Assembly (NCBI GenBank): GCA_963752255.1
Contig: CAVVXT010000002.1
Span: 1-64,000 of the forward strand
DNA: 64,000 nucleotides
Source of the DNA: Nitrososphaeria archaeon
GTDB lineage: Archaea; Thermoproteota; Nitrososphaeria; JACIWG01
Reading direction: 5' to 3'
This document shows, one piece after another, positions 1 to 64,000 of the stretch. Position numbers and translations under genes: made by a program. The notes beneath the pieces are model-generated. The model was given only the letters and a program-made list of their open reading frames with translations. It ran no database searches and had not been told where the DNA came from. Positions within the stretch are counted from its first letter, which is position 1, and every line of letters starts with the position of its first letter.

Positions 1-168
1 TTTTCTTCATAACCTTATCACCCATCTCTATCAAATTGATATGTATAAGAATAGTTTTGAGGAAACAGACACATATAGAGTTGACGAAGTGGATATAATA
101 GACAAGATAACCAAAGCTCTACCCACGAACAAGGTACTCAAAACGAACAACTTTTTTTCGGGTTTGAT

Positions 169-904
169 ATGAATATCGAAAACCTAGTAAGTGGAGCTCC
201 GGCTCCAGAGAAGACAAGGGAACACAAGGACTTTGCAGGATTCAAGCTGCAGCTCTCAGCAAAGGTAAGCAACATGGTGATCGACACAGAGGTAAGGTAC
301 AAGAAGATCGATGTTAAGCCGATGTTTGAAATAGAAGGTGACCTGTTTAAGGTAGGTCCAAACGGATGGTCTGTCATATTAGGCAGAGAGGAAACAAAGT
401 ACTTTGAGGTAGGACCTGACGGCACGAAAACAGAAATCAGGGAAGGTGACGTGAAGAAAGCTCAGAAGATGTCTGATGGAACAATGCAGATCATAGACAA
501 CTTTGACAGAATCGAGGAAGTGAAGATAGATGACACAAAAAACCTGGATGAGATCATATTCGAGGGGCCTATCTCCTATGGAACTGTTGTGCCAAGATAT
601 ACTGTTGATGGATGGAACCAGACAGACACATACGCCTGGTCGGGGAAACCTTAAAACCTTCGCGGAAGTTCTTGAAAGAGACAAGCTGGCAGCAGCTTTC
701 CCATGGACCTTCGGCAGAGGACTCAAAGTGAACACAGCATTCGTATATCCTATCAGGGATGGAGACAAACTCTTTCTCGTCGAAGTCCTATCTAACGGGA
801 TAAAGGAGCTGAACAAAGCTCTAAGCGGAGAAACCGTAGAAGTCAAGACACCGATCTTGAACAAACCAGTTCTAAAGAGGAAACCATTAGCAACAAGCAG
901 ATAA
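169..904 (+). CDS. Divergent Ku-like (DNA end-binding beta-barrel) protein, split by one frameshift near 645
   Basis: ORFs 169-654 and 530-904 join if one A is removed from GGGGAAACCTTAAA. Segment order resembles prokaryotic Ku: EIREGDVKKAQKMSDG, VVPRYTVD..TY, LKTFAEVLERDKLAAAFPWTFGRG..TAFVYP. Confidence 0.45.
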
Positions 905-943
905 TGCAGGTGCATTATCCTATTTTTTCGGGAGTTGATAAGA

Positions 944-1206
944 ATGACTACAAATTCTATGCATGCGAAGACTTTTGAAGGCAAGGCTACTAACAAGGTA
1001 ACACCTAATGAGGTTCAGCAGACTTTACTTGATCAGTTGACTGCGATGGACAAGATGTGGTATTTCAGGTATGGCGTTGACAAGATTGTTTTATTGGATG
1101 CTAACACAGTCCGCTTTCATATAAGGAACGAGAACGGAATCTTCAATGTTGATGTCCACTATAACAAAGGACATGATCTTTATGATGTTAAAGGCTACAA
1201 GATTTC
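944..1206 (+). pseudogene. Virus/mobile-element-like hypothetical protein, 3' truncated
   Basis: Plausible protein up to VDVHYNKGHDLYDVKGYKI, then runs into unrelated GC-richer sequence that codes on the minus strand. Confidence 0.4.
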
Positions 1207-1925
1207 AGCCCGCCCCGGCCTTGTTGCACGGTCGCGACATCGCTACAGGGAGAGAACGAGTATAGGAAAACGAACACTCTCGGGCACAAGTACGTCAGGT
1301 TGGGATTGTAGAGCAGCAGTTCCGTCGCCTTTGATAGGTTTGCGGCCGTGTAGTGGTCCTGATAGACCTCAACCCCCGCGAGGCGAGTGAAACTTCGAGC
1401 TGGTTGGGTGTTCATTTAAGACAAACCTTGAATCCTACATTCTATTAATAAAAATTGCAAAAAGTTGTGCTTTTGTTGAAGTTGTATTTGGAGGGCTTGT
1501 TGAACTTCTGAATAATGTTGGGTTAGAGTATTTTATACCTACAAAGGCTATAGCCAAGACTATTATGGTAATCGAAATTCTCTTGGAGGTGAAGATTCGA
1601 CTTGCCAAAGCACTCATCCACTGGTAGGCATTCCAACCTCTCCTGTACGTGGGTTGACAAATATCTGATATCCTCCAGAGGAATTGGTCAGAGTCGCCAA
1701 ATAGTAAAGGTGGTCTTGAACTACAACGAACATCACAGGCTCAATCTGATATGGTGACGGCGACGGATATATCCCTCCCATTTTTAGTGAATTTCTCGCA
1801 TAACCTGTTGCAATATCAATCACCTCCTGCGCATCTATCTCCAATGGAAAATTGCTGGGTATTCTGTACCACAGTGATCCCATTATGGTTACCCTAAGCA
1901 GTTGCATATTGGGTGAAAAAATCAA
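1207..1925 (-). pseudogene. Fragments of secreted/membrane hypothetical proteins
   Basis: Three short minus-strand ORFs (1188-1415, 1435-1617 with a TM helix, 1614-1925). None looks complete. Confidence 0.3.
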
Positions 1926-1960
1926 AAAATAATAAATTCAAAAGCCCTATGTGCTGTGCT

Positions 1961-2925
1961 CTAGAGTAGTTTTGTTATTTGCTCTTTTGTGATTTCGCCT
2001 GTCTTCTCTGGAAGAATCTCTTAAGTTATAGTAGTTTGCCAAGGATTCTGCTTTTTGATCGAAGGAACGTGTGTGATGAGGACGATCTTGTTTGCGTTCA
2101 AGTCATATCCTAAAGCCTGTAGCCTTAGTATTTCGTCAACTGTTAATTATGCCTCTAGCAGGTATGTTTCTGCCAGAATATTGTCCTTTTTGACAGAATT
2201 AGTCGCGTAAAGATCAACATCATATGTAATCCCTGATGTCCCTGTAACCTCTGCACTGCGCTTTACAGAATAGTTGTTTCTCCTTAAGACTACTCTCAAG
2301 CGATTCAAGTGCCTTAAGAGAACTCCTTTATCAACTCCATCTTATGGTCAGTAACTTCATACTGATACACTACGGTTTCCCCCAGTTCTCCTCTTGGGAA
2401 ATATTCCCCGCACTTTTGGCAGTGGTAGTCTATTACCGGTTATTCATATAGGTTGCCACATGCGTGGCACTTATACATCAATTTTCCTCTAGCGTGGTCT
2501 TCGCTTTCAACCAATAGTGCACTATGGCATCTTGGACATTCGAGTCCGTCTTTTGTCACAAACATGCTTTCCAGGTTCTTGTATCCGCAGGCAAAGTGCT
2601 CTATGATCCTGCCTCTGGAAATGTTCGTGGAACCACAGTTAATGCAATGCTCGGTCGGGATAATTTCGTATGAGAAGCAGATCGGACAAAACTTCAGGGT
2701 TTCAACCTGCTTTTTAACCATGAATTTTGTTGACACAATGAAATCTAAAATATCAAGAACTTTATCAACGTTCGTATAAAGTACATCATCCAATGGTGGG
2801 TAGAGGAACTTTTCACCAGTGTTCTTCTGAATTACTAGTCTTATGGCATTTTCTTCCTGAGCTAAAATGTTTTTGAGAACGTCTATTAGTTCCGAATGTG
2901 CAATTTGAGTATGTTCTATTGACAT
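1961..2925 (-). pseudogene. TackOD1-type multi-zinc-ribbon protein with C-terminal nuclease-like domain, disrupted
   Basis: CPIC, CINC, IEHFACG, CPRC and CHAC motifs. After the stop at 2440 the frame continues (PVIDYHCQKCG), with further lesions downstream. Confidence 0.6.
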
Positions 2926-3119
2926 GTTACATGATAATTCTTAAATGTTGCATATTTAAGTCTTTTTGAAAGAAGGTTATTCGCGATTTCTCAAGTCTTG
3001 CGGTTTTGTCGAATTCTTGCAGATGTATAACATTTTACATATCTATTCAAATAAAGAAAAGCTTGTAGAAAAGATTATAACCACTCATAAAAGTAGTTTG
3101 TAGTTATAAGTGCGTTCTT

Positions 3120-4969
3120 GTGGCAGTAGCCCAACCAATCCTTAAATACATCGATTCGATTGAGGAGAATCCAAAAGCCCTGTCTACCCAAATAAAGGCT
3201 TTTCGGAGGATCCTTAAGTTACCATAAGCCTTACACGCACATCCTAGTTTTCATAACCGCTTTAGCCGTCTTAAGATCATACTTATTTCTTCTTGAGCCT
3301 CTGTACACTTCGCAAATCGTAGATTTTGTCATCGGCTCCAACCCCCCAGTCACCAGCAACATTGCGCTACTTTCGGGTTTGCTGCTGAATATTCTACTCG
3401 CAGTGTTAGGCTTCGGAATAGTCAACTGGTTAATAGTGTACTTCAACGGCACCGTCGCACAGATGGTGATGGGAGATATGAGAAGTGACTATTACAGGTC
3501 ACTTCAAGGAAAATCATTCTCATTTTTTGACACCAATTCAGTAGGAGATCTCACTTCAAGAGCAACACAGGACATGCAATTTGTTGATGGTTTTCTCAGA
3601 ACATGGCTGAGCGTTGTAACTAACCTTGTTTTCACATTCATTTTCATATTTTGGGTATGTTTCACGTTAAATCCAACGATGGGCATATTGGCGTTGATAC
3701 CTGTACCCTTCATATTCTATACTCAAACCAAGAACTTCTTGCTGACGATGCCGCTCTTCAGGAAGATGCAGCTGATTTTAGGCAAAATCGGTACTTACGT
3801 GCAACAGAACATCATAGGAATGAAGAACGTCCGAATCTTTCAAAGAGAAGATGAGATGGAGGAAGGCGATAGAGCTATCGTTAAAAAATTCACTGACATA
3901 GCAATCAGAGCAGGCAAAATTCAAGCAATATACATGCCTTCTGCAACAGCCATCCTCACGCTGGGCATCACGCTGGTCTACGTTCTATGGGACTAACATG
4001 ATATTAGCGTTAGCGATTATCGTTAGGTTTGATTTTGCTCTATGCGAGATACATGCTGAGAGTGTCCATGTCCTCTTCGTGACTTCAGCATGTGGGTAGG
4101 CGCTATGAGTAACGCAACAGCAGGTGCTGAAAGAGTCTTCGACATAATAGATATGCCTGGAGATGTTGAGGACAAGCCTGATGCAAAAGATATCGCGATA
4201 GACAGAGGCGAAGTTGAATTCCGAAACGTGACTTTTGGATATGTTAAGGACAAACCTATCCTAAAGAACATAAGTTTCAAAGCTAATCCTGGTGAAAAAA
4301 TAGCTATCCTTGGAGCTACCGGAACTGGAAAAACGTCTCTGGTATACCTTATTCCGAGATTCTATGATGTTAACTCAGGTAGCATACTGATAGACGGAAT
4401 AGATGTTAGGAACTTTAAGGTTTCATCTTTGAGAAGACAGATAGGTATAGTTCTGCAAGATGTATTCCTGTTCTCAGGCACGATAGAAAGTAACATTGCA
4501 TTTGGAAAAGACAATGCATCAATGGATGAAATCATAGTCTGCAGCGAAGATGGCAAGGATAGCATGACTTCATAGAAACACTTCCAGATGGATACGAGAC
4601 ACCTGTGTAGGTGAGAGAGGAGTCACTCTTTCTGGCGGCCAGAAACAGAGGCTCACAATTGCCAGAGCGCTCGTGGCAAATCCGAGGATCTTGATCCTAG
4701 ACGATTCACTATCATTTGTAGACGCCAAGACTGAACAGGAGATCCAAGAGGCTATCGATGAAGCTTTGAAGGGCAGAACATGCTTCATAATCGCACAGAG
4801 ACTCTCAACAATAAAGAATGCTGATAGAATAATGGTTCTTGATAAAGGTGAAATCGTCGAGTTTGGAACACACAGCGAACTGATGGCTAAGGGGCAGATA
4901 TACAAGAGGATATACGAAACTCAGTTCCTTGAAAAGACCCCTGAAGAGATATTGGAGGCTGGCAAGTAG
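3120..4969 (+). CDS. Heterodimeric ABC exporter subunit A (TMD+NBD), several frameshifts
   Basis: TMD with GDLTSR; Walker [17 protein letters not shown] signature and ILILDD across ORFs 3379-3996, 4090-4575 and 4673-4969. Confidence 0.9.
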
Positions 4970-6815
4970 ATGTCAGAAGAACATGACACTTTTTCAACAA
5001 GGTCAGAGGAAACGAAGAAGAGGAGAGTTCGAGACAGAGTTCTAATCGCTAGACTCTATGAATACATGAAACCTTACAAAAGGAACTTGATCTTTGGCGC
5101 AGTCTCTATCCATGGAGGCGCATTGACAGGACTGGTTGCGCCATATCTTCACTTGATAGCTATAAACGACATAATAACACCTACAATCCTGAATCATAAT
5201 TCTACTTATCTCTCAGCATTCATCTGGTGGATTCCCATATTTATTCTGGTAACTTTAGGCACCTACTTTTTCCAGTACGTTCAGACATATCAGATGAGAA
5301 TCGTCGGAGAAAATGTCGTCATGAACCTGAGAAATGAATGCGTAGCTAAATTGCAGCAGATATCCCTCAAATATTTCTCAGAAGGCGAGATTGGAAGAAT
5401 AATGTCAAGGCCGACCACAGACTCAAACCAGGTGAGAATATTCATAAGAATGGGATTAACAGCGATGATCACGGATGCTGCTTCAATTTTAGGCTCGTTG
5501 GTAATAATATTCTTCCTTAACTGGCAACTTGCTCTGCTTGCAGTTTCGATTCTTCCCGTAGCAGTAATCATGACGTGGTTTCTTGGAGGATGGTCAAGGA
5601 GACAGTATAGGCAAACCCTCACAAACCTTGCAGGTTTAATAGCCAAGATGCAGGAGAATTGCTCGGGAATGAAGGTTATAAAGGCATTTGTGAAAGAAGA
5701 TGACGCTGCAAAAGGATTCGATGAAGTCAATAAAAAAACCGTTGACTCATACAAACGGACTATTCTGATCTCAACCGTATACCAACCATTAGTACAATAC
5801 ACTGAGGATAATCGGGACAATATTGATACTTTGGTACGGTTCAGTGCTAGCTATAAATGGAACGATCAGTCTAGGAGTACTTGCAGCATTCTTGGAGTAC
5901 CAATTCGCCTATTTCAGCCCCTCACTACCTTACTAACAGCATATGATCAATATCAGTCATGTATGTCTGCGTTAGAAAGAATCTTCGACCTCATAGATAC
6001 TAAAGTTGAAGTGAAGGATCCGCCACCTGACAAAGCTGTAGAAATTGAGACGATAGATGAAGTGAAATTTGAGAACGTCACCTTCGGCTATGACCCTAAA
6101 GAACCAGTCATACACGATATAAACTTGCACTTAGAAGGATCAAAGAAACTGGCAATAGTCGGACCCACAGGAGCGGGCAAGAGCACAATAATAAATCTTC
6201 TGGAGAGGTTCTATGATCCAGTTGGAGGGAGAGTACTCGTTAACGGACATGATATCAAAGACATAAAGATCGCGTCTCTCCGCAGGCACATGAGCACAGT
6301 TCTTCAGGACTCCTTCCTCTTCCCAATGAGCGTAACGGATAACATAAGATTTGGAAAGCCTGAAGCATCTGACGAGGAGGTAATTCAGGCAGCCAAAACT
6401 CGTTGGGGCACACGAATTCATAATGAGACTGCCTGGAGGATACGACTATGTTTTACAGGAAGGTTCATCGAATATCTCGATAGGGCAGAGGCAACTCATA
6501 AGCTTCGCAAGAACCCTTCTAATGAATCCCAAGCTATTGATTCTGGATGAGGCTACTTCGAGCATTGACCCATACACCGAGCTAGTGTTGCAGAACGCGT
6601 TGAAGAAGCTTCTTGAAAACAGGATGGCCATAATAATAGCTCACAGACTTTCAACAATAAGGCTGTGTGATGAGATCTTGGTCATAGATCAGGGAAGAAT
6701 CGTCGAGAAAGGATCACATGCTGAACTGATGAAGTTGAATGGTCTTTACAGCTCATTCTACAGGATGCAGTTCAAGGAACAACAGGGAGTTGAAACCGCT
6801 TCTGCCAATAAGTAA
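4970..6815 (+). CDS. Heterodimeric ABC exporter subunit B (TMD+NBD), frameshifted
   Basis: GPTGAGKS, ISIGQRQL, LILDEATS and IAHRLST across ORFs 4970-6550 and 6423-6815. Confidence 0.9.
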
Positions 6816-7141
6816 TGAAGTGATCGTGTATACTCCTTTTTATTCAACGGTCAGTCTTCACTTAAGGGAAATAATCGGAAAAAGGTTAAATAAATACATC
6901 AGAAGACAAAAAAGGTTGAGCACTCCTGATACATAAAAAGGGTTATTAAAAGATGGTGGATTTGCGAAAACGCTTTGAAGCCGGCATATACTACGGTTCT
7001 ATCCGTAATCGTCATCGTCATAGTCATACTTCTCATATGCCACATTGTTATAACAGCATAGAAAGTGAACTTCGTTGACCTACAAAAATTGTTTCCGAGC
7101 CTTTTATGTTAGGAACGTGTTTAAAGGGACAGGTAAGATAA

Positions 7142-7528
7142 ATGAGTTCAGAAAATAGACCCACAGTTGCAGTAATACTTTCACTTATCGGTGGTATTCT
7201 AATGCTCTTAAGCGGAGCCATATTTTCCATCTTCGGCTCCACAGGATTCGGCATGATGGGCGGATATAGGGGCATGATGGGAAGCTTTGGATTTCCTTTC
7301 AGTCTTATGGTGGGCTTCTCCCTTATAGGGCTGATGTCCGGCATACTTGTGATAATCGGTGCTGTGATGCTTGATACGCGTCCTTCAGATCATACGGCCT
7401 GGGGAATCATAGTATTCGTCTTCTCGATGGTTAGCCTTCTGGGTATGGGAGGATTCTTCGTTGGTGCGATATTGGGAATAATCGGCGGAGCCTTCGCACT
7501 CAGCTGGAGACCCTCCATTAAGGTATAA
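7142..7528 (+). CDS. Small multi-TM membrane protein with GMMG repeats; paralog at 61783-62190
   Basis: Hydrophobic helices ending GGFFVGAILGIIGGA; close inverted paralog near the window end. Confidence 0.75.
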   Translation: MSSENRPTVAVILSLIGGILMLLSGAIFSIFGSTGFGMMGGYRGMMGSFGFPFSLMVGFSLIGLMSGILVIIGAVMLDTRPSDHTAWGIIVFVFSMVSLLGMGGFFVGAILGIIGGAFALSWRPSIKV

Positions 7529-7642
7529 TAAGAGACTACGTCAATAAAGTCAAGTCTCTAACCTGATAAGGCGACAGACAGTTATTGTAACCTATATGTC
7601 TTATACAACTTAAATAGCAGAAACAGTTTTCCTTTTACTGGT

Positions 7643-7915
7643 ATGAATAAGAATATTTCCACGCTGTCTTTTATAATAATTTTGTCAGCAGTGACAACTC
7701 TTACACTTACATTGGGGAATACTGTGAATTTCCCGGACAACGTTCACACCGATTACGGCTTTCCATTAGATTGGGGCACGCATACCACAAACACGATCGC
7801 AGGACCCGTAAATCGATGGAGCGTAGACATTACATCTCTATCCATCGATCTCGTCTTCTGGTTGGGGTTGATGATAGCCGTAACCGCTTTAATGTTATAT
7901 ACCTCTAAACGTTGA
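7643..7915 (+). CDS. Two-TM hypothetical protein; paralog of 8748-9038
   Basis: Shared motif YG.PL.WGTHT.NTIAGPV..W.VD. Confidence 0.7.
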   Translation: MNKNISTLSFIIILSAVTTLTLTLGNTVNFPDNVHTDYGFPLDWGTHTTNTIAGPVNRWSVDITSLSIDLVFWLGLMIAVTALMLYTSKR

Positions 7916-8230
7916 TTACTCACATCTTTACTAAAAAATAGGGTGTGGCTCTCATTTCAAATAATCTTAGGGAATTGTTTTGCTTCGCTACCAACCGATA
8001 AAGTAATCAAGTGAACAACATAATTTGTTGGTGCAGTTAAAAGGGGAGCTTGCTGCCAAAAAAAACTTGAATTTTCTAGGGGTTAAACGAAGAATTGCGC
8101 GCGCTACGAGCAACTACTCAAATTCATCAGATTATTCAGTTAGTTTTTTTATTACTTCTTGTTCTGCATTTCCAAATAATTAGCTAGGCAGGTTTAGGGA
8201 TTCCAACCTCGTTATGGTTCGGAAAATCCT

Positions 8231-8674
8231 TTAAGAAAATGCTCCAGTTGCGTTAGGTGCGTTTTCTGGCACTTGTTGGGTGATATCCCAATATTCTACA
8301 ATCTTGTCTTTACTGAAACGGAATAGATGAACTTGCCTTAACCCTCCGTCACTTGGTTTTGAACTGGAGAGTTGAGTATACACTGCAACTATGTCTCCGT
8401 CAGCAAGGACCTGCTTGATGATGAGCTTAAAGTCAGCTTTTGACCCTTTTAGAATTCCTTCCGCTCCTTGTTTTTGCACGGCGATCATTGCGTCGATTAT
8501 TGTTTCCATGCTACCGGGGATGAAGGGATTGTGCGTCTTACATTCAGGGGCAAAAAAACGCAGCCCGTCCTTTGGCCTTCCCGAACCAACTAAATTGAGA
8601 AATTCGACTGCAATGTCCTTACGGACCTTATTAACATCGTTTTTAGGTACCTTAAAAAGTGTCTTGCTATCCAT
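8231..8674 (-). CDS. SnoaL/NTF2-like protein
   Basis: HNP, VLADGDIVAV, HLFRFSKDKIVEYWD. Confidence 0.8.
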   Translation of the reverse strand: MDSKTLFKVPKNDVNKVRKDIAVEFLNLVGSGRPKDGLRFFAPECKTHNPFIPGSMETIIDAMIAVQKQGAEGILKGSKADFKLIIKQVLADGDIVAVYTQLSSSKPSDGGLRQVHLFRFSKDKIVEYWDITQQVPENAPNATGAFS

Positions 8675-8747
8675 TTTTTCACCAAAAAAGTTTAGGAATT
8701 AACAAATTTAAGCGTATTGGTAAGCTATTTTTCAAATCAAATTGTTG

Positions 8748-9038
8748 TCAAGGGGTGGTAGTTGACCAACGTTTAATAAAATACAGCAATACTATCTCAA
8801 TAACTATCATCGACCCAAACCAGAATGATAGATCAGAGAGCAGCAGATAAGGATCGACCTGCCACTTATCCACAGGCCCTGCAATCGTGTTCAATGTATG
8901 AGTGCCCCAAACCAGAGGCGAACCATAGTTCACATGAAGATAGTCAGGATAATTCAAGGTAACTCCCAATGTGAGAGTAAATGCTGTTAAAATAGACCAG
9001 ATAACTAAAAATCCAATTATAACAAGGTTCTTATTCAT
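8748..9038 (-). CDS. Two-TM hypothetical protein; paralog of 7643-7915
   Basis: YGSPLVWGTHTLNTIAGPVDKWQVD. Confidence 0.7.
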   Translation of the reverse strand: MNKNLVIIGFLVIWSILTAFTLTLGVTLNYPDYLHVNYGSPLVWGTHTLNTIAGPVDKWQVDPYLLLSDLSFWFGSMIVIEIVLLYFIKRWSTTTP

Positions 9039-9189
9039 CTATAAATTAATTTATTATCAAATATTTATTCTTTTCATAGCCCTCTTGACCAGAAAGGGTT
9101 TGACAAAAGGATTCTTACACTAATATTCTTCTTGAAGATTTAACATCACCAAAAAATTTAAAAGGCATTCCAAGATTAAATTCTAAATT

Positions 9190-11076
9190 ATGTACGGTTT
9201 TAGAGGAAAGTTGCTGCAAGTCGATCTGGAAAACGGGAAGATATCGGAAGAAGTTGTACCAAACGAGACCGCGAAGGAGTTTCTCGGCGGCAGAGGCCTT
9301 GGCGCAAAGATCCTTTACGATAAATTGAAACCGGGGATAGATCCATTGGGGCGAGAGAACATCTTGGTATTCATGACAGGACCGCTTCAGGGTAGCATGA
9401 TCCCGGGTTCCACACACTATGTTGTTATGTGCAAGTCTCCACAATCAAACGGGATAGGGGAAGCTCATGCTGCAGGTTCGATAGGCCCAGAAATTAAATA
9501 CGCGGGGTACGACGGTGTTGTCTTTAAGGGTGTTGCCGAAAAACCGGTCTACCTTTGGCTCCACGATGGTACGGCTGAGCTTAGAGATGCTAAACACCTG
9601 TGGGGGAAGACAACCCATGAGACTGAGACTCTCATAAAGAAGGAACTAAAGGTTCCTTCCGCTGCAGTGGCCAGCATAGGGCTGGCAGGTGAAAACCTTG
9701 TCAAATTTGCCGGCATATTAAACGATTTTTCTCGCGTGGCAGGCAGAACCGGTGTTGGAGCAGTAATGGGGTCAAAGAAGTTAAAGGCAGTCGCCGTCTT
9801 TGGCCGGGAAAAAAGGATCCCTCTAGCGGACAGAGAGCGTGTCCTTAAGCTTTCGAAGGAGCTTTCAGAAAGACTGCTCAAGGATCAAAGAGTAATAGAC
9901 ATGCAGAAGTATGGCACTCCCTTTGGGGTTCTCACTTTAAACGTCCAAGGCATTCTTCCTACCAAGAACTATCAAACCGGCTTTTTCGAAGAGGCTGACA
10001 AGATAAGTGGAGAAACCATGACCAAGAGCATACAAAAGGGTGTGTTCGGTTGCGTAGGATGTCCTGTCCGATGTTGGAGAGTTGCTGAAGTCAAGGATGG
10101 AAAGTATAAGGGTGATTTCAATGATGGGCCCGAGTATGAAACCGTTGCATCGTTAGGATCTCTTTGCCTTAACGATAATCTTGAGGCAATAGCCTATGCA
10201 AATCACCTCTGCAACCTATATTCACTGGACACTATTTCGACCGGCAATGTAATAGCGTTCGCCATAGAATGCTATGAAAAAGGGTTGATAAATAGCGAGA
10301 AAACGGGCGGGGTCAAACTTGACTGGAATGATCCTGATTGTATAATCAAGATGATAGAGAAGATAGCTCGGAGGGAGGATATTGGGAACATCTTGGCAGA
10401 AGGCGTGAAGAAGGCTGCTGAAAATATAGGGGGAAATTCCAAATCCTTCACGCTCGAAGTCAAGGGTGTTGAGGTTGCAATGCATGAACCTCGAGGTAAA
10501 AAAGCGGTAGGTCTAATGTACGCGACAGCATCTCGCGGCGCCACACATATGGACTCAGCCCACGACACAGCCTTTGAGAAGCCAGATGTCCTGCCTGAAC
10601 TGGGTTTAGTGAAAGCCATGGATAGGAAGGACGTCGCTGGAAAGCCAGAACTTACGGTTAAGACTCAAGATGTTTATGCAATTATAAATTCAGCTATCTT
10701 ATGCATGTTTACAGGGAGCATTACAATGAGGCCTGTCAAGCTGTTTGACTACACCAACTGGTTCGAAGCAGTAACAGGCAACAAATACTCTGTAAGTGAG
10801 TTGATGATCGCAGGCGAGAGAATCAATAACCTCACAAGAGCCTTCAATGTCAGAGAAGGAATGTCTAGAAAGGACGACTACCTTCCCCCAAGGTTCTCTG
10901 AAAACATGTCCGGTGGCAATAGCTCTGAGCAAAAGATAACCAGAGCGGATTTGGACAAAATGCTTGATGAATACTACCAACTAAGGGGATGGGATGTGAA
11001 TACCGGTATCCCAACAGCTTCTAAACTGGTAAGCCTAGGACTAAGTAGGATAGCTATAGACATTAAGGCACCCTAG
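9190..11076 (+). CDS. aor: Aldehyde:ferredoxin oxidoreductase family (W/Mo) enzyme
   Basis: GGRGLG, KSP, GRTGVGAVMGSKKLKA, CVGCPVRC, EYET, DTISTG, YYQLRGWD. Confidence 0.93.
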   Translation: MYGFRGKLLQVDLENGKISEEVVPNETAKEFLGGRGLGAKILYDKLKPGIDPLGRENILVFMTGPLQGSMIPGSTHYVVMCKSPQSNGIGEAHAAGSIGPEIKYAGYDGVVFKGVAEKPVYLWLHDGTAELRDAKHLWGKTTHETETLIKKELKVPSAAVASIGLAGENLVKFAGILNDFSRVAGRTGVGAVMGSKKLKAVAVFGREKRIPLADRERVLKLSKELSERLLKDQRVIDMQKYGTPFGVLTLNVQGILPTKNYQTGFFEEADKISGETMTKSIQKGVFGCVGCPVRCWRVAEVKDGKYKGDFNDGPEYETVASLGSLCLNDNLEAIAYANHLCNLYSLDTISTGNVIAFAIECYEKGLINSEKTGGVKLDWNDPDCIIKMIEKIARREDIGNILAEGVKKAAENIGGNSKSFTLEVKGVEVAMHEPRGKKAVGLMYATASRGATHMDSAHDTAFEKPDVLPELGLVKAMDRKDVAGKPELTVKTQDVYAIINSAILCMFTGSITMRPVKLFDYTNWFEAVTGNKYSVSELMIAGERINNLTRAFNVREGMSRKDDYLPPRFSENMSGGNSSEQKITRADLDKMLDEYYQLRGWDVNTGIPTASKLVSLGLSRIAIDIKAP

Positions 11077-11278
11077 ACGCAAATGTTACTTTTTGCCTAA
11101 ATATGCGAGGATATACAAGCACATCATTTTAACATTGAAAATGAGCAAGAAAGCATCACATATTTGCTAAATAAACCTTTATGAATTTTAGCCATGATTC
11201 CAAGATTTGAATACTCTGAAAGCGTTAATATTGTTGATGACCTAACTTTAAGTAAAATTAATGAAAGATAGTTTATCA

Positions 11279-12672
11279 TTATATGTTTCTTTTTTCTATG
11301 TCTTCTAAGGCTTTGCTATATTGAAGCAGTGCGTTTATGGCATTAACAGCTCTCTCAGGGGTTGTGTACGAAGGTATCCTATTTTCCTCCAACATTTTTA
11401 CTAGTATTTGAGTGAAATCTCCTCCTATGGTGCATACAATTGTCGGTTTGCCATAGGTTACTTGTGATTCTGTTATCGCGTCTACTACGTCTGATTCTAT
11501 AAAGGAAGTTTGAAGAAGCACTATCACCAGAATTATTCCAACATTCGGGTCCGAAGAAACGAGGTCTAATGCCTGCCTGTAACGCTCCACATCCGCGTCC
11601 CCTACTAAGTCTAATGGATTATTTGGAATAGCGTAGTCTGGCAACTTTTCCTTCAGCTTCGTTGTCGTCTCAGGACTAAAATGTGCAAGCTTAAGGCCTA
11701 GTTTTGAAGCTTGATCAGAGCTTATTACTCCAAATCCTCCTCCATTCGTGATAATAGCGATGTCCTTTTGGCCCTTAGGTATAGGTTGGTAGGCGAGAGC
11801 GCGCGCGTAATCGAATAATTCATCTACCGTGCGAGCCTGAATTACGCCGGCCTGTTTAAAAGCACCTTCATAGATTTTTGCAGATCCAGCCAAAGACCCT
11901 GTATGGGACATGGCTGCCCTAGCTCCCTCCTGTGTTACGCCTCCCTTTAGCACAATCAGAGGTTTACTCTTTGTGACTTTCGACGAAGCTTCAAGAAACT
12001 CTCTTCCTCGTGATATACTTTCCACATAGATTACTATACATTTTGTTAGTGGGTCATCAGAAAGATAGTTCAATAGGTCAACTTCGTCCACGTCAATTTT
12101 GTTTCCAATGCTGATGAATTTACTGATTCCAATATCCTGGGATGCAGCCCAGTCCAATATGGCGGAGCCAAAGGCGCCACTTTGAGATATGAACGCTATT
12201 GGGCCTCCTCTTGGGCGTCTTAATCTGTATCTAGGCAAGAATAACGTATCTACGTGATCTGTTGGATCATATATTCCGATGCAATTTGGGCCTATTACCC
12301 TCATACCGCTCCCATCAATTTTTTTTCTTATTTCCTCTTCAAGTTTCTCTCCTCTTTCACCTACCTCCTTGAAACCTCCAGAAATTATTATAGCTCCTTT
12401 AACACCTTTGGACACACATTCATCAATAACAGATGGAACTATAGGCGCTGGAACAGCGATTACCGCCAAGTCTAACTCGCTTTGAATTTCGCTTATACTA
12501 TTATATGCCTTAAACCCTAGTATTTTGTCCGCTTTAGGATTTACAGGGAAGGTTTTTCCCTTAAACTCTGATTCCACAAAGTTTTTGAAGATCACGTGAC
12601 CAAACTTTCTAGGTTCCCTCGAGGCTCCTATTACGGCAACAGATCTGGGCTTAAAGAAGACTCTAGATTCAT
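11279..12672 (-). CDS. acdA: ADP-forming acyl-CoA synthetase alpha subunit (frameshift in first codons)
   Basis: FFKPRSVAVIGAS lies upstream in frame; GPNCIG, SQSGA, SHTGSLAG, NPLDL. The ATG at 12672 is one base out of frame. Confidence 0.9.
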
Positions 12673-12673
12673 T

Positions 12674-13387
12674 TTATTTACCTCCTCCTGTTTGCTCTAT
12701 GATAATTCGACAGTCAACAGCACAGACATGGTCAGGATACACGATTACTGGGTTAAGATCCAATTGGCTTATGTTGTTATGGTTTATCATTAGATCAGAA
12801 ACCTTGACCAACACGTTGACTATCGAATCCAAATTCACGGGAGGTTTCCCCCTAAAGCCTTCCAGTATCTTCACACCCTTCAGTTCTTGAATAAGGTTTA
12901 AAGCATCCACCCTGTCTATAGGAGCCACACGGAACGCAACATCATCGTACACTTCAGTAAAAATCCCCCCCATCCCAAACATGACAGCGGGTCCAAATTG
13001 ACTGTCTCTTATACCTCCGATAATCACTTCCGTTGAAGGTGGCATCATTTCTTCAACTACGATTCCTTTAACTTCAATAGAAGGGCCTATTTTAACAACT
13101 TCAGCAACCATCTTCTCATAGTCTAATTTAAGTTCCTTTTCATTACTAACGTTCAGGACAACCCCTCCTACGTCAGATTTATGCAATATCTGAGGGGAGA
13201 TGACCTTCAAAACTACTGGAAATCCGATCTCTTTAGCCTTTGCAATCGCATCATCTACATCCGAAGTTACATAGAATTTGGGTGTAGGGATTTCGTGAAG
13301 ATTACATACCAATTCTGCTTCGTCTATAAGCAGGAAAGATCTTCCTTCGTTCAAAGCTTTCTGAATGATAGTTTCGCATTCTCTCAT
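12674..13387 (-). CDS. acdB: ADP-forming acyl-CoA synthetase beta subunit (ATP-grasp)
   Basis: GFPVVLKVISPQILHKSDVGGV, FGPAVMFGMGG, LDLNP. Confidence 0.92.
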   Translation of the reverse strand: MRECETIIQKALNEGRSFLLIDEAELVCNLHEIPTPKFYVTSDVDDAIAKAKEIGFPVVLKVISPQILHKSDVGGVVLNVSNEKELKLDYEKMVAEVVKIGPSIEVKGIVVEEMMPPSTEVIIGGIRDSQFGPAVMFGMGGIFTEVYDDVAFRVAPIDRVDALNLIQELKGVKILEGFRGKPPVNLDSIVNVLVKVSDLMINHNNISQLDLNPVIVYPDHVCAVDCRIIIEQTGGGK

Positions 13388-14165
13388 TCAAACCAGATTT
13401 CATATACTAACTTTTTGCAACCAATTAAACGTTTAGATGTAAGGGGAAACGGATTTCTTATAGCTGTCCCTCTAGTTGACATACCTTATAATCTATCAAA
13501 AATCAAACTTCTTTAACTTAGGGGAAGGGATAAATCCAATCTCACATATTTTTAGTTTCCTTATTTCATTTGCGATAACTTATTCTATCGAATTAAACAA
13601 TAGCCATAAGCAATTATAAGACAGCCTTTTTGAATGATAAAGATCGAGGAATTGATGCAGACTTGACACCATCCATTTCTTTTTGTTAAAGGAAAAAGAC
13701 CTTTAATCTTTTTCTAGCTCTTCATATACACTACTGCACTATTCCAAAGCTGATTGTAGCTTTTCCTTTTAGAGTTTAAACTTTTATACCCAAGTTACCA
13801 ACCATGTGCTATCCTGTTTCTTAGATTGTCCAACGTTGGGGGAGGTTCCTTCTTTGCGCCACATCTATTTCTTCTCTTGTGTTTACCCAGATCCTTTACG
13901 AATTTGCCGCACACATCACACACGGGCATTTGTTTCAAGCTTGGTTCCACGCGGAATTATAAAAAGCTATTCTAATATTGAGCATTTTTATCACCTTGTA
14001 CATTTTACTAGGCCTTTAAGTATCCCTTTCTCCACATTAATGGTTGTTCGTTTAGATTATTATTTAAACAATAGTCCCAGATGTGTAAGAGGTGGCCAAT
14101 CTACCTTTTTTAAGAAAAGGGTGTGCAATTAATCTGTTAGTTGCTTTTTTTTAATCCATACAAAA

Positions 14166-14444
14166 ATGTCTGAAATCCGTGGATTAATAGGGAAAGTGCT
14201 TGGTTCTTGGGCTTTTGCATGGATAATTACAACTATTGTTTATTACATCGTCATTTTAGCAACTGGCAATCTTGGAGATATTATTTCCTCCGCCATCATA
14301 GACAGATTTTTGGATTCGCTCAATTCATTATTAGCATTGATAGTTGGTTGGACAGTTGATCCTCTATCAATAGTTGTCCAAATTATAATTTGCGTAGTGA
14401 TAATGATCTACAACTTGATTAATCAATTAAGAAATCTCTACTAA
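14166..14444 (+). CDS. Hypothetical membrane protein
   Basis: ATG-started ORF with hydrophobic helices. Confidence 0.45.
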   Translation: MSEIRGLIGKVLGSWAFAWIITTIVYYIVILATGNLGDIISSAIIDRFLDSLNSLLALIVGWTVDPLSIVVQIIICVVIMIYNLINQLRNLY

Positions 14445-14525
14445 TAGAGAAGTCCCATTATATTTGAATTCCATTTAGAATAGATTTTGATTTAATCTTC
14501 TATTCTGGTTTTTCTACTTTATGCC

Positions 14526-14858
14526 TTATAGACACAATTTTTTCAATTCGTTGTTGATTTTGCTGAGTTCATTATATGTATCTTTTATATTGATTACTGA
14601 TTTTCTTTGAATGTATTTTCCAGATACTACTAGAGCACATCCAGGTATATCTGATACGATTGGAGCTGGGAATGCTAATAATGCAAAACCAAGAGCGACC
14701 ATTTTCTTACCAGCGTTTTTTGCTTGAATGACATTATGCACTTTCGGTCTTATAGAGCTCAAGTTAATGTTGTTACTAGATTTTTTTATAAAGGAATGAT
14801 ATTCAGCATATTCTGCAGAAGCTTTCTTTATAAAATCTATTTTATTCGATTTATCCAT
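14526..14858 (-). CDS. Hypothetical protein
   Basis: 110-aa ORF with GGTG-type RBS; hydrophobic segment ALLAFPAPIVSDIPGCAL. Confidence 0.5.
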   Translation of the reverse strand: MDKSNKIDFIKKASAEYAEYHSFIKKSSNNINLSSIRPKVHNVIQAKNAGKKMVALGFALLAFPAPIVSDIPGCALVVSGKYIQRKSVINIKDTYNELSKINNELKKLCL

Positions 14859-15105
14859 TCCACCGTTTGATTATCTTATTGCAATTAAATTATTAAAGAT
14901 ACTAAAAATAAGGTTTGGTGTCAAAAAAACTTAACAAGAATCGAGTAACAATATTAACTTCACACAGATTAGATGTCGGATTCAGGCCAACTCATTTCAT
15001 CGTAAAGGATTTTTTAACCATGAAATAGAATTACCGATGTTATTAGTTAAGCCTTACTCATTATTTATCTATCAAACCTTAAGTAGTTCCCATCTTTTAA
15101 TATAA

Positions 15106-15987
15106 ATGATGCCAGATTCTTTTGAAGTATTGACAGAATTTAGGGCAGAGCTCGGAGAAGGACCAAGCTGGGAAAGCAGAAGCAGCCTACTTTACTGGGT
15201 TGACATTCTTAGAGGAGATGTGCACATGTTCCAGCCCGATAATGGTAAAGACGCCTTCATCCATTTAGGCGGCTACGTGAGCTCGATTGTCCCAAAGAAG
15301 TCCGGTCGTGTGCTGATCACGCTACAGCACGGATTTTACGCGTTGAACCCTAAGACGCACAGCGTTAAGCTCATGTGCGAAGTTGAGAAAGACTTGGCCA
15401 GTAACAGGTTCAACGACGGCAAGTGTGACACCTATGGCAGGTATTGGGCTGGAACTATGAGCTTGGACGGTTCTAAGTCGAAGGGGGCGCTCTACTTCCT
15501 ATCAAGAGACAATACAGTAACTAAGGTGCTGTCTGGTGTAAGCATTTCAAATGGACTAGGCTGGAGTCCGGACAACAAGGTCATGTATTATATCGATACG
15601 CCAACGCGCCGGGTTGTATCCTTCGACTTCATCCTTGAAACCGGTGAAATTGAAAATCAGAGAACTGTAGTGGACTTCACGGATCAGCAGGGTTCGCCGG
15701 ATGGGATGGCTGTAGACAAGGAGGGCATGTTATGGGTTGCGCACTGGGGAGGCTCAAGGGTTTCAAGATGGAACCCGTTGACAGGTAGGGCGTTGGACCA
15801 GATAGTTCTACCAACAATGTACGTAAGTTCATGCTGCTTCGGGGGTAAAAACCTTGATGAGCTGTACATAACGACAGCGAGAAGAGGTTCGGACCAGCAA
15901 ACCCCTTCGGAACAGCCTTACGCGGGAGCCTTATTTAGGGCGAAGGTCGAAGTAGGAGGCTTACCCACCTGCTCTTTTGACGGATAA
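15106..15987 (+). CDS. SMP-30/gluconolactonase/LRE family protein
   Basis: LGEGP.W, RFNDGKCD..GRYWAGT, SNGLGWSPD, PDGMAVD. Confidence 0.93.
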   Translation: MMPDSFEVLTEFRAELGEGPSWESRSSLLYWVDILRGDVHMFQPDNGKDAFIHLGGYVSSIVPKKSGRVLITLQHGFYALNPKTHSVKLMCEVEKDLASNRFNDGKCDTYGRYWAGTMSLDGSKSKGALYFLSRDNTVTKVLSGVSISNGLGWSPDNKVMYYIDTPTRRVVSFDFILETGEIENQRTVVDFTDQQGSPDGMAVDKEGMLWVAHWGGSRVSRWNPLTGRALDQIVLPTMYVSSCCFGGKNLDELYITTARRGSDQQTPSEQPYAGALFRAKVEVGGLPTCSFDG

Positions 15988-16505
15988 CGTTTTATTTTTA
16001 TTTCGTGCTACGGAGTTTCCCAAGTTCACGTGCGTCAATAATCAGTGAAATCTCGAACATGCAGATGTCTGTCCATGGGTCTATGTTTTTAACCATCTGC
16101 TCAATGCTATCACTTTCTGTAATGGTGAAAGCTGAGTGTTGTCCTAATACAGTGTGAACTGGGAAAAGGAAGTGTCCAATCCTTGAGCCTGGAAGTTACA
16201 AACCAATTGAGTGAGTATGGGATTGTTATCTAATGTTATGTCTCCTTAGTATAAAGAACATGTGATTGTGGATATAACAACTTGTAAATATAACCTATGA
16301 TCGTAAGGAAAAATAAGTAAGAACATTAATCAAATGAGAATTTAGTGCACAAATCAATTTCAAGTTAATATCCCAAGATTCCAAACCTAATCGAGAAATC
16401 GTTTCTAAATATCTATAGATAATAGAGCTTTAGCGAGTTTCTTTTTATTTTATATTGCCTCCCAACTGTCGTTGATTTTTACTGAATCTCAAGGGTTTGG
16501 ATTTG

Positions 16506-17038
16506 TTATTTTGCAGACACTACTGCCCATTTTTGGAGGAAACCACCTCTTCGCCTGACTCTAAACTCTTCAAGTATTTTCTCCCACTCTACTCGGTTCA
16601 CAAAACCAAGAGGAGGAGGGGAACCTAGGCTGAGGTATGCCTGTCCATTTGGCTTGAGGATACGTTTTATTTCGTTCACAGCTGACCGTCTATGCTCTGG
16701 CATGGAACACAAAAGTCCATTAGCGAGAACGAAGTCAACCGACCCGTCTTTTATGAAGCTTAAATCGGCGGTAGATGAAGCATGCGCTTCTATGTTGCGA
16801 TAACCACTTTTAGCCGCCTTTTCTTCTAATGAGCGGATATCATTTTCATTTAAATCAACTGCATAGATCCGCCCTTCAGGACCTACACATTCAGCTAAAG
16901 CGAGCGTATAGTAACCTGTGTCACAGCCAAGGTCAGCAACCACCTGACCCTTTGTGACGTAGGGTTCAATGTGTTTTTGAGGGTTCCCAAAGAGCCTTCT
17001 GATTGGGTTCAGATTTATTTGGTTTTTAGGCTGCTCAT
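16506..17038 (-). pseudogene. Class I SAM-dependent methyltransferase, damaged
   Basis: Motif I reads DLGCDTG (a conserved Gly replaced by Asp). The 5' part is out of frame with the ATG at 17038. Confidence 0.7.
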
Positions 17039-17469
17039 CTTCCTTAATTTTATGTTTTTCTTTGCTCGTAGCTATTACCTAAACCTACTTGATTTTCTGA
17101 TTTATATGTGCTTTACGGATACAGCAAAAACTTGGGATTTTTCATCCAGCCACTACTATTTTTGATACGCAACAGAGAAAATACGCCATTTTTCTAGCAT
17201 AAAAAGTTGGAAAATGACTGTAATGGAATAAAAGACGATAAAGTTCCGAGACGTGTAAAAAGAGCTTCAACCCATAAGTTTAATATAGCATACTTTTCTT
17301 AATAGGGCTCTTGAAAAGCTGTAGATTATTTATGAGAAGAGTTAAATGTTTGACAGTAACTATTACTCCCGAAGGCTGATGTTCCATAAAAAGCATTCAA
17401 AGCTCTTCCGGATTATGCCGTTTGGCTCTGTTAAGTCTTTCTTTTTTATTGAAACCTTTGGAATTACTT

Positions 17470-17705
17470 CAAACTTCCATATTGGTCATGTCCGTTCGTT
17501 GTAATCAGGATTACTATAGCTCATTTCCCATTATGGAAGTCTGAAGGTCTCAGATAGATGAATGGCAACCCCAACTCTTTGGCGAGTGCCTTAGCAGTCC
17601 AAGTTTTATTGGCAGAACCGAGTTGAAGAGTATATTTGCTAGGAAGAGAAAGATTCCATCAGCTCAGCTCTGTTTCCACAACCTGGGAAGCCGTATAGCA
17701 CAATA
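17470..17705 (-). pseudogene. AAA+ ATPase fragment (copy 1) with intron in Walker A
   Basis: VLYGFPGCG [67-nt insert] KTWTAKALAKELGLPFIYLRPSDF, followed by a sensor-1-like IVILITTN. Confidence 0.8.
17607..17673 (-). ncRNA. Putative bulge-helix-bulge (BHB) pre-mRNA intron, 67 nt, copy 1
   Basis: Exon stem CCAGGUU/AACUUGG, central helix GUGG/CCAA (one G.A), 3-nt bulges AAA and UAA, intron stem CAGAGCUGAG/CUCGGUUCUG. Cutting after bulge nucleotide 2 gives GGA AAA ACT. Confidence 0.75.
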
Positions 17706-17744
17706 AAGCCTATGTTAGCCCATGTAACCAAATGATTCAGAAAA

Positions 17745-18689
17745 CTAGTGTTGTTCATTTCTCAAACCCTCTTTAGTACGAACCTGACTTGCCGGAGCCT
17801 GTATTTTCTGATTTTCATCCAAGAATTTTTTAATCCTTTCCACAATTTTGACAAATGCCTTCGTTGCAGGAGAACCCTCTCGTTCTGTTATGAAAGGCTT
17901 TCCTCTATCTGAGCTAGAACATATTTCAGGGTCGATTGGAATTGACCCTAGAAATGGAATTGACAGGTCTGACGCTATTTTCTGTCCACCCCCAACTTCA
18001 AAGATGTTGGTCTCTGCTCCACATTTAGGGCAGATGAAACCGCTCATGTTTTCAATTATGCCAATTATAGGAACACCTAACTGTTTCGCAAATGTTACAG
18101 CCTTCTTGACCACAATTTGCGAGACTTCAGAGGGTATTGTAACTATTATTACCCCATCCATGTCAGGGATAAGCTGCATGACGGTCAGTGGCTCGTCACC
18201 GGTTCCAGGTGGAAGGTCTATGAAGAGAAATTCAAGCTTTCCCCATATCACGTCAGATAGAAACTGTTGAATAACTCCCATCTTTAGGGGGCCACGCCAG
18301 ACTACAGGCTCTTCATCGTTGGGAAGCAGGAAGTCCATAGACACAACTTTGATGCCATAAGGGGCATCTACAGGAAATATTCCTATAGGATTACCAATAA
18401 GCCTTTGTCCATGTATTCCCAGCATTTTTGGCACGCATGGACCATGGATGTCAGCGTCCAGAACACCGATTTGATTGATGTAATCATGCATTGCAAAAGC
18501 CATCGCCAGATTCACTGTAACTGTGCTCTTGCCTACACCTCCCTTGCCGCTTATGATGGCGATCTTATGTCTAATCAGGGACATATTTTCTCTAAGCATT
18601 TTCTGCTCAAGGTAATGATCCTTTTGTGGGTCAGAACAACTTTCTATTTTGGAACAGGATTCACATCTTCCGTCGCATTCGTTGGCCAT
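17745..18689 (-). CDS. mrp: Mrp/NBP35 Fe-S cluster carrier ATPase
   Basis: N-terminal Cys cluster; SGKGGVGKS, DADIHGP, DLPPGTGD, ENMSGFICPKC. Confidence 0.93.
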   Translation of the reverse strand: MANECDGRCESCSKIESCSDPQKDHYLEQKMLRENMSLIRHKIAIISGKGGVGKSTVTVNLAMAFAMHDYINQIGVLDADIHGPCVPKMLGIHGQRLIGNPIGIFPVDAPYGIKVVSMDFLLPNDEEPVVWRGPLKMGVIQQFLSDVIWGKLEFLFIDLPPGTGDEPLTVMQLIPDMDGVIIVTIPSEVSQIVVKKAVTFAKQLGVPIIGIIENMSGFICPKCGAETNIFEVGGGQKIASDLSIPFLGSIPIDPEICSSSDRGKPFITEREGSPATKAFVKIVERIKKFLDENQKIQAPASQVRTKEGLRNEQH

Positions 18690-18715
18690 TTCTAATTCCC
18701 ATCAGATTTAATTAG

Positions 18716-18752
18716 TAAACTATATTAATACTTTATGTTTAGAAAATAAACA
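18716..18752. promoter_or_regulatory. Divergent promoter with palindrome GTTTA-N5-TAAAC; duplicated at 20932-20968
   Basis: The same 37-bp block (one mismatch) precedes both mrp and osmC. Confidence 0.6.
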
Positions 18753-18768
18753 ATCTTGGTGTTGGGCT

Positions 18769-19338
18769 TTGGATGAAATAGACAAAAAGATAGCGACGCA
18801 GCTTCAAAAGGATAGTCGGACAACCTTGGAGGAGTTAAGTAAGATAACAGGATTTTCAAGTATGGGTGTCAAGAAGAGAATCGATAAACTATTAAAAGAA
18901 GGAGCTGTCAAAGTTACTGCCTTACTCAATATTAATTCAATCGGACTTTGTGCAGCAATTGTTTTACTTGAAATGGAAAGTGCTGACGTTATGCGAAGCC
19001 TTCTTGAACGATTCAAAGACTGCCCTAGGGTAGTCTATATTTTTTCAACTTTGGGCGGATACAACCTTATCGCCTTGGTAGTGGCTGAAAACCAAGAGAC
19101 GCTTGAAAGCATATCTGTAGAGAAGTGTTCACTAAGAAGCGGTAGGGGAATACGCAGATCAGAATTTTATCCGATCGGAAATATTCATTTCTCTCCATTC
19201 CTACCAGTGAGGGAAGGTCTCGCACATAAAAGAGAAACTACTACACCATGCGATGTGAATTGTGAATCATGCATTCGATATAAACTACAGAAATGTGTCG
19301 CCTGTCCGGCAACATGTTACTATCGAGGAACGCTCTAG
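18769..19338 (+). CDS. Lrp/AsnC regulator with C-terminal Cys-rich domain
   Basis: DEIDKKI..LQKDSRTTLEELSK HTH, RAM domain, tail PCDVNCESC....KCVACP. Confidence 0.88.
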   Translation: MDEIDKKIATQLQKDSRTTLEELSKITGFSSMGVKKRIDKLLKEGAVKVTALLNINSIGLCAAIVLLEMESADVMRSLLERFKDCPRVVYIFSTLGGYNLIALVVAENQETLESISVEKCSLRSGRGIRRSEFYPIGNIHFSPFLPVREGLAHKRETTTPCDVNCESCIRYKLQKCVACPATCYYRGTL

Positions 19339-19581
19339 CAACATTGTCGTATAAGAGAACTTTTCGGTTTGGCTTGGATCAGAGTTAGAAATAATGCAAA
19401 TGTGACTAAAGATCTTACGATTATTGCAGTTGGCCATTATCGTTTCATTATTACGGAAACCCTCCTCCTGTTCTTTTTGATAAAGATTGTTCTACTTATA
19501 GACGGTTCTACTGAACCAAGAATATATATTATAACGAAAGTTTGACAATATTTATTTCTAACTCAATGCAAAGTGTAGAGA

Positions 19582-20154
19582 ATGTACTCTAAACAAATGG
19601 ATAGACTACGCAGGATATGGGAAAATCCAGAGAAGATTCTATTACAGATAGGGTTAAACACAGGTATGACCTTTGTTGATGTCGGATGTGGCTCCGGTTT
19701 CTTTTCAATCCCAGCAGCTGAAATCGTAGGCCCATCAGGTAGAGTCATCAGCGTAGACATTAACTCTAAAGCTATAGCCTTACTCAACGCTTCAACAAAA
19801 GTAAAGGGGCTAAGAAATGTTGAAGCTATTGTAGGAAAAGCTGAAAATACAGTTCCATGTTCGGAATGTGGGGATATTGTATTCTTTGGAACGGTGCTTC
19901 ATGACTTTGAAGATCCAAAGCAGGTTTTATCTAATGCAAGAAAAATACTTAAACCAAATGGACTGTTGGTAGATCTGGACTGGAAAAAGGAGAGAGGGGT
20001 TATTGGACCACCTTTCTCGATCCGATTTGACAAGAACTTCGCAGCACATATGATTACTGAACAAGGCTTTGAAATTGTCTCGGTAAAGGATTTAAGTAGA
20101 TTTTACTATATAATTAAAGCCGCCTTAAAGAAGAATGGTAAATCAAAGACATAA
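19582..20154 (+). CDS. Class I SAM-dependent methyltransferase
   Basis: VDVGCGSGFF, VLHDF, LKPNG. Confidence 0.88.
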   Translation: MYSKQMDRLRRIWENPEKILLQIGLNTGMTFVDVGCGSGFFSIPAAEIVGPSGRVISVDINSKAIALLNASTKVKGLRNVEAIVGKAENTVPCSECGDIVFFGTVLHDFEDPKQVLSNARKILKPNGLLVDLDWKKERGVIGPPFSIRFDKNFAAHMITEQGFEIVSVKDLSRFYYIIKAALKKNGKSKT

Positions 20155-20165
20155 ATTTGTGAAAA

Positions 20166-20189
20166 TGCGGCGTCCGGGATTATAAACCC
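20166..20189 (-). other. Degenerate tRNA 3'-end fragment (tRNA-Gly-like), possible att scar
   Basis: Minus strand GGGTTTATAATCCCGGACGCCGCA resembles the T-arm/acceptor end GGGTTCAAATCCCGGCCGCCGCA. No 5' half is present. Confidence 0.4.
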
Positions 20190-20489
20190 TCCAGTTAAAT
20201 TCTTATCACATCATTACAATTACTATTTTGATAAGTCGCTTAGAGGTCGTGGAAGGGTTCCTCAGAATGTCCTAGGAAGACACTATATCGATTATAGCCC
20301 ACAAAGACTAAAGGAAATATATGAACCAACTAACTCACCCCATCCCACCTTCTTCTATATCCTCTGTCTCTTTCAACATTTCACTATTGTCGAAATACGC
20401 GTCTAACTGATCGCTACACCAAGCACTATCTTTTTACAAGATATCATCGATCTCTAGTTCGAGAAATCATCCTATTCGTATTCTTTGGA

Positions 20490-20915
20490 TTATTTAGAAA
20501 CGATTTCTAATTCGACTTTCAATGGTATCGGATCCTTGAATATGGACAACACCGGACAGTTAGCTTCAGTTCTTCTCCACGCGGCCTCCAGCAGCGCTTT
20601 GCTCGCCTTCGCTGAAACAGTGGTTTTTATGCTGACACCACTTAGCCTAGGTGAGTCAACGGGCTTTTCTGCTTCCGCTACTGTTTCCAGTTTGATCAAT
20701 TCAATATCACTCTTTTTGCAGACGTCAGCGAATATTGTGACAGCGCAGTCAGCGATGGCCATAATAGCTAACTCAACCGCTGTAGGGCCTGTGTCATCGC
20801 CTCCTGAGGCGGTTGAAAGATCGCATACAACGCTGTGTGCTCTAGAATTATCAACTATTGAACTAACATTTCCTGTCCATTTGGCTGTAGCCTTATACTT
20901 TGGCATGTTTATCAC
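20490..20915 (-). CDS. OsmC/Ohr family protein
   Basis: GGDDTGPTAVEL...ADC and NCPV (both Cys present). Confidence 0.85.
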   Translation of the reverse strand: MINMPKYKATAKWTGNVSSIVDNSRAHSVVCDLSTASGGDDTGPTAVELAIMAIADCAVTIFADVCKKSDIELIKLETVAEAEKPVDSPRLSGVSIKTTVSAKASKALLEAAWRRTEANCPVLSIFKDPIPLKVELEIVSK

Positions 20916-20996
20916 TTATGTTTATTATAAATAAACTATATTAATACTTTTTGTTTAGAAAATAAACAGATTTGGTGTGAGATCTTGGACGAGATT

Positions 20997-21141
20997 GATA
21001 AAAAAGACTTATTTAAATTTAATCTGAAATAAGTATCTGCCAATTCTTTGTTATTGAAAAGAACTGAAAAATTGGCTAGGATAATAATTAATGTTGAAAA
21101 AAGTTAGGTGATTTAAAATGGTAGGAAGCGTCCATAAGGCA
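20997..21141 (+). repeat. ~145-bp inverted repeat, left copy (partner 25244-25389)
   Basis: Near-identical reverse complement; contains an AT-rich promoter-like stretch, AGGTGA and ATG GTA GGA AGC GTC CAT AAG GCA. Confidence 0.9.
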
Positions 21142-21425
21142 TTATTATGCCAATATTCTTCTTTTGCTTGGTCATGTAAGTCATATTCATCCACGATTTA
21201 ATACTATTATTTAACATTTGTCAGCGAAGGACAACGGATTGCCCAAACACTGTAGTAGATTAATGAGATTTCTATTAACACTCTTCATTGTGACCGTTAT
21301 CTTTTCTTTTGTTCGTAACTTTCCCATGCTTTCTTTATATCCAATCTTTACAGGTTTACCCTCACGTTAAAGTTCCTCGACGGCTTGCCAGTCTGCGTCG
21401 AATCTATAGATTAAAGGTGGGCCGT

Positions 21426-22487
21426 CTATGATTCGACTTGACGGTAGAGAGTAATATTGCACTTTGGGCATTTCATGGATGAGCATGGGACACCTCTTTC
21501 ATGTCTGATTTTGTATCCACATTTAGGACAAACACAATATCCATCAGGTCCAAGGCTTTCTGCTCCTTCTGCTTTTTCCATCATTCTTCCTTTTCTTTGC
21601 CATCCATATCTTCTTCCAAAGACGCCTTTATAGTAACTTTCACTCACTTCATGTGAAGTTATGTGTATACTTATATAATCAAGATTTTTTATACCACCCA
21701 CTAATTTTTTTTCGATTTTTTTAGTTATATCAGAAGCCTCGTCAACTTTTAGATTTGCTGGGAGAACTATATCCAGTTGAGCAAATATCTTCGCTCCACG
21801 TTTCTGAGTCTTTAAATCCTCAATGGTTATTCCTTCTTTTATGATAATTTCTCTGATTCTGTTCTCAACTTCAGCACTGGCAGAGACGTCTAGTAGAGAG
21901 TCGGTCGCTTTTTTGCCTAAACTGAAAGATCCTTTTAGAATATAGAGACCTATAAAAGAAGCAGCTATAGAGTCGGTATAAGAGAAATATTGTGAACCTA
22001 TTACTCCGACTAAGACCACGATGGAGGTTAGCACATCAATTCTGCTGTGCATTCCATCTGTGATTAAACTTATGCTCTCATATTTTTTACCGTCTCTTGT
22101 TTTAAATCGGTACATTATCTCATTGGTTACCGCTGAGGCTATCATAATTCCTATTGAAAGGAAACCCACAATGACCTTTCCTTTTGGCAACAAGAATGAG
22201 GTTATAGAATTATAGATTATCCACGACGCTGTAATAAACAGAATGATTGTTATTATAAACCCTGATATGACTTCTGCTTTATAGTGACCGTAAGGGTGTT
22301 CTCTATCTGCTGGCTTTTCGCTTGCACGTATCCCAACAAGGTTTATTCCTGAAGAGAATACATCTACTCCGGAATGAAAGCCTTCAGCGATGATTGCTGA
22401 AGAGTTTGAGATGAATCCTACTATGAATTTCACTAGTGTCAACAGCAAATTCGTAATTAGGCCGATTGCCGGCATTCTGCTTTCCAA
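21426..22487 (-). CDS. Cation diffusion facilitator with C-terminal Cys-rich domain
   Basis: AEGFHSGVD, HPYGHYKAE, HSRID; tail GPDGYCVCPKCG..HERGVPC...KCPKC. Confidence 0.9.
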   Translation of the reverse strand: MESRMPAIGLITNLLLTLVKFIVGFISNSSAIIAEGFHSGVDVFSSGINLVGIRASEKPADREHPYGHYKAEVISGFIITIILFITASWIIYNSITSFLLPKGKVIVGFLSIGIMIASAVTNEIMYRFKTRDGKKYESISLITDGMHSRIDVLTSIVVLVGVIGSQYFSYTDSIAASFIGLYILKGSFSLGKKATDSLLDVSASAEVENRIREIIIKEGITIEDLKTQKRGAKIFAQLDIVLPANLKVDEASDITKKIEKKLVGGIKNLDYISIHITSHEVSESYYKGVFGRRYGWQRKGRMMEKAEGAESLGPDGYCVCPKCGYKIRHERGVPCSSMKCPKCNITLYRQVES

Positions 22488-22527
22488 GAAATCACATTAG
22501 ACGATGTTATCTTTTACAATATGGACT

Positions 22528-22923
22528 CTAATGTAACCTTTCTACTTGATTGTTTAGTGTTCCATTTATGTAAGCTTGTACTGCTCCGTCGGCATATATT
22601 ATATCAGTCAAAAAGGGTTTGATACCTGCATCTTTGATGGATTCGTATGCACCTGACCCCATTCCCCCTGCTATCAGCGCTTCACAGTCCATCACGTTAG
22701 AAAGCATAGAATTATGTAATGCAGTCTCTCCTATGCCATGGTTGTGGTCATGAGCTAAGCTGTCGTCATGATGACTTAAGCCTTCAAGATGTCGACCTGC
22801 CTTAGGCCTTGTTTCTATGCTCTGCACTTTTTTATCTTGTATATCATAGACCAGATAATACATAGCTCTTCCAAAATGTGAAGATATAGTCTTCTCGTCG
22901 TCTGTGACTACGGCTACCTTCAT
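22528..22923 (-). CDS. NifB/NifX (dinitrogenase FeMo-co-binding-like) family protein
   Basis: ISSHFGRA, His-rich loop, LIAGGMG.GA. Confidence 0.88.
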   Translation of the reverse strand: MKVAVVTDDEKTISSHFGRAMYYLVYDIQDKKVQSIETRPKAGRHLEGLSHHDDSLAHDHNHGIGETALHNSMLSNVMDCEALIAGGMGSGAYESIKDAGIKPFLTDIIYADGAVQAYINGTLNNQVERLH

Positions 22924-22934
22924 TAGATATTCAC

Positions 22935-23447
22935 CTATTCAAAGATTACAGACGCGACCTTCTTCTTTGCTTCCGCCAGAATTTCATGTATCTTGTTCAT
23001 CTTTTCTTCGTCAACGTACTCTTCATTTTGGAAGATCATCGATTGGATGTCCCTGACATCTTTCACGAAGCCGAATATGCCCATTCTTTCGGTGTACTCC
23101 TTCCCAGCCCTAATCCTTTCAACTACATCCTTCTTATCTTCAAGGTACTTCCTGCCTTCAGAAGTCAAAGAATAGATCTTCTTTCCTTCCCTTTCTTCAG
23201 AGACAATATATCCTAGATCCTCGAGCTCCTGAAGTGTAGGATAGACCAGCCCTGCGCTTACAGGTCTTTGATGTTCCCTGCCTATCTCTTGAATAAGGGC
23301 GTATCCGTGCATCGGCTTTTCTGATAGAGCCATCAAGACGAGGAAACGGAAATCGCCTCTCCTGACCCCGAACGCCCCCTTCCAGTGCATGTGTCTTCCT
23401 CCGAAACCTCTCATATCGTCTGAACATCCGTATCTGAATCCACACAT
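22935..23447 (-). CDS. PadR family regulator
   Basis: PMHGYALI, SAGLVYPTLQELED.G, KKIYSLTSEG. Confidence 0.92.
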   Translation of the reverse strand: MCGFRYGCSDDMRGFGGRHMHWKGAFGVRRGDFRFLVLMALSEKPMHGYALIQEIGREHQRPVSAGLVYPTLQELEDLGYIVSEEREGKKIYSLTSEGRKYLEDKKDVVERIRAGKEYTERMGIFGFVKDVRDIQSMIFQNEEYVDEEKMNKIHEILAEAKKKVASVIFE

Positions 23448-23459
23448 ATTATATCGTTC

Positions 23460-23479
23460 AATATATCTAATGATATATT
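23460..23479. promoter_or_regulatory. Palindromic operator AATATATC-N4-GATATATT upstream of padR
   Basis: Perfect 8-bp arms between the TATA-like element and the padR start. Confidence 0.6.
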
Positions 23480-23727
23480 AATAAATGTATCGTTTTGTAT
23501 GATTTAATAGGCTCTGCTAATAGGAGAGTGCCAATCCAGCAACATATGTATTAGAGGCTCAGACAGCGACAAGGGAGATATTAGGAGGGCTGCGAGGAAA
23601 GGCAAATTCTCAGGTTTAATTCTTAATTTTGGTGGGGGAATATTTTATTTTTGCGGCTCGCTGGTATCTATATATCGGGTGTCTCTCCCTATATGTCCTT
23701 CAATAAGGTTAAAATAGAAGGAATTGT

Positions 23728-24931
23728 ATGAAAGGAATTAAAAGGATTAGTATGAGAGTGATAAGTGTCGAAATTTTCGATCTAAATCCAAAGTTCAAAC
23801 CTAATTGGCATCCTGTCGTTGTGCGTGTCAATACAGATGAGGGCATAAGTGGTTTAGGTGAAGTAGGTTTAGCGTACGGCACAGGTCATACGGCTGGTGC
23901 TTCCATGGTAAAAGAACTTTCAGAGCAATTTGTCATCGGGTCAGATCCCATGAAAACAGAAAAGTTATGGGAGAAAATGTTTAGATCAACATTTTGGGCT
24001 CTAGGTGGTGGTCCCGTCGTTTTCGGAGGCATGAGTGGAATTGACACAGCTCTTTGGGATATAAAGGGTAAGTTTCTTGATGTACCACTCTACCAGCTTC
24101 TAGGTGGGAAGACTAATGAAAGGTTACGAACGTACGCAAGCCAAATACAATTTGGCTGGGATAAAGAAGAAGTAAAAGCCTGCAAGGAACCAGAGGAGTA
24201 CGCAAAGGAAGCCCGTAAGGCTGTAGCTGAAGGCTATGATTGCGTGAAGGTTGACCCTGTTATATTTGATGCGAAAGGTGAAAGAATCAACATGCTAAGA
24301 GGTGTTGTGAAAAAAGACCTGTTCAAACTATTCTACGGTAGAGTAAAGGCCGTCAGGGAAGCTGTCGGATCAGATGTTGATATCATCATCGAACTACATT
24401 CCCTTCTAAGTGCTACGACCGCAATTCAATTAGGAAAAATTTGGGAAGAATTTGATTGTATGTTCTATGAAGAACCGGTAAACTATCTAAACGCTGATCT
24501 CCACTATAAAGTATCAAAAAGTTTGAAGATTCCTTCAGCTGCTGGTGAGAGAATATATACACGTTGGGGTTATCGACAGTATTTTGAAAAGCAGGCTTTG
24601 AATATAATTCAACCAGACCTAGGGTTAGTGGGCGGCATAACTGAGGGGAAGAAGATTTGTGATTACGCGGATATCTATGATATCGGAGTACAAGTTCACG
24701 TTTGTGGAAGCCCTGTAGCCACTGCAGCAGCATTGCAGACTAGAAGCGGCTATACCCAACTTCATTATCCACGAACATCATACCTACGCACTTAATAACG
24801 GTAATATCGAGCTCTGTAAACAGAACTATCAACCAAAGAACGGAAACTTTGAAATTCCCGATCTTCCCGGCCTAGGCATTGAACTAAACGATAATGTTGT
24901 CAACGATTCTACAAAAATTCTAATCAAATAA
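23728..24931 (+). CDS. Mandelate racemase/muconate lactonizing (enolase superfamily) dehydratase, frameshift near 24738
   Basis: SGIDTALWDIKGK, KVD, EEP, AGER, QPD; the C-terminus continues in another frame (LEAAIPNFIIHEHH..PGLGIELN). Confidence 0.88.
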
Positions 24932-25243
24932 GGATATACAGTAATTGAGATAAAATAGATAAAAAGTAGTAGAAAGCTTCTTGAGGGGTCGGAGAATATT
25001 CCGGATGAAGTTGCTCATTTCCTACTAGCACTTTCGGTAAAAATGAACCAATCGATATCAATCATAAGGCTGTTTTAGAAAAAATTAAAGAGCAATTGAT
25101 CAGTTTTGGCATAGAATATATCAAATTTCTTAGACCAAGGGGCGAATTTGACAGGGTATATCGGTTTAAAAGAAAAGAGGATGAAGCTGTTTAGTCTAAT
25201 GGGGAAGAAGATATGCCCTAGATTCCTTTGGAATGGTAAATGC

Positions 25244-25389
25244 TGCCTTATGGACGCTTCCTACCATTTTAAATCACCTAACTTTTTTCAACATTAATTA
25301 TTATCCTAGCCAATTTTTCAGTTCTTTTCAATAACAAAGAATTGGCAGATACTTATTTCAGATTAAATTTAAATAAGTCTTTTTTTATC
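25244..25389 (-). repeat. ~145-bp inverted repeat, right copy (partner 20997-21141)
   Basis: Reverse complement of the left copy, with a homopolymer length difference. Confidence 0.9.
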
Positions 25390-25402
25390 TTCAAACTTGG
25401 AA

Positions 25403-25958
25403 ATGTCCACTTTTATTCCAACAAAATACTTTTTGACTAATGGCGTTGGCGTGCACAGGGATAGACTAGCGAGCTTTTGAGCTTGCTTTACGTGATGCTG
25501 GCATTCAATATTGTAACCGAGTTTCTGTATCTAGTATAATACCACCTAAGGCTAGGCACATTTCTAGAAAAGAGGGAATGAAGCTTATTTCTCCGGGCCA
25601 GATAATATTTGTGGTAATGAGTAAAAATGAAACCAACGAACCCAATAGACTAATCTCCGCATCTGTGGGCTTAGCCATTCCAAATGACAAATCATTGTTC
25701 GGCTATCTCTCTGAATTTCACTCTTTTGGGATGACAGGAGAGAAGTGTGGCGAATATGCAGAGGATCTTGCTGCTTACATGCTTGCGTCAACTTTAGGTC
25801 TAGAATTTGATCCTGACAAGAGTTATGACGTTCAAAAGGAACAGTGGCGCATCTCTGGAAAGATAGTTAAGACATCAAATATAACGCAATCAGCTGAGGG
25901 TAATAATAAGGGTGGCTATTGGACAACAGTGTTTTCTGCAGCAGTCTTTTTAGCGTAG
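25403..25958 (+). CDS. pdaD: Pyruvoyl-dependent arginine decarboxylase, frameshift near 25476
   Basis: PTKYFLT.GVG.H...LAS / FELALRDAGI..CN.VSVSSIIPP; GYLSEFH; WTTVFSAAVF. Confidence 0.88.
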
Positions 25959-26094
25959 CTCCATGATTTTTCTCCTTCTTGAATAAGTTTGATGTCTTTT
26001 GCCTTGTATTCCGCCATCTTCCGTATCTTCTCTCTAGGAATTTCTGATAATCTGTTAACATGGTTTTTTTATTCCTTAATCATACCTAATTTTT

Positions 26095-26162
26095 GTGATT
26101 TATCTTCAATCTTACATTGAAATACATCACTTACTTGACGAGAAGATTACTTGACGAGAAGA
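26095..26162. repeat. 35-bp dispersed repeat (partner 34666-34700) followed by a 16-bp tandem duplication
   Basis: GTGATTTATCTYCAATCTTACATTGAAATACATCA at both loci; TTACTTGACGAGAAGA occurs twice. Confidence 0.8.
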
Positions 26163-26254
26163 TTGGTTACTCCGTAAATTAGAAATAATCATTTCAACAA
26201 ATACGTTAGCCCAAACGTACCCAGATTTCACGCCAAAAGGAGATGTAGGCAGAT

Positions 26255-26340
26255 GACATATCACTTAATCCGCATCATAAAATACAATCGGAATCCTTTA
26301 ACTAAATTCGTCCAGCATAAACCGCGTTTACAGTAAGAGC
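26255..26340 (-). mobile_element. Degenerate IS transposase 3' remnant related to 55281-55500
   Basis: Shares CGTCCAGCATAAA and CACTTAAT; translates KRGLCWTNLVKGFRLY versus ALCWTLFVSGFQWF. Confidence 0.4.
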
Positions 26341-26633
26341 TTCTTTTTGGAAAAAGGGGGTCCCCTAAACCGGTTAAAAGGAGCACTTAACCTATTGACA
26401 AAGCAATCGTCAAATGAGCCAAGTAAAACACATGGCTGAAATTATCCACATCATTAAACTAAAGGACTTTGTCACGGCAAACGGGTAAGTTAAGACTTTT
26501 TACCCTCATTTCTTAAAGATAACAAATTTTTAATCGGAACCTTTAAGCTAACGGATTTATAAGTGAGGAGAACGGGTCTCCAAACTACCTTTATTAGTTA
26601 CCTCTAGATAATCATAAATTGTAGGGTCTAAAG

Positions 26634-27038
26634 ATGGCAAATGATATTGAAAAGATACTTAAAGATTTTGATACCGTATGGAATTTACATGACGTGGATA
26701 AGGCGGTCTCCTTCTATACAGATGAATGTGTTTTAGAGGATTTGGGTCTGGGTGTAGTCTGCCATGGAAAGAAGGAGTTAGTTGCCTTATTTAAAAGAAC
26801 GTTTTTTGATACTCCTAATCTACGATGCGAATCGAAGTCGCTGTTTAACGCTGGTAATTGGGTGGCTTGGGAATGGACCATGACAGGCACTCGAGCCCAC
26901 AACAGCAACAATCCAGCGATACCGGTGACTGGAAAACGCTTTTCGGTCAGAGGCGTATCGATAATCGAAGTTCAAGGAGGTAAGATAAACCGAGAGACTG
27001 ATTACTATAACGCACTCACTTTATATCAGTGTATTTGA
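26634..27038 (+). CDS. SnoaL-like/ester cyclase protein
   Basis: WNLHDVD, WEWTMTGT, TGKRFSVRGVSI, GKINRETDYYN. Confidence 0.85.
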   Translation: MANDIEKILKDFDTVWNLHDVDKAVSFYTDECVLEDLGLGVVCHGKKELVALFKRTFFDTPNLRCESKSLFNAGNWVAWEWTMTGTRAHNSNNPAIPVTGKRFSVRGVSIIEVQGGKINRETDYYNALTLYQCI

Positions 27039-27211
27039 GGAGGAGTTGATAAAAGGTCCTTACATTTTACACACTTGAATTTAAAAAATGAGATTTAAGT
27101 TTTTAGAGGATCTACCTGTTTATTCTTGAAAAAAAGCAGGTCTACGCCATCGGAAGCATTTACTCTTAATTGCTTAAATAAGCTAGGTAAATAAGGTAGT
27201 AATAGATAGAA

Positions 27212-27895
27212 ATGTCAATTTTACCTCAATGTGCAAAGTGTCCAGGAGCCTATTGCCGAAATATGCCAATAGAGGAAATTAGAAAAGACATTCTTCCAGA
27301 GTATTGCCCTATGAAAACAAGTGAAGAGACTATCAAGTCAGTGACCGAAAAATACATGATGGATGACGTAAAGAAGATTTACGTTCCCGCTACTATCACA
27401 GAAAAAGAGGCGTATGAAGTGGTGAGAGGGGTGCGGATGGCTGTACGGCCTCGAATTAAAGAGCTAATCGAGTTCGGTAAGATAATTAAAGCCCAAAAGA
27501 TAGGTGTCGCCTTTTGTGCTGGATTGAGGGATGAAGGGGCAAGAATTACAAAGATTCTTGAAGACTCCGGATTTATGGTTGCATCGGTCATGTGCAAATG
27601 TGGAGGTACAGACAAGGAAAAATTAGGTGTTGAAAAGGAGTACAAGATTGAGGATCCCTTAAAGTTTGAGCCAGGCTGCAATCCCATTCTTCAGGCAATA
27701 CTTCTCAATAATTCTGAAACAGACATCAACGTTATCGTCGGCTTATGTCTAGGGCACGATATGCTCTTTACAATGAACTCTAAAGCGCCAGTAACAACCT
27801 TAATAGTTAAAGACCGCCTGCTGGGCCATAACCCGGTAATCGCCCTCTACAGCAGCATTTATAAAAATATAATAGAATCACAGAAAAGGAAGTGA
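27212..27895 (+). CDS. DUF1847 family metal-binding protein
   Basis: RIKELIEF, IGVAFCAGL, CKCGG.DK, CNPILQA..LN, GLCLGHD, KDR.LGHNP. Confidence 0.88.
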   Translation: MSILPQCAKCPGAYCRNMPIEEIRKDILPEYCPMKTSEETIKSVTEKYMMDDVKKIYVPATITEKEAYEVVRGVRMAVRPRIKELIEFGKIIKAQKIGVAFCAGLRDEGARITKILEDSGFMVASVMCKCGGTDKEKLGVEKEYKIEDPLKFEPGCNPILQAILLNNSETDINVIVGLCLGHDMLFTMNSKAPVTTLIVKDRLLGHNPVIALYSSIYKNIIESQKRK

Positions 27896-27914
27896 ACTCC
27901 GTAGACCTATTATA

Positions 27915-28160
27915 ACCTCAACTCTTTGGTGAGTGCTTTAGCAGTCCAAGTTTTATTGGCAGAACCGAGTTGAAGAGTATAGTTGCTGGGAGGAGAAAGA
28001 GTCCATCAGCTCAGCTCTGTTTCCACAACCTTGGAAGCCGTATAGAACAACACCCTTCGGAGGTGGGATACCATATTTATCCTACTTGGAAGGATTTAAT
28101 ATAGGTTCCTTCACTCTTGTTATAAGCCAGTGTTTAAGGTAGTCGTATCCTCCATCGATT
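27915..28160 (-). pseudogene. AAA+ ATPase fragment (copy 2) with the same Walker A intron
   Basis: DGGYDYLKHWLITRVKEPILNPSK*DKYGIPPPKGVVLYGFQGCG [67 nt] KTWTAKALTKEL. Confidence 0.85.
27954..28020 (-). ncRNA. Putative BHB intron, 67 nt, copy 2
   Basis: Intron stem arms and bulges identical to copy 1; the four intron differences all lie in the central loop region. Confidence 0.75.
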
Positions 28161-28237
28161 ATAGTCGATCTGATAAGGCATAGTTGAAGATGTCTAGATA
28201 GAAGGCCCCAATTTTCGAATATGATCGAAGTTCATCA

Positions 28238-28289
28238 GAAACCTACTGCTTTGACCAAAACTTCTTTATCAAAGGCACCTTGCTGAAAT
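28238..28289 (-). repeat. Duplicated 3' end of the H+-ATPase gene (partner about 30041-30092)
   Basis: ACCAAAACTTCTTTATCAAAGGCACCTTG occurs at both places. Confidence 0.75.
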
Positions 28290-28384
28290 AACAAGGTCTT
28301 GAGAAAGAACAGTAATAGGAGATCAAAGTAGAAAGGCTGCATTAGAGGCTATATTAAAAAAGATAATTATATGTTCACAGCCAA

Positions 28385-29575
28385 ATGGTTAAGGAGTCCC
28401 ATATGTTTAAAGAGTTCAGTGACCTAAGGCATATTACAAATTTTAAAAGGACAATTTTTCCGATTTCAATCGCATTTTTTATTTACACTTTCGGTTGGGG
28501 AATTACCTCTCCTGTTTTCTCGATTTATGTAAAGAACGTGACTGGAAACCTATTCCTGACCGGCCTTATTCTTTCGTTGACAACAATGATGGGAATATTT
28601 CTCAACATACCATTTGGTATCATTGAGAACAGAATGAATATGAAATTGGTTCTGCAGATAATATTGCTCATCTACTCCGCCCTTGCATTACTCTATCCTC
28701 TAGCAAATGCCTTCCTACCCTTATTGTTGATAAGCATTACTAGGGGAGTTGCGTCATCTTTCCTCTGGTTGACTTCGTGGGCTTATATTTTCGCCTATAC
28801 TGAAAAAGGTGTAAAAGGAAAGGAAGTTGGATTCTTCTCTGACATGAATGATTTAGCTTCAGCATTATCTCCTATTATAGGAGGTTTTATCTCTATTCTT
28901 TCGTTCTTTCTACCATTCTATGTGCTTAGCTTAACAAGCCTAACCACATTCATTGTAGTCTCACTCTACTTGAAGGAAACACCTAAGCCCGAAAAGGTAT
29001 CGTTGAATGTTCAAAAGTCTACTTTGTTGAAATACATGCGTAGCAGCCGATTCGTAAAAACTGTACTACTTATAATCGTGTTCTATGCTCTGATTAACAT
29101 CTATTATTCGTTCCTTTCAGTATTTCTTAATAGTGAAGGAATCTCTATTCCTCTGATAGGTGTCATACTCACAGTCGCCCTTCTGCCTGCGGTCGCTCTT
29201 GAAGTGCCGATGGGAAACCTAATAGATAGACATGAGATACGTAAGACGCTGGTATTAGCTGCCATCTTGACGACTTTAACGGGGGTTCTTATGCCGTTGT
29301 CAAGTAACCTATATTATACATTAACGATCGTGACAGCCTTTACCATAAGTTACACAATGATCTTCATAGCGTTGTACTCAAGAATGTCAGATATAATGGG
29401 TGAAAGTAAAGTGGTAATGACTGGAGCTATAGCTACGTTCAAAGATTTAGGCTATACTCTTGGTCCATTGATAGCTGGTATATTGATGGAGTTTATGAGC
29501 ATCAAGAGTACGTTCTTTTTGACAGGGGCGGCATTTACCCTCTTGATACCTGTTGCTCTCCTCCTACGTGATTGA
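28385..29575 (+). CDS. MFS transporter
   Basis: About 12 TM helices; GNLIDRHEIRK; DLGYTLGPLIAG. Confidence 0.88.
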   Translation: MVKESHMFKEFSDLRHITNFKRTIFPISIAFFIYTFGWGITSPVFSIYVKNVTGNLFLTGLILSLTTMMGIFLNIPFGIIENRMNMKLVLQIILLIYSALALLYPLANAFLPLLLISITRGVASSFLWLTSWAYIFAYTEKGVKGKEVGFFSDMNDLASALSPIIGGFISILSFFLPFYVLSLTSLTTFIVVSLYLKETPKPEKVSLNVQKSTLLKYMRSSRFVKTVLLIIVFYALINIYYSFLSVFLNSEGISIPLIGVILTVALLPAVALEVPMGNLIDRHEIRKTLVLAAILTTLTGVLMPLSSNLYYTLTIVTAFTISYTMIFIALYSRMSDIMGESKVVMTGAIATFKDLGYTLGPLIAGILMEFMSIKSTFFLTGAAFTLLIPVALLLRD

Positions 29576-30045
29576 TTCTCACTGTTTAGAGAGTGAAATT
29601 GAAATTCATTGAGACGTATATAATAAACCGTAAGCGATCATTTTAATGAAGCATCGAAGATGGAGTGGCATGTTTAAATCTTATGGCATGTCAGAATATG
29701 ACCGCAACAAGTGATTCATGGAAACTCCAAGACCACTCGTGCTAGTAGATGAACCCTTTTCTTAGTAACCTAGCGCAAGAGACAACAATGGCCCTTACTA
29801 AAAAACAAAGGTAAGCGTTATCCTCTTGCATGTTGCACCTAATATGACATTGTATATTGTTTCATACCCGAGAATCTTCCTAAGGAGAACTCCCATTAAC
29901 TCCTACGCCTTTTGAGCTTCGTCTACCATAATGATTGTCTTCTTTATTAGAATGGGAGTTAGAAGAAGACCAAGAGTGGAATACGTTCCTATTACTCATC
30001 AGCCCTGGCATCCATTTTCAAATATAATTGGGGTTTGTCGGAAAC

Positions 30046-32460
30046 CTATTGCTTCAACCAAAACTTCTTTATCAAAGGCACCTTGATGAAATCATTTACT
30101 AAGAAGGCTGCGATAAAAGAAAACGCTGGAACCGTCAGAGCGATGATAGGAACTATAGGAATCACTCCAGGTAATCCCAAAATAGCGATGAGGAAGACAA
30201 ACAGTAGGTCACCTAAAATTATTATTAGCAAAGGATTACTTGGTCTCGAATCCCAGAAATGTTTGCGTTCCCTAACTATCAACAAGTCAAATAATTCCAC
30301 GTAAATCAGCAGTTCGAACGAAAAAGTCTGCAATTGATCGATATTGTTGCCGAGCCCAAAGTAATTAAAACCTATTCCGAGTATAATCAGCAACTCTGCC
30401 ACGACTACGACCCCAAGGCAAACAGCCACTTTGATGAGACCTGTTATATTCCAGCTGTCAGGTTTTTCAGAATATCGAACATTGTCTGTTGATAATGATA
30501 AGGTTACAAAATCTGTTAAGAATATCAGTAAAATCATGTGAAGCGCGGATATTATGTACGTTCCTGTCAGAAGAAATGCGATAACTACTAAAATGGTTAT
30601 CTGGAATGTTTTAACCACTTTATTGAGAATCCAAGTTAAGATCCTTTGATGTATGATCCTCCCTGTTTTAACTAAATCCAGTATACCTACTAGTCCTTCT
30701 GTTGTGAGGACAGCGCTGGCAGCCTTCTTAGCCACATCCGTGGCGTTACTGACAGCTATACCCACTTCAGCCTGTTTCAATGCAGGAGCATCGTTAACGC
30801 CATCACCCGTCATTCCCACGATATGCCCTCCTCTCTGAAGGCCTTTAACTATAGAGTATTTGTCCTCAGGATAGATCTCTGCGAATCCACTATTCCCTTC
30901 TAAAGTTTTAATGAGCTCGCTCTCTGGAAGCCCCTTTACATCTGAGAACTTGATGATGTTCCCGCCTAAGCCAACCTGCTCTGCAACTTCTTTGGCTACT
31001 GGCAAAGCGTCTCCAGTCAGCATCTTTACAGAAATGCCAACGTCATTAAGTTCAGTTATGAGCTCTTTTGAATCAGTCCTGGGCTTGTCATACAACGCAG
31101 CTAAACCTACCATGTTAATGTCATAGTCGGCCTTACCTTCAGCTACAGCCATCACCCTATAGCCCTTATTTGACAATCGCTCAACTTCCCTTTCCATTTT
31201 GCTTAACTCTTCTTGGCTCATTTTACACAAAGAGAATATGGTTCCAACTGCTCCTTTGAGCACACGAAATTTCTCCCCTCCCATAGATATAGTAGCCTCT
31301 GTTCTCCTGGTCAAAGGATCAAAAGGCACAAACTTCTCTTGCAAGTAGCATTCAAATTGGTTTCGCATGCTATCCGCAGCTGATAAGAAAGCTAGATCTA
31401 TAGAGTCCTGGTTCGCCTCATTAGATGCTAAAGCGCCGAACAATATTACATCATCGTTTTTGTACCCTTTCGCAGGCACCGTCTCCGTTACTTGGAGCTT
31501 GTTCATGGTAATTGTTCCGGTCTTATCGACGCATATCACATCCGTGGTTGCAGCGTCCTCACTTGCACTAAGCCTTGTAACCAGTATCCCTTTCTTCATC
31601 ATGTCCAAGGACCCAAGCGCCATGCTGACCGTGAACATCGTAGGCAGAGCAACAGGTATTGCCGAAATCAAAAGAACAACCACTAACGGAAGTATCTCGA
31701 GTACGTTCATACCTCTCAAGATAGAAACGACTACGCTAATTGAAAGAAGTGATCCTACGATAACCACAAGCCATCTTACAACTTTGGAAGTCACGTCTTC
31801 CATGTGCAACTTTGGTTTAGCAACTTGAACTAGCTCCACGGTTCTTCCAAAATATGTTTTTGTCCCTGTAGAGACAACAATACCGGATATTTCGCCCCTT
31901 TTAAGGATGGAACCACTGTATAGGAGATCATCAACTTGTTTTTCGACTGTTTGTGACTCTCCGGTCAGAGATGACTGATCAACTTCAGTGCTCCCATTTA
32001 ATACTTTGGTGTCTGCCGGAATAAGGTCACCTGCTCTGAGCCTAATAACATCTCCAGGCACTAGCTCCTTTGCGGAAATCAATGTCCAAGCCCCACCACG
32101 TTTTACCCTTGCGTTGACCCTCAGTCTTTGCTTAAGAAGCTCCAGTGCAGAGTTAGCTCTTTCCTCCTGCAAAAAGCCCAAAACTGCATTAAAGACTAGA
32201 AGCCCAGCTATTATGTACATTTCAAGAAACTTTCCTAGAAGCCATTCGAGTATTATGGTTACTTCAAGCATCCATGGGGTTACGCCCCAAAATCTCTTTA
32301 CAAATTGATAAAAAGGATTAGCCTTCTTCTCTGGAACTTCGTTGAATCCGAACTCCTTTAATCTTTTCTGAACTTCATCAGAACTTAAGCCTTTTTCCAC
32401 ATCCGTGTCAAACTTGTTTCCATTTGGCTCTTTTACTGACGAACTGTTTTTTATGGCCAT
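30046..32460 (-). CDS. Plasma-membrane H+-exporting P-type ATPase (type IIIA)
   Basis: [40 protein letters not shown]. Confidence 0.93.
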   Translation of the reverse strand: MAIKNSSSVKEPNGNKFDTDVEKGLSSDEVQKRLKEFGFNEVPEKKANPFYQFVKRFWGVTPWMLEVTIILEWLLGKFLEMYIIAGLLVFNAVLGFLQEERANSALELLKQRLRVNARVKRGGAWTLISAKELVPGDVIRLRAGDLIPADTKVLNGSTEVDQSSLTGESQTVEKQVDDLLYSGSILKRGEISGIVVSTGTKTYFGRTVELVQVAKPKLHMEDVTSKVVRWLVVIVGSLLSISVVVSILRGMNVLEILPLVVVLLISAIPVALPTMFTVSMALGSLDMMKKGILVTRLSASEDAATTDVICVDKTGTITMNKLQVTETVPAKGYKNDDVILFGALASNEANQDSIDLAFLSAADSMRNQFECYLQEKFVPFDPLTRRTEATISMGGEKFRVLKGAVGTIFSLCKMSQEELSKMEREVERLSNKGYRVMAVAEGKADYDINMVGLAALYDKPRTDSKELITELNDVGISVKMLTGDALPVAKEVAEQVGLGGNIIKFSDVKGLPESELIKTLEGNSGFAEIYPEDKYSIVKGLQRGGHIVGMTGDGVNDAPALKQAEVGIAVSNATDVAKKAASAVLTTEGLVGILDLVKTGRIIHQRILTWILNKVVKTFQITILVVIAFLLTGTYIISALHMILLIFLTDFVTLSLSTDNVRYSEKPDSWNITGLIKVAVCLGVVVVAELLIILGIGFNYFGLGNNIDQLQTFSFELLIYVELFDLLIVRERKHFWDSRPSNPLLIIILGDLLFVFLIAILGLPGVIPIVPIIALTVPAFSFIAAFLVNDFIKVPLIKKFWLKQ

Positions 32461-32594
32461 TTCTTACCACTTCCCCTCCTACTATCCGTAATAAGACTTA
32501 CGACTAAATGTTGAGCCAAATCTAGAAAATATGTTGCATAACTTATAAAATCTTTTTATACTGATTTTCATACTATTAATTTGAGGTTGATAAT

Positions 32595-32879
32595 ATGTTA
32601 TTTGAAGCAGTTCACACCCATCCTTCCTCTAGCTGTCCTCTTCAGAAAACTGAAGGAAAAACGATGCTCAAGAAACTCTTCTCAGAAGAGAATGTCAGAA
32701 AGTCGGGGATAAAGATCGTAAGCGCCCATGTCAGTTGTCCAAAAGATGTTAGTGCACAGCACAAAGGCTTCTTCACTGTGGAAGCTAATGATGCAGCCAC
32801 TGTAACCAAATTTTTTGGCCCAATGACCGTTGAAGTCAGACAAGTCCTACCCTTCAGCGAAGTGGCAAAAACACTTTAG
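32595..32879 (+). CDS. Small ferredoxin-like-fold hypothetical protein (H.H....CP motif)
   Basis: GAGGT RBS; HTHPSSSCP, HKGFFTVEA. Confidence 0.6.
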   Translation: MLFEAVHTHPSSSCPLQKTEGKTMLKKLFSEENVRKSGIKIVSAHVSCPKDVSAQHKGFFTVEANDAATVTKFFGPMTVEVRQVLPFSEVAKTL

Positions 32880-33413
32880 GAATGTGGAAAAAAAACAGTA
32901 ATTTCCCAAATGATACGTAAACAAGAATTTGAATAGAGGATAATAGGAACTTTGAATTGGCCGAGTACACAAATTTATTCTAACCGTCAAGACAGCCCCA
33001 TGACGACAACAAGCCCCTTCTAGTAGTCTTCTGAAGTCCGCAAAGCTGGTCAGAATGTTTTCGTACACAAAAGGGTTCAGAACCTAATTTACAAAAATGA
33101 GGCTCAAATGCTTCTACACTATTTTTATTTGAAATTTGCTGATTCAAATCTTCACTCAATTTTATGATTTCGGCATTATCTGTCTCACTTGATCCCTTTT
33201 TTTTACCAATTCTCTAATATCTGATAATGTGGTCCTACTTAGATAAAAGCCACTTAGATAATAGTCCTGGGGATGAGCGACTTCATTATTTTTTTTAGCA
33301 TATGATAAAAGAAAATCTAAATGTGGTATTAATTTGGAAAATTTTATACTGTCACGTTTTAGAGTATGGTTGTTGCTCCATCGCCAGCAGATAATTTAAA
33401 AACACAATAGCGA

Positions 33414-34046
33414 TCACGTGCGTTTCCAGATTTCTACCATTGATTGACTGCCCCTGTACCCTATGGCCTTTTGAAGGGTCTGCAGCTTAAACTTTCTTGT
33501 TCGCAGATTCAGATCCAAAGGATTGTTGAAGTAGGTAAATCTGTCATCCATTCCAGTTACAACGACCCAGTGAGGCAGATTTTCTCCCTTGCAGAACAAC
33601 GCATTTGTCACTATCAATGGAACATGGTTCGAAATAAGAGAGTCGTAGATGATTTCGTACGTAATTACGCTGTATCTTTCTTTGACGCCCAGTTTTCTAC
33701 ACCTGCCTCTCCTTTCATCAAAATGAAGCTTGAGCACCTGCATGTTCAGATCTTCCACTGGCGGAACCAGCCTATCAACAAAATCGATGCCGTCAGTATT
33801 ACTAGTGACTCTCGCGCAAAAGCCACGCACCGCCGCAGAATCAGCTAGACCATACCTACTCGTACCGTACACTTCAACCATGTTTCCTTCCCTCCATACA
33901 TCAATCTCCACATCCTTGGCAACACGCAGATTGTCATCAAAATACTTCATAGCCATCATTAACGAAGCAGGACCGCACGTGAAGTCATAATGTTGCCTAT
34001 AAAATGGAATGTTTAGACGAATCGGTTCTTTGCGCTCAGCTTGCAT
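33414..34046 (-). CDS. Peptidase C39-like protein
   Basis: PFYRQHYDFTCGPASLMMA, PHWVVVTG.D, NNP. Confidence 0.85.
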   Translation of the reverse strand: MQAERKEPIRLNIPFYRQHYDFTCGPASLMMAMKYFDDNLRVAKDVEIDVWREGNMVEVYGTSRYGLADSAAVRGFCARVTSNTDGIDFVDRLVPPVEDLNMQVLKLHFDERRGRCRKLGVKERYSVITYEIIYDSLISNHVPLIVTNALFCKGENLPHWVVVTGMDDRFTYFNNPLDLNLRTRKFKLQTLQKAIGYRGSQSMVEIWKRT

Positions 34047-34057
34047 GTTCTATCCAA

Positions 34058-34444
34058 CTATACGGTATTGCCCCATTTTTCAATCCAAAGTTCCTGTTCA
34101 GTTTTCCCCAACGGTACAGGGTTTACATTTTCGGGCAGTAATGATTGCACCAAAGCAGTCTCTTCTAGTAGACAATATTTATTTAAATCTATTTGTACGC
34201 CATCCAAACTATCTAGTAATAGTTTATATGATTGATTTATAACCTTGATTTTCTTTTCGTATTCTCTCAATTTATCTGGGTCATCTATAGTTTCAGGATG
34301 CCTATCCGGATGATATTCAAATACTCTTCTCTTGTAAGAACTCTTAATGTCAGACTCAAGGGGATACTTCAAGTTAAATATCTGTAATGCTCTTTCCCTG
34401 AAGGAATCTTCTCTTGTAGCTATCGGCATAATTACTTTAGGCAT
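34058..34444 (-). CDS. J-domain protein
   Basis: IKSSYKRRVFEYHPDR...INQSYKLL. Confidence 0.8.
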   Translation of the reverse strand: MPKVIMPIATREDSFRERALQIFNLKYPLESDIKSSYKRRVFEYHPDRHPETIDDPDKLREYEKKIKVINQSYKLLLDSLDGVQIDLNKYCLLEETALVQSLLPENVNPVPLGKTEQELWIEKWGNTV

Positions 34445-34665
34445 TATAGAGTATTTATGACTTTCAAGATTGCGGGAACTATCTTATCAATATTAGCGCT
34501 AGTTCAGCAAATGTAATATCAATTTAGAATGTTTACGATAAGGATTTTTCCCTTTTGGTGATACTAATGTTCTGATTGTTTAATCCACTTCGATTGGTCC
34601 CATTTCAAGAGTAAAGCGAACTTCAAACTCACGATTTTCATTCTTGGCTATAGAAAGAACGTCGG

Positions 34666-34750
34666 GTGATTTATCTCCAATCTTACATTGAAATACATCA
34701 TCGACCAAAAAATAAAACATCTTAACATCATCGACCAAAAAATAAAACAT
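34666..34750. repeat. 35-bp dispersed repeat copy 2 plus 26-bp direct duplication
   Basis: ACATCATCGACCAAAAAATAAAACAT at 34695 and at 34725. Confidence 0.8.
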
Positions 34751-34791
34751 ATTATAGACCCTTTTTACTCATAAGCAAAGGGGGTATCTAT

Positions 34792-35208
34792 ATGAAAAAT
34801 GACGAAAACAAGGAATTAGAAAGAATCAAACAAGCAAAATTGCGAGAGAAGATGAAAATGTTGGCTTCTGAAAAACAAGGAGCATCCTTGAATGAACCTG
34901 TTGAGATGACTGATGCAACATTTAAAGAAATGATTCAGAATCATTCACTGGTAGTGGTTGATTGTTGGGCGCCTTGGTGTGGTCCATGTCAAATGGTCGC
35001 CCCCGTTATAAAGGAACTGGCGAGAGATTATGCAGGGAAAATCTTATTTGGAAAGCTGAATGTAGACAATAATCAAGAAGTTAGTACACAGTATGAAATA
35101 ATGAGCATCCCAACACTGTTAGTGTTCAAAAATGGAAAACTTGTAGACACGATTATCGGCGCAACACCAAGAGAAATGCTGGAACCAAAAATAAGAAGTT
35201 ATCTTTAA
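34792..35208 (+). CDS. trxA: Thioredoxin
   Basis: WAPWCGPC, SIPTL. Confidence 0.95.
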   Translation: MKNDENKELERIKQAKLREKMKMLASEKQGASLNEPVEMTDATFKEMIQNHSLVVVDCWAPWCGPCQMVAPVIKELARDYAGKILFGKLNVDNNQEVSTQYEIMSIPTLLVFKNGKLVDTIIGATPREMLEPKIRSYL

Positions 35209-35500
35209 GACTAACGAAATTGATTGTAGAGATAAAAATAAACTATGACAAATGCATTGGATGTAAGGAATACATTAAAGCATGTGAATACGTAGTACTA
35301 AAGTGACTTGACGACATGCCTATGGCCGTAAATCCTAAAAGTTGTGCACTTTGTTTTAGGAAAAATAAAGGTTCTGTTAAGTCTTAGGGTGATTAGATTA
35401 TTCTTCATATTAACTGTCGGGTGAGGGCATGCGTTCTGGAAAGTGCGGATCTGGAGATTGGATGATGCAACCTAGCAAAAGGGATGGCTGACGGAAACCA

Positions 35501-37591
35501 ATGGCGACCGATCCTGTCTGCGGAATGTTCGTTGAAGAGTCTCCAGAAGCACTCCATGCAACCGTAAGGGGGATAACCTACTACTTCTGCAGCGAGTCCT
35601 GCCTTAGGACCTTCACCGCACCAGAAGTGGAGCTAAGGAGGCTGAAGCGAATGGTAGCGCTGAGCGTAGTGCTTGCTGCACCCACGCTCGTGCTCACCTA
35701 CATCCCGTTCCCGATGCCAGTGCCGCTCCCCTGGCTTCTGCTATGCCTTGCGACACCGGTGCAGTTCGTGGCAGGATGGAGGTTCTACCAAGGCGCTTGG
35801 TACGCGATCAAGATGAGGATGTCCAACATGGATTTTCTTATCGCCGTAGGCACCTCCGCCGCTTACTTTTACAGTCTGATCTACGTGCTCTTCCCTTCGG
35901 AGTTCCCCTACGGAGGGTTGTTCTTCGACGCCTCTACCATGATCACGGCGCTGATCCTGATTGGGAAGCTCATCGAGCACTCGGTAAGGGGCAAGGCGAC
36001 GGACGCGATCCGCAAGCTCATGGACCTGCAGCCTAGGAACGCTACCGTATTGAGGGAGGGGGTGGAGCAGGAGGTACCAGTAGAGAAGGTCGAGGTCGGG
36101 GATCTCTTTCTCGTTAGGCCGGGAGAGAGAGTTGCGACTGACGGAAAGATAATGGAGGGTCATTCTTCAGTCGATGAGAAGTTCCTTACGGGAGAGAGCA
36201 TCCCTGTCGAGAAGAGCGTCGGAGACCAGGTCATTGGTGCGTCCATAAACATGGCCGGTTCTCTCAAGGTGGAGGCTACCCACGTGGGAATGGACACGAC
36301 TCTCTCGAAGATAGTTCAGGTCGTTCAGGAAGCTCAGAACACCAAGAGCCCCGTGGAGAGGCTGGCAGACCGGATCGCCGCCTATTTTGTGCCCATCGTA
36401 GTAGTCGTCGCGCTCGCGTCGTTTAGCTATTGGGTCCTGATCGGTGATAAGCCCGTGAGTTTCGCGTTCACGGCGGCTGTGGCCGTCCTGGTGATCGCCT
36501 GCCCCTGCGCGCTCGGACTCGCGACTCCAGCGGCAATTGTCGTGGGGGCTGGGAAGGGAGCCGAGAACGGAATCCTGATCAAGGGGGGTGAGTACCTAGA
36601 GAGAGCGCAGAAGATAGATACGGTGGTCTTCGACAAGACAGGGACGCTGACGAAGGGGGAGCCCTCGGTCACCGATATTGTGGTCGTCTCGGATTCAAAG
36701 TATGATGAGGACGAAATCCTTCGGCTATCTGCCGTGGCCGAGAAGCAGTCCGAGCATCCGCTAGCCTCGGCGATAATCAACAAGGCAAAGGAGACGTTCG
36801 GAGAAGAAAAACTACCCGAGCCTGATTCCTTCGAGTCGATTTCAGGGCAGGGGGTGCGTGTCTCGTACAGGGGCGACACCCTGCTCCTTGGGAATTTGAG
36901 GCTGCTCGAGTCGAACGGGGTGAGCATTGACGGAGGAGCTCAGTCAACACTCGATGAGCTGCGCGCAGAGGGAAAGACGGCTATGATTCTGGCCGTCAAT
37001 AACAGGATTGCTGGCGTGATTGCGGTGGCTGACACCGTGAAGGAGTCGGCGCAGGAGGCCATTCAAGCTCTCCGGAAGATGAAGATTGATGTGGTAATGC
37101 TTACCGGGGACAATAAACTGACGGCGGAGGCGATCGCGCGTCGATTGGGAATCGAGCGTTACTTCGCCGAGGTGCTCCCTGTGGAGAAGTCCCGTGTGGT
37201 GAAGCAGCTGCAGTCTGAGGGAAGGGTCGTGGCGATGGTCGGAGATGGTATAAACGACGCACCAGCCATTGCGCAGTCGGACGTGGGTATCGCCATCGGC
37301 TCAGGCTCGGACATTGCGATTGAGACTGGTGGCCTGATTCTCATGAGAGACGACCTCAGAGACGTGGTCGCCGGGATTCAGCTCTCAAGGAAGACCATGG
37401 CTAAGATCAAGGAGAACCTTGTCTGGGCGTTCGCTTACAACATAGCACTGATCCCGGTCGCGGCAGGTCTGCTCTACGTTATCACCGGTGTTCTCTTGAA
37501 TCCGATACTGTCTGGAGCCGCGATGGCGATGTCGTCTGTGACTGTCGTTTCGAACTCCCTGACGCTGAGGAGGTTCAAGCCCAGACTATGA
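35501..37591 (+). CDS. copA: Cu+-translocating P1B ATPase with N-terminal YHS/TRASH domain
   Basis: DPVCGM..YYFCS..C, TGES, CPC, DKTGT, SEHPLA, GDGIND, YN, MAMSS. Confidence 0.93.
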
Positions 37592-37833
37592 CGGTAGCAA
37601 ACGGGAGAGTTTCGTTCACCGTGAGCTCCTTGGACTGCATCGTATGTATGCCGGTCTTCCAGAGGAAACTGGTAAATCTGAAGGGAATCAAAAGCGTGAA
37701 GCCCCTGCCCATGCTCAACAAGATTGTAGTCGAGTTTTCCACGGCCGACGTCTCAGAGGAGGAAGTGAAGAAGGAGGTCATAAGTATCGCCGAGAAGGCC
37801 GGCCTCGCTGAGAAGATAATCTTCGGTAGGTAG
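37588..37833 (+). CDS. Heavy-metal-associated (CopZ-like) protein
   Basis: LDCIVC motif; start overlaps the copA stop. Confidence 0.75.
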
Positions 37834-37875
37834 ACCGGTAACCATTATATAACTTCTCCAGTTAGAAGGAAGGGA

Positions 37876-38048
37876 ATGGCAGCGATAGATCCTGTCTGTA
37901 AGATGAGAGTGGACGAAAAGACGGCCAAATTCAAGTCAGAATACGAGGGACGACATACTACTTCTGTAGTCCACTGTGCAAGAAGACGTTTGACGGCAAA
38001 CCTAAGAGATATATCATCTTTCACCTGAATCAAATTGTTTACTCATAA
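37876..38048 (+). CDS. YHS/TRASH domain protein, frameshifted
   Basis: MAAIDPVCKMRVDEKTAKFKSEYEG / TYYFCSPLCKKTF. Confidence 0.75.
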
Positions 38049-38301
38049 GCGCTGAATCTTTCTATTTTTCTTTTTAATTTACGTTCAGATTTTTTAAATA
38101 CTTCAAAAGAATCTCGCCTGCGCTAATGCTAGGATCGTCTAGTCTAACATTGCACAAAACCGCTACCGCAACACAGCTATCGTTCCTGGAGCATAAGATT
38201 GGTTTTCGGTTTCTTGAGAATGGGTCATCAAAATAGTAACATCATAAGAAGCGAAGAGTTATATTGACGAAGTAAAGCCTACTTAACAGTCGTGCAGAAG
38301 C

Positions 38302-38961
38302 ATGGACGCTACACTAAGAGGCAATCGAGCAATTACAATTTCAATTGTATGTTTAATCGGGTTTCTGTTGATTGACCTCCTTAGAGGAAACTTGAGCCAA
38401 ATAAACAATGGAGTAAATTCGTGGGCAGCAACGATCCATATGATCGACTTCACACTAGTGGCTAAGCTTGTGGCAGTTGGCTTCGATACAGCTCCTCTGT
38501 TAGCGCTTTCACTTGTGATAGGAACAGTGTTGTTCCTGATGAAGATGAGGAAAAATGCTTTGGTGTTGGTAGGGGCTATGGCTGGAAACGCAGTGATATT
38601 GGAAGTGCTTAAAACGTTCATCTATTCTCCGAGACCTTTGAACGAACTGGTGCTTGAAACAGGTAATTCTTTTCCAAGCGGTCACGTTACAAGCACAGTA
38701 GTTCTTTTCGGTTTGCTGGCATTTTTCACCTGGCAAATTTGGAAAAGTACAAGTTTTAAAGCAGTATCTAGCGTTCTTGTTGCAGCTTTGGCCCTGCTTG
38801 TAGGATTTACTAGAATATACCTAAACGTTCACTGGCTCACCGACGTCGTAGGCGGATACTTCCTCGGCGTCTTCTGGCTTGCATTCTGCATCGCCATAAC
38901 TCCATACATTGTGAAGATATACAGTGAAAAGCTGAAAAAAAGGCGCTTAACCAACAAATAA
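38302..38961 (+). CDS. PAP2 family phosphatase
   Basis: K......RP, SFPSGH, TRIYLNVHWLTDV. Confidence 0.92.
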   Translation: MDATLRGNRAITISIVCLIGFLLIDLLRGNLSQINNGVNSWAATIHMIDFTLVAKLVAVGFDTAPLLALSLVIGTVLFLMKMRKNALVLVGAMAGNAVILEVLKTFIYSPRPLNELVLETGNSFPSGHVTSTVVLFGLLAFFTWQIWKSTSFKAVSSVLVAALALLVGFTRIYLNVHWLTDVVGGYFLGVFWLAFCIAITPYIVKIYSEKLKKRRLTNK

Positions 38962-39197
38962 CTTTCCAAAACGCCGTCTTCGTGACTGTGCATAGTTAAG
39001 AGGAAAGTATATTATAATTAAGAGCATAAATTATGTGAACATATTCGAGAGGCTGGTTCACATCACTATGGCTAAAAATTTTGTTTACGTTAAAAAGTTT
39101 ATATTAAATTAGAATCAATAAAATATTTAAAATAATAGATTGAATCATAAACTTTTTATAGACGTGCTGGCATTAACTTCATCTAATCTGATCCAAT

Positions 39198-39569
39198 ATG
39201 GTAGAGCAAGAAACTTGGGAGGATAAATGTTGCCGTTGTGAGGGTGACGTTAAAGTAAACTTATTCCCTGGAAAAAGAGCATGCCATGTTACCTGTGGCT
39301 CATGTCTCTACCCGGATGATTGGGGAAAATGTTTATCGTGTGAGATTGTAGGCCATTGCCAGTATGCTTTAGAATATCTTAAAAGCCTTAAGCCGAACGG
39401 CATCAAAAAGGGATGTTTCTTCCAAGAGCAACTTCAAGGAGATGAAAACCTGTACCAAACATTGAACTTCGTAAACGGACAACAGAGTTTGATTAAAAAG
39501 ACAACGGAAAAAGATTATTTGGAAAGCTTAAAAAAAGCAAATGCCAAAAGCCCTTGTATCCTAAAATAA
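39198..39569 (+). CDS. Cys-rich hypothetical protein
   Basis: CCRC, TCGSC, CLSC; TATA upstream. Confidence 0.55.
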   Translation: MVEQETWEDKCCRCEGDVKVNLFPGKRACHVTCGSCLYPDDWGKCLSCEIVGHCQYALEYLKSLKPNGIKKGCFFQEQLQGDENLYQTLNFVNGQQSLIKKTTEKDYLESLKKANAKSPCILK

Positions 39570-39685
39570 AAGATAAAATATCTGAACCAACTCTCTTGAA
39601 ATTCATTTCTAGTGTATTGTATTGAAAAGGCAGGCTCCCGAAAAAGTTAATTAAGCAGGAAAAGAGCTATAATAAATGTACCAAG

Positions 39686-39922
39686 TTGATAGTCGCGTAC
39701 ATATTAGTAAAAGTGGAGTCAGGGAAAGATGAGGAAGTTCTAAGAGAAATTAAGAAAATGGAGGGGGTCAAGCAGACAACCCCAACATATGGCAACTACG
39801 ATTTGCATGTTGAGGTTTCATTTGATACTATGGAGGCGCTTGATAGAATCATCTTCGAAAAAATTCGTAGGGTTCCTGGAGTAAAAGAGACCGTGACATT
39901 GATAGCTTCAAGAGGGAATTAA
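39686..39922 (+). CDS. Stand-alone Lrp/AsnC ligand-binding (RAM) domain
   Basis: AYILVKVESG, YGNYD, IRRVPGVKETVTLI. Confidence 0.85.
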   Translation: MIVAYILVKVESGKDEEVLREIKKMEGVKQTTPTYGNYDLHVEVSFDTMEALDRIIFEKIRRVPGVKETVTLIASRGN

Positions 39923-40237
39923 GTGTCTAAGTTAGGGTGTAGAGAAGTCTACTTCATTAAAGCAACACAAGTATACCAGATCGACTTCCTTATTGAGAGG
40001 GTCAAAGAAGTTTTAAAAGAGATGGGGCTTCCCCCTGAGTATGACATAATGGTTTACAAGAATGTATACGCATGCTGTGGTGTAGGAGGCATTGGCTTAG
40101 TTATTGAAGTGGTTGGGCCTGAAGAGGAGAAGATAAAGGCGATAGATTTGAGAGCAGTGTCAAGGGTTCTTGAGTTCTGCGAGAAGGAAGGTTATGATGT
40201 AGAGTATCATTTCTTGGGAAAGTATGAATCACAATGA
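39923..40237 (+). CDS. Hypothetical protein with ACCG motif
   Basis: Abuts the RAM-domain gene; YKNVYACCGVGG. Confidence 0.6.
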   Translation: MSKLGCREVYFIKATQVYQIDFLIERVKEVLKEMGLPPEYDIMVYKNVYACCGVGGIGLVIEVVGPEEEKIKAIDLRAVSRVLEFCEKEGYDVEYHFLGKYESQ

Positions 40238-40320
40238 TAGCGTTAGCGCACTGTCTTGCTCGTTGAATCTCGGGCATAAGCGATTGTTCCAAGATGATTC
40301 TGTACCTTCACATTTGCATT

Positions 40321-40743
40321 TTATAGTTCACTTTTTTCAACAGCTTTTGTAATCAGGTCTCTTAACGCGTCTCGGACATTTTGAAATACCCTTAGAATTT
40401 CTTCTTCAGTGCCGACAGCTTCCGATGGATCCTGAAAACTCCAATGAATAAATCTTTTAGCTCCTGGAAAATAAGGGCAAACCTCTTTTGATTCGTCACA
40501 TACTGTAACCACTACATCGATGCCTTTTCCAATGAACTCAATGAAGGATTTAGCTTTGTTATCTAAGATGTCTATCCCGATTTCTGCCATGACTTTAATG
40601 GCGTATGGATTAACTTTTGTTGGAGCAAGACCCGCACTATAGGCCACAAATCTATCCCCAAATAGATGGTTTAGTAGGCCTTCCGCCATCTGAGACCTAG
40701 GAGAGTTGTGAACACAAAGGAAGAGAACTTTAACACGTGGCAT
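40321..40743 (-). CDS. arsC: Thioredoxin-coupled arsenate reductase (LMW-PTP fold)
   Basis: FLCVHNSPRSQMAEG, TVCD....CP.FPG, HW.F.DP. Confidence 0.9.
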   Translation of the reverse strand: MPRVKVLFLCVHNSPRSQMAEGLLNHLFGDRFVAYSAGLAPTKVNPYAIKVMAEIGIDILDNKAKSFIEFIGKGIDVVVTVCDESKEVCPYFPGAKRFIHWSFQDPSEAVGTEEEILRVFQNVRDALRDLITKAVEKSEL

Positions 40744-40757
40744 AAAGATTGACTCTT

Positions 40758-41105
40758 TTAAATTATCTGCTCAATAGCATGTCCCGAGAGACTTTCGGCC
40801 ACTTCAGGTGACACAGTATCAATTATATCGAACACCCTCCTGTCTGTAATCGAATAAAATCTCCGAGTCCCATCCCTTCTATCCTTTAGCAGCCCAGAAT
40901 CTTTTAGAATCTTCAGGTGGCGTGAAACTATAGGCTGAGGCATTTTAATATACGGGATTATCTCGCACACACATTTCTCTCCATTTCTCAAATACTCAAT
41001 AATCTTGAGCCTGATAGGATCCGAAAGTGCATAAAAGATCTTGACCCTAAATTTGTCAAAGCGGTCCTTCCGAGCTTTGTGATTAGTAATTTTCTTGTTA
41101 ACCAT
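40758..41105 (-). CDS. arsR: ArsR/SmtB regulator
   Basis: ALSDPIRL.I, EKCVCEI, VSRHLKIL. Confidence 0.92.
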   Translation of the reverse strand: MVNKKITNHKARKDRFDKFRVKIFYALSDPIRLKIIEYLRNGEKCVCEIIPYIKMPQPIVSRHLKILKDSGLLKDRRDGTRRFYSITDRRVFDIIDTVSPEVAESLSGHAIEQII

Positions 41106-41165
41106 TTAAAACACCTATAGTGTGTTCATCACCAATTTAAAGTTGACATCTGTTCCCAAAACTCC

Positions 41166-41591
41166 TCACATAACAGATATCTGAGGCTCGACTATAAGCT
41201 CACTTTTAATTGAACTTGCTATCAAACTATATTTTAGCGCAGACTTTATAGCCTTTTCAATATTCTCTCTTGTTGTATTTCTTGCGACTATATTTGGCCT
41301 TAAAATTATCCTTGAAAAGTGTGAAGTTTGATCAATTAGATCCTCAGCAAAACCTTCTGCCTCACATGTATATGAAACTAAATCAATCTTATACCTCTCA
41401 GTAGACCAGATGAACATCATATGCACGCACATATTTACAGCTGCTACAAATGCATCCTCAGGTGTGAGTACACCTGGATATCCCTGCAAGGAAGGGGGTG
41501 CTGAAAACTTCATATGTGGACCATTGCTGCAAGTTACCTCACCCCAATGTCCCTGCAACCAAGTTACTTTCGTCTTATAGATGTGAATCAT
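41166..41591 (-). CDS. OsmC-like protein with second Cys replaced by Ser
   Basis: TPEDAFVAAVNMC; KYSLIASSIK where the family has KYC.I.NS. Confidence 0.8.
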   Translation of the reverse strand: MIHIYKTKVTWLQGHWGEVTCSNGPHMKFSAPPSLQGYPGVLTPEDAFVAAVNMCVHMMFIWSTERYKIDLVSYTCEAEGFAEDLIDQTSHFSRIILRPNIVARNTTRENIEKAIKSALKYSLIASSIKSELIVEPQISVM

Positions 41592-42489
41592 GTGGTCGTC
41601 TCGCTCCCAAGATTACGTCAACTTTTTTAGCTATCTCCTCGGCTATCTTAATTGCCATATCCATGCCTTTGGGGTTCAGTTCACGTCTTGATCCGGCCTG
41701 TTGCAGCGATTGTTCATCCAGCAGTTCGGTAATAACTACTGAGTCAATAACTCGGCCGCTAAGCATCTCCGTACCCCTCTTCGCACACTTTTTACTACAT
41801 CCATCAACAGTAATCGTTGGATGGACGTTCGTAAACATTCTCTCTTCTAATCCACCTGCAAGAAATAAGGGGAGACAAATTGTAACAGTATGATATGGTC
41901 TAAGTTTTTCGAGCGCTATTCTGGTAGCTATCCTTGAGAGAGTTCCTTCAATGCAGTTCTCACCGCTACAGGATACGATTCCCACTTTGCTGAATGATTC
42001 TTGTCGTTCGTTTGAGACCTGTGGAAGAGATGTACAGCTACATGGTATAGATGCTTGTTTGCTCATAATTATGTTACCTTTTTGTTCAGACTCTGTTTTT
42101 TCAAGTTCTCTATGCACTTCCTCCGCCAAGATATAGGCAATCTTTTTTCCATTCTCGTCGATCTGTGTGATTTCCTTTGTCACAAGGCCTCGGTTCTTCT
42201 TTATAACTTCTAGAACTTGGAAAGACTTCTGTACTTGCCCTCCAACAAATTCAACGTTCTTCTTCGCACAAGTAAGAGGACAGCCATCGATCGTGATACA
42301 TGAACTGCTGTTGACAAGTTTTCTAGTTTCTTCATCGATAAGCAGTAGAGGAAGGCATATAGTGTCTGTCTTTTCTTTCGCAAGCTTCTCTGTGACCAAG
42401 TAGGTTGCTTCTCTCCCTACAGTTCCGAACGCCTTTCCTATTCCACTGCAAGGTATTATGATGGTCTTCTTGTTCTGGTACTCAGTCAT
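41575..42489 (-). CDS. Tandem DGC-domain (putative zinc-binding) protein
   Basis: Two repeats of CSG...TICLP...IT.DGC...CAK. Confidence 0.85.
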   Translation of the reverse strand: MTEYQNKKTIIIPCSGIGKAFGTVGREATYLVTEKLAKEKTDTICLPLLLIDEETRKLVNSSSCITIDGCPLTCAKKNVEFVGGQVQKSFQVLEVIKKNRGLVTKEITQIDENGKKIAYILAEEVHRELEKTESEQKGNIIMSKQASIPCSCTSLPQVSNERQESFSKVGIVSCSGENCIEGTLSRIATRIALEKLRPYHTVTICLPLFLAGGLEERMFTNVHPTITVDGCSKKCAKRGTEMLSGRVIDSVVITELLDEQSLQQAGSRRELNPKGMDMAIKIAEEIAKKVDVILGARRPHDSHL

Positions 42490-42980
42490 TAGACCACCTT
42501 CTTTAAACCTCTTTCAGTTTCTACAATTTTTCCTTTCATTACTTCGAAGTATTTTTCAGCCTTCAAGAGCAGCTTCCTATCCATTTCAAAATTGGAAGGC
42601 ATAATTACGACCATCCACCCCGATTCATAAGGATCTTGGTTAATAAGTTCAGGTTCTTTGTCAAGTCTATGATTGACTTCTTTAATACTCCCCGTGATTG
42701 GTGAAAGTAGGGATGTAATTGCTTTAATTGACTCGACTAAAACTAGTTCTTGGGACCTTTTAACATAATCCCCTTCCTTGGGTAGCGTGATGAATGTTAT
42801 GTCACCAATGGTCTTCTGAACGAAATCCGCAATCCCAATTCGTACGGAATCGTTCTCTATTCTGACCCATACACCTTCCTCAGAATATAGGCATTTTTTA
42901 CTCACTTTGAAGATGAACTTATCAACAGTCATACTGATATATTCTTCTGCATTCGAACGCGGTCTATTTTCTTCAGACAC
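42489..42980 (-). CDS. Glycine cleavage H-like lipoyl carrier protein
   Basis: RIGIADF, VESIKA (lipoyl Lys retained), SPITG, PELINQDPY..GW. Confidence 0.88.
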   Translation of the reverse strand: MSEENRPRSNAEEYISMTVDKFIFKVSKKCLYSEEGVWVRIENDSVRIGIADFVQKTIGDITFITLPKEGDYVKRSQELVLVESIKAITSLLSPITGSIKEVNHRLDKEPELINQDPYESGWMVVIMPSNFEMDRKLLLKAEKYFEVMKGKIVETERGLKKVV

Positions 42981-43251
42981 GTATGTTCACCATTACTATC
43001 ATAGACGATGACAAAACATCGGCTTTTCCAACTCAGCCATACCTTGAGAAGTACCGCTCTCTCTCCTAAATAGTATTATGAAAGGTAAGCTCATTGGTTT
43101 TTCGTCCGCCAATAGCACGTTAAAGTTGAGATAAGCATCAACCTCGAACTTCTCAACAATCCCAAAAACCTTTATTTTCATCCAATCACTAAAACTTGAT
43201 GCAACATCATTTTTTTCATCTTTCTACATTAATATAAGGGATAATTATAAC

Positions 43252-43265
43252 AATATTTAAATATT
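43252..43265. promoter_or_regulatory. Perfect palindrome AATATTTAAATATT (TATA/operator); second copy at 46528-46541
   Basis: Precedes both copies of the thioredoxin-like gene. Confidence 0.55.
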
Positions 43266-43288
43266 ATGATATATAGGGTTCGAATAAG

Positions 43289-43564
43289 GTGGTTGATTTG
43301 AAAGACATAGTTATTGAAATTTTCGGGCCTGAACCTCCTTGCGCACGCTGCCAGGCTACAAAGAAGGTTGTGGAAAAGGTTGCCGAGAAACTGGTCCTCG
43401 ATGGACTCAATGTGAAGGTGGAGAGGGCTAACATAGTTTCAAAGGATACAATCTCAAAGTATGGTGTACTGCTTTCCCCGGCTGTAGCGGTTAATGGAAA
43501 AGTCAAAATTATGGGACGGATTCCCAAGGAAGAAGAAATTGAGAGGTTGATCAGAGAAACATAA
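43289..43564 (+). CDS. Small redox-active thioredoxin-like protein, copy 1
   Basis: GPEPPCARC, YGVLLSPAVAVNG. Confidence 0.88.
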   Translation: MVDLKDIVIEIFGPEPPCARCQATKKVVEKVAEKLVLDGLNVKVERANIVSKDTISKYGVLLSPAVAVNGKVKIMGRIPKEEEIERLIRET

Positions 43565-43571
43565 AAGGTGC

Positions 43572-43766
43572 TTGAGAGTGCCCAAAGAAATTGGCAGAAG
43601 AATTAGGACCTATGCTCTTTTATCTTTCATAATAGCGGTTATAGGACTCTTATTAAAGATGTCAAAAATTGTACGTTGGAAAGTTGTCTTGACATATGCG
43701 ATTATTGCTTGGGCAGGTAGCGTATTCTTTGGGTTACTGTACGGGCTTTTAATTGGTTCTCTATAA
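43572..43766 (+). pseudogene. Internally deleted permease (ArsP-like) remnant
   Basis: N-terminus shared with 46147-46215, fused to a permease-like C-terminus. Confidence 0.5.
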
Positions 43767-43777
43767 GGTGAATTTTT

Positions 43778-44833
43778 TTGGAAAAAGATGAAAAAAAGAA
43801 GCTATCCTTTCTCAGCCGATTTCTCACTCTCTGGATATTCTTGGCCATGATGCTAGGCGTTGGCCTAGGATATGTCTTCCCCAGGATCTCTGAAATAATA
43901 AGTTCAGTAAGTGTTGGAACTACTTCAATTCCTATAGCAGTTGGGCTGATCTGGATGATGTTTCCTCCCCTAGCAAAGGTCAGATACGAGGAATTGGGGA
44001 AGGTTGTTACAGCAAAGGGCTCGAAGAAGATGCTTTCTACTTCGCTGATTTTAAATTGGTTAATTGGGCCTCTTTTAATGTTTTCATTAGCATGGATATT
44101 TTTGGCAAATTATCCGACTTTCAGAAATGGAATAATTCTCGTAGGTTTGGCAAGGTGCATCGCCATGGTCATCGTCTGGAACGACCTTGCTGAAGGGGAC
44201 AGCGAGTGGGCTGCGATACTTGTAGCATTAAACTCCATCTTCCAGATACTGTTCTACTCAGTTTTAGCGTACTTCTACATAACTCTTGCAAGTTCTTGGA
44301 TTGGAGGACAAGGGACAGTCGTCAACATCTCTTTTATAGGAGTAGCGGAGTCTGTAGCGATATACTTGGGGATACCTTTCTTCGGCGGTATGTTAGCAAG
44401 GTACTACTTTCTGAAAACGAAGGGAAGGGAATGGTACGACCATAAACTGATGCCGAAGCTGAGCCCGACTTCTTTGTTCGCACTTCTTTTCACGATAGTG
44501 GTCATGTTCTCACTTAAGGGGGAATATATCGTGACACTACCACTAGATGTCGTAAGGATAGCGATACCATTGATAGCCTATTTCATTCCAATGTTCCTAA
44601 TATCATTCATCTTAGGTTACTACTTGAAGCTAAACTACAAAAGGACTACTTCGCTTGCCTTCACTGCAGCAAGTAATAATTTCGAATTAGCTATTGCTGT
44701 GGCAGTCGCAGTTTTTGGTTTATCCTCGCAAGAAGCTTTTGCAACGGTAATTGGACCTTTGATAGAAGTGCCTGTCATGATAGGCTTGGTGAATGTGGCT
44801 ATCTGGGCAAAAAGACGCGTGTTTTCAGAATGA
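43778..44833 (+). CDS. acr3: Acr3 arsenite efflux transporter
   Basis: [36 protein letters not shown]. Confidence 0.95.
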
Positions 44834-44911
44834 TGAGACCCATTTTTTGAGGTCTCTAAGACAATGCATTATACTTAAATATGGAAAAAAAATTCAAGAG
44901 GGTAGAAGACT

Positions 44912-45190
44912 ATGACGCCTATGAGAAAGGTTAAGGTTGAAGTGGTCGTGTCTGAGCCTCCTTGCTCAACGAGCCTTCTCGTCCTTCGCACCCTCAAAGA
45001 GATTAATGAGGAGTTGAAAGGTGATGTGGAATTGACGATCTACTCCTATCTAGACGAGAGAGCAAAGGCTCTGAATGTAAAGACGACGCCAAGAGTGTTC
45101 GTTGGAGGAGAAGCTCTGCCATCAAGGCGACCTTCTAAGGCTGAAGTGATGCACCTGATAGAGGCTAAACTAAAGGAGGTATCGGCTTGA
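44912..45190 (+). CDS. Thioredoxin-fold protein (CxxS)
   Basis: EPPCSTS, TTP.VFVGG. Confidence 0.7.
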   Translation: MTPMRKVKVEVVVSEPPCSTSLLVLRTLKEINEELKGDVELTIYSYLDERAKALNVKTTPRVFVGGEALPSRRPSKAEVMHLIEAKLKEVSA

Positions 45191-45495
45191 GCGACGGAGA
45201 GGATTTCTGGACGAAGATTCCGGATAAAGGTGTGAAGCTGGAGGTCTTCGTAGGGCATCCGCCTTGCCCCAGTTGCTTGAAAACTCTTAAAATTGTCTCA
45301 GAACTGGGTATAGCCCACTTTGACAAACTTCATATCCTCATCTACGTAGGGAAATCAGGGGAGGAGCAGTTCAAAGGCTATGGTCTCACATGCGTCCCAT
45401 CAGTCGTTGTTGACGAAATCATTAAGATATCCGGTATAGCGCCGACCGAAGAGCTGCTCGTTGAAGCTGTCAAGAAAACAGCGGGAGTCGGATAG
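45187..45495 (+). CDS. Thioredoxin-fold protein (CxxC)
   Basis: PPCPSC, CVPSVVVD. Confidence 0.75.
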   Translation: MSDGEDFWTKIPDKGVKLEVFVGHPPCPSCLKTLKIVSELGIAHFDKLHILIYVGKSGEEQFKGYGLTCVPSVVVDEIIKISGIAPTEELLVEAVKKTAGVG

Positions 45496-45783
45496 ACAGG
45501 TTCCCGTGCTCAATGAGAAAACTCACTCGGTTTGTTTCATACCTGCCTGAATAGAGAATGTAGACGACTTAACAGGAAAATGTGTTATTTTAACACAATA
45601 AAATAGGATAAATAATCTTATTAGATTAGGGATTTGAACCCATTATGGTATAGAGCCCACTGGCCACCACAACATCTAACCCTTGCCATTTATTGTTCGT
45701 GTTGGAGGCATCTTCACATTCTAACAATAATGAAGTTCAGTTTCTTTCAGCCATTCCAATCTCTAGGAAAACACTACAATAAC

Positions 45784-46134
45784 CTAATCCTTAATATGTT
45801 CTACTACGAGCTGCCTAAAGTCCTCGTATGAAGGAAATACACCCTCCGAAACAAGCTGGCCATTTATGACAATGAATGGCATTTTAGTTTCTGCTCTAAG
45901 AAGCTTGAGGATATGTTGTGGATATGCATCGAATTTTTTTCGGCTACTTACTATCTCTCTCTCAACCTCTATTTGCTCCTTGAACTCCTCCTTCAACGCT
46001 TTAACCGTTTTATTTCTTTCCACGAGCATCGCACGCAAATTTTCCGCAGAGCTGGGAGATGCCATGCTTGGACCACAACAGCCTGAGAAAGGGTCTCCCT
46101 CATATATCTCAACCTTTGTTTTTCCCTTTGACAT
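45784..46134 (-). CDS. ArsD-like thioredoxin-fold metallochaperone
   Basis: EIYEGDPFSGCCGP; MPFIVINGQLVSEGVFPSYE. Confidence 0.6.
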   Translation of the reverse strand: MSKGKTKVEIYEGDPFSGCCGPSMASPSSAENLRAMLVERNKTVKALKEEFKEQIEVEREIVSSRKKFDAYPQHILKLLRAETKMPFIVINGQLVSEGVFPSYEDFRQLVVEHIKD

Positions 46135-46146
46135 TTTGGGATCACT

Positions 46147-46215
46147 CTACAGAGAGCCTCCTATGAAAGATAAAAGAGCATAGGTCCTAATTCTTCTGCC
46201 AATTTCTTTGGACAT
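46147..46215 (-). pseudogene. Second, almost completely deleted permease remnant
   Basis: MSKEIGRRIRTYALLSFI joined directly to GGSL*. Confidence 0.55.
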
Positions 46216-46216
46216 T

Positions 46217-46513
46217 TTATGATACCTTCTGTTCCCCTCTGATCAGCTTTTCGATTTCCTCTTCCTTAGGTATTCGTCCCATAATTTTGACTTTTCCATT
46301 AACCGCTACAGCCGGCGAAAGCAGTACACCATACTTTAATATAGTACCCTTTGAGATAATATTCGCTCTCTCCACCTGCACATTGAATCCTTCTTCGGCA
46401 AGCTTCTGTGCAACTTTCTCTACAACCTTTTTTGTAGCTTGGCAGCGTGCACAGGGGGGTTCAGGACCAAAGACCTCAACAGTTATGTCTTTGAAGTTAA
46501 CCAACATATTCAA
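46217..46513 (-). CDS. Small thioredoxin-like protein, copy 2
   Basis: Nearly identical to 43289-43564, inverted. Confidence 0.88.
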   Translation of the reverse strand: MNMLVNFKDITVEVFGPEPPCARCQATKKVVEKVAQKLAEEGFNVQVERANIISKGTILKYGVLLSPAVAVNGKVKIMGRIPKEEEIEKLIRGEQKVS

Positions 46514-46591
46514 ACCTTATCTATCATAATATTTAAATATTGTTATGTATAGGTTGTTATGCTATGCTGAAAATCTCTATGCAGGCATAAG

Positions 46592-49066
46592 GTGAATGTT
46601 TTGAACAGTTCAGATAAAGATAAGGAACAGGAGTTCAGAGAAACAAATGTGGAAAATGGACTAGAAGCTCAAGAAGTCCAGAAGAGACTTGCGAAGTACG
46701 GATACAACGAGGTCCCTGAGAAGAAAGTAAGCTTTCTCGTAAGGCTTGGAAAACGTTTCTGGGGCATCGTGCCCTGGATGCTTGAAGCCACCGCCATCGT
46801 CACCTGACTACTAGGCAAGTATCCACAGACGCTCGTTATCGTGTTCCTCCTTCTATTCAACGCAGCAATGTCGCTGTGGCGAGAGAAAAGAGCGAGAACA
46901 GGCAATGGCTAGCCTGAAGCAGAGGCTGAGAATCCAGAGCAGAGTAAAAAGGGATGGAAAATGGTCAATTATTCCGGCTAGGGAACTTGTTCCCGGAGAC
47001 CTCGTCAGAGTCAGAGCAGGCGACCTTCTGCCAGCAGACATAAAAATCATTGACGGGTCTTTCGGCGTTGACCAATCAGCCCTCACTGGCGAATCTATAA
47101 TCGTGGAAAAGTCCACTGGAGAAGTAGCCTATTCCGGGTCGGCGGTCAAGCGCGGCGAAGCCACAGGCACAGTCGATGCCACAGGAACAAAAACCTACTT
47201 TGGGAAAACTGTTTCGCTGCTCGAACTCGCAAAACCGAAACTGCACATGGAGGAGGTAACAGTTAAAGTTGCACACCGACTTCTCATAATAGTGCTTGCA
47301 TCTCTTCTAGTCGTCTTCGTGTATGCTGTTCTGACAGGTTTCCCACTTGCCGTGCTGCTGCCGCTCGCAGGCGTACTCCTCGTAGCTTCTGTGCCAGTTG
47401 CAATGCCGACCATGTTCACTGTGAACATGGCGCTGGGCTCGTCAGCGCTTGCAAAGCAAGGAGTCCTTGTCACAAGACTCAGCGCAAGCGAGGACGCAGC
47501 AACAATGGATGTGCTATGCGCAGACAAGACAGGCACAATCACCATGAACAAGCTCTTCATTGAAGAGGAAATACCGACTAATGGATTCAGCAAAAGCGAC
47601 GTTTTGCTCTACGGGGCGCTCGCGTCGCAAGAAGCCAATCAAGACCCCATAGACATAGCGTTTCTGGCAGCTGCAGCGGAGGCTCACATCCCACTGGACG
47701 CTTACTCGCAGACGGAGTTCGTGCCGTTTGATCCTAAAACTAGAATGACAGAAGCCACAATCCAGAAATCTGGTGAAACATTCTTTGTGGGAAAAGGATC
47801 ATTCGACACCATATGCTCTTCCTGCAACCTGTCAGATAAGGAGACAAAAGAACTGTTCAAGCATGCTGAGGCGCTCTCAGCTAAGGGGCTAAGAGTGATC
47901 GCCGTTGCTAAGGGAGATGATCGGAGCAGGCTGAAGTTTGTCGGTCTCGCCGGAGTAGCTGACCGGGTAAGGGAAGACTCGCGTGGGACATTAGACCGGA
48001 TCCGTGATTTGGGCATATCTGTGAAGATGCTTACGGGTGATGCGCTTCCTATTGCAAGAAACATTGCTAAGCAGATAGGTCTAGGTGACAAGATAACTCG
48101 AATGTCGAAGATTGAAGAGATGCAGAGTCAAAGGGAGATTCTTGACTCCACCGTCGAAGAGAGTGACGGCATCGCTGAGATTTACCCTGAAGACAAGTTC
48201 ACGATAGTGAAGGCTCTTCAGGACCGAGGGCATGTGGTCGGAATGACGGGTGACGGATGAATGATGCTCCTGCTTTGGGGCAGGCGGAAGTTGGAATAGC
48301 GGTAAAGAATGCAACGGATATCGCCAAGGACTCGGCAAGTGCTGTGCTCACTGTTGAAGGGCTCGGAGGCATAATAGCTATGATTAAGACGTCCCGGACG
48401 ATTTACCAGAGAATCTACAGCTGGGCGTTGATGATGGTTTCCAGGAAGCTCCATATAGTCGGCTACATCGTTGTGATGATGTTTCTTACTCACTCCTTCA
48501 TGCTGTCAATAACGGGCACGGTGCTGCTGCTTTTCCTAGGTGACTTCGTCTCGATGTCGATATCGACAGATAACGTGCGGGTCTTCTTCTAAGCCTGATG
48601 AGTTCAATGTCTCACGGCTGTTCGCGGTCAGCGGATCATTAGGGTTACTGATGACGATTGAAAGCGCAATCTTTACAGTGGCGGCCTTATCGTACTTTGG
48701 GCTGAGTGGCAACATAGATAAGATCTACACCTTCGGTTTTGCTTACTTGAATCTTGCAGGGGTATTCACTCTTATGATCGTACGTGAGCGGAATTATTTC
48801 TGGAAATCGCGGCCCAGCAATTTTCTAAGCATCACAGTCACTGCGGAAATACTGTTTGTAATGCGATCTCGCTCTTAGGCTTCTTAGAGCTTGCTCCACT
48901 CGGCTACATGCCTGTACTCGCAATCTTAGGCTATACGCTAACAGTGACGTTTCTGATCAACGACCCAATCAAGGTATATCTCATACGCAAATTCAAGGGC
49001 AATTTGCCGTTATCCATAGCTCCTGTCGGCATAGTAAAAGCAATAGTCTCCAGTGACAAGAGATGA
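46592..49066 (+). pseudogene. Second type IIIA H+-ATPase with internal stop and frameshifts
   Basis: TGA at 46805 where the paralog has Trp; frameshifts near 46870, 48257, 48585 and 48863; DKTGT and MLTGD present. Confidence 0.85.
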
Positions 49067-49127
49067 TCATTATAATAGGTATACTATTCTTAGGCATCCA
49101 TCAATGACATTCTATCATATATTTAAT

Positions 49128-49290
49128 AGGTATTCGCACTTAATTATGGTCAGAAACCACCGGACATTCGTCCAAACTTAGTAGACATACTACTTGAGGG
49201 ATCGTCTAACACGCTCCCAACTTGGTCCTTAACCATGCCCTCATATCAAATGGCCCGTCGCGATCCAATAGATACTCATACCGTAGTTAC
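49128..49290 (-). mobile_element. IS end remnant, probably IS6-like
   Basis: 24-bp AGGTATTCGCACTTAATTATGGTC identical to 55281-55304; degenerate DRDGP resembling the DRGPWY motif. Confidence 0.5.
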
Positions 49291-49317
49291 CCATGCTAAT
49301 TCAGAAACCTTCGGATA

Positions 49318-49881
49318 TTGGCAAATCTTATAAGGAAGGTTAAGAGTTCCGCTGGTGGAGACGCAGGCGGAATGAACCGTCTTATTATCGCTGTAGTAGT
49401 CGTAGTTGTGGTTATCGTAGCAGGTTCGGCAATACTCTTCTCAGCGCTGAGTGCAGGCCAAGGCTCAGTGTCGATAGGATTCACCGATGCCCCAGCCCAA
49501 GGAGTGACCCACATCTACATAACAATCTCGAACATCATGCTTCAGGGCACGGGAAACACGAGCATGTCGTATAGTTCTGGGACGCAATTTGACCTTCTTG
49601 GCCTCGTCAACGTCACTGAGATGCTTGGCAGCACTCAGGTCCCCGCGGGTAATTACACCATGATCCGCTTTACCGTCACTTCGGCGGTTGCAACCATCTT
49701 GGGCTCAAATGCTACATTGAAGGTTCCCAGCGGCGAAATCAAGGTTCCGTTGACGTTCCAGGTCAGGAGTGGCGCGACAACCACAATCGTTCTCGACATC
49801 TCTGCCGATATGACTAACATAAGTGCGAGTGGGAACCTTCGTCCGGTGGTTACGGTGAAGTCCGTCAAGGGGCCGTCTTAA
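49318..49881 (+). CDS. DUF4382-like exported protein
   Basis: N-terminal TM; FTDAP, FDLL.L, PAGNYT.IRF, VPSG.IK, IVLD. Confidence 0.8.
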   Translation: MANLIRKVKSSAGGDAGGMNRLIIAVVVVVVVIVAGSAILFSALSAGQGSVSIGFTDAPAQGVTHIYITISNIMLQGTGNTSMSYSSGTQFDLLGLVNVTEMLGSTQVPAGNYTMIRFTVTSAVATILGSNATLKVPSGEIKVPLTFQVRSGATTTIVLDISADMTNISASGNLRPVVTVKSVKGPS

Positions 49882-50197
49882 CCCGGTCCTTGTGGGATGA
49901 TAGTCTTGTATCTTCGCATCGTGTAGTGGTGGAACTAAACTATTCCACCCTCCACTTTTCTGTCAAAGTCGGGCGCCTATCGGCTTGTGCCAATTATCGG
50001 AGAATTCGGGGAAAACGGTGAATCGTGAAATCATTCAAATAAAGAAAAGACAAAGAAATAGGCATATTTACCCGAAAAGAGGGGTTTAATGTGTTGCGAC
50101 GTATAGGTTCTGTTAACTTTGTTGCACGGTCAAAGTAATGCGATAGTAAAATTTATATACCAATTTATAATTTAAAGAAAAAAAAGGGTGAATTTGC

Positions 50198-51028
50198 ATA
50201 AAACCTGTAGATAAGTTATCTATTTTTCTCATTGGTTCGCTTCTACTCTTAGCTACATTTAGTCCAGCGTTAATCCTTGCATGTTCAATAACCGCGCCGG
50301 GAATGCACGTCGCAAGCGTCAGTGGCAGTAGCTGGTATAGCACCAATTGGAGTGGATACGTAGTAAATGGCACCGCCGGTTCAGTGACTTTTGTTCAAGG
50401 TTCATGGAAGGTCCCTGCTGTTACAGGTAGGGGGAATGCATATTCGTCCTTCTGGGTAGGTATTGACGGTTTCAGCTCGAATACAGTCGAACAAATAGGA
50501 ACGGACTCCGACATCAGTAGTGGGAGGGCAGTATACTACGCTTGGTATGAATTCTATCCGAGCCCGATGTATAAAATAACCACCCTCTCAATATCTTCGG
50601 GCGACATAATCTCTGCAAGCGTGTCATACTTAGTCAGCAGTAATGCATTTACGGTTTCTATCACAGATGCTAATAAATCGACTTCTTGGACCAGTTCACC
50701 AACTGCAGTTTCAGGTGCTACGGAATCCTCGGCTGAATGGGTCGCAGAGGCTCCCTCATCAAGTAGAGGAGTTTTGCCGCTTGCAAACTTCGGTACTGTA
50801 TACTTTGGCTACGACAACACAGGGGTTTCAGGGACCTGTTATGCTACTATAAGTGGAGTTAATGGGCCAATTGGGTCCTTTCCTTCCTCCGCAATTCAAA
50901 CGATAACGATGGCTTCCCTTACATATAACCACCGAACAAACAGCTACACTGTTGTCCCCAAAGCTGTGCCATCATCATTGTCCGGTGATGGAACAAGCTT
51001 CTCGGTTACGTGGAAAAGTGCTGGTTAA
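50198..51028 (+). CDS. Secreted glutamic peptidase, family G1 (scytalidoglutamic/eqolisin type)
   Basis: STNWSGY, WVGIDG, EQIGT, AWYEFYP, SAEWVAEAP, LANFG. The in-frame signal peptide starts at ATA 50198 after GGTGA; the first ATG is 50303. Confidence 0.88.
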   Translation: MKPVDKLSIFLIGSLLLLATFSPALILACSITAPGMHVASVSGSSWYSTNWSGYVVNGTAGSVTFVQGSWKVPAVTGRGNAYSSFWVGIDGFSSNTVEQIGTDSDISSGRAVYYAWYEFYPSPMYKITTLSISSGDIISASVSYLVSSNAFTVSITDANKSTSWTSSPTAVSGATESSAEWVAEAPSSSRGVLPLANFGTVYFGYDNTGVSGTCYATISGVNGPIGSFPSSAIQTITMASLTYNHRTNSYTVVPKAVPSSLSGDGTSFSVTWKSAG

Positions 51029-51337
51029 ATGAGTTTAGCGAATCAACCCCCTATTTTTTCACGTTAACATCCTTTATTGTTTGGCCTTTGTTTCTTTAAT
51101 CCGGTTTAGAATGCATTTGTTATGTACGCTGTGTTGTTCACAGTCTTAACCACCTATTTTGCTATTGTTTCCTTTCCCGTCTACTTTGCGGAACCTGTTG
51201 TAACAGACACAGGGAGGTTGAAGTCTAATAACAGATACAGGAGAAAGGAGAAGCTGGTAGACTTCTTTTCCAGCATAATATAAACTGCCCTCCTCATAGG
51301 GACTCAGAAAGCAGAATGATTACATATTAGATAAATT

Positions 51338-51556
51338 ATGAATAATTTAGTGCATCCATTTAAGTATAAGTATGTAGAAAGTACAGACTACCAAGTCTTC
51401 TTGAAAAAAGCTATTCTAGAACAGTATAAGCTGCTTGGATCAGAGAGAGCCGAACTAATTACACAGATGGAGCTTGCTACTCTATTTGAGGCATGGATAC
51501 GATTTTTGAAACAGTTCGATGAACTCTTTCTAAAAGAACGATTTACAAGTGTGTAG
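51338..51556 (+). CDS. Hypothetical protein
   Basis: 72-aa ATG ORF only. Confidence 0.35.
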   Translation: MNNLVHPFKYKYVESTDYQVFLKKAILEQYKLLGSERAELITQMELATLFEAWIRFLKQFDELFLKERFTSV

Positions 51557-51652
51557 AAGGCTTAATTAGTTGCTTGTAAAGATACTACTAACAAAAAAAG
51601 GGGGAGGTAAAGGATTCAAGTATGTATTTCATACATGCTTAAATAAAAGGTG

Positions 51653-52144
51653 TTAGCTCCTTGACGATTTGGTTAGAACACCAGATTTCACGATAGCCAA
51701 GACTAAAAAATACCCTACAGCGTTCATTGAAATTATTGAACCCAAGAAGACTCCGAGGAACCCTACTTCAAGAGGAACTTTGAAAAGCACAGCCAAATAG
51801 GAACCGACGATGCTTGAGACTATTATGTTCTGTGCAACGGTGGCAGCGAACCTAGAACCAGCGAAGTTTTTGGAACCAATTTTCCAGCCGATATATGCAG
51901 CGAGGAAGTTTGCTATCGAACCTCCAATGATGTCGATGTAGCCTAGACCGCCATATAGGTTTGCGACGACATTCGCTAACGTCACTCCTAAGACCGCAGG
52001 CATTCCAAACACGATGGAGAGAGGAATCAAAGCGTCTGCAATTCTCACCTGGAAAAGCAGAAAGCTGATGGGAGCGAGGAGAATAACGCCTATGGCATAC
52101 AAAGCGGCGATAATGGATCCTAATGCTATCTTTCTGGTTTCCAA
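51653..52144 (-). CDS. queT: QueT family (7-deazaguanine precursor) ECF S component
   Basis: IAALY, APISF..FQVRIADAL, GVTLANVVAN, G.IDIIGGS. Confidence 0.88.
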   Translation of the reverse strand: METRKIALGSIIAALYAIGVILLAPISFLLFQVRIADALIPLSIVFGMPAVLGVTLANVVANLYGGLGYIDIIGGSIANFLAAYIGWKIGSKNFAGSRFAATVAQNIIVSSIVGSYLAVLFKVPLEVGFLGVFLGSIISMNAVGYFLVLAIVKSGVLTKSSRS

Positions 52145-52212
52145 TCTAATACCTCCCCACCGGGGTTTCTATAGCGGAACGGTGAGAAGCTCGATCACCC
52201 GCTAAATAGTGC
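52145..52212 (-). ncRNA. Structured 5' leader of queT, candidate preQ1-II-like riboswitch
   Basis: Stems UAGCG/CGCUA and GGUGA/UCACC with loop UCGAGCUUC; CCCC-GGU-GGGG hairpin overlapping SD GGAGGU; TATA at 52241-52250. Confidence 0.5.
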
Positions 52213-52263
52213 ATCTTCAGGTTTCTATTCTTCAGGCTTCTATAAATAAAGCTTTTTCCACCG

Positions 52264-52671
52264 TTAACTTATTTTCCCAAGCAAATCTACGACCTCACCC
52301 ACAGTTCTACAGATTTTGATTAGTGGAACTTCCAACATGAGATTTACATCTTCCATCCCTGAAAAGGTCCGGTGATCCGTCTTAAGCCCAACAATAGGCT
52401 TATCCAACGCCTTCGCATAACCCATTTCATACGCCACGCCAGCGTCCACTTCTACTCCGTCCAGAACTGATAATATCACGTCGCACGTCTTTAATGCCGA
52501 GATGTCACCTTCGTAGATCGCCTTCTTCTCTTTGTGAGTGCCTTGTTTAATGAAAGGAGCTTCTTGGGCAAGCCAGACCTCAAACCCGTTCTCTCTCAGT
52601 CTCTCGGCTATTTTAGAATTGAACTCTCGCTCAGCCTCGCTAAACAATGGCGCAGCAAGAAAAACTTTCAT
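52264..52671 (-). CDS. Nucleoside 2-deoxyribosyltransferase/N-glycosidase family protein
   Basis: FLAAPLFS.AE, IYEGD, DG..VDAGVAYEMGYA, NLML. Confidence 0.88.
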   Translation of the reverse strand: MKVFLAAPLFSEAEREFNSKIAERLRENGFEVWLAQEAPFIKQGTHKEKKAIYEGDISALKTCDVILSVLDGVEVDAGVAYEMGYAKALDKPIVGLKTDHRTFSGMEDVNLMLEVPLIKICRTVGEVVDLLGKIS

Positions 52672-53198
52672 TCCTGCAAATCACCTCACTCTGCATGAGC
52701 AGCAATATAAATAAATACACTCATCCATTATTACTTTGTTCCTCAAATTCCTTTGGCACTTTGCTCTAGAGCACGCGTAAGAAGTCACTATTTGCATCTT
52801 GTTGAACTATTTTACAAATGGCTTGAATAGTTTGACTTAACCTCTCTGCCCTCTTTTTCCCTTCCGGTCGTACAAAATGTGAAATTGGAACCAAAAGGAT
52901 TTGTTCCACCATCTGAGCATCTCCTCTAATCTCCAAGTATACACCGTATGTTTCTGCATCATTTTTTGTTACTTCTGCTTCAAGAATGTGCTGCCTCGGA
53001 ATTATTAGTAATTCGTCGCTAAGCCATATACCCTACAAATTTTTCACAGAATTTTCATAATAGAGAAGAGTAATAACGTAGCATGAATACGAATCTTGTC
53101 TTTTCATAACACTTGCGCGTTGAACTTCAAGATTTAACCTATTTAGAATACTATTTCTACGGTTGCATATCTTTATATGACAAAAGTGATAAAAGCAT

Positions 53199-53702
53199 TT
53201 AGGAAGGCTTTAAACGGCTTTCCATCGTAGGATGCACAACATTATATAGTGTGTATGCTATCACGGAACCTAAAAGTGCCTGCAGAATGTTCCATGGAAG
53301 TTCCGCGAGAGCTCCTCCGATGGCGAAAAAGTAGCTTTCGAAAACAAAGTAGGAGGCTATCATGAAAAATCCTCCCAGCGGGCCTGAACTATAGGCTAGA
53401 AGCTTTGACTCCTTATAGAATCTCATAAATATCAAACCCACAATAAGACCTTCAATACCCTTAGCCACGAATGTGACTGGAGCGTAGAAGGAGTACCCTG
53501 AAAGAATGTCTGCTAGAGAGGAGCCTAGGCCTCCTGTTATCAGGCCCACGTAGGGGCCGAAGAGCATGCTGACCAATATTACTCCTGCATCGCCGAAGTT
53601 GAAGTATCCTTGTGTCGCTGGAATTGGTATTTTGAATATGATCGTCATTACAGTAACTAGCGGGATCATCACACTAACGAGGGCCAGTGTCCTTACTTGC
53701 AT
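53199..53702 (-). CDS. ECF transporter S component, PdxU/HmpT-like (vitamin B6 candidate)
   Basis: IPIPATQGYFNFGD, GGLGSSLADILSGY..YAPVTFVAKG.EG, E..WNILQ. Confidence 0.8.
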   Translation of the reverse strand: MQVRTLALVSVMIPLVTVMTIIFKIPIPATQGYFNFGDAGVILVSMLFGPYVGLITGGLGSSLADILSGYSFYAPVTFVAKGIEGLIVGLIFMRFYKESKLLAYSSGPLGGFFMIASYFVFESYFFAIGGALAELPWNILQALLGSVIAYTLYNVVHPTMESRLKPS

Positions 53703-53748
53703 AGGCTAATCATCGGAAAACAAGGGAAACAAACATATATAAGTAATA

Positions 53749-53762
53749 GCCTATATATAGGC
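53749..53762. promoter_or_regulatory. Perfect 14-bp palindrome GCCTATATATAGGC in the divergent promoter
   Basis: Next to a shared TATA (53734-53743); a half site ATAGGC overlaps the ECF start codon. Confidence 0.7.
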
Positions 53763-53774
53763 CTAGTAATAAGT

Positions 53775-55196
53775 ATGACGAATGACATCTCATTAAGGTG
53801 CACAAACTGCGGTGCAAGCAGTAGCTTTGATATTAATAGAAAACTATGTGACAGATGCGGAAACGGCCTTACTATAGAAATGGAGCGTACTCATGATTTT
53901 GAACCGCAGCAAAATGCGACTGGAATATGGAAGTATGCTAAGATATTACCAAGCTTAGATGAAGGATTTCGAATTTCCTTAGGGGAAGGCAACACGAGCC
54001 TACATGAAAGCAAGAAAACCAAAGATGAGATAAAGGTTGACAGACTATTGTTTAAGGATGAAACAGTGGAGCCAACAGGATCTTATCTAGACAGAAGCTC
54101 AGCACTATTCGCATCCATAGCCCTTTGTTTAGGGTACAGAAAGGTTGTCACGTATTCTACGGGAAATCTTGGTGCCTCACTTTCGGCGTATTCTTCCAAG
54201 GCAGGATTAAGGACACTGGTCTACATCAAACCCGGCATCGACCTCGGAAAACTCTATCAGATGATAGCGTACGGAGCAGAAGTGAAGGTTGTGCAAAATT
54301 TTAAGGAAAAATGGAAAGGATTAGAGGACACGGTTGTAGCTACGGAATATGACCCACTAATAAATGAAGCCAAGAAAACAATTATGTTAGAAATCTTCTA
54401 CCAGCTTAACAGAGATTTACCGGACTACATAATACTTCCTATGGGAGAGGGAGGCCTAGTTTATTCAACCTTTAAGACATTAAGTGAGCTCAAGACACTC
54501 GGTAAGAACAAAATTTACAGGACAAAAGTTGTTGGCGTACAGCCAGAGGGCTGTGCTCCTATAGTGAAAGCGTTTGAAAAAGGGCTGGACATCGTTGAGC
54601 CTGAAGATGGCCCTAGAACCCATATATTTGACCTAAGCGTGGCAAATCCTAAATTTGGAAATGCAGCTTTGAAGGCGATAAAGGAAACTAAAGGCGTCGC
54701 TATCTCGATTGGTGGAAACGAAATAATGGATGCCACTACCGCCTTAGCTGAAAACGAAGGCATTCTTGCTGAGCCAGCTGCCAGTCTAACCGTAGCTGGG
54801 CTGATGAAACTGAGAAAGACAGGAGAAATAGGAGGTGACTCTACGGTAGTCTGCGTCATAACCGGAAGCGGCCTTAAAGACCCTAGACTAATGAAAGAGA
54901 TAGCGCTTAGAAGATCAAACTTAGGCTCCTTGATAGAAGAGTTGAGTGGGGGTATGCTGTTAGGTGATACTAAACTAGCGACTCTGAAATTACTGTCTGA
55001 AAAAGATATGTACGGTTATCAGATTTGGAAGGAACTAAGAGAAAAACATGGTGTCGGCCTAAAGATTCCTACTGTCTATCAACATTTGTCTGAGCTAATC
55101 AAGGAAGGCTATGTAAAGAAGATTGAGTCAAAGATGGTTTCAGGAAGAAAGAGAGAATACTATTCATTAACGGATAAAGGAAGAGCTCTAGCTTAA
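53775..55196 (+). CDS. Threonine-synthase-like PLP-fold domain lacking the Schiff-base Lys, fused to a PadR-type winged HTH
   Basis: Zn ribbon, SLGEGNT, PTGSYLDR (canonical PTGSFKDR), STGN, EPA, TGSGLKD; C-terminal MYGYQIWKEL..IPTVYQHL..Y.LTDKG. Confidence 0.85.
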   Translation: MTNDISLRCTNCGASSSFDINRKLCDRCGNGLTIEMERTHDFEPQQNATGIWKYAKILPSLDEGFRISLGEGNTSLHESKKTKDEIKVDRLLFKDETVEPTGSYLDRSSALFASIALCLGYRKVVTYSTGNLGASLSAYSSKAGLRTLVYIKPGIDLGKLYQMIAYGAEVKVVQNFKEKWKGLEDTVVATEYDPLINEAKKTIMLEIFYQLNRDLPDYIILPMGEGGLVYSTFKTLSELKTLGKNKIYRTKVVGVQPEGCAPIVKAFEKGLDIVEPEDGPRTHIFDLSVANPKFGNAALKAIKETKGVAISIGGNEIMDATTALAENEGILAEPAASLTVAGLMKLRKTGEIGGDSTVVCVITGSGLKDPRLMKEIALRRSNLGSLIEELSGGMLLGDTKLATLKLLSEKDMYGYQIWKELREKHGVGLKIPTVYQHLSELIKEGYVKKIESKMVSGRKREYYSLTDKGRALA

Positions 55197-55280
55197 AGAA
55201 AATGATAAAAATTAAAAATGACCCCATGTGGGGTTATCTATTTTAACATCAAGCTTCTTGTATTCTACAGTAAAAAAGAA

Positions 55281-55500
55281 AGGTATTCGCACTTAATTAT
55301 GGTCGAAAACCATTGGAACCCGCTGACAAAAAGCGTCCAGCATAAAGCCGTGGCCAGCAGAAGCGTCTCTGTATCCAATAACCTAGATGTAAAGGCTATA
55401 AAACACGTCCTCGACTTGTTGACAAAAGAACTTACAAGACAAGTTAGGTAGCTAAGCTATAAAGGCTGATGTTCTATTCTAAGATCCAACGCTCGACTAT
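55281..55500 (-). mobile_element. IS end and transposase C-terminal remnant, probably IS6-like
   Basis: Same 24-bp terminus as 49128; degenerate IVERW...; C-terminus GFQWFSTIIKCEY. Confidence 0.5.
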
Positions 55501-55563
55501 AACAAAATCATTAGTAGAGGAGGGATCAATTTCGCTAAGTCAATCTTTTGTCGGACATTGCAT

Positions 55564-56215
55564 TTAAACTATTACGATCTTGAATAGCGCCTCAAAGGTG
55601 GACATTATCTCTTTTCCGTGAACTTCCTTGTTGATCAGGAACAGCATTGGAATACCTGATGTTGCCTGTATGTCTAAGGCATGTCTAGCCATCTTATATG
55701 CTTGCTCAAAGTTCGTCAGTAAAAAGATATCTGTCAGGTTATCGAAGACCACGGCAGCTGGTTCGAAACTGTTCTTTATGGTGATGAACGTACCCAAGAT
55801 TTGTGATATATCGCTTGCTGGGACGATTGTTTCTTTTCCATTTACCTTGAGGGTCTTAGAGGAGGAAGTCGAAAGGAAAACGTAATATACTTTTTGATAT
55901 CCACTAAAATCCGTATGCAATCGGCTTCCCATTCTTGTGAAGACATAGACCGTTTGGCAATAGGCTAGGCACTCCAATACGAAGTTTCTTACCCTTTGAT
56001 GGGTAGTCGGTTGATGGCTCGAACTTTAGGAGAATGGGGGTTTTAGTGAGTTCCTTATGACTGATTCTTATTAAGGAAGAGAAGATTTTCAAGTCCTTTT
56101 CAGTGGAACCTTCAGGAAGGAAGAGTGTTCTCAATTTCCCACCTGCAATTTCGTCTACCATCTGGTTCAATATCAAGAAGTTCTCATGCTTCTTGAATAC
56201 TTCTATAACGTGAAC
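55564..56215 (-). pseudogene. 5'-truncated paralog of the 7TM-DUF835 gene (DUF835-like part), frameshift near 55990
   Basis: VVFDNLTD.FLLTNFEQAYK, FLINKEVH; collinear with the C-terminus of 56516-58207. Confidence 0.8.
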
Positions 56216-56515
56216 TTCTTTATAGCTGATATATTTAATTGCGCTATGAGCAGGCAGAGTCCACGACTTACCTGTCGCAGTCCTAGAATATCGTGAGCGT
56301 TGAAAATTTGTGCATTATGAATAGAAGACGATCTCTATAAATTATACTGAAAGTGAACTAGGTTTATGCCGGCAACCAAGCATGATCTGTGAAACCTTTA
56401 AACCTGACCATCCGAGTCTGACGTATTTCATTTCTAATCAACAGGTCTAGAGGGTTTGAGTTCTTTATAAAACTTTTCTAACCTATAAATGGCATACTTT
56501 CTTGGCCAAAACCTC

Positions 56516-58207
56516 TTACGACCGACGGTTCGCTTGGAGAACGACTTTGAAAAGGATTTCGAATGCTGAAAGTGTGTTCTTGTCATGTACATCCTTATTT
56601 ATGAGAAACATCGAATGGGTTCTGGAATTGGCGATTATATCTAAAGCGTGCCTAGTTGCTTTGTATGTTTGCTCAAAGCTGGTCAGAAGAAGGACATCTG
56701 TAAGGCTGTCAAAAATTACTGCTGAAGTTTCATCGCTATTTTTTATTGTAATCAGTAAACCTAGCATCTGTGATAAGTCACTTACAGGAACGATTCTCTT
56801 TCCTTCACTCTCTTTTAAAATCTTCGAAGTTGATGGGGAAAGGAAAAGAAAGTCGATTCCAGCGACATCCTTTATATCCAAATACAAATTGCTTTCCTTT
56901 CTCGTAAACACATACACCTTTTCACCATTGGCTATGCATTCCATCACAAAATCCTTTACTCTTCCAGGGTAATTACTTCTAGCGGAGAACATTAGAAGAA
57001 TCTGCGATTCTTTAACATCCTCGTGAGTCATTTTCTCTCCGATTGAGAATCTTTCCATATCCTTCTCTGTGTATCCTGCTGGAACAAAGAGCAATTTTAG
57101 CTTTCCTTCTGAAGCCTTGGAAAGTATTTGTTTTTCTTTGAGATAGTTTTCATGTTTTTTGAGGGCCTCTATCAGGTCACCGCCCAAAAGGTCGAAAGTT
57201 TGGTCTATGAAACTAACTAAGCTTTCACTAAACTTAGGATCAAGTTCTCCATTCTCAAGGAGAGTCAAAGAAACGTCTATTAGGCAAGTTACATTTTTCG
57301 CTTCGATGGCCCCACCTTTTATGCCAATGTTTAATAAAAGTTTATCATTATCAAAACTTATTTTCTCATCAAGTCCGCACGTCTTCAAATAGGATAGCAG
57401 CTTGAAATATTTGCTTCCGAGTGCGTCCATAGGAGCTGTCATATTGCTGTAAAAGGCTTCAACAAGTTTAGCTACCTTGGGGGATATTTTGGTGTAGCCG
57501 ATTGGTATCAACGCAAATTCTTGTTCAGGTGGGGTGAATATTGCATAAGAAACTGTTGCGAAAGTTGCTAAGTTAAGAAACCCTCCCAAAGGAGGGAAGT
57601 TAGGATTAATTTGTATGAGATAAACATTCGTTATCGTTATACCTACTGCTTGGAATGCTATGAAAGCCAATAATATATACAGAAATTTTGTTTTAAGGCT
57701 TCTACTTGGAGCCTTCACCAATAGGTATATCAATATTAATATCATAATCCCCATATAAATAGGTGTACCAAGCAAAATTACCTCATAAGTGTTCAATTGA
57801 ACAATTGAGGAATAGCTCCACCCGAACACTCCCAAATGCATTTGATACTTTGTCAGAAATATGGAAATTAGACTGCCTGTAATACTTGGAAGGAGACACA
57901 GAATATTAAATATTCTGAACTTCCAAACATTAAGAAATGTCAAGAAATAGAAGCCAATTGTAAAAGGATAAACAATTCCAATGATACCAAATATTGCCAT
58001 TGCATCCATTGGTGTTTGAGCAGTTCGATTAAAGAAGACTAAAACTTCCCAACATGAAACAATTATTCCAAATAGAGATAGTGAAATCGTCACTGGATTA
58101 GCCTTGAACTTGTATAATAAAAAAAGGCTAGCTGCCGATGTAGCAATAGCGCATCCAATATACTGGATAGAGAGAAAAAGTAGAGAATAAAACGATAATT
58201 CAATCAT
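56516..58207 (-). CDS. Membrane sensor: N-terminal 7TM (HisKA_7TM-like) domain plus C-terminal inactive KaiC-like (DUF835-type) domain
   Basis: About seven hydrophobic helices in the first 225 aa; C-terminal VIFDSLTD, no Walker A, FLINKDVHD...FEILF. Confidence 0.75.
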   Translation of the reverse strand: MIELSFYSLLFLSIQYIGCAIATSAASLFLLYKFKANPVTISLSLFGIIVSCWEVLVFFNRTAQTPMDAMAIFGIIGIVYPFTIGFYFLTFLNVWKFRIFNILCLLPSITGSLISIFLTKYQMHLGVFGWSYSSIVQLNTYEVILLGTPIYMGIMILILIYLLVKAPSRSLKTKFLYILLAFIAFQAVGITITNVYLIQINPNFPPLGGFLNLATFATVSYAIFTPPEQEFALIPIGYTKISPKVAKLVEAFYSNMTAPMDALGSKYFKLLSYLKTCGLDEKISFDNDKLLLNIGIKGGAIEAKNVTCLIDVSLTLLENGELDPKFSESLVSFIDQTFDLLGGDLIEALKKHENYLKEKQILSKASEGKLKLLFVPAGYTEKDMERFSIGEKMTHEDVKESQILLMFSARSNYPGRVKDFVMECIANGEKVYVFTRKESNLYLDIKDVAGIDFLFLSPSTSKILKESEGKRIVPVSDLSQMLGLLITIKNSDETSAVIFDSLTDVLLLTSFEQTYKATRHALDIIANSRTHSMFLINKDVHDKNTLSAFEILFKVVLQANRRS

Positions 58208-59822
58208 GTAAGCTACTTTCCTTTAGCTCTTCCAAAATATCAGATCTTTCAGGTGCTATGATCTTCGGTGGTTTGAACTGTCCTAAAGGCACATTCTTTC
58301 TCGCTTGCCTCATCGCGTACCTTGTGAACGTCCCTCTTTCTAGGAATTCGACTTTTATCGCTTCAGAAGGTTTTTTAATATTAAAATCATGGACGTAGCT
58401 GCTGAACTCAGGCTGCACTGCAAGCATAGAATTAAATATCGCTTTTTCCGCTTCCCTCTCAGTTAAAGGCCACTCCCTCTCAAACAATATAATTAAAACC
58501 TCATTCGGTTTAATAGTCTTTGTAGCTGCCCACCGATCGCTTGCCTTGAAGCCTGCTTTGACTATGACTTCTGCCATAAGATCTTCGGTTAGACGGTAGT
58601 AGTCATAGATCATCATCATAGTTTGTGTTCTTCCTTCGAATGTAAAAACTGGCATTTCATCGTAGAAGTCAGAGACTCTAAAAATGTCGCGAATTCTATA
58701 CCTTACAAAGATAGAGTAAAACGGTGTGGCGACTAGTTCGTACATTTCACCCTTCTTAACTTCTGAAAGCTTTCTGACTTCGCCTTTCTCATCTAGGAAT
58801 TCGAAGTAGTTAGTCTTGAGATTGGGAAAGAAGCCTAGCTTCCTATCAGGTCTTCCAAACATGCAACTGCCAAGTTCTGTTGCCCCATATGAATTGAGTG
58901 GTTCGACTCCAAATTCTTCTTTGAAAAAGTCTGTGTAAAATCGTGCATCGGTACTGCCTATCAAGACCCCTCTAAGTGGCATTATCTCCCTCAGATCTTT
59001 CTTCCCACTGTTCCCAAGTTTTACAGAAAGTTGCTTTAAGAGTATGAGGAACTTCTTAGACATGCTAGGAGTAGCCTTGTAAGACGTAGACAAAAAATAC
59101 TGCGGATCCGAGAAATACTTACATGCCATATAAAGTAAAGCTCCGCTGCCCCCCATCATATGTATTTTATTGCCCTTCTCGATCATTTTAAGTGAAGTAT
59201 AGAATTTTTTCCCCATATCGGCTACGTTGTCCGTGTAGCTAATGGGGGGTATGAAGTTGATTATTTCATCCCAGAATCTGGTCGCCCAGCCACTGATATA
59301 AGGAACAGGTGCTACAAGATTAAGGGTATTTGGCTTCTCCTCGAGGACCTTTTCACCCCACTCTTTGGAGAGGGTCATTAAAACTAAAGCAATACTACTT
59401 GCCACATATCCCTCGTTGAACTTCTTGGTGTGAACTATCCATTTGCTTTCCCCCGTTGTACCAGTTGTTTTCATGCATAAAACAGGTTCATCTGGCAGGT
59501 ATCCATCAACTAAGCTAGAAGTTTTATTGAAGAGCCTTGTGTAGTAATCGTGAAGTAGCTCCCCTTCAGCTCTGGCCTCTCTTTTCTCCTCTTCCTTAAT
59601 TTCTTGGCCAAATGTTAAGAGAATTGGATAATCATCGTATTCTGTGATTGGTAAATCCTCTATTTTATTTGGTTTCTTTCCTTTGGCGATTGATTTCGCA
59701 GTCACCGTCCTACACCAAGCATCTAGGTGGTCTAAAGCAAGCCCCTCATTTAGATTTACCTGTGTGTTGAAATCTTGTTTATAGAAACTGCAATATTTTT
59801 CCCACAGGGAGCTGCTGTTCAA
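58200..59822 (-). CDS. GH3 family acyl-adenylate/acyl-amido synthetase
   Basis: PITEYDDY, TTGTTGESK, YGATE, YFEF, RYRIRD, EGR, GQFKPPK. Confidence 0.85.
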   Translation of the reverse strand: MNSSSLWEKYCSFYKQDFNTQVNLNEGLALDHLDAWCRTVTAKSIAKGKKPNKIEDLPITEYDDYPILLTFGQEIKEEEKREARAEGELLHDYYTRLFNKTSSLVDGYLPDEPVLCMKTTGTTGESKWIVHTKKFNEGYVASSIALVLMTLSKEWGEKVLEEKPNTLNLVAPVPYISGWATRFWDEIINFIPPISYTDNVADMGKKFYTSLKMIEKGNKIHMMGGSGALLYMACKYFSDPQYFLSTSYKATPSMSKKFLILLKQLSVKLGNSGKKDLREIMPLRGVLIGSTDARFYTDFFKEEFGVEPLNSYGATELGSCMFGRPDRKLGFFPNLKTNYFEFLDEKGEVRKLSEVKKGEMYELVATPFYSIFVRYRIRDIFRVSDFYDEMPVFTFEGRTQTMMMIYDYYRLTEDLMAEVIVKAGFKASDRWAATKTIKPNEVLIILFEREWPLTEREAEKAIFNSMLAVQPEFSSYVHDFNIKKPSEAIKVEFLERGTFTRYAMRQARKNVPLGQFKPPKIIAPERSDILEELKESSLHD

Positions 59823-59823
59823 T

Positions 59824-60522
59824 TTAAGCCATCTCTGGATAGGGGGTAATTATTATTCCATCCTGTGCACCTATTGTGTACTGGTAGAACTTCATGTCAT
59901 GGTTTGTGCCTCTCATTTTCAGTGCGACCATCCTCCTTTTTAGTTCACCTTTAACTGGTACTGTCTCGAATCGGATAATTCCGTCCGCGGTGAATTCTTC
60001 TACGCCTGATCCTAGACTGTCCTCTCCCCAAGGTGTCTCGGAAATAAGTATGCTTGTGCAGTCCAACTTTCTTAGTAATTTTTGAATTACTGAAAGCGAA
60101 CTTCTAATCTCCATCTTCTCTCCAAATGCAGCAGTTATTGCAGTTACAGAGTCGATGACTATCCTTTTCGCTCCGAAAACTCTAGTCTCATCTAATATCA
60201 TGTCAAGTATGGTTTCCAAGCTTCCTTTCTTCATCGCCGCAAGGTCGAATATCTTGATCATTCCTTGATTTTCTAAACTTTCGAAGTCCCATCCAAGTGC
60301 TAGCATCAAATGCTTAAAGACATCCGAGCTTTCATTGAAGGTTACAAAAACACCTTTCTCAGAGAAACGGGTAGCCCCGTTGTAAATGAACTGTGCCGCG
60401 GCGATGGTCTTTCCTGTTCCAGGGCCGCCCGCGAGCAGAATGACGGAATTCTTTGGAACCCCCCCGTTGAGGATCATATCTAGCGTATCTATGCCAGTGC
60501 GGACTCTTTCTATTGAAGCCAA
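59824..60522 (-). CDS. Single-domain KaiC/RAD55-like ATPase
   Basis: TGI..LD..L.GG.P, GGPGTGKT, F.E, RIVIDS, EEFTADGII, KMRGT.H. Confidence 0.92.
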   Translation of the reverse strand: MASIERVRTGIDTLDMILNGGVPKNSVILLAGGPGTGKTIAAAQFIYNGATRFSEKGVFVTFNESSDVFKHLMLALGWDFESLENQGMIKIFDLAAMKKGSLETILDMILDETRVFGAKRIVIDSVTAITAAFGEKMEIRSSLSVIQKLLRKLDCTSILISETPWGEDSLGSGVEEFTADGIIRFETVPVKGELKRRMVALKMRGTNHDMKFYQYTIGAQDGIIITPYPEMA

Positions 60523-61188
60523 CTAAGTCGTCCTTCCGCTTATATCAAACTTAAACTTAATTAAGTTGTCTGTGGATTCATTCTCCTCTTCTATTCTCAA
60601 TGATACCTTCCTATGGGTGATCTCCTCCATACCACCGCAGACAACTCCCCTGACCATAATTTGCGCAATTTTGTTCTTGAATGGTACCTTTGAGACTGTC
60701 AGTGTTCCCGTACCCTTTTCGTAATCTATTTCATTGTATACTGGTTCCCCCCAGCCTCTTAGTTTAAGAAGCTGTCCAAAGTTTAGGATAAGCTCGTTTT
60801 GACTTTTACCCGAATTACCTAACGTTTTCCCAATGCCCTTTCCGATCGACTGTCCTATGTTGAACAATATTATTGAGCCACCAACACCGAAGATATCCTT
60901 TATTGTCGACATTAAAATATCCCATTCGGATGCAGTGGTTTCGATAAAGTCCTCCACAGGTTTTTGTGTTCCCACCTTTACTAATTCTGTATTGATCAGC
61001 TCCCTATTGACTTCAACCCGGTAGCCTTTGATAATGCCATTTTCTTCCATCTTCTTTATTCTCCTCGCAACGGTTCTATCTGAGGATCCGACCTGTTGAG
61101 CGATCTCCTTACATTCAATGCGCGCGTTCTCCATTAGAATATCAAGAATCTTCAGGTCTATGTCATCGAAATTTAGATTACCCAACAT
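60523..61188 (-). CDS. Lrp/AsnC-type HTH fused to a V4R-like ligand-binding domain
   Basis: DDIDLKILDIL..NAR...EIA...SDRTV.RRIKKMEENGIIKGY; G..IG, RGWG, RG...G. Confidence 0.8.
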   Translation of the reverse strand: MLGNLNFDDIDLKILDILMENARIECKEIAQQVGSSDRTVARRIKKMEENGIIKGYRVEVNRELINTELVKVGTQKPVEDFIETTASEWDILMSTIKDIFGVGGSIILFNIGQSIGKGIGKTLGNSGKSQNELILNFGQLLKLRGWGEPVYNEIDYEKGTGTLTVSKVPFKNKIAQIMVRGVVCGGMEEITHRKVSLRIEEENESTDNLIKFKFDISGRTT

Positions 61189-61214
61189 ACCACTTGTATA
61201 TATGCCAATTAGCG

Positions 61215-61272
61215 TTATAAAAGACTTTCCTTGACATCATTTATGTCAATTTTTGACATTAATTTATGTTAA
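61215..61272 (-). promoter_or_regulatory. BRE/TATA with two tandem palindromes immediately upstream
   Basis: TTGACAT-N5-ATGTCAA (61231-61249) and TTGACAT-N6-ATGTTAA (61253-61272) precede the minus-strand GGAAAGTC-TTTTATAA. Confidence 0.7.
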
Positions 61273-61782
61273 TTATTGTGTAAATATTAACGATATTCAT
61301 ACTCCGATAATAAAGAGTGCTCTCTAAATCCCTCGTTGCTCTATAAACTTTTTCAACCTTATTTATTTTTGATTTAAACATGTCAGACAAGTAAAATTAG
61401 GTATTAGTCTAATATAAGATAATGGTTCCACAATAAAGAAAAATGATTTAAGGCCGCAATTAGTAGCGTTGAACTATTTCCGTTTGGTATTCTCAATCCT
61501 CGACTCTTTTATCTCCTCAGAAAGCTTGTTCCTTACATCCCAAACTTTTTTAGGATCCATGCTTACTTCCTTTATCCTTTTTTCCAAAATGTGTCCAAAG
61601 AACTTAACTACATCTAATAGATCTGAAAGATGACTTGTCAAAATATGATCTATCGGTACTTCTTCATTATTTTTGTTTTCATAAATTGAATTATTTCTTC
61701 AGCAGTTTTCTTGGACTCAATATCCTTCCATAGCACTATATTCTGATATACATTCACAAAGATTTTGTATTGGGATGACACT

Positions 61783-62190
61783 TCACCTATTTATTGTGGG
61801 TCTCCAGCTGAGCGCTAAGGCTCCCCCTATAATTCCCAATATTGCGCCCACGAAGAAACCCCCCAAACCAAGAAGGCTGATTATCGAGAAGACAAGCACT
61901 ATGATGCCCCAGATGGTATGCTCTGATGGACGCGTATCAAGCATCACCGCACCGATTATCACAAGTACACCGGAAATCAGCCCTATAAGAGAGAGGCCCA
62001 CAATGGAACCGAAAGGAAATCCGTAGCCTCCCATCATACCCCAGTAACCACCCATCATGCCCCTAAATCCGCCCATCATACCGAATCCCAGGAAACCGAA
62101 CATGGAAAATATGGCTCAGCTTAAGACCATCAAAATGCCACTGATAAGTGAAAGTATCGCTGCAATAGTGGGCCTGTTTTCTGAACTCAT
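61783..62190 (-). CDS. GMMG-repeat membrane protein, paralog of 7142-7528 (frameshift near 62115)
   Basis: Starts MSSENRPTIAAILSLI; three GMMG units versus two in the paralog. Confidence 0.75.
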
Positions 62191-62479
62191 TTATCTCATC
62201 TACCTCTAAGTTAAATTTGATGTTTAAAATACGTTGGAAACATAAAAATGTTGGCTTTCCTAGTAATAACTTTATCAGTTTTAAGAAAGCGTTCATAGGT
62301 ATAATATGGCACTAAAAAGTTCTATATTTATAAGATCAACTACGAATAAGAAAGTGGACAATGTTGAAGACAAGGACCAAAACCTAAATAACAACGTGGA
62401 AGTAACAACTTTTTTTCTTTGATCATCAAAAGCACCCCAGCCTTTCGTGCACCAAAACATGATAACACAATATCAAGAG

Positions 62480-62840
62480 GGGTAAAGTTGCTGAAAAACT
62501 GGCGGAGCTCCTCGAAATCTCCCTTAGAAGGATAGAGGAACTGTTAAACGACGAGTACAAAGACGAGAAGATGCAAGAACGGGGTAAAAAAGGCGGTGAA
62601 TCAACAGCGGCAAAAGCGCAAGATAATGTTTTACAAGTGGATATAACGAAACAAAATGCTGCTGCACAGAGCGCAGCAGAGGGTACAACCGAGGCTATAG
62701 CAAGCATAACCAGAAAGCCCACAAAAGTAGGATCAAAAACTGTTAGATCCCCAGTACAAAGACGAGAAGATGCAAAACCTGGGTAAAAAAGGTGGTAGAC
62801 CAAAAGCGCACGATAATGTTTTACATAAGGATATAACGAA
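62480..62840 (+). pseudogene. Remnant of an HTH-containing element protein with an internal ~85-bp direct repeat
   Basis: VAEKLAELLEISLRRIEELL..EYK; AGACGAGAAGATGCAA...GATAATGTTTTACA..GGATATAACGAAA at 62561 and 62760. Confidence 0.45.
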
Positions 62841-63224
62841 AGGAGAAGGAGGTATTCCAAGAATAGCTGCCCCTTTTGAAGCCTTAATCGTTTAGGAATG
62901 CTATTTGGTACTCTCCACCCAGTTCCAGCATCAGCATTTTAGCTTACGTTTTCCGGATTCCATCTCTTGACTCTATACACGGACAGAAGGTTGCTTAGAG
63001 ATTAACTTTAGCGTACGGTGTACTAGTTAATTCAACTTTTACATATAGTGTACTAATTACTTAAAGATCAAAGGCCATAGTACGTCAAACCGCAAAAATA
63101 GTTTTACTATTTAATATAGGAACGTGCTTGTTCTCCTATAATGTGCTGGGCATTCCTTAGGAAAACAGGCTTCTACCTGTATATATATAGGAATAAAAAA
63201 ATTGCCAGATCAGAACTATACTTT

Positions 63225-63440
63225 AACATATGGTTCTAAGTATGGCCAACATTATGTTCAAGACTAGATTTTAGACTATGCTTAAACTAGATACTAGAAT
63301 ATGTTTAAACTATGTCCAAGAATAGATTCTTACTATCTTAAAATATGCTCAGACTATGCTCCTAAAAAAAGGATAATGTTCTAAGAGTATGTTCTTGACT
63401 ACCTTTAAGATTATGTTCCAAGATATGGACTCAAATATGC
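63225..63440. repeat. Degenerate 11-12-bp periodic repeat tract (ACTATGTTCAAG-like)
   Basis: More than a dozen TATG/TAGA-centred units at roughly helical spacing; non-coding. Confidence 0.6.
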
Positions 63441-63474
63441 TTTAATATAGGGGTAGCCTTAACTTCCTTTAACT

Positions 63475-63849
63475 ATGTCTAAGCATTATCCTCCAGCCTA
63501 CTATAAGTATAGAAAAACCCATACAACGATCTCTATAAACGTCACAAAGGAGTTTAAGAAAGAGCTGGACAAACGCAGGGGCAAATTATCGTATGGCGCT
63601 TTCGTAAAGAAAGTTCTTGAAAACATTGGAGAACAATTATCAAAGACCGAAGACTATGTTAGGGAAAATGAAGACAACTTTAGGGTGCCATGCAGGATTT
63701 GTGGAAAATTCATGTCCTTTTCGGATAAAGATAGTGAATGGCCTGAAGAAAAGAAAATACTCTATGAAGCATTCAAAAAATGGGGCCACGTTGAATGTTT
63801 AAAGAAGGAGGAAGAAGAGGAAAAAGCTAAAAAAGCTAGCAGCAAATAA
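63475..63849 (+). CDS. Small basic DNA-binding protein (ribbon-helix-helix-like plus Zn-binding motif)
   Basis: TTISINVTKEFKKELD....LSYGAFV; CRICG...HVEC. Confidence 0.55.
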   Translation: MSKHYPPAYYKYRKTHTTISINVTKEFKKELDKRRGKLSYGAFVKKVLENIGEQLSKTEDYVRENEDNFRVPCRICGKFMSFSDKDSEWPEEKKILYEAFKKWGHVECLKKEEEEEKAKKASSK

Positions 63850-64000
63850 GCTAGAATTAGACCATCTCACATTAGCGCATTACGACGTTAAGATCTCATT
63901 GATGTATTTGACCAAATTGTGGTTAAATTGCTCATTATAAAACAAAGAAGCAAACTATATCTGTGACAAAGGCTGCAAACACTATAACAAATACCGGGCC

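Follow-up and report, generated by a model that had tools for sequence, protein, structure and literature searches.

An RNA motif in the leaders of archaeal queT genes is a candidate riboswitch class for a 7-deazaguanine base

The leader of an archaeal queT gene and the known preQ1 riboswitches

Riboswitches are cis-acting sensors of metabolites or ions that reside in mRNA leaders, and those reported in archaea include sensors of TPP and of fluoride. To our knowledge, few riboswitch classes occur in archaea, and these are shared with bacteria. The described systems that most resemble the RNA motif reported here are the three preQ1 classes, for which all representatives named in Table 1 of a 2024 review are bacterial, and the main text of this review uses the word 'archaea' 0 times (PMC11625349). 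In preQ1-II RNAs (RF01054, the COG4708/queT motif), the Shine-Dalgarno (SD) sequence forms a helix with nucleotides from the loop of a hairpin on its 5′ side, such that ligand binding hides the SD and turns the transporter off (PMC11625349). PreQ1-III RNAs (RF02680) carry the anti-SD in the loop of hairpin P4, where it forms an aSDS-SDS helix with an SD located in the 3′ tail, and preQ1-I RNAs (RF00522) form an H-type pseudoknot composed of S1, a loop and S2, with an A-rich strand after S1 and with SD nucleotides in the second helix (PMC11625349).

A first-pass annotation of a 64,000-nucleotide stretch of DNA from a Nitrososphaeria archaeon (hereafter called the window) proposed that a preQ1-II-like structured leader, with a predicted length of about 70 nt, precedes a queT gene. 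The elements named in that proposal (a TATA box, two stems and a CCCC-GGU-GGGG element over the SD) are all present at 52145-52250 when the minus strand is read, directly 5′ of queT (51653-52144, minus strand), which codes for an ECF-type S component (PF06177, E 2.9e-26). The TATA-like box of the queT promoter, TTTATTTATA, is located at 52241-52250, which is 38-47 nt 5′ of the closing base of the outer stem, and the spacer between box and stem is approximately 37 nt. The outer stem, called P1 below, pairs AGCGG (52199-52203) with CCGCU (52173-52177). On the basis of pair counts in 100 copies, its 5′ strand extends over 52198-52203 (a closing A, GCGG and then a G capable of forming a G·U pair) and its 3′ strand over 52173-52178 (U, CCGC and a closing U). 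The inner stem is formed by GGUGA (52195-52199) and UCACC (52181-52185) flanking the loop UCGAGCUUC; in the window copy this P2 region (52181-52197) holds a stem of shifted register, GUGA/UCAC, with a 9-nt loop.

The 3′ portion of the leader contains an A-rich linker, AUAGAAA (52166-52172), and a CCCCGG block (52160-52165) that is separated by two bases from the SD, GGGAGG (52152-52157). The CCCC-GGU-GGGG element (52155-52165) overlaps the SD, and the TTG start codon of queT (52142-52144) follows the SD at a distance of 7 nt. All of these features lie on the minus strand. The CUUC of the hairpin loop is complementary to the SD, as originally claimed, and the full complementarity amounts to 9 bp, wherein the anti-SD CUUCUCACC (52181-52189, the 3′ part of the P2 region) pairs with 52153-52161.

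Membership in the preQ1-II family found no support in searches with existing models. The 64-kb window contains 0 gathering-level matches to Rfam 15, and when all 4227 Rfam 15 families were searched at E≤10 against positions 52050-52350 and against a canonical copy of the motif from another locus (L013), no preQ1-I, -II or -III model (RF00522, RF01054 and RF02680) matched. The only family with an E≤10 match over 52050-52350 is Ysr209, which at 14 bits we attribute to chance, as we do the far sub-threshold matches of mir-4449, Afu_513 and whalefall-1 to L013. Genome-wide, RF01054 (gathering score 47 bits) gave nothing at E≤1 while its Lactococcus lactis positive control scored above the cut-off. 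RF00522 (gathering score 39 bits) did not match the queT leader and gave only two 17-bit matches elsewhere, on contig C10, with its B. subtilis control likewise above the cut-off.

The archaeal motif resembles preQ1-II in its position upstream of queT and in the engagement of the SD by a hairpin-loop tract, but no model match was obtained and the architecture is different. A closing stem, P1, of 5-6 bp surrounds the hairpin, the internal loop is conserved, the linker is A-rich and the CCC(C)GG block is invariant; the conserved nucleotides also differ from those of preQ1-II. The genome searches we ran found the motif only in archaea, and its ligand is putative. With preQ1-III the motif shares a hairpin-loop anti-SD (on P2), but preQ1-III RNAs are about 100 nt long and have a separate HLout aptamer domain, whereas the archaeal motif spans 57-66 nt and part of its anti-SD lies in the hairpin's 3′ strand. 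The combination of P1, an anti-SD:SD helix and an A-rich linker after P1 is compatible with the topology of preQ1-I, although the latter is far more compact (45 positions in the Rfam model) and the archaeal motif has long loops and an optional internal hairpin. No description of a riboswitch upstream of archaeal queT was found in the full-text literature, a body of text that mostly excludes subscription journals and supplements.

A conserved structured motif that recurs before archaeal queT genes

Single-sequence folding is uninformative for the window leader, and significance comes from comparison with relatives. Folded alone, the leader has a minimum free energy (MFE) of -22.3 kcal/mol (z -0.09), and 78 of 200 shuffled sequences fold equally well or better. 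QueT homologues were detected in 16 of 61 related genomes by using the window protein as the query, and a conserved block is present within 200 nt of the inferred start codon in 11 of 17 upstream regions inspected, and further upstream in one more (L015). A pattern derived from the motif and applied to the genomes of 185,579 species, with each species represented once, yielded 25 matching stretches, all titled as archaeal metagenome-assembled genomes (9 Bathyarchaeota/Bathyarchaeia, 12 Nitrososphaeria-type, 2 Odinarchaeia/Odinarchaeota, 1 Thermoproteota and 1 'uncultured archaeon'). In this respect the motif, with 25 of 25 matches in archaea, differs from the TPP and fluoride classes that are shared with bacteria.

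RNAalifold, applied to alignments (A1 and A2) of 26 distinct copies, proposed P1, P2 and a small hairpin, P3, and the covariance model R1 was then built. R1 recognizes the window motif at 52150-52207 (minus strand) with 63.3 bits (E 1.1e-13), the window copy being one of the 26 from which the model was made. Matches to R1 were assembled into A4, which holds 100 copies and omits motif duplicates and the canonical copies L065-L071 and L073, and into A5, which holds 27 further copies; all 127 rows are distinct. A conserved structure, with compensatory changes, recurs before queT in many archaea.

Covariation provides strong support for the helices. Considered together on A4, P1, P2 and P3 leave 94.2% of cells paired, compared to 85.1 ± 0.5% in shuffled alignments, and their covariation score of 0.240 (0.076 when shuffled) is reached by 0 of 500 shuffles, with slid controls at 0.034 or below. 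Because the alignments were fitted to the model, the copies were collected with a 26-seed model and the sequences are related, pair counts and invariance lean toward the model; read in this light, the closing pair of P1 in A4 (n=100) is GC in 63 copies, AU in 16, GU in 6, UA in 6, UG in 4 and CG in 1, and is broken in 4, whereas the fourth pair is GC in 84 copies and CG in 16 and is broken in none, which represents a clean GC-to-CG swap in 16 copies. In P2, the first covarying pair is UA in 58 copies, GC in 23, AU in 4, CG in 2 and GU in 1 (12 broken), and the second is GC in 64, UA in 19, GU in 8 and CG in 4 (5 broken). Clean double swaps in the helices are hard to explain without the structure. 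The pairs of P3, between CCC and the first GGG of the SD, are almost invariant in A4 (the third pair is lost in 22 copies), and consequently P3 is neither supported nor contradicted by covariation.

Several single-stranded positions are invariant as well. All 100 copies of A4 agree at the U that follows P1, at a G and a U preceding the 3′ strand of P1, at four A residues of the linker and at two C residues of CCC(C)GG, and in the CCCCGG block the third C is kept in 98 copies and the GG in 96, all of these figures carrying an ascertainment bias in that every copy was found with R1. Unpaired and invariant bases are typical of aptamers. The CCCCGG block can form the small hairpin P3 with the first G residues of the SD, and duplex predictions pair its GG with the CC located 5′ of GUU. 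Two other partners for the CCCC were considered and ruled out. Pairing with CGGG in the 5′ strand of P1 is at odds with the 16 copies in which P1 carries the G-to-C swap, since their CCCC is unchanged, and pairing with a G-run in the 5′ strand of P2 does not fit copies that lack such a run, L150 and L157 among them.

Among 63 loci with 60 nt of flanking sequence, A/T content peaks at 68-90% at a distance of 26-36 nt 5′ of P1, which suggests that a TATA box is present family-wide; the window box, at 38-47 nt, is more distant. Given the position of this peak, the transcript should begin just 5′ of P1, and the motif would reside at the very 5′ end of the mRNA. Riboswitches are generally recognized as conserved structured 5′ leaders with covariation and invariant unpaired nucleotides, and each of these characteristics is found in the leader family.

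The pairing that masks the SD is also conserved. Across the family, a CCUCC(C) tract complementary to the SD is found in the P2 loop and along the 3′ strand of that hairpin. Six anti-SD:SD pairs, counted as a pseudoknot with P1, leave 96.2% of cells paired and give a covariation score of 0.174 versus 0.071, which 0 of 500 shuffles reach; the terminal pair is broken in 25 of 98 copies. Column counts of this kind understate the signal because the register shifts in some lineages, and a direct reading reveals lineage-specific double changes (CCUUCC/GGAAGG, CCUCCU/AGGAGG, CCUCCA/UGGAGG, UCUCCCA/UGGGAGA, CCACC/GGUGG and UUCCGAC/GUCGGAA). Moreover, duplexes between cognate inner and tail segments average -16.45 kcal/mol compared to -14.96 kcal/mol for non-cognate combinations (0 of 2000 permutations reach this value), and a contiguous helix of at least 6 bp can form in 120 of 127 copies but in only 61 of 127 once the letters of the tail are shuffled.

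Part of this pairing is to be expected without any switch, since complementarity is inherent between an SD and any CCUCC tract that resembles the 16S one. The invariant core of the anti-SD:SD helix therefore proves little, and we place weight on the matching variants that depart from the canonical SD. Taken together, the covariation, the compensatory variants and the contrast of cognate with non-cognate duplexes support the early suggestion that the hairpin loop pairs with the SD, with a pyrimidine tract in and beside this loop taking part. The anti-SD:SD helix is more universal than P2, because 10 of the 127 copies, that of the window among them, have a P2 weaker than -2 kcal/mol. A proposed extension of the helix through the base 3′ of the anti-SD was rejected, as copies compared by eye do not exhibit covariation of this base with the linker.

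The window copy departs from the canonical form in its P2 region. Its anti-SD:SD conformer (-15.6 kcal/mol) and its P1-enforced conformer (-15.0 kcal/mol) are nearly isoenergetic, and the SD-masked conformer is the MFE structure of the leader. When aligned with its closest relative (L040), the leader is nearly identical outside of P2, and by eye we count eight differing positions in the P2 region. The shifted stem GUGA/UCAC arises from three of these changes, and the canonical register of P2 is broken. By the same comparison, two C-to-U changes retain wobble pairing with the SD, and a change in the linker lengthens the anti-SD:SD helix to 9 bp. The window copy is probably a remodeled member of the family that is still functional, and in an alternative reading the shift in P2 may represent decay.

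A metagenome pattern scan for a second example of this P2 variant gave 54 loci, one of them a weak R1 match (22.4 bits), and none was a second example. The weak match, L228 (13449-13504, minus strand), lies on a GC-rich, bacterial-looking contig, and its hairpin resembles the window P1 with the shifted P2. This hairpin precedes a gene for a MAPEG-like membrane protein (named by eye). The likeness is forced by the search pattern and is probably due to chance, as is a PK-BYV match to the same locus. A look-up of sequencing runs listed none of RNA, and four DNA runs yielded two peat contigs, approximately 97.5% identical, that span the window leader; they have no listed differences in 52145-52215 and six in 52227-52257, and the lower divergence of the leader is not significant given that about 1.4 differences would be expected there by chance.

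Genes and genomes associated with the motif

The proposal that the structured leader is specific to queT is supported: the leader is conserved, and 117 of 124 downstream open reading frames (ORFs) scanned with Pfam encode QueT (PF06177). In A4, QueT was found in 93 of 100 downstream ORFs, 92 of these above the curated cut-off, and one of the 93 (L125) is frameshifted. The seven exceptions include L063 and L082, whose ORFs are recognizable by eye as QueT with frameshifts or an odd start. In A5, all 24 ORFs scanned encode QueT; among its 27 rows, L056 and L060 were left out and the gene of L165 runs off the contig.

Two other kinds of genes are preceded by the motif. One locus (L064/L171, 4300-5004, minus strand, genome G050) has the motif before a radical-SAM gene whose five best NCBIfam matches are all to QueE, with scores of 59-91 bits that fall below the equivalog cut-offs; this single locus accounts for the QueE association, and its QueE-like gene is the only biosynthetic gene found under the motif. 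At four Bathyarchaeia loci (L113/L172, 107-805, as well as L138, L147 and L149), the motif precedes a gene for a membrane protein of at least 229 aa, which at L113 is 251 aa by the longest reading and which matches no Pfam or NCBIfam family. A language-model atlas places the L113-type protein among ECF S-component clusters with a score of 0.94, a result we treat as a lead only, and the protein may be a new transporter that shares its ligand with QueT. Genes of a single pathway or for a single ligand are generally expected downstream of a riboswitch, and the genes found here (117 of 124 for QueT, 1 QueE-like and 4 ECF-S-like) conform to this expectation.

Across the class, the start codon is mostly located 2-10 nt after the SD. 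In four Nitrososphaeria loci (L005 1468-1986, L007, L011 and L012), the queT frame lacks any ATG, GTG or TTG on the way from the SD to the conserved N-terminus of QueT, and in this group an in-frame ATT resides 10 nt after the SD. This ATT may be the start codon of queT in these four loci. At L195, L197, L199 and L200, the ORF called from the motif has 47-52 residues ahead of its QueT domain. In these copies the 3′ strand of the helix may not include the SD of queT, and may instead lie over a start codon or an ORF located upstream.

R1 was used to survey archaeal genomes in samples that overlap and that include related, nonindependent genomes, and in these it matched 15 of 151 from the window's class (8 of 9 in family f1, 6 of 9 in f2 and 0 of 81 in f5), 90 of 151 from the Bathyarchaeia class (to which genome G151 belongs), 28 of 151 from the window's phylum and 11 of 151 from the Asgard phylum (that of the Odinarchaeia genome G152). 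Matched genomes mostly have one copy, and a few have two. The window's own genome is among the latter, with a second, canonical copy on contig C14 (186872-186928; L002 1301-1357, L049) that scores 75.6 bits. On the 3′ side of this copy are a short ORF resembling the N-terminus of QueT, a 152-aa QueT paralogue 115 nt downstream, and then a second QueT-like ORF. The C14 locus looks rearranged, and the same layout is present in a genus-mate (G001, L015).

The own genome encodes a TGT gene and a PTPS/QueD-family gene, but the only match to the QueC family is at 25 bits and QueE has no match in this assembly of 94.7% completeness. The presence of TGT together with no QueE match and the low QueC-family score suggests that the archaeon depends on imported preQ0. 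The TGT match (C19:192542-193503) consists of two overlapping pieces in different open frames, which may reflect a frameshift or an assembly error in the gene for the archaeosine transglycosylase.

Upstream of the leader in the window is a gene of the nucleoside 2-deoxyribosyltransferase family (52264-52671, minus strand; PF05014, E 1.3e-24), whose product may act on a 7-deazapurine nucleoside. The order of transferase-family gene, leader and queT is present in three genomes, namely that of the window, G151 and G251. The cassette comprising these three elements (51654-52709) has 82.8% nucleotide identity to the Bathyarchaeota genome G151 (L040), with synteny kept. In contrast, the product of a neighboring gene (53697-55196) has 76% amino acid identity to a family-mate of the window's lineage but only 31% to G151. 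The proximity of the cassette to G151, while its neighbor remains near its own lineage, suggests that the cassette was laterally transferred. The neighboring gene (plus strand) encodes a PALP (threonine-synthase-like) domain fused to a C-terminal PadR winged-helix domain, and its start overlaps the start of a divergent gene for an ECF riboflavin-type S component (53199-53702, minus strand).

Proposed mechanism and competing explanations

The leader family is almost certainly a real, conserved structured RNA, and it is likely to be a riboswitch of some kind. We also favor, though with less confidence, the more specific view that the window leader is a remodeled-P2 member of an uncatalogued archaeal class and functions as a riboswitch that turns translation off in response to a 7-deazaguanine base, with preQ0 the most likely one. 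The control of the QueT transporter gene, and in one instance of a QueE-like gene, points to a 7-deazaguanine ligand (preQ0 or preQ1). We place preQ0 first, as it is the base that archaea insert into tRNA on the way to archaeosine (PMC5372724).

In the architecture of the class, P1 of 5-6 bp encloses a conserved internal loop (G-U-G-R / C-C-G-U-U) and the hairpin P2, whose loop and 3′ strand bear the CCUCC-type anti-SD, and these are followed by the A-rich linker, the invariant CCC(C)GG block and the SD. P1 and the anti-SD:SD helix together have the topology of an H-type pseudoknot in which the A-rich/CCC strand follows P1, and P2 would compete for the anti-SD. When ligand is present, the pseudoknot, which is the presumed bound conformer, would be stabilized, the SD would be hidden and the QueT importer would not be made. 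When ligand is absent, the 5′ strand of P2 would take up the anti-SD and the SD would be freed. Riboswitches located before importers or biosynthetic genes normally switch expression off in the ligand-bound state, and we propose OFF-switch logic on the basis of this usual behavior. By analogy with preQ1-II, the motif probably acts through a ligand-stabilized pseudoknot that blocks translation. The same consequence, wherein the ligand-bound RNA hides the SD and turns off the transporter, is described for preQ1-II and is expected here as well (PMC11625349).

The assignment of a ligand derives from gene context, the substrate of archaeal QueT is itself putative, and four of the regulated genes encode an ECF-S-like membrane protein without a named family. 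Hence, the motif could be a genuine cis-regulatory RNA that senses something other than a 7-deazaguanine, such as another small molecule recognized by an S component, a protein or a tRNA. We consider this rather unlikely, given that the association is almost exclusive to QueT, that a QueE-like biosynthetic gene lies under the motif at one locus, that the window's genome has TGT without a detectable QueE, and that no conserved gene for a partner protein adjoins the motif except the transferase-family gene in 3 genomes. Still less probable is a leader that functions without any ligand as a constitutive attenuator, a 5′ structure that stabilizes the mRNA, or an RNA thermometer that masks the SD. 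Such a device would account for a conserved core of pairing that amounts to masking of the SD by a complementary tract, and for the fact that the masked conformer is the MFE structure in the window. A mere SD mask would not need some 12 unpaired positions that are invariant across two phyla, however, and neither the confinement of the motif to one functional class of genes, with one or two matches per genome, nor the covarying alternative hairpin P2 fits well with this explanation.

Descent from a known preQ1 class (II, or else I or III) would account for the control of the same gene family as class II, for the A-rich linker after P1 as in class I, and for the placement of the SD in a pseudoknot helix, as described for preQ1-I type III, preQ1-II and preQ1-III (PMC11625349). 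We nevertheless regard it as very improbable that the motif is a diverged member of these classes, in view of the different conserved blocks and the different P1/internal loop/P2 layout, the failure of all three models to match either copy at E≤10, and the genome-wide searches that returned nothing for RF01054 (with a functioning positive control) and only 17-bit matches elsewhere for RF00522. Least probable of all is the notion that the conserved block acts as DNA, in the role of a transcription-factor operator, and not at the level of RNA. Its location just 3′ of the TATA box is a frequent binding place for archaeal repressors, but the compensatory changes preserve helices and include strand-specific G·U pairs (GU in 6 and UG in 4 copies at the P1 closing position, GU in 8 copies in P2) that would be meaningless in duplex DNA. 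Furthermore, the motif is 57-66 nt in length and non-palindromic, and its 3′ end is always at the SD of the gene that follows.

Our preferred reading is that of a preQ0-responsive translational switch, and the motif is best described as a candidate for a new riboswitch class so far known only from archaea. We give roughly even odds to a broader proposal, in which these RNAs constitute the first archaea-only riboswitch class: a preQ0-sensing pseudoknot that would govern the salvage of the archaeosine precursor (by QueT and a second, ECF-S-like transporter) and locally its synthesis (by QueE). The motif is present in approximately 60% of the sampled Bathyarchaeia genomes and is shared with non-ammonia-oxidizing Nitrososphaeria and with Asgard archaea; in this proposal, the class would be either ancient in the TACK/Asgard lineage or spread by transfer of small leader-plus-transporter cassettes like that of the window.

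If validated, the class would represent a fourth, structurally distinct solution to the problem of sensing 7-deazaguanines, and it would place the supply of the archaeosine precursor under RNA regulation. It would also provide a functional label for archaeal QueT and for an unnamed family of ECF-S-like transporters, and would supply archaeal genetics with a compact translational switch that responds to a ligand. Finally, the motif would mark those uncultured Bathyarchaeia, Nitrososphaeria and Asgard archaea that depend on preQ0.

Follow-up and report, generated by a model that had tools for sequence, protein, structure and literature searches.

Archaea build several of their vitamin regulators by joining an enzyme domain to a winged helix-turn-helix (wHTH), as in ThiR, which controls thiamine biosynthesis and transport genes. 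The riboflavin regulator RbkR follows the same plan, a pathway-related enzyme domain fused to a wHTH that controls biosynthesis and transport genes (PMC5397151). In bacteria, vitamin B6 genes are governed by PdxR, a MocR-type regulator in which an N-terminal GntR wHTH is joined to a fold-type-I aminotransferase domain. As described in PMC5320631, the PdxR regulon takes in pdxST, pdxK and pdxU, for synthesis, salvage and uptake, and is often read from a divergent promoter; the same paper states that MocR regulators are absent from Archaea. Among the gaps that a survey of 2023 names are B6 transport and, possibly, kinases still to be discovered (PMC9997740). In our search of mostly open-access literature, which covered the main text of those two papers, we found neither a fusion of threonine synthase (ThrC) with PadR nor an archaeal B6 regulator.

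The window analysed here, the whole 64,000-nucleotide stretch, encodes such a fusion at positions 53775–55196 of the plus strand. The 473-amino-acid product, a putative B6-responsive regulator, joins a lysine-less ThrC fold to a PadR domain, and its ATG at 53775 is backed by the starts of orthologues and by an identical 473-amino-acid database protein. Residues 67–364 (53973–54866, plus strand) match the Pfam PALP family (PF00291, E 6.7e-56), and this part is the proposed ligand-sensing pseudoenzyme domain. Foldseek searches with the AF2 model (mean pLDDT 86.4) returned threonine synthases 6nmx, 6cgq, 2zsj and 1uim as top matches (E 1e-22 to 4e-26), with target TM-scores of 0.82–0.85 for the best of them, placing the domain in the fold-type-II ThrC fold. 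Near the N terminus, C9, C12, C25 and C28 form a CxxC...CxxC zinc-ribbon (53799–53858, plus strand) in near-invariant columns of the homologue alignments. The genome’s genuine ThrC has cysteine pairs in the same region, and the ribbon is, by alignment, common to the ThrC subfamily from which the fusion protein derives. Residues 404–471 (54984–55187, plus strand) match PF03551 (E 3.6e-14, 52.9 bits against a cut-off of 27), and the PadR structure 5dym matches profile positions 401–481. In the AF2 model, residues 401–470 fold into three helices and then a beta hairpin, with a block pLDDT of 84–94. The initial annotation had described a degenerate threonine synthase that keeps the motifs STGN, PMGEGG and TGSGLKD and is fused to a PadR-like helix-turn-helix; all of these elements were recovered.

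The protein resembles PdxR in pairing a PLP-enzyme-like sensor with a winged helix, but it has a fold-type-II rather than a fold-type-I domain, lacks the PLP lysine and carries its wHTH, of PadR type, at the C terminus. Its Pfam matches are PF00291 and PF03551, with neither a GntR wHTH nor a fold-type-I aminotransferase-like domain. The two proteins are analogous, not homologous. From RbkR and ThiR it differs in fold and in the vitamin concerned, and RbkR keeps its enzyme activity, whereas here a domain of an unrelated pathway, threonine synthesis, would have been recruited for its cofactor site with loss of catalysis. Classical PadR proteins are small (about 110–180 amino acids); they dimerise through a C-terminal helix, and their ligands are phenolic compounds or drugs. 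The PadR part studied here is the C-terminal module of a 473-amino-acid protein with an enzyme-derived sensor, although its wHTH passes the Pfam threshold and, as in that family, an inverted repeat is the candidate operator. We give a probability of about 0.7 to the reading that this protein is a B6-responsive, autoregulated repressor and a functional analogue of bacterial PdxR, with B6 as the presumed ligand and repression as the presumed sign of regulation.

A spacer of 72 bp (53703–53774) separates the regulator gene from a divergent gene for an ECF transporter S component. As the initial annotation had noted, it holds a perfect palindrome, GCCTATATATAGGC (53749–53762, on neither strand in particular), which ends 12 nt ahead of the regulator ATG and which we propose as the operator. 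Its 12-mer core, CCTATATATAGG (53750–53761), has a single occurrence in the genome (2.1 Mb), where base composition predicts 0.22; the seven one-mismatch sites in the same genome compare with ~7.5 expected by chance. With up to 2 mismatches, the palindrome lies upstream of 21 of 60 fused homologues and of 1 of 558 control regions, taken upstream of other genes of the same loci. This recurrence belongs to clade A; no locus of clade B, whose members bear Arg at the lysine position, has it at 2 mismatches or fewer. In clade B, where regulator, S component and an AIR-synthase-family (AIRS) gene form operons, no common motif was seen by eye, just AT-rich TTAA-type stretches. Positions 51000–56500 of the window gave no Rfam match at E≤0.1.

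Scanning for the palindrome upstream of B6 genes had been suggested as a check. The element is conserved and tied to the regulator gene, where it occurs once per genome in all five other genomes tested. No second site was found, and in each of the six genomes the exact motif stands solely at the regulator’s own promoter. A wider regulon was therefore rejected on the basis of these genome-wide scans. As the palindrome is missing from clade B and has no second site, control of the divergent gene is argued for by promoter geometry alone. That geometry includes a TATA-like box, ATATATAAG (53735–53743, on neither strand in particular), which ends exactly 6 nt before the palindrome core; a box of this type stands at exactly this spacing in 20 of the 27 loci that have the palindrome with 3 mismatches or fewer. 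We take it to be a TATA box from its position and from general knowledge of archaeal promoters: it lies ~32–40 nt before the regulator ATG and ~31 nt from the start of the S-component gene, so that one box probably serves both divergent genes.

Of the alternatives, the one that survives best, though we consider it unlikely, is that the palindrome is an AT-rich promoter element, such as a second or bidirectional TATA box, and that the regulator binds elsewhere or controls other genes. The core of the palindrome, TATATATA, within a 72-bp bidirectional promoter region, would suit such a role, as would the clade B homologues that do without it. Against this, the GC-clamped 12-mer is found once per genome in six of six genomes, always at the regulator gene, and its frequency at homologues far exceeds that in the control regions given above. 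In many loci, moreover, the palindrome lies 1–12 nt from the start codon, too close for the regulator’s TATA box, and a separate TATA-like box stands at the fixed distance upstream.

The residues of the ThrC-fold domain point to a sensor that has ceased to be an enzyme. Where threonine synthases have the PLP Schiff-base lysine, in the column of the lysine of the genome’s own ThrC and of K61 of 1UIM, the protein has Leu105 (codon CTA, 54087–54089, plus strand) in the motif PTGSYLDR. CTA is two changes from AAA, which had been offered as an argument against a read error, and the homologues bear this out. None of 60 readable fused homologues keeps the lysine, which is replaced by R, L, I, M, F, V, N or S, whereas 14 of 14 unfused ThrCs have it; Lys loss is therefore, at the level of sequence, a family trait and not a lesion of one gene. 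These counts come from the 80 of 591 relatives kept for context and motif analysis; among the best 120 database matches, 0 of 112 readable motifs had Lys. The genuine ThrC, encoded elsewhere in the genome and scoring above the TIGR00260 cut-off, reads NPSGSFKDN, with Lys in the same alignment column.

The substrate side of the active site has changed as well. In the numbering of Thermus thermophilus ThrC, checked on the 1UIM alignment, T88, N154, S155, R160 and N188 are the residues that we take to bind the phosphate of O-phosphohomoserine; in the window protein they are L132, T190, E191, I196 and E225. Across the family, T88 is L or F in all 60 fused proteins and R160 is gone from every fused row. 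The PLP-anchor positions, by comparison, are retained: G86 and N87 in 60 of 60, G187 in 63 of 63 and T317 in 62 of 63 fused proteins. Judged by these residues, the ThrC-fold domain is most likely catalytically dead, for both the Schiff-base lysine and the phosphate site for O-phosphohomoserine are gone; since the anchors for the PLP ring and phosphate are kept, non-covalent binding of PLP or another phosphorylated B6 vitamer is most likely.

Comparison with the ThrC families (TIGR00260, NF006050 and NF004170/PRK05638) gives the same picture. The protein shares their fold, zinc ribbon and PLP anchors and has 30–36% identity to solved ThrCs, but it differs in the two lost sites and the extra PadR domain and scores below all three cut-offs (134.7 against 167.1 for TIGR00260, 252.5 against 421 for NF004170 and 224.6 against 303 for NF006050). 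NF004170, an NCBIfam model that bears the name threonine synthase, extends over the PadR part as well, its profile positions 369–439 matching stand-alone PadR genes, so that proteins above its cut-off would be named threonine synthase; several homologues carry that name in the database. In a quick IQ-TREE tree, the fused (60) and plain (15) rows split on one branch (SH-aLRT 98), and the ThrC–PadR fusion probably had a single origin. The loss of Lys, the neighbourhood and the palindrome recur in homologues of other phyla, which argues for more than chance.

A dead ThrC could also sense an amino acid. The protein would then respond to a (phospho-)amino acid of the threonine/methionine branch (O-phosphohomoserine, threonine or homoserine), maybe as a PLP adduct as in GabR, with amino-acid-related targets and B6 genes as incidental neighbours. 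The descent of the sensor domain from threonine synthase favours this, as does the large retention of S84 and N87 in the carboxylate/O3' region, and MocR regulators such as GabR are described in PMC5320631 as taking PLP plus an amino compound as effector. We nevertheless rate it as quite unlikely. The presumed substrate-phosphate site is replaced family-wide, and among 196 neighbouring ORFs we found no threonine, methionine or homoserine gene, whereas pdxS/pdxT and the S component recur.

The preferred reading, a B6-responsive repressor, draws on these neighbours. The initial annotation’s comparison of the divergent transporter gene with PdxU/HmpT held up. The gene (53199–53702, minus strand) encodes a 167-amino-acid HmpT/PdxU2-like S component, which we propose as a B6 vitamer uptake protein and regulated target. 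It belongs to PF07155 (E 7.9e-35, 120.8 bits against a cut-off of 26.7), to which PdxU and PdxU2/HmpT are also assigned (PMC9997740), and its sole PDB match at E≤10 is 4hzu_S (E 2.6e-15, residues 7–158). PMC4860826 describes this chain, now called HmpT/PdxU2, as first named a hydroxymethylpyrimidine (HMP) transporter, with pyridoxamine assigned as its ligand from mass spectrometry and simulations and with pocket residues E41, H84, Q87, Y120, N140 and Q143. The corresponding residues here are D38, K81, E84, Y118, N138 and Q141: three of six are identical, one is conservative and two are changed, the H84 and Q87 of HmpT being K and E in the archaeal protein. It also differs in forming an archaeal subfamily below every NCBIfam S-component cut-off (best TIGR04002, 38 bits against 120). 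From context only, we infer that it carries a B6 vitamer. Of an ECF energising module, the genome has EcfT (PF02361, 99.9 bits), at positions 565520–566113 of contig C19. A second S-component copy, 78% identical, lies on contig C5; its upstream region and the genome scan showed no palindrome operator nearby.

That orthologues also adjoin B6 genes was expected at the outset and was found. Of the 62 fused loci, 36 have an HmpT/PdxU2-like S component next to the regulator and 6 have a divergent pdxS(-pdxT), which makes 42 of 62, or 41 of 52 when only loci with at least 800 bp on both flanks are counted; for plain ThrC loci the count is 0 of 14. Each kind of neighbour is found in both of the main clades and across several phyla. 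The other 20 of the 62 loci show neither gene. Some of these lie at the end of a contig, but L005 and L006, the closest relatives, lack both genes although their flanks are complete. A PurM/ThiL-superfamily (AIR-synthase-family) gene follows the S gene in 24 of 62 loci.

PdxS was not found in the window’s own genome (94.7% complete), which also lacks PdxJ, PdxT above the cut-off and PF08543 kinases, nor in any of five other genomes (one a closed chromosome) in which the regulator adjoins an S component. In a phylum sample of 121 genomes, PdxS is present in 6 of 40 with the fused regulator and 46 of 81 others, counts that include related genomes and are not independent; in 3 of those 6, PdxS is adjacent to the regulator and divergent.

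The S component and the AIR-synthase-family gene might instead belong to thiamine/HMP salvage, as HMP transporter and ThiL-like kinase; the original name of 4hzu_S (PMC4860826) and the position of the PurM/ThiL-superfamily gene after the S gene speak for this, which we judge very unlikely. Four of the AIR-synthase-family neighbours score 74–99 bits, and the genome’s own orthologue (contig C19, 115196–116186) 79, against a ThiL cut-off of 184, while a separate, true ThiL in the genome scores 201.7 bits. In six loci the partners of the regulator are pdxS/pdxT rather than thi genes, the absence of PdxS tracks adjacency to the S component, and the sensor fold is a PLP fold. Highly improbable, finally, is a bifunctional enzyme-regulator with a non-canonical, lysine-free mechanism, for although RbkR is a working archaeal kinase fused to a wHTH (PMC5397151) and fold and PLP anchors are intact here, the lysine is gone from all 60 readable members with chemically diverse substitutes, the substrate phosphate pocket is gone too, and the protein falls below every ThrC cut-off in a genome that has a genuine ThrC.

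On the B6 reading, the protein would be a vitamin-responsive transcription factor made from a dead threonine synthase. Its ThrC-fold domain would bind the signal, PLP or a different phosphorylated B6 vitamer, without a covalent bond, and its C-terminal PadR winged helix, probably as a dimer, would contact CCTATATATAGG. Placed 6 nt downstream of the TATA-like box and just upstream of the regulator start codon, an occupied operator would block TBP, TFB and RNA polymerase at the compact bidirectional promoter. The B6-loaded form would most likely repress the regulator gene together with the gene for B6 uptake; under B6 shortage the regulator would be released and uptake turned on. More broadly, archaea appear to make wide use of a switch in which a lysine-less ThrC, joined to a DNA-binding domain, senses B6 and controls adjacent uptake or synthesis genes.

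A larger claim is possible but doubtful: that the lysine-less ThrC–PadR protein is the missing archaeal master regulator of B6, that its conserved partners, the PdxU2-like S component and an uncharacterised PurM/HypE-superfamily protein, define a new B6 salvage module, and that an ATP-dependent enzyme of the AIR-synthase family replaces PdxK. We had considered the absence of PF08543 (PdxK/ThiD) as support for a new kinase and set it aside: above the cut-off, the family is absent from the window’s genome and from two of five others but present in three of five, where the matches sit in open frames of 450–481 amino acids. The master-regulator reading would span TACK, Asgard and some Methanobacteriota, as a non-homologous counterpart of PdxR in which a dead fold-type-II enzyme serves as non-covalent PLP sensor.

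The ThrC–PadR family would fill the regulator hole for many archaeal lineages, among them Bathyarchaeia, Nitrososphaerota, Brockarchaeota and Heimdall- and Odinarchaeota, and annotations that name its members threonine synthase would be corrected. It would show clearly how a PLP enzyme can become a cofactor sensor once its catalytic lysine is lost, and it leads to candidates for a new B6 kinase and for an archaeal B6 transporter. In genomes of uncultured archaea it would mark B6 auxotrophy, which may help in the design of cultivation media.

The regulator belongs to a pair of divergent genes that, with the 72-bp spacer between them, make up the finding. Its gene (53775-55196, plus strand) encodes 473 aa from ATG 53775, which we took as the start because it is common to an identical 473-aa database protein and to the aligned orthologues; a mechanical ORF list places the start at TTG 53697. 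As the initial annotation had proposed, a PadR-like helix-turn-helix is fused to a threonine-synthase (ThrC) fold: Pfam assigned a PLP-enzyme domain (PF00291, residues 67-364, E 6.7e-56) and a PadR winged helix (PF03551, residues 404-471, E 3.6e-14) to this one protein, and solved threonine synthases were the top structural matches (target TM-score 0.82-0.85, 30-36% identity) of its AlphaFold model (mean pLDDT 86.4; low-confidence linker at ~372-397).

The protein fails the tests that define a threonine synthase, those of lysine, substrate site and score cut-offs alike. Every matching NCBIfam ThrC model scored it below cut-off, including TIGR00260 (134.7 vs 167.1) and NF004170 (252.5 vs 421), and the genome's own genuine ThrC on contig C12 reached 180.6 against the TIGR00260 cut-off of 167.1. 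NF004170 ('threonine synthase', PRK05638) spans the PadR part, matching the window at 53793-55190, and stand-alone PadR genes of the same genome (window 23139-23360; contig C19, 361777-361998) match its positions 369-439. Because the model covers the PadR domain, regulators without the lysine that reach its cut-off would be named threonine synthase; several homologues among the listed matches carry that name from their sources.

At the lysine position, the regulator reads PTGSYLDR with a CTA codon (Leu105, 54087-54089, plus strand), just as first described. A word-index database search scored 8000 candidates, of which 880 reached E<=1e-3; among the best 120 of these 880, all carried both PF00291 and PF03551, and none of the 112 in which a motif scan could read the position had lysine (L 69, I 28, M 6, F 5, T 2, V 1, S 1). 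Five of the other eight are N-terminal truncations and three fell outside the regular expression; two of the latter three, P0091 and P0110, show NPTASFVDR when aligned. Scanning a single genome for each species gave at least 600 stretches and at least 591 confirmed relatives, of which we analysed the best 80. An ORF was called over the match in 78 (exceptions L024 and L041), and L021 and L047 were set aside as spurious frames, leaving 62 PadR-fused loci and 14 plain ThrC loci. With the window's own protein counted in, the 63 fused proteins have at this column R 24, L 16, I 11, M 5, F 1, V 1, N 1, S 1 and three gaps from truncated genes; lysine thus occurs in 0 of 60 readable fused rows vs 14 of 14 plain ThrC rows, and also in the genome's own ThrC. 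The expectation that orthologues too would lack the lysine was borne out, and its loss is a trait of the whole fused family.

We numbered the pocket by alignment to Thermus thermophilus ThrC (1UIM: K61, S84-T85-G86-N87-T88, N154, S155, R160, G187-N191, T317), whose residues we take to have the functional roles known from published structures. Across the fused rows, the T88 position is L or F (60 of 60), Arg is never found at the R160 position, which holds I, F, L, V, A, T, S or G, and N154 and S155 are mostly replaced. Retained are G86 and N87 (both 60/60), G187 (63/63), T317 (62/63) and the glycine-rich loop, as G-x-G-G. This alignment indicates loss of the substrate-phosphate site and the catalytic base with retention of the cofactor anchors, a pattern that fits PLP as a bound ligand, without turnover of O-phosphohomoserine.

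A quick IQ-TREE search on 75 ThrC-domain rows, omitting the spurious L021 and L047 and the too-short L058, L059 and L076, placed one branch (SH-aLRT 98) between 60 fused and 15 plain rows from the best 80 of at least 591 relatives, pointing to a single origin of the fused proteins. They form clade A (33 rows, window included), hydrophobic at the lysine position, and clade B (27 rows), mostly Arg there.

The product of the divergent gene (53199-53702, minus strand) is an ECF S component of 167 aa (PF07155, E 7.9e-35). At E<=10 the PDB yields a single match to it, 4hzu_S (E 2.6e-15), a Lactobacillus brevis chain first named HmpT and later PdxU2, with pyridoxamine proposed as substrate (PMC4860826). 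We scored adjacency by tblastn with this S component and the PdxS of locus L004 as queries. Among the 62 fused loci (best 80 of at least 591 relatives), an S-component homologue lay within 500 bp of the regulator in 36, upstream in divergent orientation for clade A and downstream in the same orientation for clade B, and pdxS lay divergent upstream in 6 (L004, L030, L044, L045, L066 and L078), followed by pdxT in 5 of the 6, where sequence reached. Orthologues were thus found beside B6 genes, as had been anticipated. Either gene accompanied 42 of 62 fused regulators, a slightly low count since the distance rule missed the S gene in L025, L080 and L011, and 41 of 52 with at least 800 bp on both flanks, vs 0 of 14 plain ThrC loci. 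Some full-flank fused loci had neither S component nor pdxS, including the close relatives L005 and L006. Pairing with pdxS occurs in three separate lineages (Brockarchaeota-like, Bathyarchaeota and Heimdallarchaeota) and both clades. The closest of the best 80, L004 (65% identity), has pdxS-pdxT where the window has the S component. In L061, genes for EcfT and an ABC ATPase are additionally present downstream.

Several further arrangements were observed. In the closely related Brockarchaeota locus L005:4742-7392, the regulator and its downstream synteny (deoxyhypusine synthase, GH94) are kept, a GH18 gene stands in place of the pdxS of L004 and L045, and the palindrome is degraded (2 mismatches). 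A second S-component copy in the window's genome (contig C5:29087-29581; L003:5088-5582, minus strand; 78% identity to the window copy) has SPFH/NfeD genes upstream of it and no CCTATATATAGG-like site in its vicinity. Just downstream of the window S component, a QueT-family S component (PF06177) and a nucleoside 2-deoxyribosyltransferase-like gene (PF05014; together 51653-52671, minus strand) may form a small salvage or uptake neighbourhood. Two neighbouring ORFs (55564-55977 and 56516-58207, both minus strand) have a DUF835-like C-terminal region in common; the shorter one (137 aa) resembles the end of the 563-aa membrane protein and looks like a truncated copy of that part. In several loci from Nitrososphaerota and Bathyarchaeota, HAD-family hydrolase genes come just after the regulator (L036:7443-8153, L039:7419-8072, L030:9410-10156); PLP phosphatases are members of the HAD superfamily, and we take this as a hint only.

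In 24 of 62 fused loci from the best 80 of at least 591 relatives, an uncharacterised gene of ~340 aa from the AIR-synthase/PurM superfamily follows the S gene (for example, L020:8248-9261 and L034:4047-5042). Assignment as ThiL, HypE or SelD was rejected on scores below the NCBIfam cut-offs; among solved structures, HypE proteins come nearest to it (E 1e-19). The window's genome encodes a true ThiL (201.7 bits) and a true HypE (372.8 bits) separately from its orthologue of this gene (C19:115196-116186; L084:5197-6186). We regard the neighbour as a candidate new kinase for an imported B6 vitamer.

The shared 72-bp spacer does contain the perfect palindrome reported earlier, GCCTATATATAGGC at 53749-53762 (core 53750-53761), together with a TATA-like box at 53735-53743; the regulator ATG follows at 53775, and the S-component ATG (53702, complement) lies 32 nt left of the box. 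Across the window's genome, the 12-mer CCTATATATAGG has one site (0.22 expected) and its one-mismatch sites are at chance (7 observed vs ~7.5 expected). Each of the 5 other genomes tested likewise has a single CCTAYATATAGG site, which lies at the regulator gene. Of 60 evaluable fused loci (best 80 of at least 591), 21 had a match at <=2 mismatches (5 exact, 10 with one, 6 with two) in the 110 nt preceding the conserved Cys9 codon. The corresponding figure for other ORFs of those loci is 1 of 558 upstream regions. Clade A accounts for all 21, and the match in one, L008, is actually the TATA-like box itself. Of the 27 loci with a palindrome at <=3 mismatches (window included), 20 have a ATATATAAG-type box whose end lies exactly 6 nt ahead of it, and in many loci the start codon comes only 1-12 nt after the palindrome. 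Such conservation points to the palindrome as a promoter element of the regulator gene.

Archaeal promoters centre their TATA element ~26 nt before the start site, and many archaeal mRNAs are leaderless. On this basis, the box is probably a TATA element for both directions, and the palindrome would span roughly -16 to -4 of the regulator promoter; in the leftward promoter, it would sit just upstream of the TATA/BRE. The 6-nt spacing, fixed across phyla, argues for a steric relationship between PadR and the box. Clade B loci with Arg at the lysine position (L020, L022, L026, L028 and others) are regulator-S-AIR-synthase-family operons with no CCTATATATAGG element, and their operator, if any, differs from it. 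Near-matches to the palindrome also surfaced a repeated promoter-like element (window 63180; C19:187450, 416138 and 598142): a T-rich run, a (T/C)CTATATATAG(G/A)-like box and a conserved flank ending ...cctaagg.

Searches of the window's genome (94.67% complete) found EcfT and no match for PdxS or PdxJ, no PdxT over cut-off and no PF08543 kinase; of five other genomes, two also lacked PF08543 over the cut-off and three had it, in open frames of 450-481 aa. The organism is apparently auxotrophic for B6 and would therefore depend on the uptake system. Nor did PdxS turn up in any of 5 other genomes with the regulator beside an S component, one a closed chromosome. Across a phylum sample of 121 genomes, with tables read by eye, 40 had a PadR-domain match inside a long open frame (39 of at least 430 aa, one cut by a contig end). 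PdxS was present in 6 of these 40 vs 46 of 81 others, a contrast that is descriptive and carries no test because the sampled genomes are related. In three of the 6 (G061, G085 and G123), PdxS lies ~1.3 kb from the regulator on the opposite strand, adjacent and divergent. The fused regulator was absent from families with universal or near-universal PdxS (f2, 16/16; f19, 5/5; f11, 9/10).

Enzyme-derived vitamin sensors fused to a winged helix-turn-helix are a kind already known, to which the regulator would belong; ThiR has a like design logic. RbkR is another such system (PMC5397151). The regulator would work like bacterial PdxR, whose reconstructed regulon comprises pdxST, pdxK and pdxU (PMC5320631). 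PdxR, however, has a GntR winged helix-turn-helix and a fold-type-I domain, and the regulator is not of that family; the same paper states that MocR regulators are absent from Archaea. A literature search that included the B6 reviews PMC9997740 and PMC5320631, in the text available, and that covered few subscription journals, without supplements, returned no ThrC-PadR fusion or archaeal B6 regulator; an earlier description is possible.

We propose that the regulator, when loaded with B6 (most likely PLP, which the retained ring and phosphate anchors would hold without a covalent bond), binds the operator and closes a bidirectional promoter. With a PadR dimer sitting just 6 bp from the box, TBP/TFB or polymerase should be kept out, which would repress the regulator's own gene and probably its divergent neighbour too. 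When B6 is scarce, the regulator would leave the DNA, and the S component and more regulator would be made; in prototrophic relatives, PdxST would be made instead of the S component.

Follow-up and report, generated by a model that had tools for sequence, protein, structure and literature searches.

In the CqsA/CqsS and LuxM/LuxN systems, the gene of an autoinducer synthase lies beside the gene of a membrane sensor kinase. In the plant GH3 pathways, the receptors are soluble proteins that are unrelated to the 7TM sensor described below. Archaeal signalling outside two-component systems is mostly a matter of prediction, and Makarova, Galperin and Koonin reportedly described, in mBio in 2017, archaeal signalling modules based on KaiC-like ATPases. 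The main idea of that work is quoted in PMC5847659, the excerpts of which list DUF835 as 'iKaiC' and record REC-DUF835 fusions. A backbone role in such signalling has been proposed for KaiC-like ATPases and DUF835; the excerpted literature on archaeal KaiC modules names no ligand or input for them and makes no mention of a ligand-making enzyme. For prokaryotic GH3-like enzymes, the available sections of PMC12493201, whose survey took in bacterial genomes only, describe OlsH of Singulisphaera, which produces N-acyl-ornithine serving a stress-related membrane lipid and whose operon partner is the O-acyltransferase OlsI, with no sensor in the operon. As a bacterial GH3-like enzyme is thus described as making N-acyl-ornithine, amphipathic conjugates fall within the known chemistry of the family. 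No prior description of a GH3-7TM sensor pair was found in the literature.

The window analysed here, a 64,000-nucleotide stretch of a Nitrososphaeria archaeon contig, holds an operon of four minus-strand genes (56516-61188), encoding a regulator (60523-61188, 221 aa), a KaiC-family ATPase (59824-60522, 232 aa), a GH3-like ligase (58200-59822, 540 aa) and a 7TM-MID-DUF835 sensor (56516-58207, 563 aa). The genes are separated by gaps of 0, 1 and -8 nt, as the original prediction had described for four co-oriented genes, and its domain calls all stand, two of them only through a fold match or remote homology. Because the four-gene order is kept in 7/7 loci of the same family, at 41-98% protein identity, the arrangement is not due to chance. 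A domain search of the four window proteins found no HisKA + HATPase_c kinase and no REC partner. Among the PADLOC anti-phage defence models, no family matches the GH3 or the sensor, and the KaiC and the regulator draw just generic HTH matches and a P-loop match.

Across archaea, 32 of the 35 loci have the GH3 gene directly next to a 7TM+MID gene, as counted with sensor HMMs built from these same sensor proteins and supported independently by tblastn with the window protein. By record title, the loci belong to Nitrososphaeria, Bathyarchaeia, Hadarchaeota, Brockarchaeota and Thermoplasmata, and the remaining three (L026, L027 and L037) are cut by contig ends on the relevant side. Linkage of GH3 homologues to the receptor gene in other genomes, on which the original prediction had staked its circuit, was thus found at every scoreable locus (32/32). 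In a phylum sample of 401 genomes, strong GH3-profile matches occurred in 19 genomes and sensor-profile matches in 18; all 19 full sensor matches lay within ~170 nt of a GH3 match, with no lone sensor, and the sole strong sensor-less GH3 match ends 3 nt from a contig end. The linkage is kept while GH3 identity ranges over 37-61% and sensor identity over 18-46%. The orientation varies: in some loci the two genes are co-directional, their stop and start codons overlapping (15/35 show the overlap), and in others they are divergent. Since related loci inherit their gene order by descent, the 32 loci amount to fewer than 32 independent observations.

The other components of the operon are lineage-specific, with KaiC adjoining in 13/35 loci and HTH-V4R in 11/35. 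In Bathyarchaeia, the corresponding sensor is fused to HisKA+HATPase_c instead of DUF835, with a receiver protein nearby; one such locus, L024, carries both kinase and REC. Among 24 aligned sensors, HisKA+HATPase_c was found in 8, while DUF835/DUF7090 scored in 10. In the GH3 tree, the HK-linked sequences group in a single clade of 14 (SH-aLRT 100), and one HK/DUF835 swap suffices to explain the tree, so the independence of the linkage from the transmitter rests on few events. The four-part circuit of the original prediction therefore does not hold as a conserved unit. Given the constant linkage, the lineage-specific KaiC and HTH-V4R and the histidine kinase of Bathyarchaeia, the conserved core, as judged from gene neighbourhoods, is a GH3 ligase with a dedicated 7TM+MID sensor that can be coupled to one or the other of two transmitters. 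No exporter gene accompanies the pair consistently over the 35 loci. Nor is a DNA-binding protein conserved at all 35, which argues against the GH3 being a mere transcriptional target. Ligase and sensor very probably constitute one functional unit, and their strict pairing across several archaeal phyla points to a so far undescribed small-molecule signalling circuit.

The ligase, encoded by a single-copy gene, appears to be a cytoplasmic GH3-like acyl-acid amido synthetase. In Pfam it matches only GH3 and AMP-binding models, with GH3_M (PF23571; 43.9 bits vs a cut-off of 23.6) as the sole GH3-named model above its cut-off, GH3_C (17.7 vs 23.6) and AMP-binding (16.5 vs 29.9) scoring below theirs. 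No NCBIfam model matches the protein, and it belongs to none of the known autoinducer synthase families (LuxI, LuxM, CqsA, LuxS). A search of PDB sequences with the subfamily profile (A1) gave 10 distinct matches at E <= 0.01, all of them plant GH3 enzymes and led by JAR1 (4e-11) and GH3.12 (9e-11); together with auxin-conjugating enzymes, these are the best and only solved relatives (E 4e-11 to 5e-7). The three GH3 nucleotide motifs, as given for JAR1 and OlsH in the available sections of PMC12493201, correspond to KTTGTTGESK (K118-TTGTTGES-K127), YGATE (Y312-GAT-E316) and RYRIRD (R374-Y-RIR-D379), and the residues K118, T119, G121, T122, G124, K127, Y312, E316, Y375 and D379 are invariant in 17 sequences. 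Because the key positions of all three motifs are retained in this way, the ligase looks active. It also shares the C-terminal GQ-K-P motif with the plant enzymes, although the significant alignment to these is confined to the C-terminal half. With 37 clusters that share 40-97% identity, the family is a small one, and the subfamily is just 23% identical to the nearest bacterial GH3. Like OlsH, as far as the excerpts describe it, the archaeal enzyme would be a prokaryotic GH3-like protein with divergent yet recognisable motifs, amide formation being ATP-dependent in OlsH; whereas OlsH is paired with OlsI, the archaeal ligase is paired with a membrane sensor. GH3 enzymes, known so far from the control of plant hormones and from a single lipid pathway in bacteria, are hereby extended to several archaeal phyla and to a signalling context.

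The N-terminal part of the sensor (aa 1-228; 57524-58207, minus strand) is a seven-helix membrane domain with its N-terminus outside, distantly related to HisKA_7TM. Its AF2 model (pLDDT 84.6) contains seven helices and a beta-hairpin at 120-135, resembles GPCR-type bundles at Z 15-18 (VIA), and is almost wholly membrane-embedded, with a single short hairpin on the outside; the K+R counts per loop fit the N-out/C-in topology. The window's sensor gave no profile match to HisKA_7TM (PF16927), which matches 5/24 aligned relatives at E <= 0.1 (best 8.5e-7); one of these relatives, L047, scores 22.1, below the cut-off of 28.6. As in HisKA_7TM proteins, the seven predicted helices precede a C-terminal transmitter (HK or DUF835), and the fusion to HisKA+HATPase_c counted above is likewise shared with the HisKA_7TM kinases, from which the subfamily differs in its extra MID and in motifs of its own (GW hairpin, G189, N194 and GG at 208-209). 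Positions conserved in at least 80% of the sequences (Y16, W53, F58, R61, G129, W130, Y132, G189, N194, G208 and G209) fall mostly in outer helix halves or outer loops, with the helix bounds taken from the model.

The middle part of the sensor, termed 'MID' (aa 229-366; 57110-57523), is a cytoplasmic alpha/beta domain outside known families, for which searches of Pfam and of PDB sequences stayed at E 0.015 and E 0.47 or worse, respectively, and the atlas gave no match. It is conserved in 24/24 aligned sensors and was seen exclusively in GH3-linked ones; weaker sensor matches from the library, with E values of ~1e-9 to 1e-13, cover the 7TM part only, and a canonical HisKA_7TM-DUF835 protein at L045:4906-6066 lacks MID. 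The remainder (aa 367-563; 56516-57109) comprises a linker and a DUF835/DUF7090 domain, scoring 29.7 bits for DUF7090 (above the cut-off of 27) and 27.4 bits for DUF835 (below the cut-off of 33.1), while the Hadarchaeota orthologue reaches 82.3 bits for DUF835. Foldseek matched the domain model to FlaH (4yds), KaiC, RecA and PH0284 (E 1.5e-3 to 7e-3, with ~170-190 columns aligned), and a Walker A motif (GxxGxGK[ST]) is absent from the aligned place in the sensor alignment. The C-terminal domain, as modelled, is thus an inactivated KaiC with a KaiC/RecA fold lacking the P-loop.

The KaiC of the operon consists of a single domain with an intact Walker A (GPGTGKT) and matches KaiC (PF06745) over aa 7-227 with 212.6 bits (6.5e-63), staying below all NCBIfam equivalog cut-offs. 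An assignment as circadian KaiC was rejected, given the single domain and scores of 159 vs 408 for NF006799 and 112 vs 546 for TIGR02655. The genome has no other intact strong match to KaiC, and its DUF835-like regions are limited to that of the sensor and that of an adjacent fragment, so that KaiC and DUF835 form a closed pair here. The operon shares with archaeal KaiC modules a single-domain KaiC, a sensor-fused inactivated KaiC (DUF835) and a wHTH protein; it departs from them in that a GH3 ligase lies inside it and tracks the sensor instead of KaiC, and in that KaiC, with its one DUF835 partner, is not a hub in this genome.

The regulator combines an AsnC/Lrp-type winged HTH (aa 8-54; HTH_24 1.2e-16, HTH_AsnC 5.3e-15) with a C-terminal domain (aa ~72-221) predicted to adopt a V4R/Bet3-type fold. 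In the AF2 model (mean pLDDT 71.9), this domain has a pLDDT of ~67-88 per 10-residue block over aa 81-200, both ends being lower. Foldseek matched it to MopR/DmpR/PoxR at E 2.5e-5, and structural comparison (VIA) gave Z 15-15.7 with the MopR/PoxR phenol-sensor domains (MopR rmsd 3.1 over 145 residues) and Z 12.4 with the V4R protein MJ1460 (2oso; rmsd 4.2 over 140 residues). In a PDB profile search, MJ1460 was reached at E 0.059 only. Pfam V4R (PF02830) was not among the best 25 of the 26 families matched by the window regulator at E <= 1, nor among the 25 families that match most of the 13 regulator members. The predicted fold (Z 12.4-15.7 over 140-148 residues) and the fused DNA-binding domain are shared with V4R regulators (MopR/DmpR/PoxR, MJ1460, MsvR), from which the protein differs in its AsnC/Lrp-type HTH and in its lack of a conserved cysteine cluster: no invariant or near-invariant Cys was found in the 13 aligned regulators, whereas the excerpts of PMC5847659 describe such a cluster as conserved in V4R, PoxR and MopR.

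A candidate operator (61231-61259, minus strand) consists of the perfect palindrome ATGTCAA-AAA-TTGACAT (61243-61259) and a third half-site (61231-61237); a TATA-like box (~61215-61222) and the ATG at 61188 follow immediately downstream. The 2.1-Mb genome has two occurrences of the pattern of 12 specified bases, where 0.2 would be expected, and the 140-nt stretches upstream of the regulator genes of 12 loci contain 38 TGTC/GACA cores, 11.4 being expected. The palindrome is exact in this genus only, other genera retaining just the TGTC cores. We infer that the regulator may bind the site.

The reading that we prefer, at a probability of roughly 0.4, is that the ligase makes the ligand read by the sensor. 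The cytoplasmic ligase would adenylate a hydrophobic carboxylic acid and couple it to an amine or amino acid, and the resulting amphipathic conjugate would arrive at the 7TM bundle, in whose outer half the conserved pocket lies. MID could then relay ligand occupancy to the DUF835 domain, which would modulate the operon's KaiC ATPase and through it the HTH-V4R regulator; binding of the latter to the TGTCA palindrome upstream of its own gene would exert feedback on the operon. In Bathyarchaeia, the pair would instead feed a classical histidine kinase and receiver. The conserved positions on the outer side of the 7TM domain and the predicted phenol-sensor fold of the regulator speak for a small-molecule module. 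With MID, which tracks the GH3, predicted to be cytoplasmic, direct enzyme-sensor coupling or sensing of an intracellular product fits no worse than an external signal.

As in an autoinducer synthase/receptor pair, a synthase-like gene is linked to that of a putative receptor. Since the latter would sit in the membrane, CqsA/CqsS or LuxM/LuxN, where the synthase gene adjoins that of a sensor kinase, offer a better analogy than the LuxI/LuxR-like logic of the original prediction. By that analogy, the enzyme gene adjoins a multi-helix receptor whose TM domain would bind the product, and a true histidine kinase and a receiver are present in the Bathyarchaeial form. The window pair differs in having a GH3/ANL enzyme, not a PLP transferase or LuxM, and a DUF835/KaiC transmitter. 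That the pair is an archaeal cell-to-cell or autocrine system, with an acyl-amino-acid-type signal made by the GH3, a GPCR-like receptor and a relay through a histidine kinase in Bathyarchaeia or through inactivated KaiC and KaiC in Nitrososphaeria, is a tentative suggestion that is rather doubtful.

Alternatively, the sensor may detect an exogenous or endogenous hydrophobic carboxylic acid that the GH3 conjugates, its removal, inactivation or assimilation setting the signal level, much as plant GH3s set that of auxin. Adjacency and co-occurrence suit this explanation as well as they do synthesis, the bundle's conserved outer-half site would suit an external compound, the predicted V4R fold of the regulator resembles aromatic-xenobiotic sensors, and plant group II GH3s are described in excerpted literature as inactivating auxin by conjugation. 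We nevertheless regard it as somewhat unlikely, as detoxifying or catabolic enzymes usually occur also without a sensor, which was seen nowhere on scoreable contigs, and no transporter, downstream catabolic gene or DNA-binding output is conserved across the loci. It is less probable still that the pair forms a membrane homeostasis loop with a logic resembling DesK/Des, in which the ligase would make a membrane lipo-amino-acid (compare OlsH and ornithine lipid) and the 7TM domain would sense the state of the membrane and adjust ligase output. No OlsI-like acyltransferase is conserved beside the pair and the subfamily is very distant from bacterial GH3s, even though the sensor lies nearly all in the membrane and the only characterised prokaryotic GH3-like enzyme, OlsH, makes N-acyl-ornithine for a stress-related lipid (PMC12493201).

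About equally unlikely is a receptor-coupled enzyme, switched by the sensor via MID, whose product would be an intracellular messenger read by the V4R domain or by lineage-specific partners. The restriction of MID to GH3-linked sensors and its absence from canonical HisKA_7TM-DUF835 proteins would fit such coupling, the overlapping codons at 15/35 loci suggest translation in fixed proportion, and V4R domains bind small hydrophobic ligands in the matched solved structures; the low incidence of V4R (11/35) speaks against it, as does, weakly, that no GH3-sensor fusion was found. Finally, the GH3 might be a passenger without functional link, retained beside the sensor by shared descent and block transfer, and the inheritance of gene order among related genomes in so small a family is in keeping with this. 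Since the pair survives the identity ranges given above in five archaeal groups (by record title), outlasts changes of orientation and of transmitter, and left no orphans in 401 genomes, this explanation is very improbable.

For archaeal signalling outside two-component systems, the locus provides a handle, in that the likely ligand chemistry of the sensor is constrained by an obligately linked enzyme, and the Bathyarchaeial orthologue with its standard histidine kinase is a form that can be assayed by autophosphorylation. The occurrence of the 7TM+MID sensor with either HisKA-HATPase or DUF835 is direct comparative evidence placing DUF835 in the position of a kinase transmitter. If the cell-to-cell or autocrine reading were true, the KaiC-based signalling network that has been proposed would for the first time have a defined ligand and receptor, and DUF835 would be shown to substitute for a kinase transmitter.

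Downstream of the sensor gene lies a second, diverged DUF835 domain (55564-56176, minus strand), split over two ORFs in different frames (55904-56176, 90 aa; 55564-55977, 137 aa). As the two jointly match the final ~200 residues of the 563-aa sensor, they represent a frameshifted copy of the DUF835 domain alone; of the truncated second receptor copy proposed originally, a downstream copy is present, lacking 7TM and MID. The remnant has ~54% amino acid identity to the DUF835 domain of the neighbouring sensor gene and scores 30.3 bits for Pfam DUF835 (gathering score 33.1), and its DNA has no match elsewhere in the genome. It lies within an 856-bp segment (55597-56452) that is absent from a closely related strain, whose contigs (runs X1 and X2) join 55596 to 56453.

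The four ORFs called on the minus strand encode a regulator (protein 1, 221 aa; 60523-61188), a KaiC ATPase (protein 2, 232 aa; 59824-60522), a GH3 ligase (protein 3, 540 aa; 58200-59822) and a membrane sensor (protein 4, 563 aa; 56516-58207). They are arranged head to tail with intergenic gaps of 0, 1 and -8 nt, exactly as the original prediction had described these co-oriented genes, and the parts of the module are known families. Protein 3 proved to be a divergent GH3, as proposed: GH3_M scored 43.9 against a cut-off of 23.6, a 17-sequence GH3 profile searched against structures retrieved plant GH3 enzymes only (JAR1, 4e-11; GH3.12, 9e-11), and the key residues are invariant in the three GH3 nucleotide motifs, as these are defined in PMC12493201. 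Judged from its sequence, the ligase is apparently active. The gene is single-copy in the genome; within the same family, eight of nine other genomes gave a match, against none of 31 genomes of the class outside it. All seven family loci with enough context retained the four-gene order, at 41-98% identity. The GH3 subfamily is small and isolated, comprising 37 protein clusters at 40-97% identity, after which identity drops to 23% (bacterial GH3).

Scanning one genome per species for the GH3 subfamily yielded 34 loci, the record titles of which span Nitrososphaeria/Thaumarchaeota, Bathyarchaeia, Hadarchaeota, Brockarchaeota, Thermoplasmata and Thermoprotei, while three further records bear the name uncultured archaeon or Nitrososphaerota and two are labelled as bacterial MAGs. 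The ORFs of these loci and of the window were called, clustered and searched with HMMs for the 7TM part of the sensor and for MID, its cytoplasmic domain. The GH3 gene directly adjoins a 7TM+MID gene in 32 of the 35 loci; the remaining three (L026, L027 and L037) are truncated by a contig end on the flank that holds the sensor in their nearest relatives. The HMMs were built from these very sensors, so independent support for the adjacency comes from tblastn with the window protein. Among 401 genomes of the phylum, sampled independently, 19 gave strong GH3 matches and 18 gave sensor matches. All 19 full sensor matches share a contig with a GH3 match and lie within about 170 nt of it, and the sole strong GH3 match lacking a sensor runs to within 3 nt of the edge of its 6864-nt contig. 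No orphan sensor was found in the 401 genomes, one 47-bit partial match spanning profile positions 310-356 only. Two weak, partial-range GH3-profile matches without a sensor (3.4e-22 and 2.3e-14) are probably other enzymes. Across phyla, GH3 and its dedicated sensor (7TM+MID) have been passed on as one unit, despite rearrangement and transmitter change.

The original prediction had envisaged a four-part circuit. The GH3-sensor pair held up as its conserved unit, but the other two genes did not hold up as constant parts, KaiC being the immediate upstream neighbour of GH3 in 13 of the 35 loci and an HTH-V4R gene lying ahead of KaiC in 11. No DNA-binding protein among the loci is conserved equally with the pair, and KaiC plus HTH-V4R is one of at least two output wirings.

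The sensor was modelled with high confidence (pLDDT 84.6) as three parts: seven membrane helices (aa 1-228), the cytoplasmic alpha/beta domain MID (aa 229-366), and a C-terminal RecA/KaiC-like domain lacking a P-loop, which scored above the cut-off for DUF7090 and just below it for DUF835. In PMC5847659, DUF835 is treated as an inactivated KaiC. The predicted 7TM-DUF835 receptor was recovered in its seven helices and its KaiC-like fold without a P-loop; the HisKA_7TM model matched five of 24 aligned relatives (best 8.5e-7) but not the window protein. Counts of K+R were 3.2, 2.6 and 3.3 in loops 1, 3 and 5 and 0.1-1.4 on the opposite side, which places the N-terminus outside and MID and DUF835 inside. 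The 7TM bundle superposes on GPCR-type 7TM folds with Z 15-18, a sharing of fold that says nothing of function, and most of the best-conserved residues lie in its outer half.

MID, on the evidence of its sequence distribution, tracks GH3. A sensor HMM scan of 1.84 billion representatives, which superseded an earlier word-based search with the first 366 residues (five proteins), returned 87 proteins at E <= 1e-30. Among the 150 matches listed, those that look complete span 7TM+MID, many others being fragments that cover one end, and matches at about 1e-9 to 1e-13 cover the 7TM part only. MID itself gave nothing better than E 0.015 against Pfam or E 0.47 against PDB sequences, and no match in an atlas search; fold searches with the whole sensor model were filled by hits to the KaiC-like or the 7TM part. 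A canonical HisKA_7TM-DUF835 protein without MID occurs in locus L045, a few genes from the GH3-sensor pair. The near-identical contigs carrying this pair (L045 3688-6066; L046 8734-11112) are titled bacterial MAGs, and beyond the pair come a class I/II aminotransferase and this second HisKA_7TM-DUF835 protein (75 and 48 bits); their DUF835 content suggests that they may be archaeal.

The transmitter, the C-terminal output domain of the sensor, varies. Of the 32 adjacent sensors, 24 were aligned; L020, L022, L023, L041 and L042 were left out as close to included rows, as were L028, L029 (cut) and L030 (split). The aligned sensors carry HisKA+HATPase_c in eight cases and show DUF835/DUF7090 scores in ten, and four further ones (L039, L040, L043 and L049) align by tblastn to the DUF835 region of the window sensor. 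In a tree of 34 GH3 sequences with a bacterial outgroup (L049 was omitted because of its short length), the GH3s linked to a kinase group in a single clade of 14 (SH-aLRT 100), so one transmitter swap suffices for the pattern. The DUF835-linked GH3s form five well-supported clades and a lone long branch, L047, with the base unresolved. Orientation also varies within the kinase clade, L033 and L051 being co-directional and the others divergent.

Gene neighbours differ between groups of loci. At kinase-type loci, a stand-alone receiver, a protein of about 100 aa and a small four-helix membrane protein converge on GH3. In 11-12 Bathyarchaeial loci (L024 8404-9097 and equivalents), a four-helix membrane protein of about 130 aa ending in WSQF and the helical protein of about 100 aa lie between GH3 and the receiver gene, and neither has a Pfam match. 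The latter shows weak similarity (28% over 97 aa, pairwise E 1e-4) to the protein found ahead of KaiC, in place of HTH-V4R, at L044 (6855-7271) and L048 (6730-7122). In the three Hadarchaeota loci, a receiver precedes GH3 and the sensor C-terminus is a strong DUF835 (82 bits). Directly 3' of the sensor, these loci share a conserved gene of about 290-320 aa (L035 8190-9062; L036 11127-12011; L038 8639-9610), the L038 copy scoring as a UbiA-family prenyltransferase (81 bits) and the other two its BLAST-cluster homologues; a histidine kinase follows, and in L038 KaiC genes as well. This UbiA-like neighbour is a possible hint of a prenylated or aromatic acid substrate. Two loci contain split genes, namely the Bathyarchaeial L030 (5521-7861), with its sensor kinase in two ORFs of 266 and 475 aa, and L022 (2122-3748; G006:C9, another family member), where GH3 is broken between two frames (aa 1-43 and 43-537); the splits reflect assembly errors or else decay.

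Protein 2 is a single-domain KaiC-family ATPase, its proposed identity being upheld by PF06745 at 212.6 bits. A circadian-clock reading was rejected, since there is one KaiC domain and the scores fall far below the circadian equivalog cut-offs. The operon copy is the only intact strong KaiC match in the genome, and DUF835-like regions are restricted to the sensor's own domain and an adjacent fragment; in this genome, therefore, the two have the look of a closed pair and not of a hub. A second KaiC-family gene (G000:C10:102883-103481, in the same genome; 137 bits) is broken by two TAA stops.

The HTH half of the label HTH-V4R was supported by profile, aa 8-54 of protein 1 forming an AsnC/Lrp-type winged HTH (HTH_24, 1.2e-16), while V4R was recovered at the level of fold, no V4R match being among those listed from Pfam. 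The AF2 model, for which 13 orthologues were the input (mean pLDDT 71.9), matched the phenol-sensor domains of MopR, PoxR and DmpR in the VIA structure comparison (Z 14.5-15.7, rmsd 2.5-3.5, 142-148 residues), as well as the V4R-family protein MJ1460 (Z 12.4) and Bet3/TPC6 (Z 11-12.4). The cysteine cluster reported for V4R domains in PMC5847659 is not conserved in the regulator alignment. A possible operator precedes the regulator gene: a perfect palindrome (61243-61259), accompanied by a third half-site, lies about 33 nt from a TATA-like box. TGTC cores are enriched upstream of the regulator gene across 12 loci (38 observed against 11.4 expected), and the exact palindrome is confined to the genus. 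A second exact ATGTCA-N5-TGACAT copy, with 0.2 expected for the two observed in the genome, lies 5.8 kb away outside the window (G000:C2:67040-67056; L055 6041-6057), flanked by two divergent genes whose products have pilin-like class III signal peptides; its spacing from a TATA-like box is comparable. A regulon reading of this copy was dropped: in the same-genus genome G001, the palindrome is absent from the orthologous pilin promoter (L057 1350-1500), and that genome's own second site precedes unrelated genes, the reversed control pattern giving one match per strand there.

Makarova and colleagues reportedly predicted in 2017 that neighbourhoods of KaiC, DUF835 and wHTH genes are archaeal signalling modules. 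The present module is filed as an enzyme-plus-sensor signalling pair, in which a GH3 ligase and a 7TM+MID receptor are combined with interchangeable kinase or KaiC-type transmitters. No literature tying an archaeal GH3 to a sensor was found; supplementary neighbourhood tables (Makarova et al. 2017, PMC5847659) may list the arCOG context. In our tentative reading, the product of the ligase would be an amphipathic acyl-amine conjugate, bound by the sensor, DUF835 would relay to KaiC, and the HTH-V4R protein would set operon transcription; the probability of this whole is put at roughly 0.4. Such products are within the range of the GH3 family, since a bacterial GH3-like enzyme makes N-acyl-ornithine, according to PMC12493201.

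That the sensor instead reads the substrate of the ligase is possible, if rather unlikely, and a feedback loop on a membrane lipid appears doubtful. Equally doubtful is a receptor-controlled enzyme whose product serves as an internal messenger. Direct enzyme-sensor coupling is favoured chiefly by the location of MID in the cytoplasm; a predicted complex of GH3 and 7TM+MID scored 0.00, which speaks neither for nor against it, and no fusion of the two was found among longer proteins, which is weak evidence. It is highly improbable that GH3 and the sensor have no functional link. A defence-system reading was rejected, as no PADLOC defence system matched.

The predicted partial receptor copy downstream of the sensor was found as two minus-strand ORFs in different frames (55904-56176 and 55564-55977), which taken together are similar to the C-terminal ~200 residues of the sensor (563 aa). 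At the DNA level the fragment does not match the sensor gene beside it, and a recent tandem duplication was rejected on this ground. Contigs of two sequencing runs, about 97.7% identical to the window, cleanly skip an 856-bp stretch (55597-56452) and join 55596 to 56453 with three shared letters at the junction, while identical pieces of the stretch are present in a third run. Synteny with G001 is likewise lost at 56453. The fragment is a variable remnant outside the conserved module. The cluster as a whole (55000-61500) has a G+C content of 0.36-0.43, compared to 0.46-0.48 at 48000-50000.
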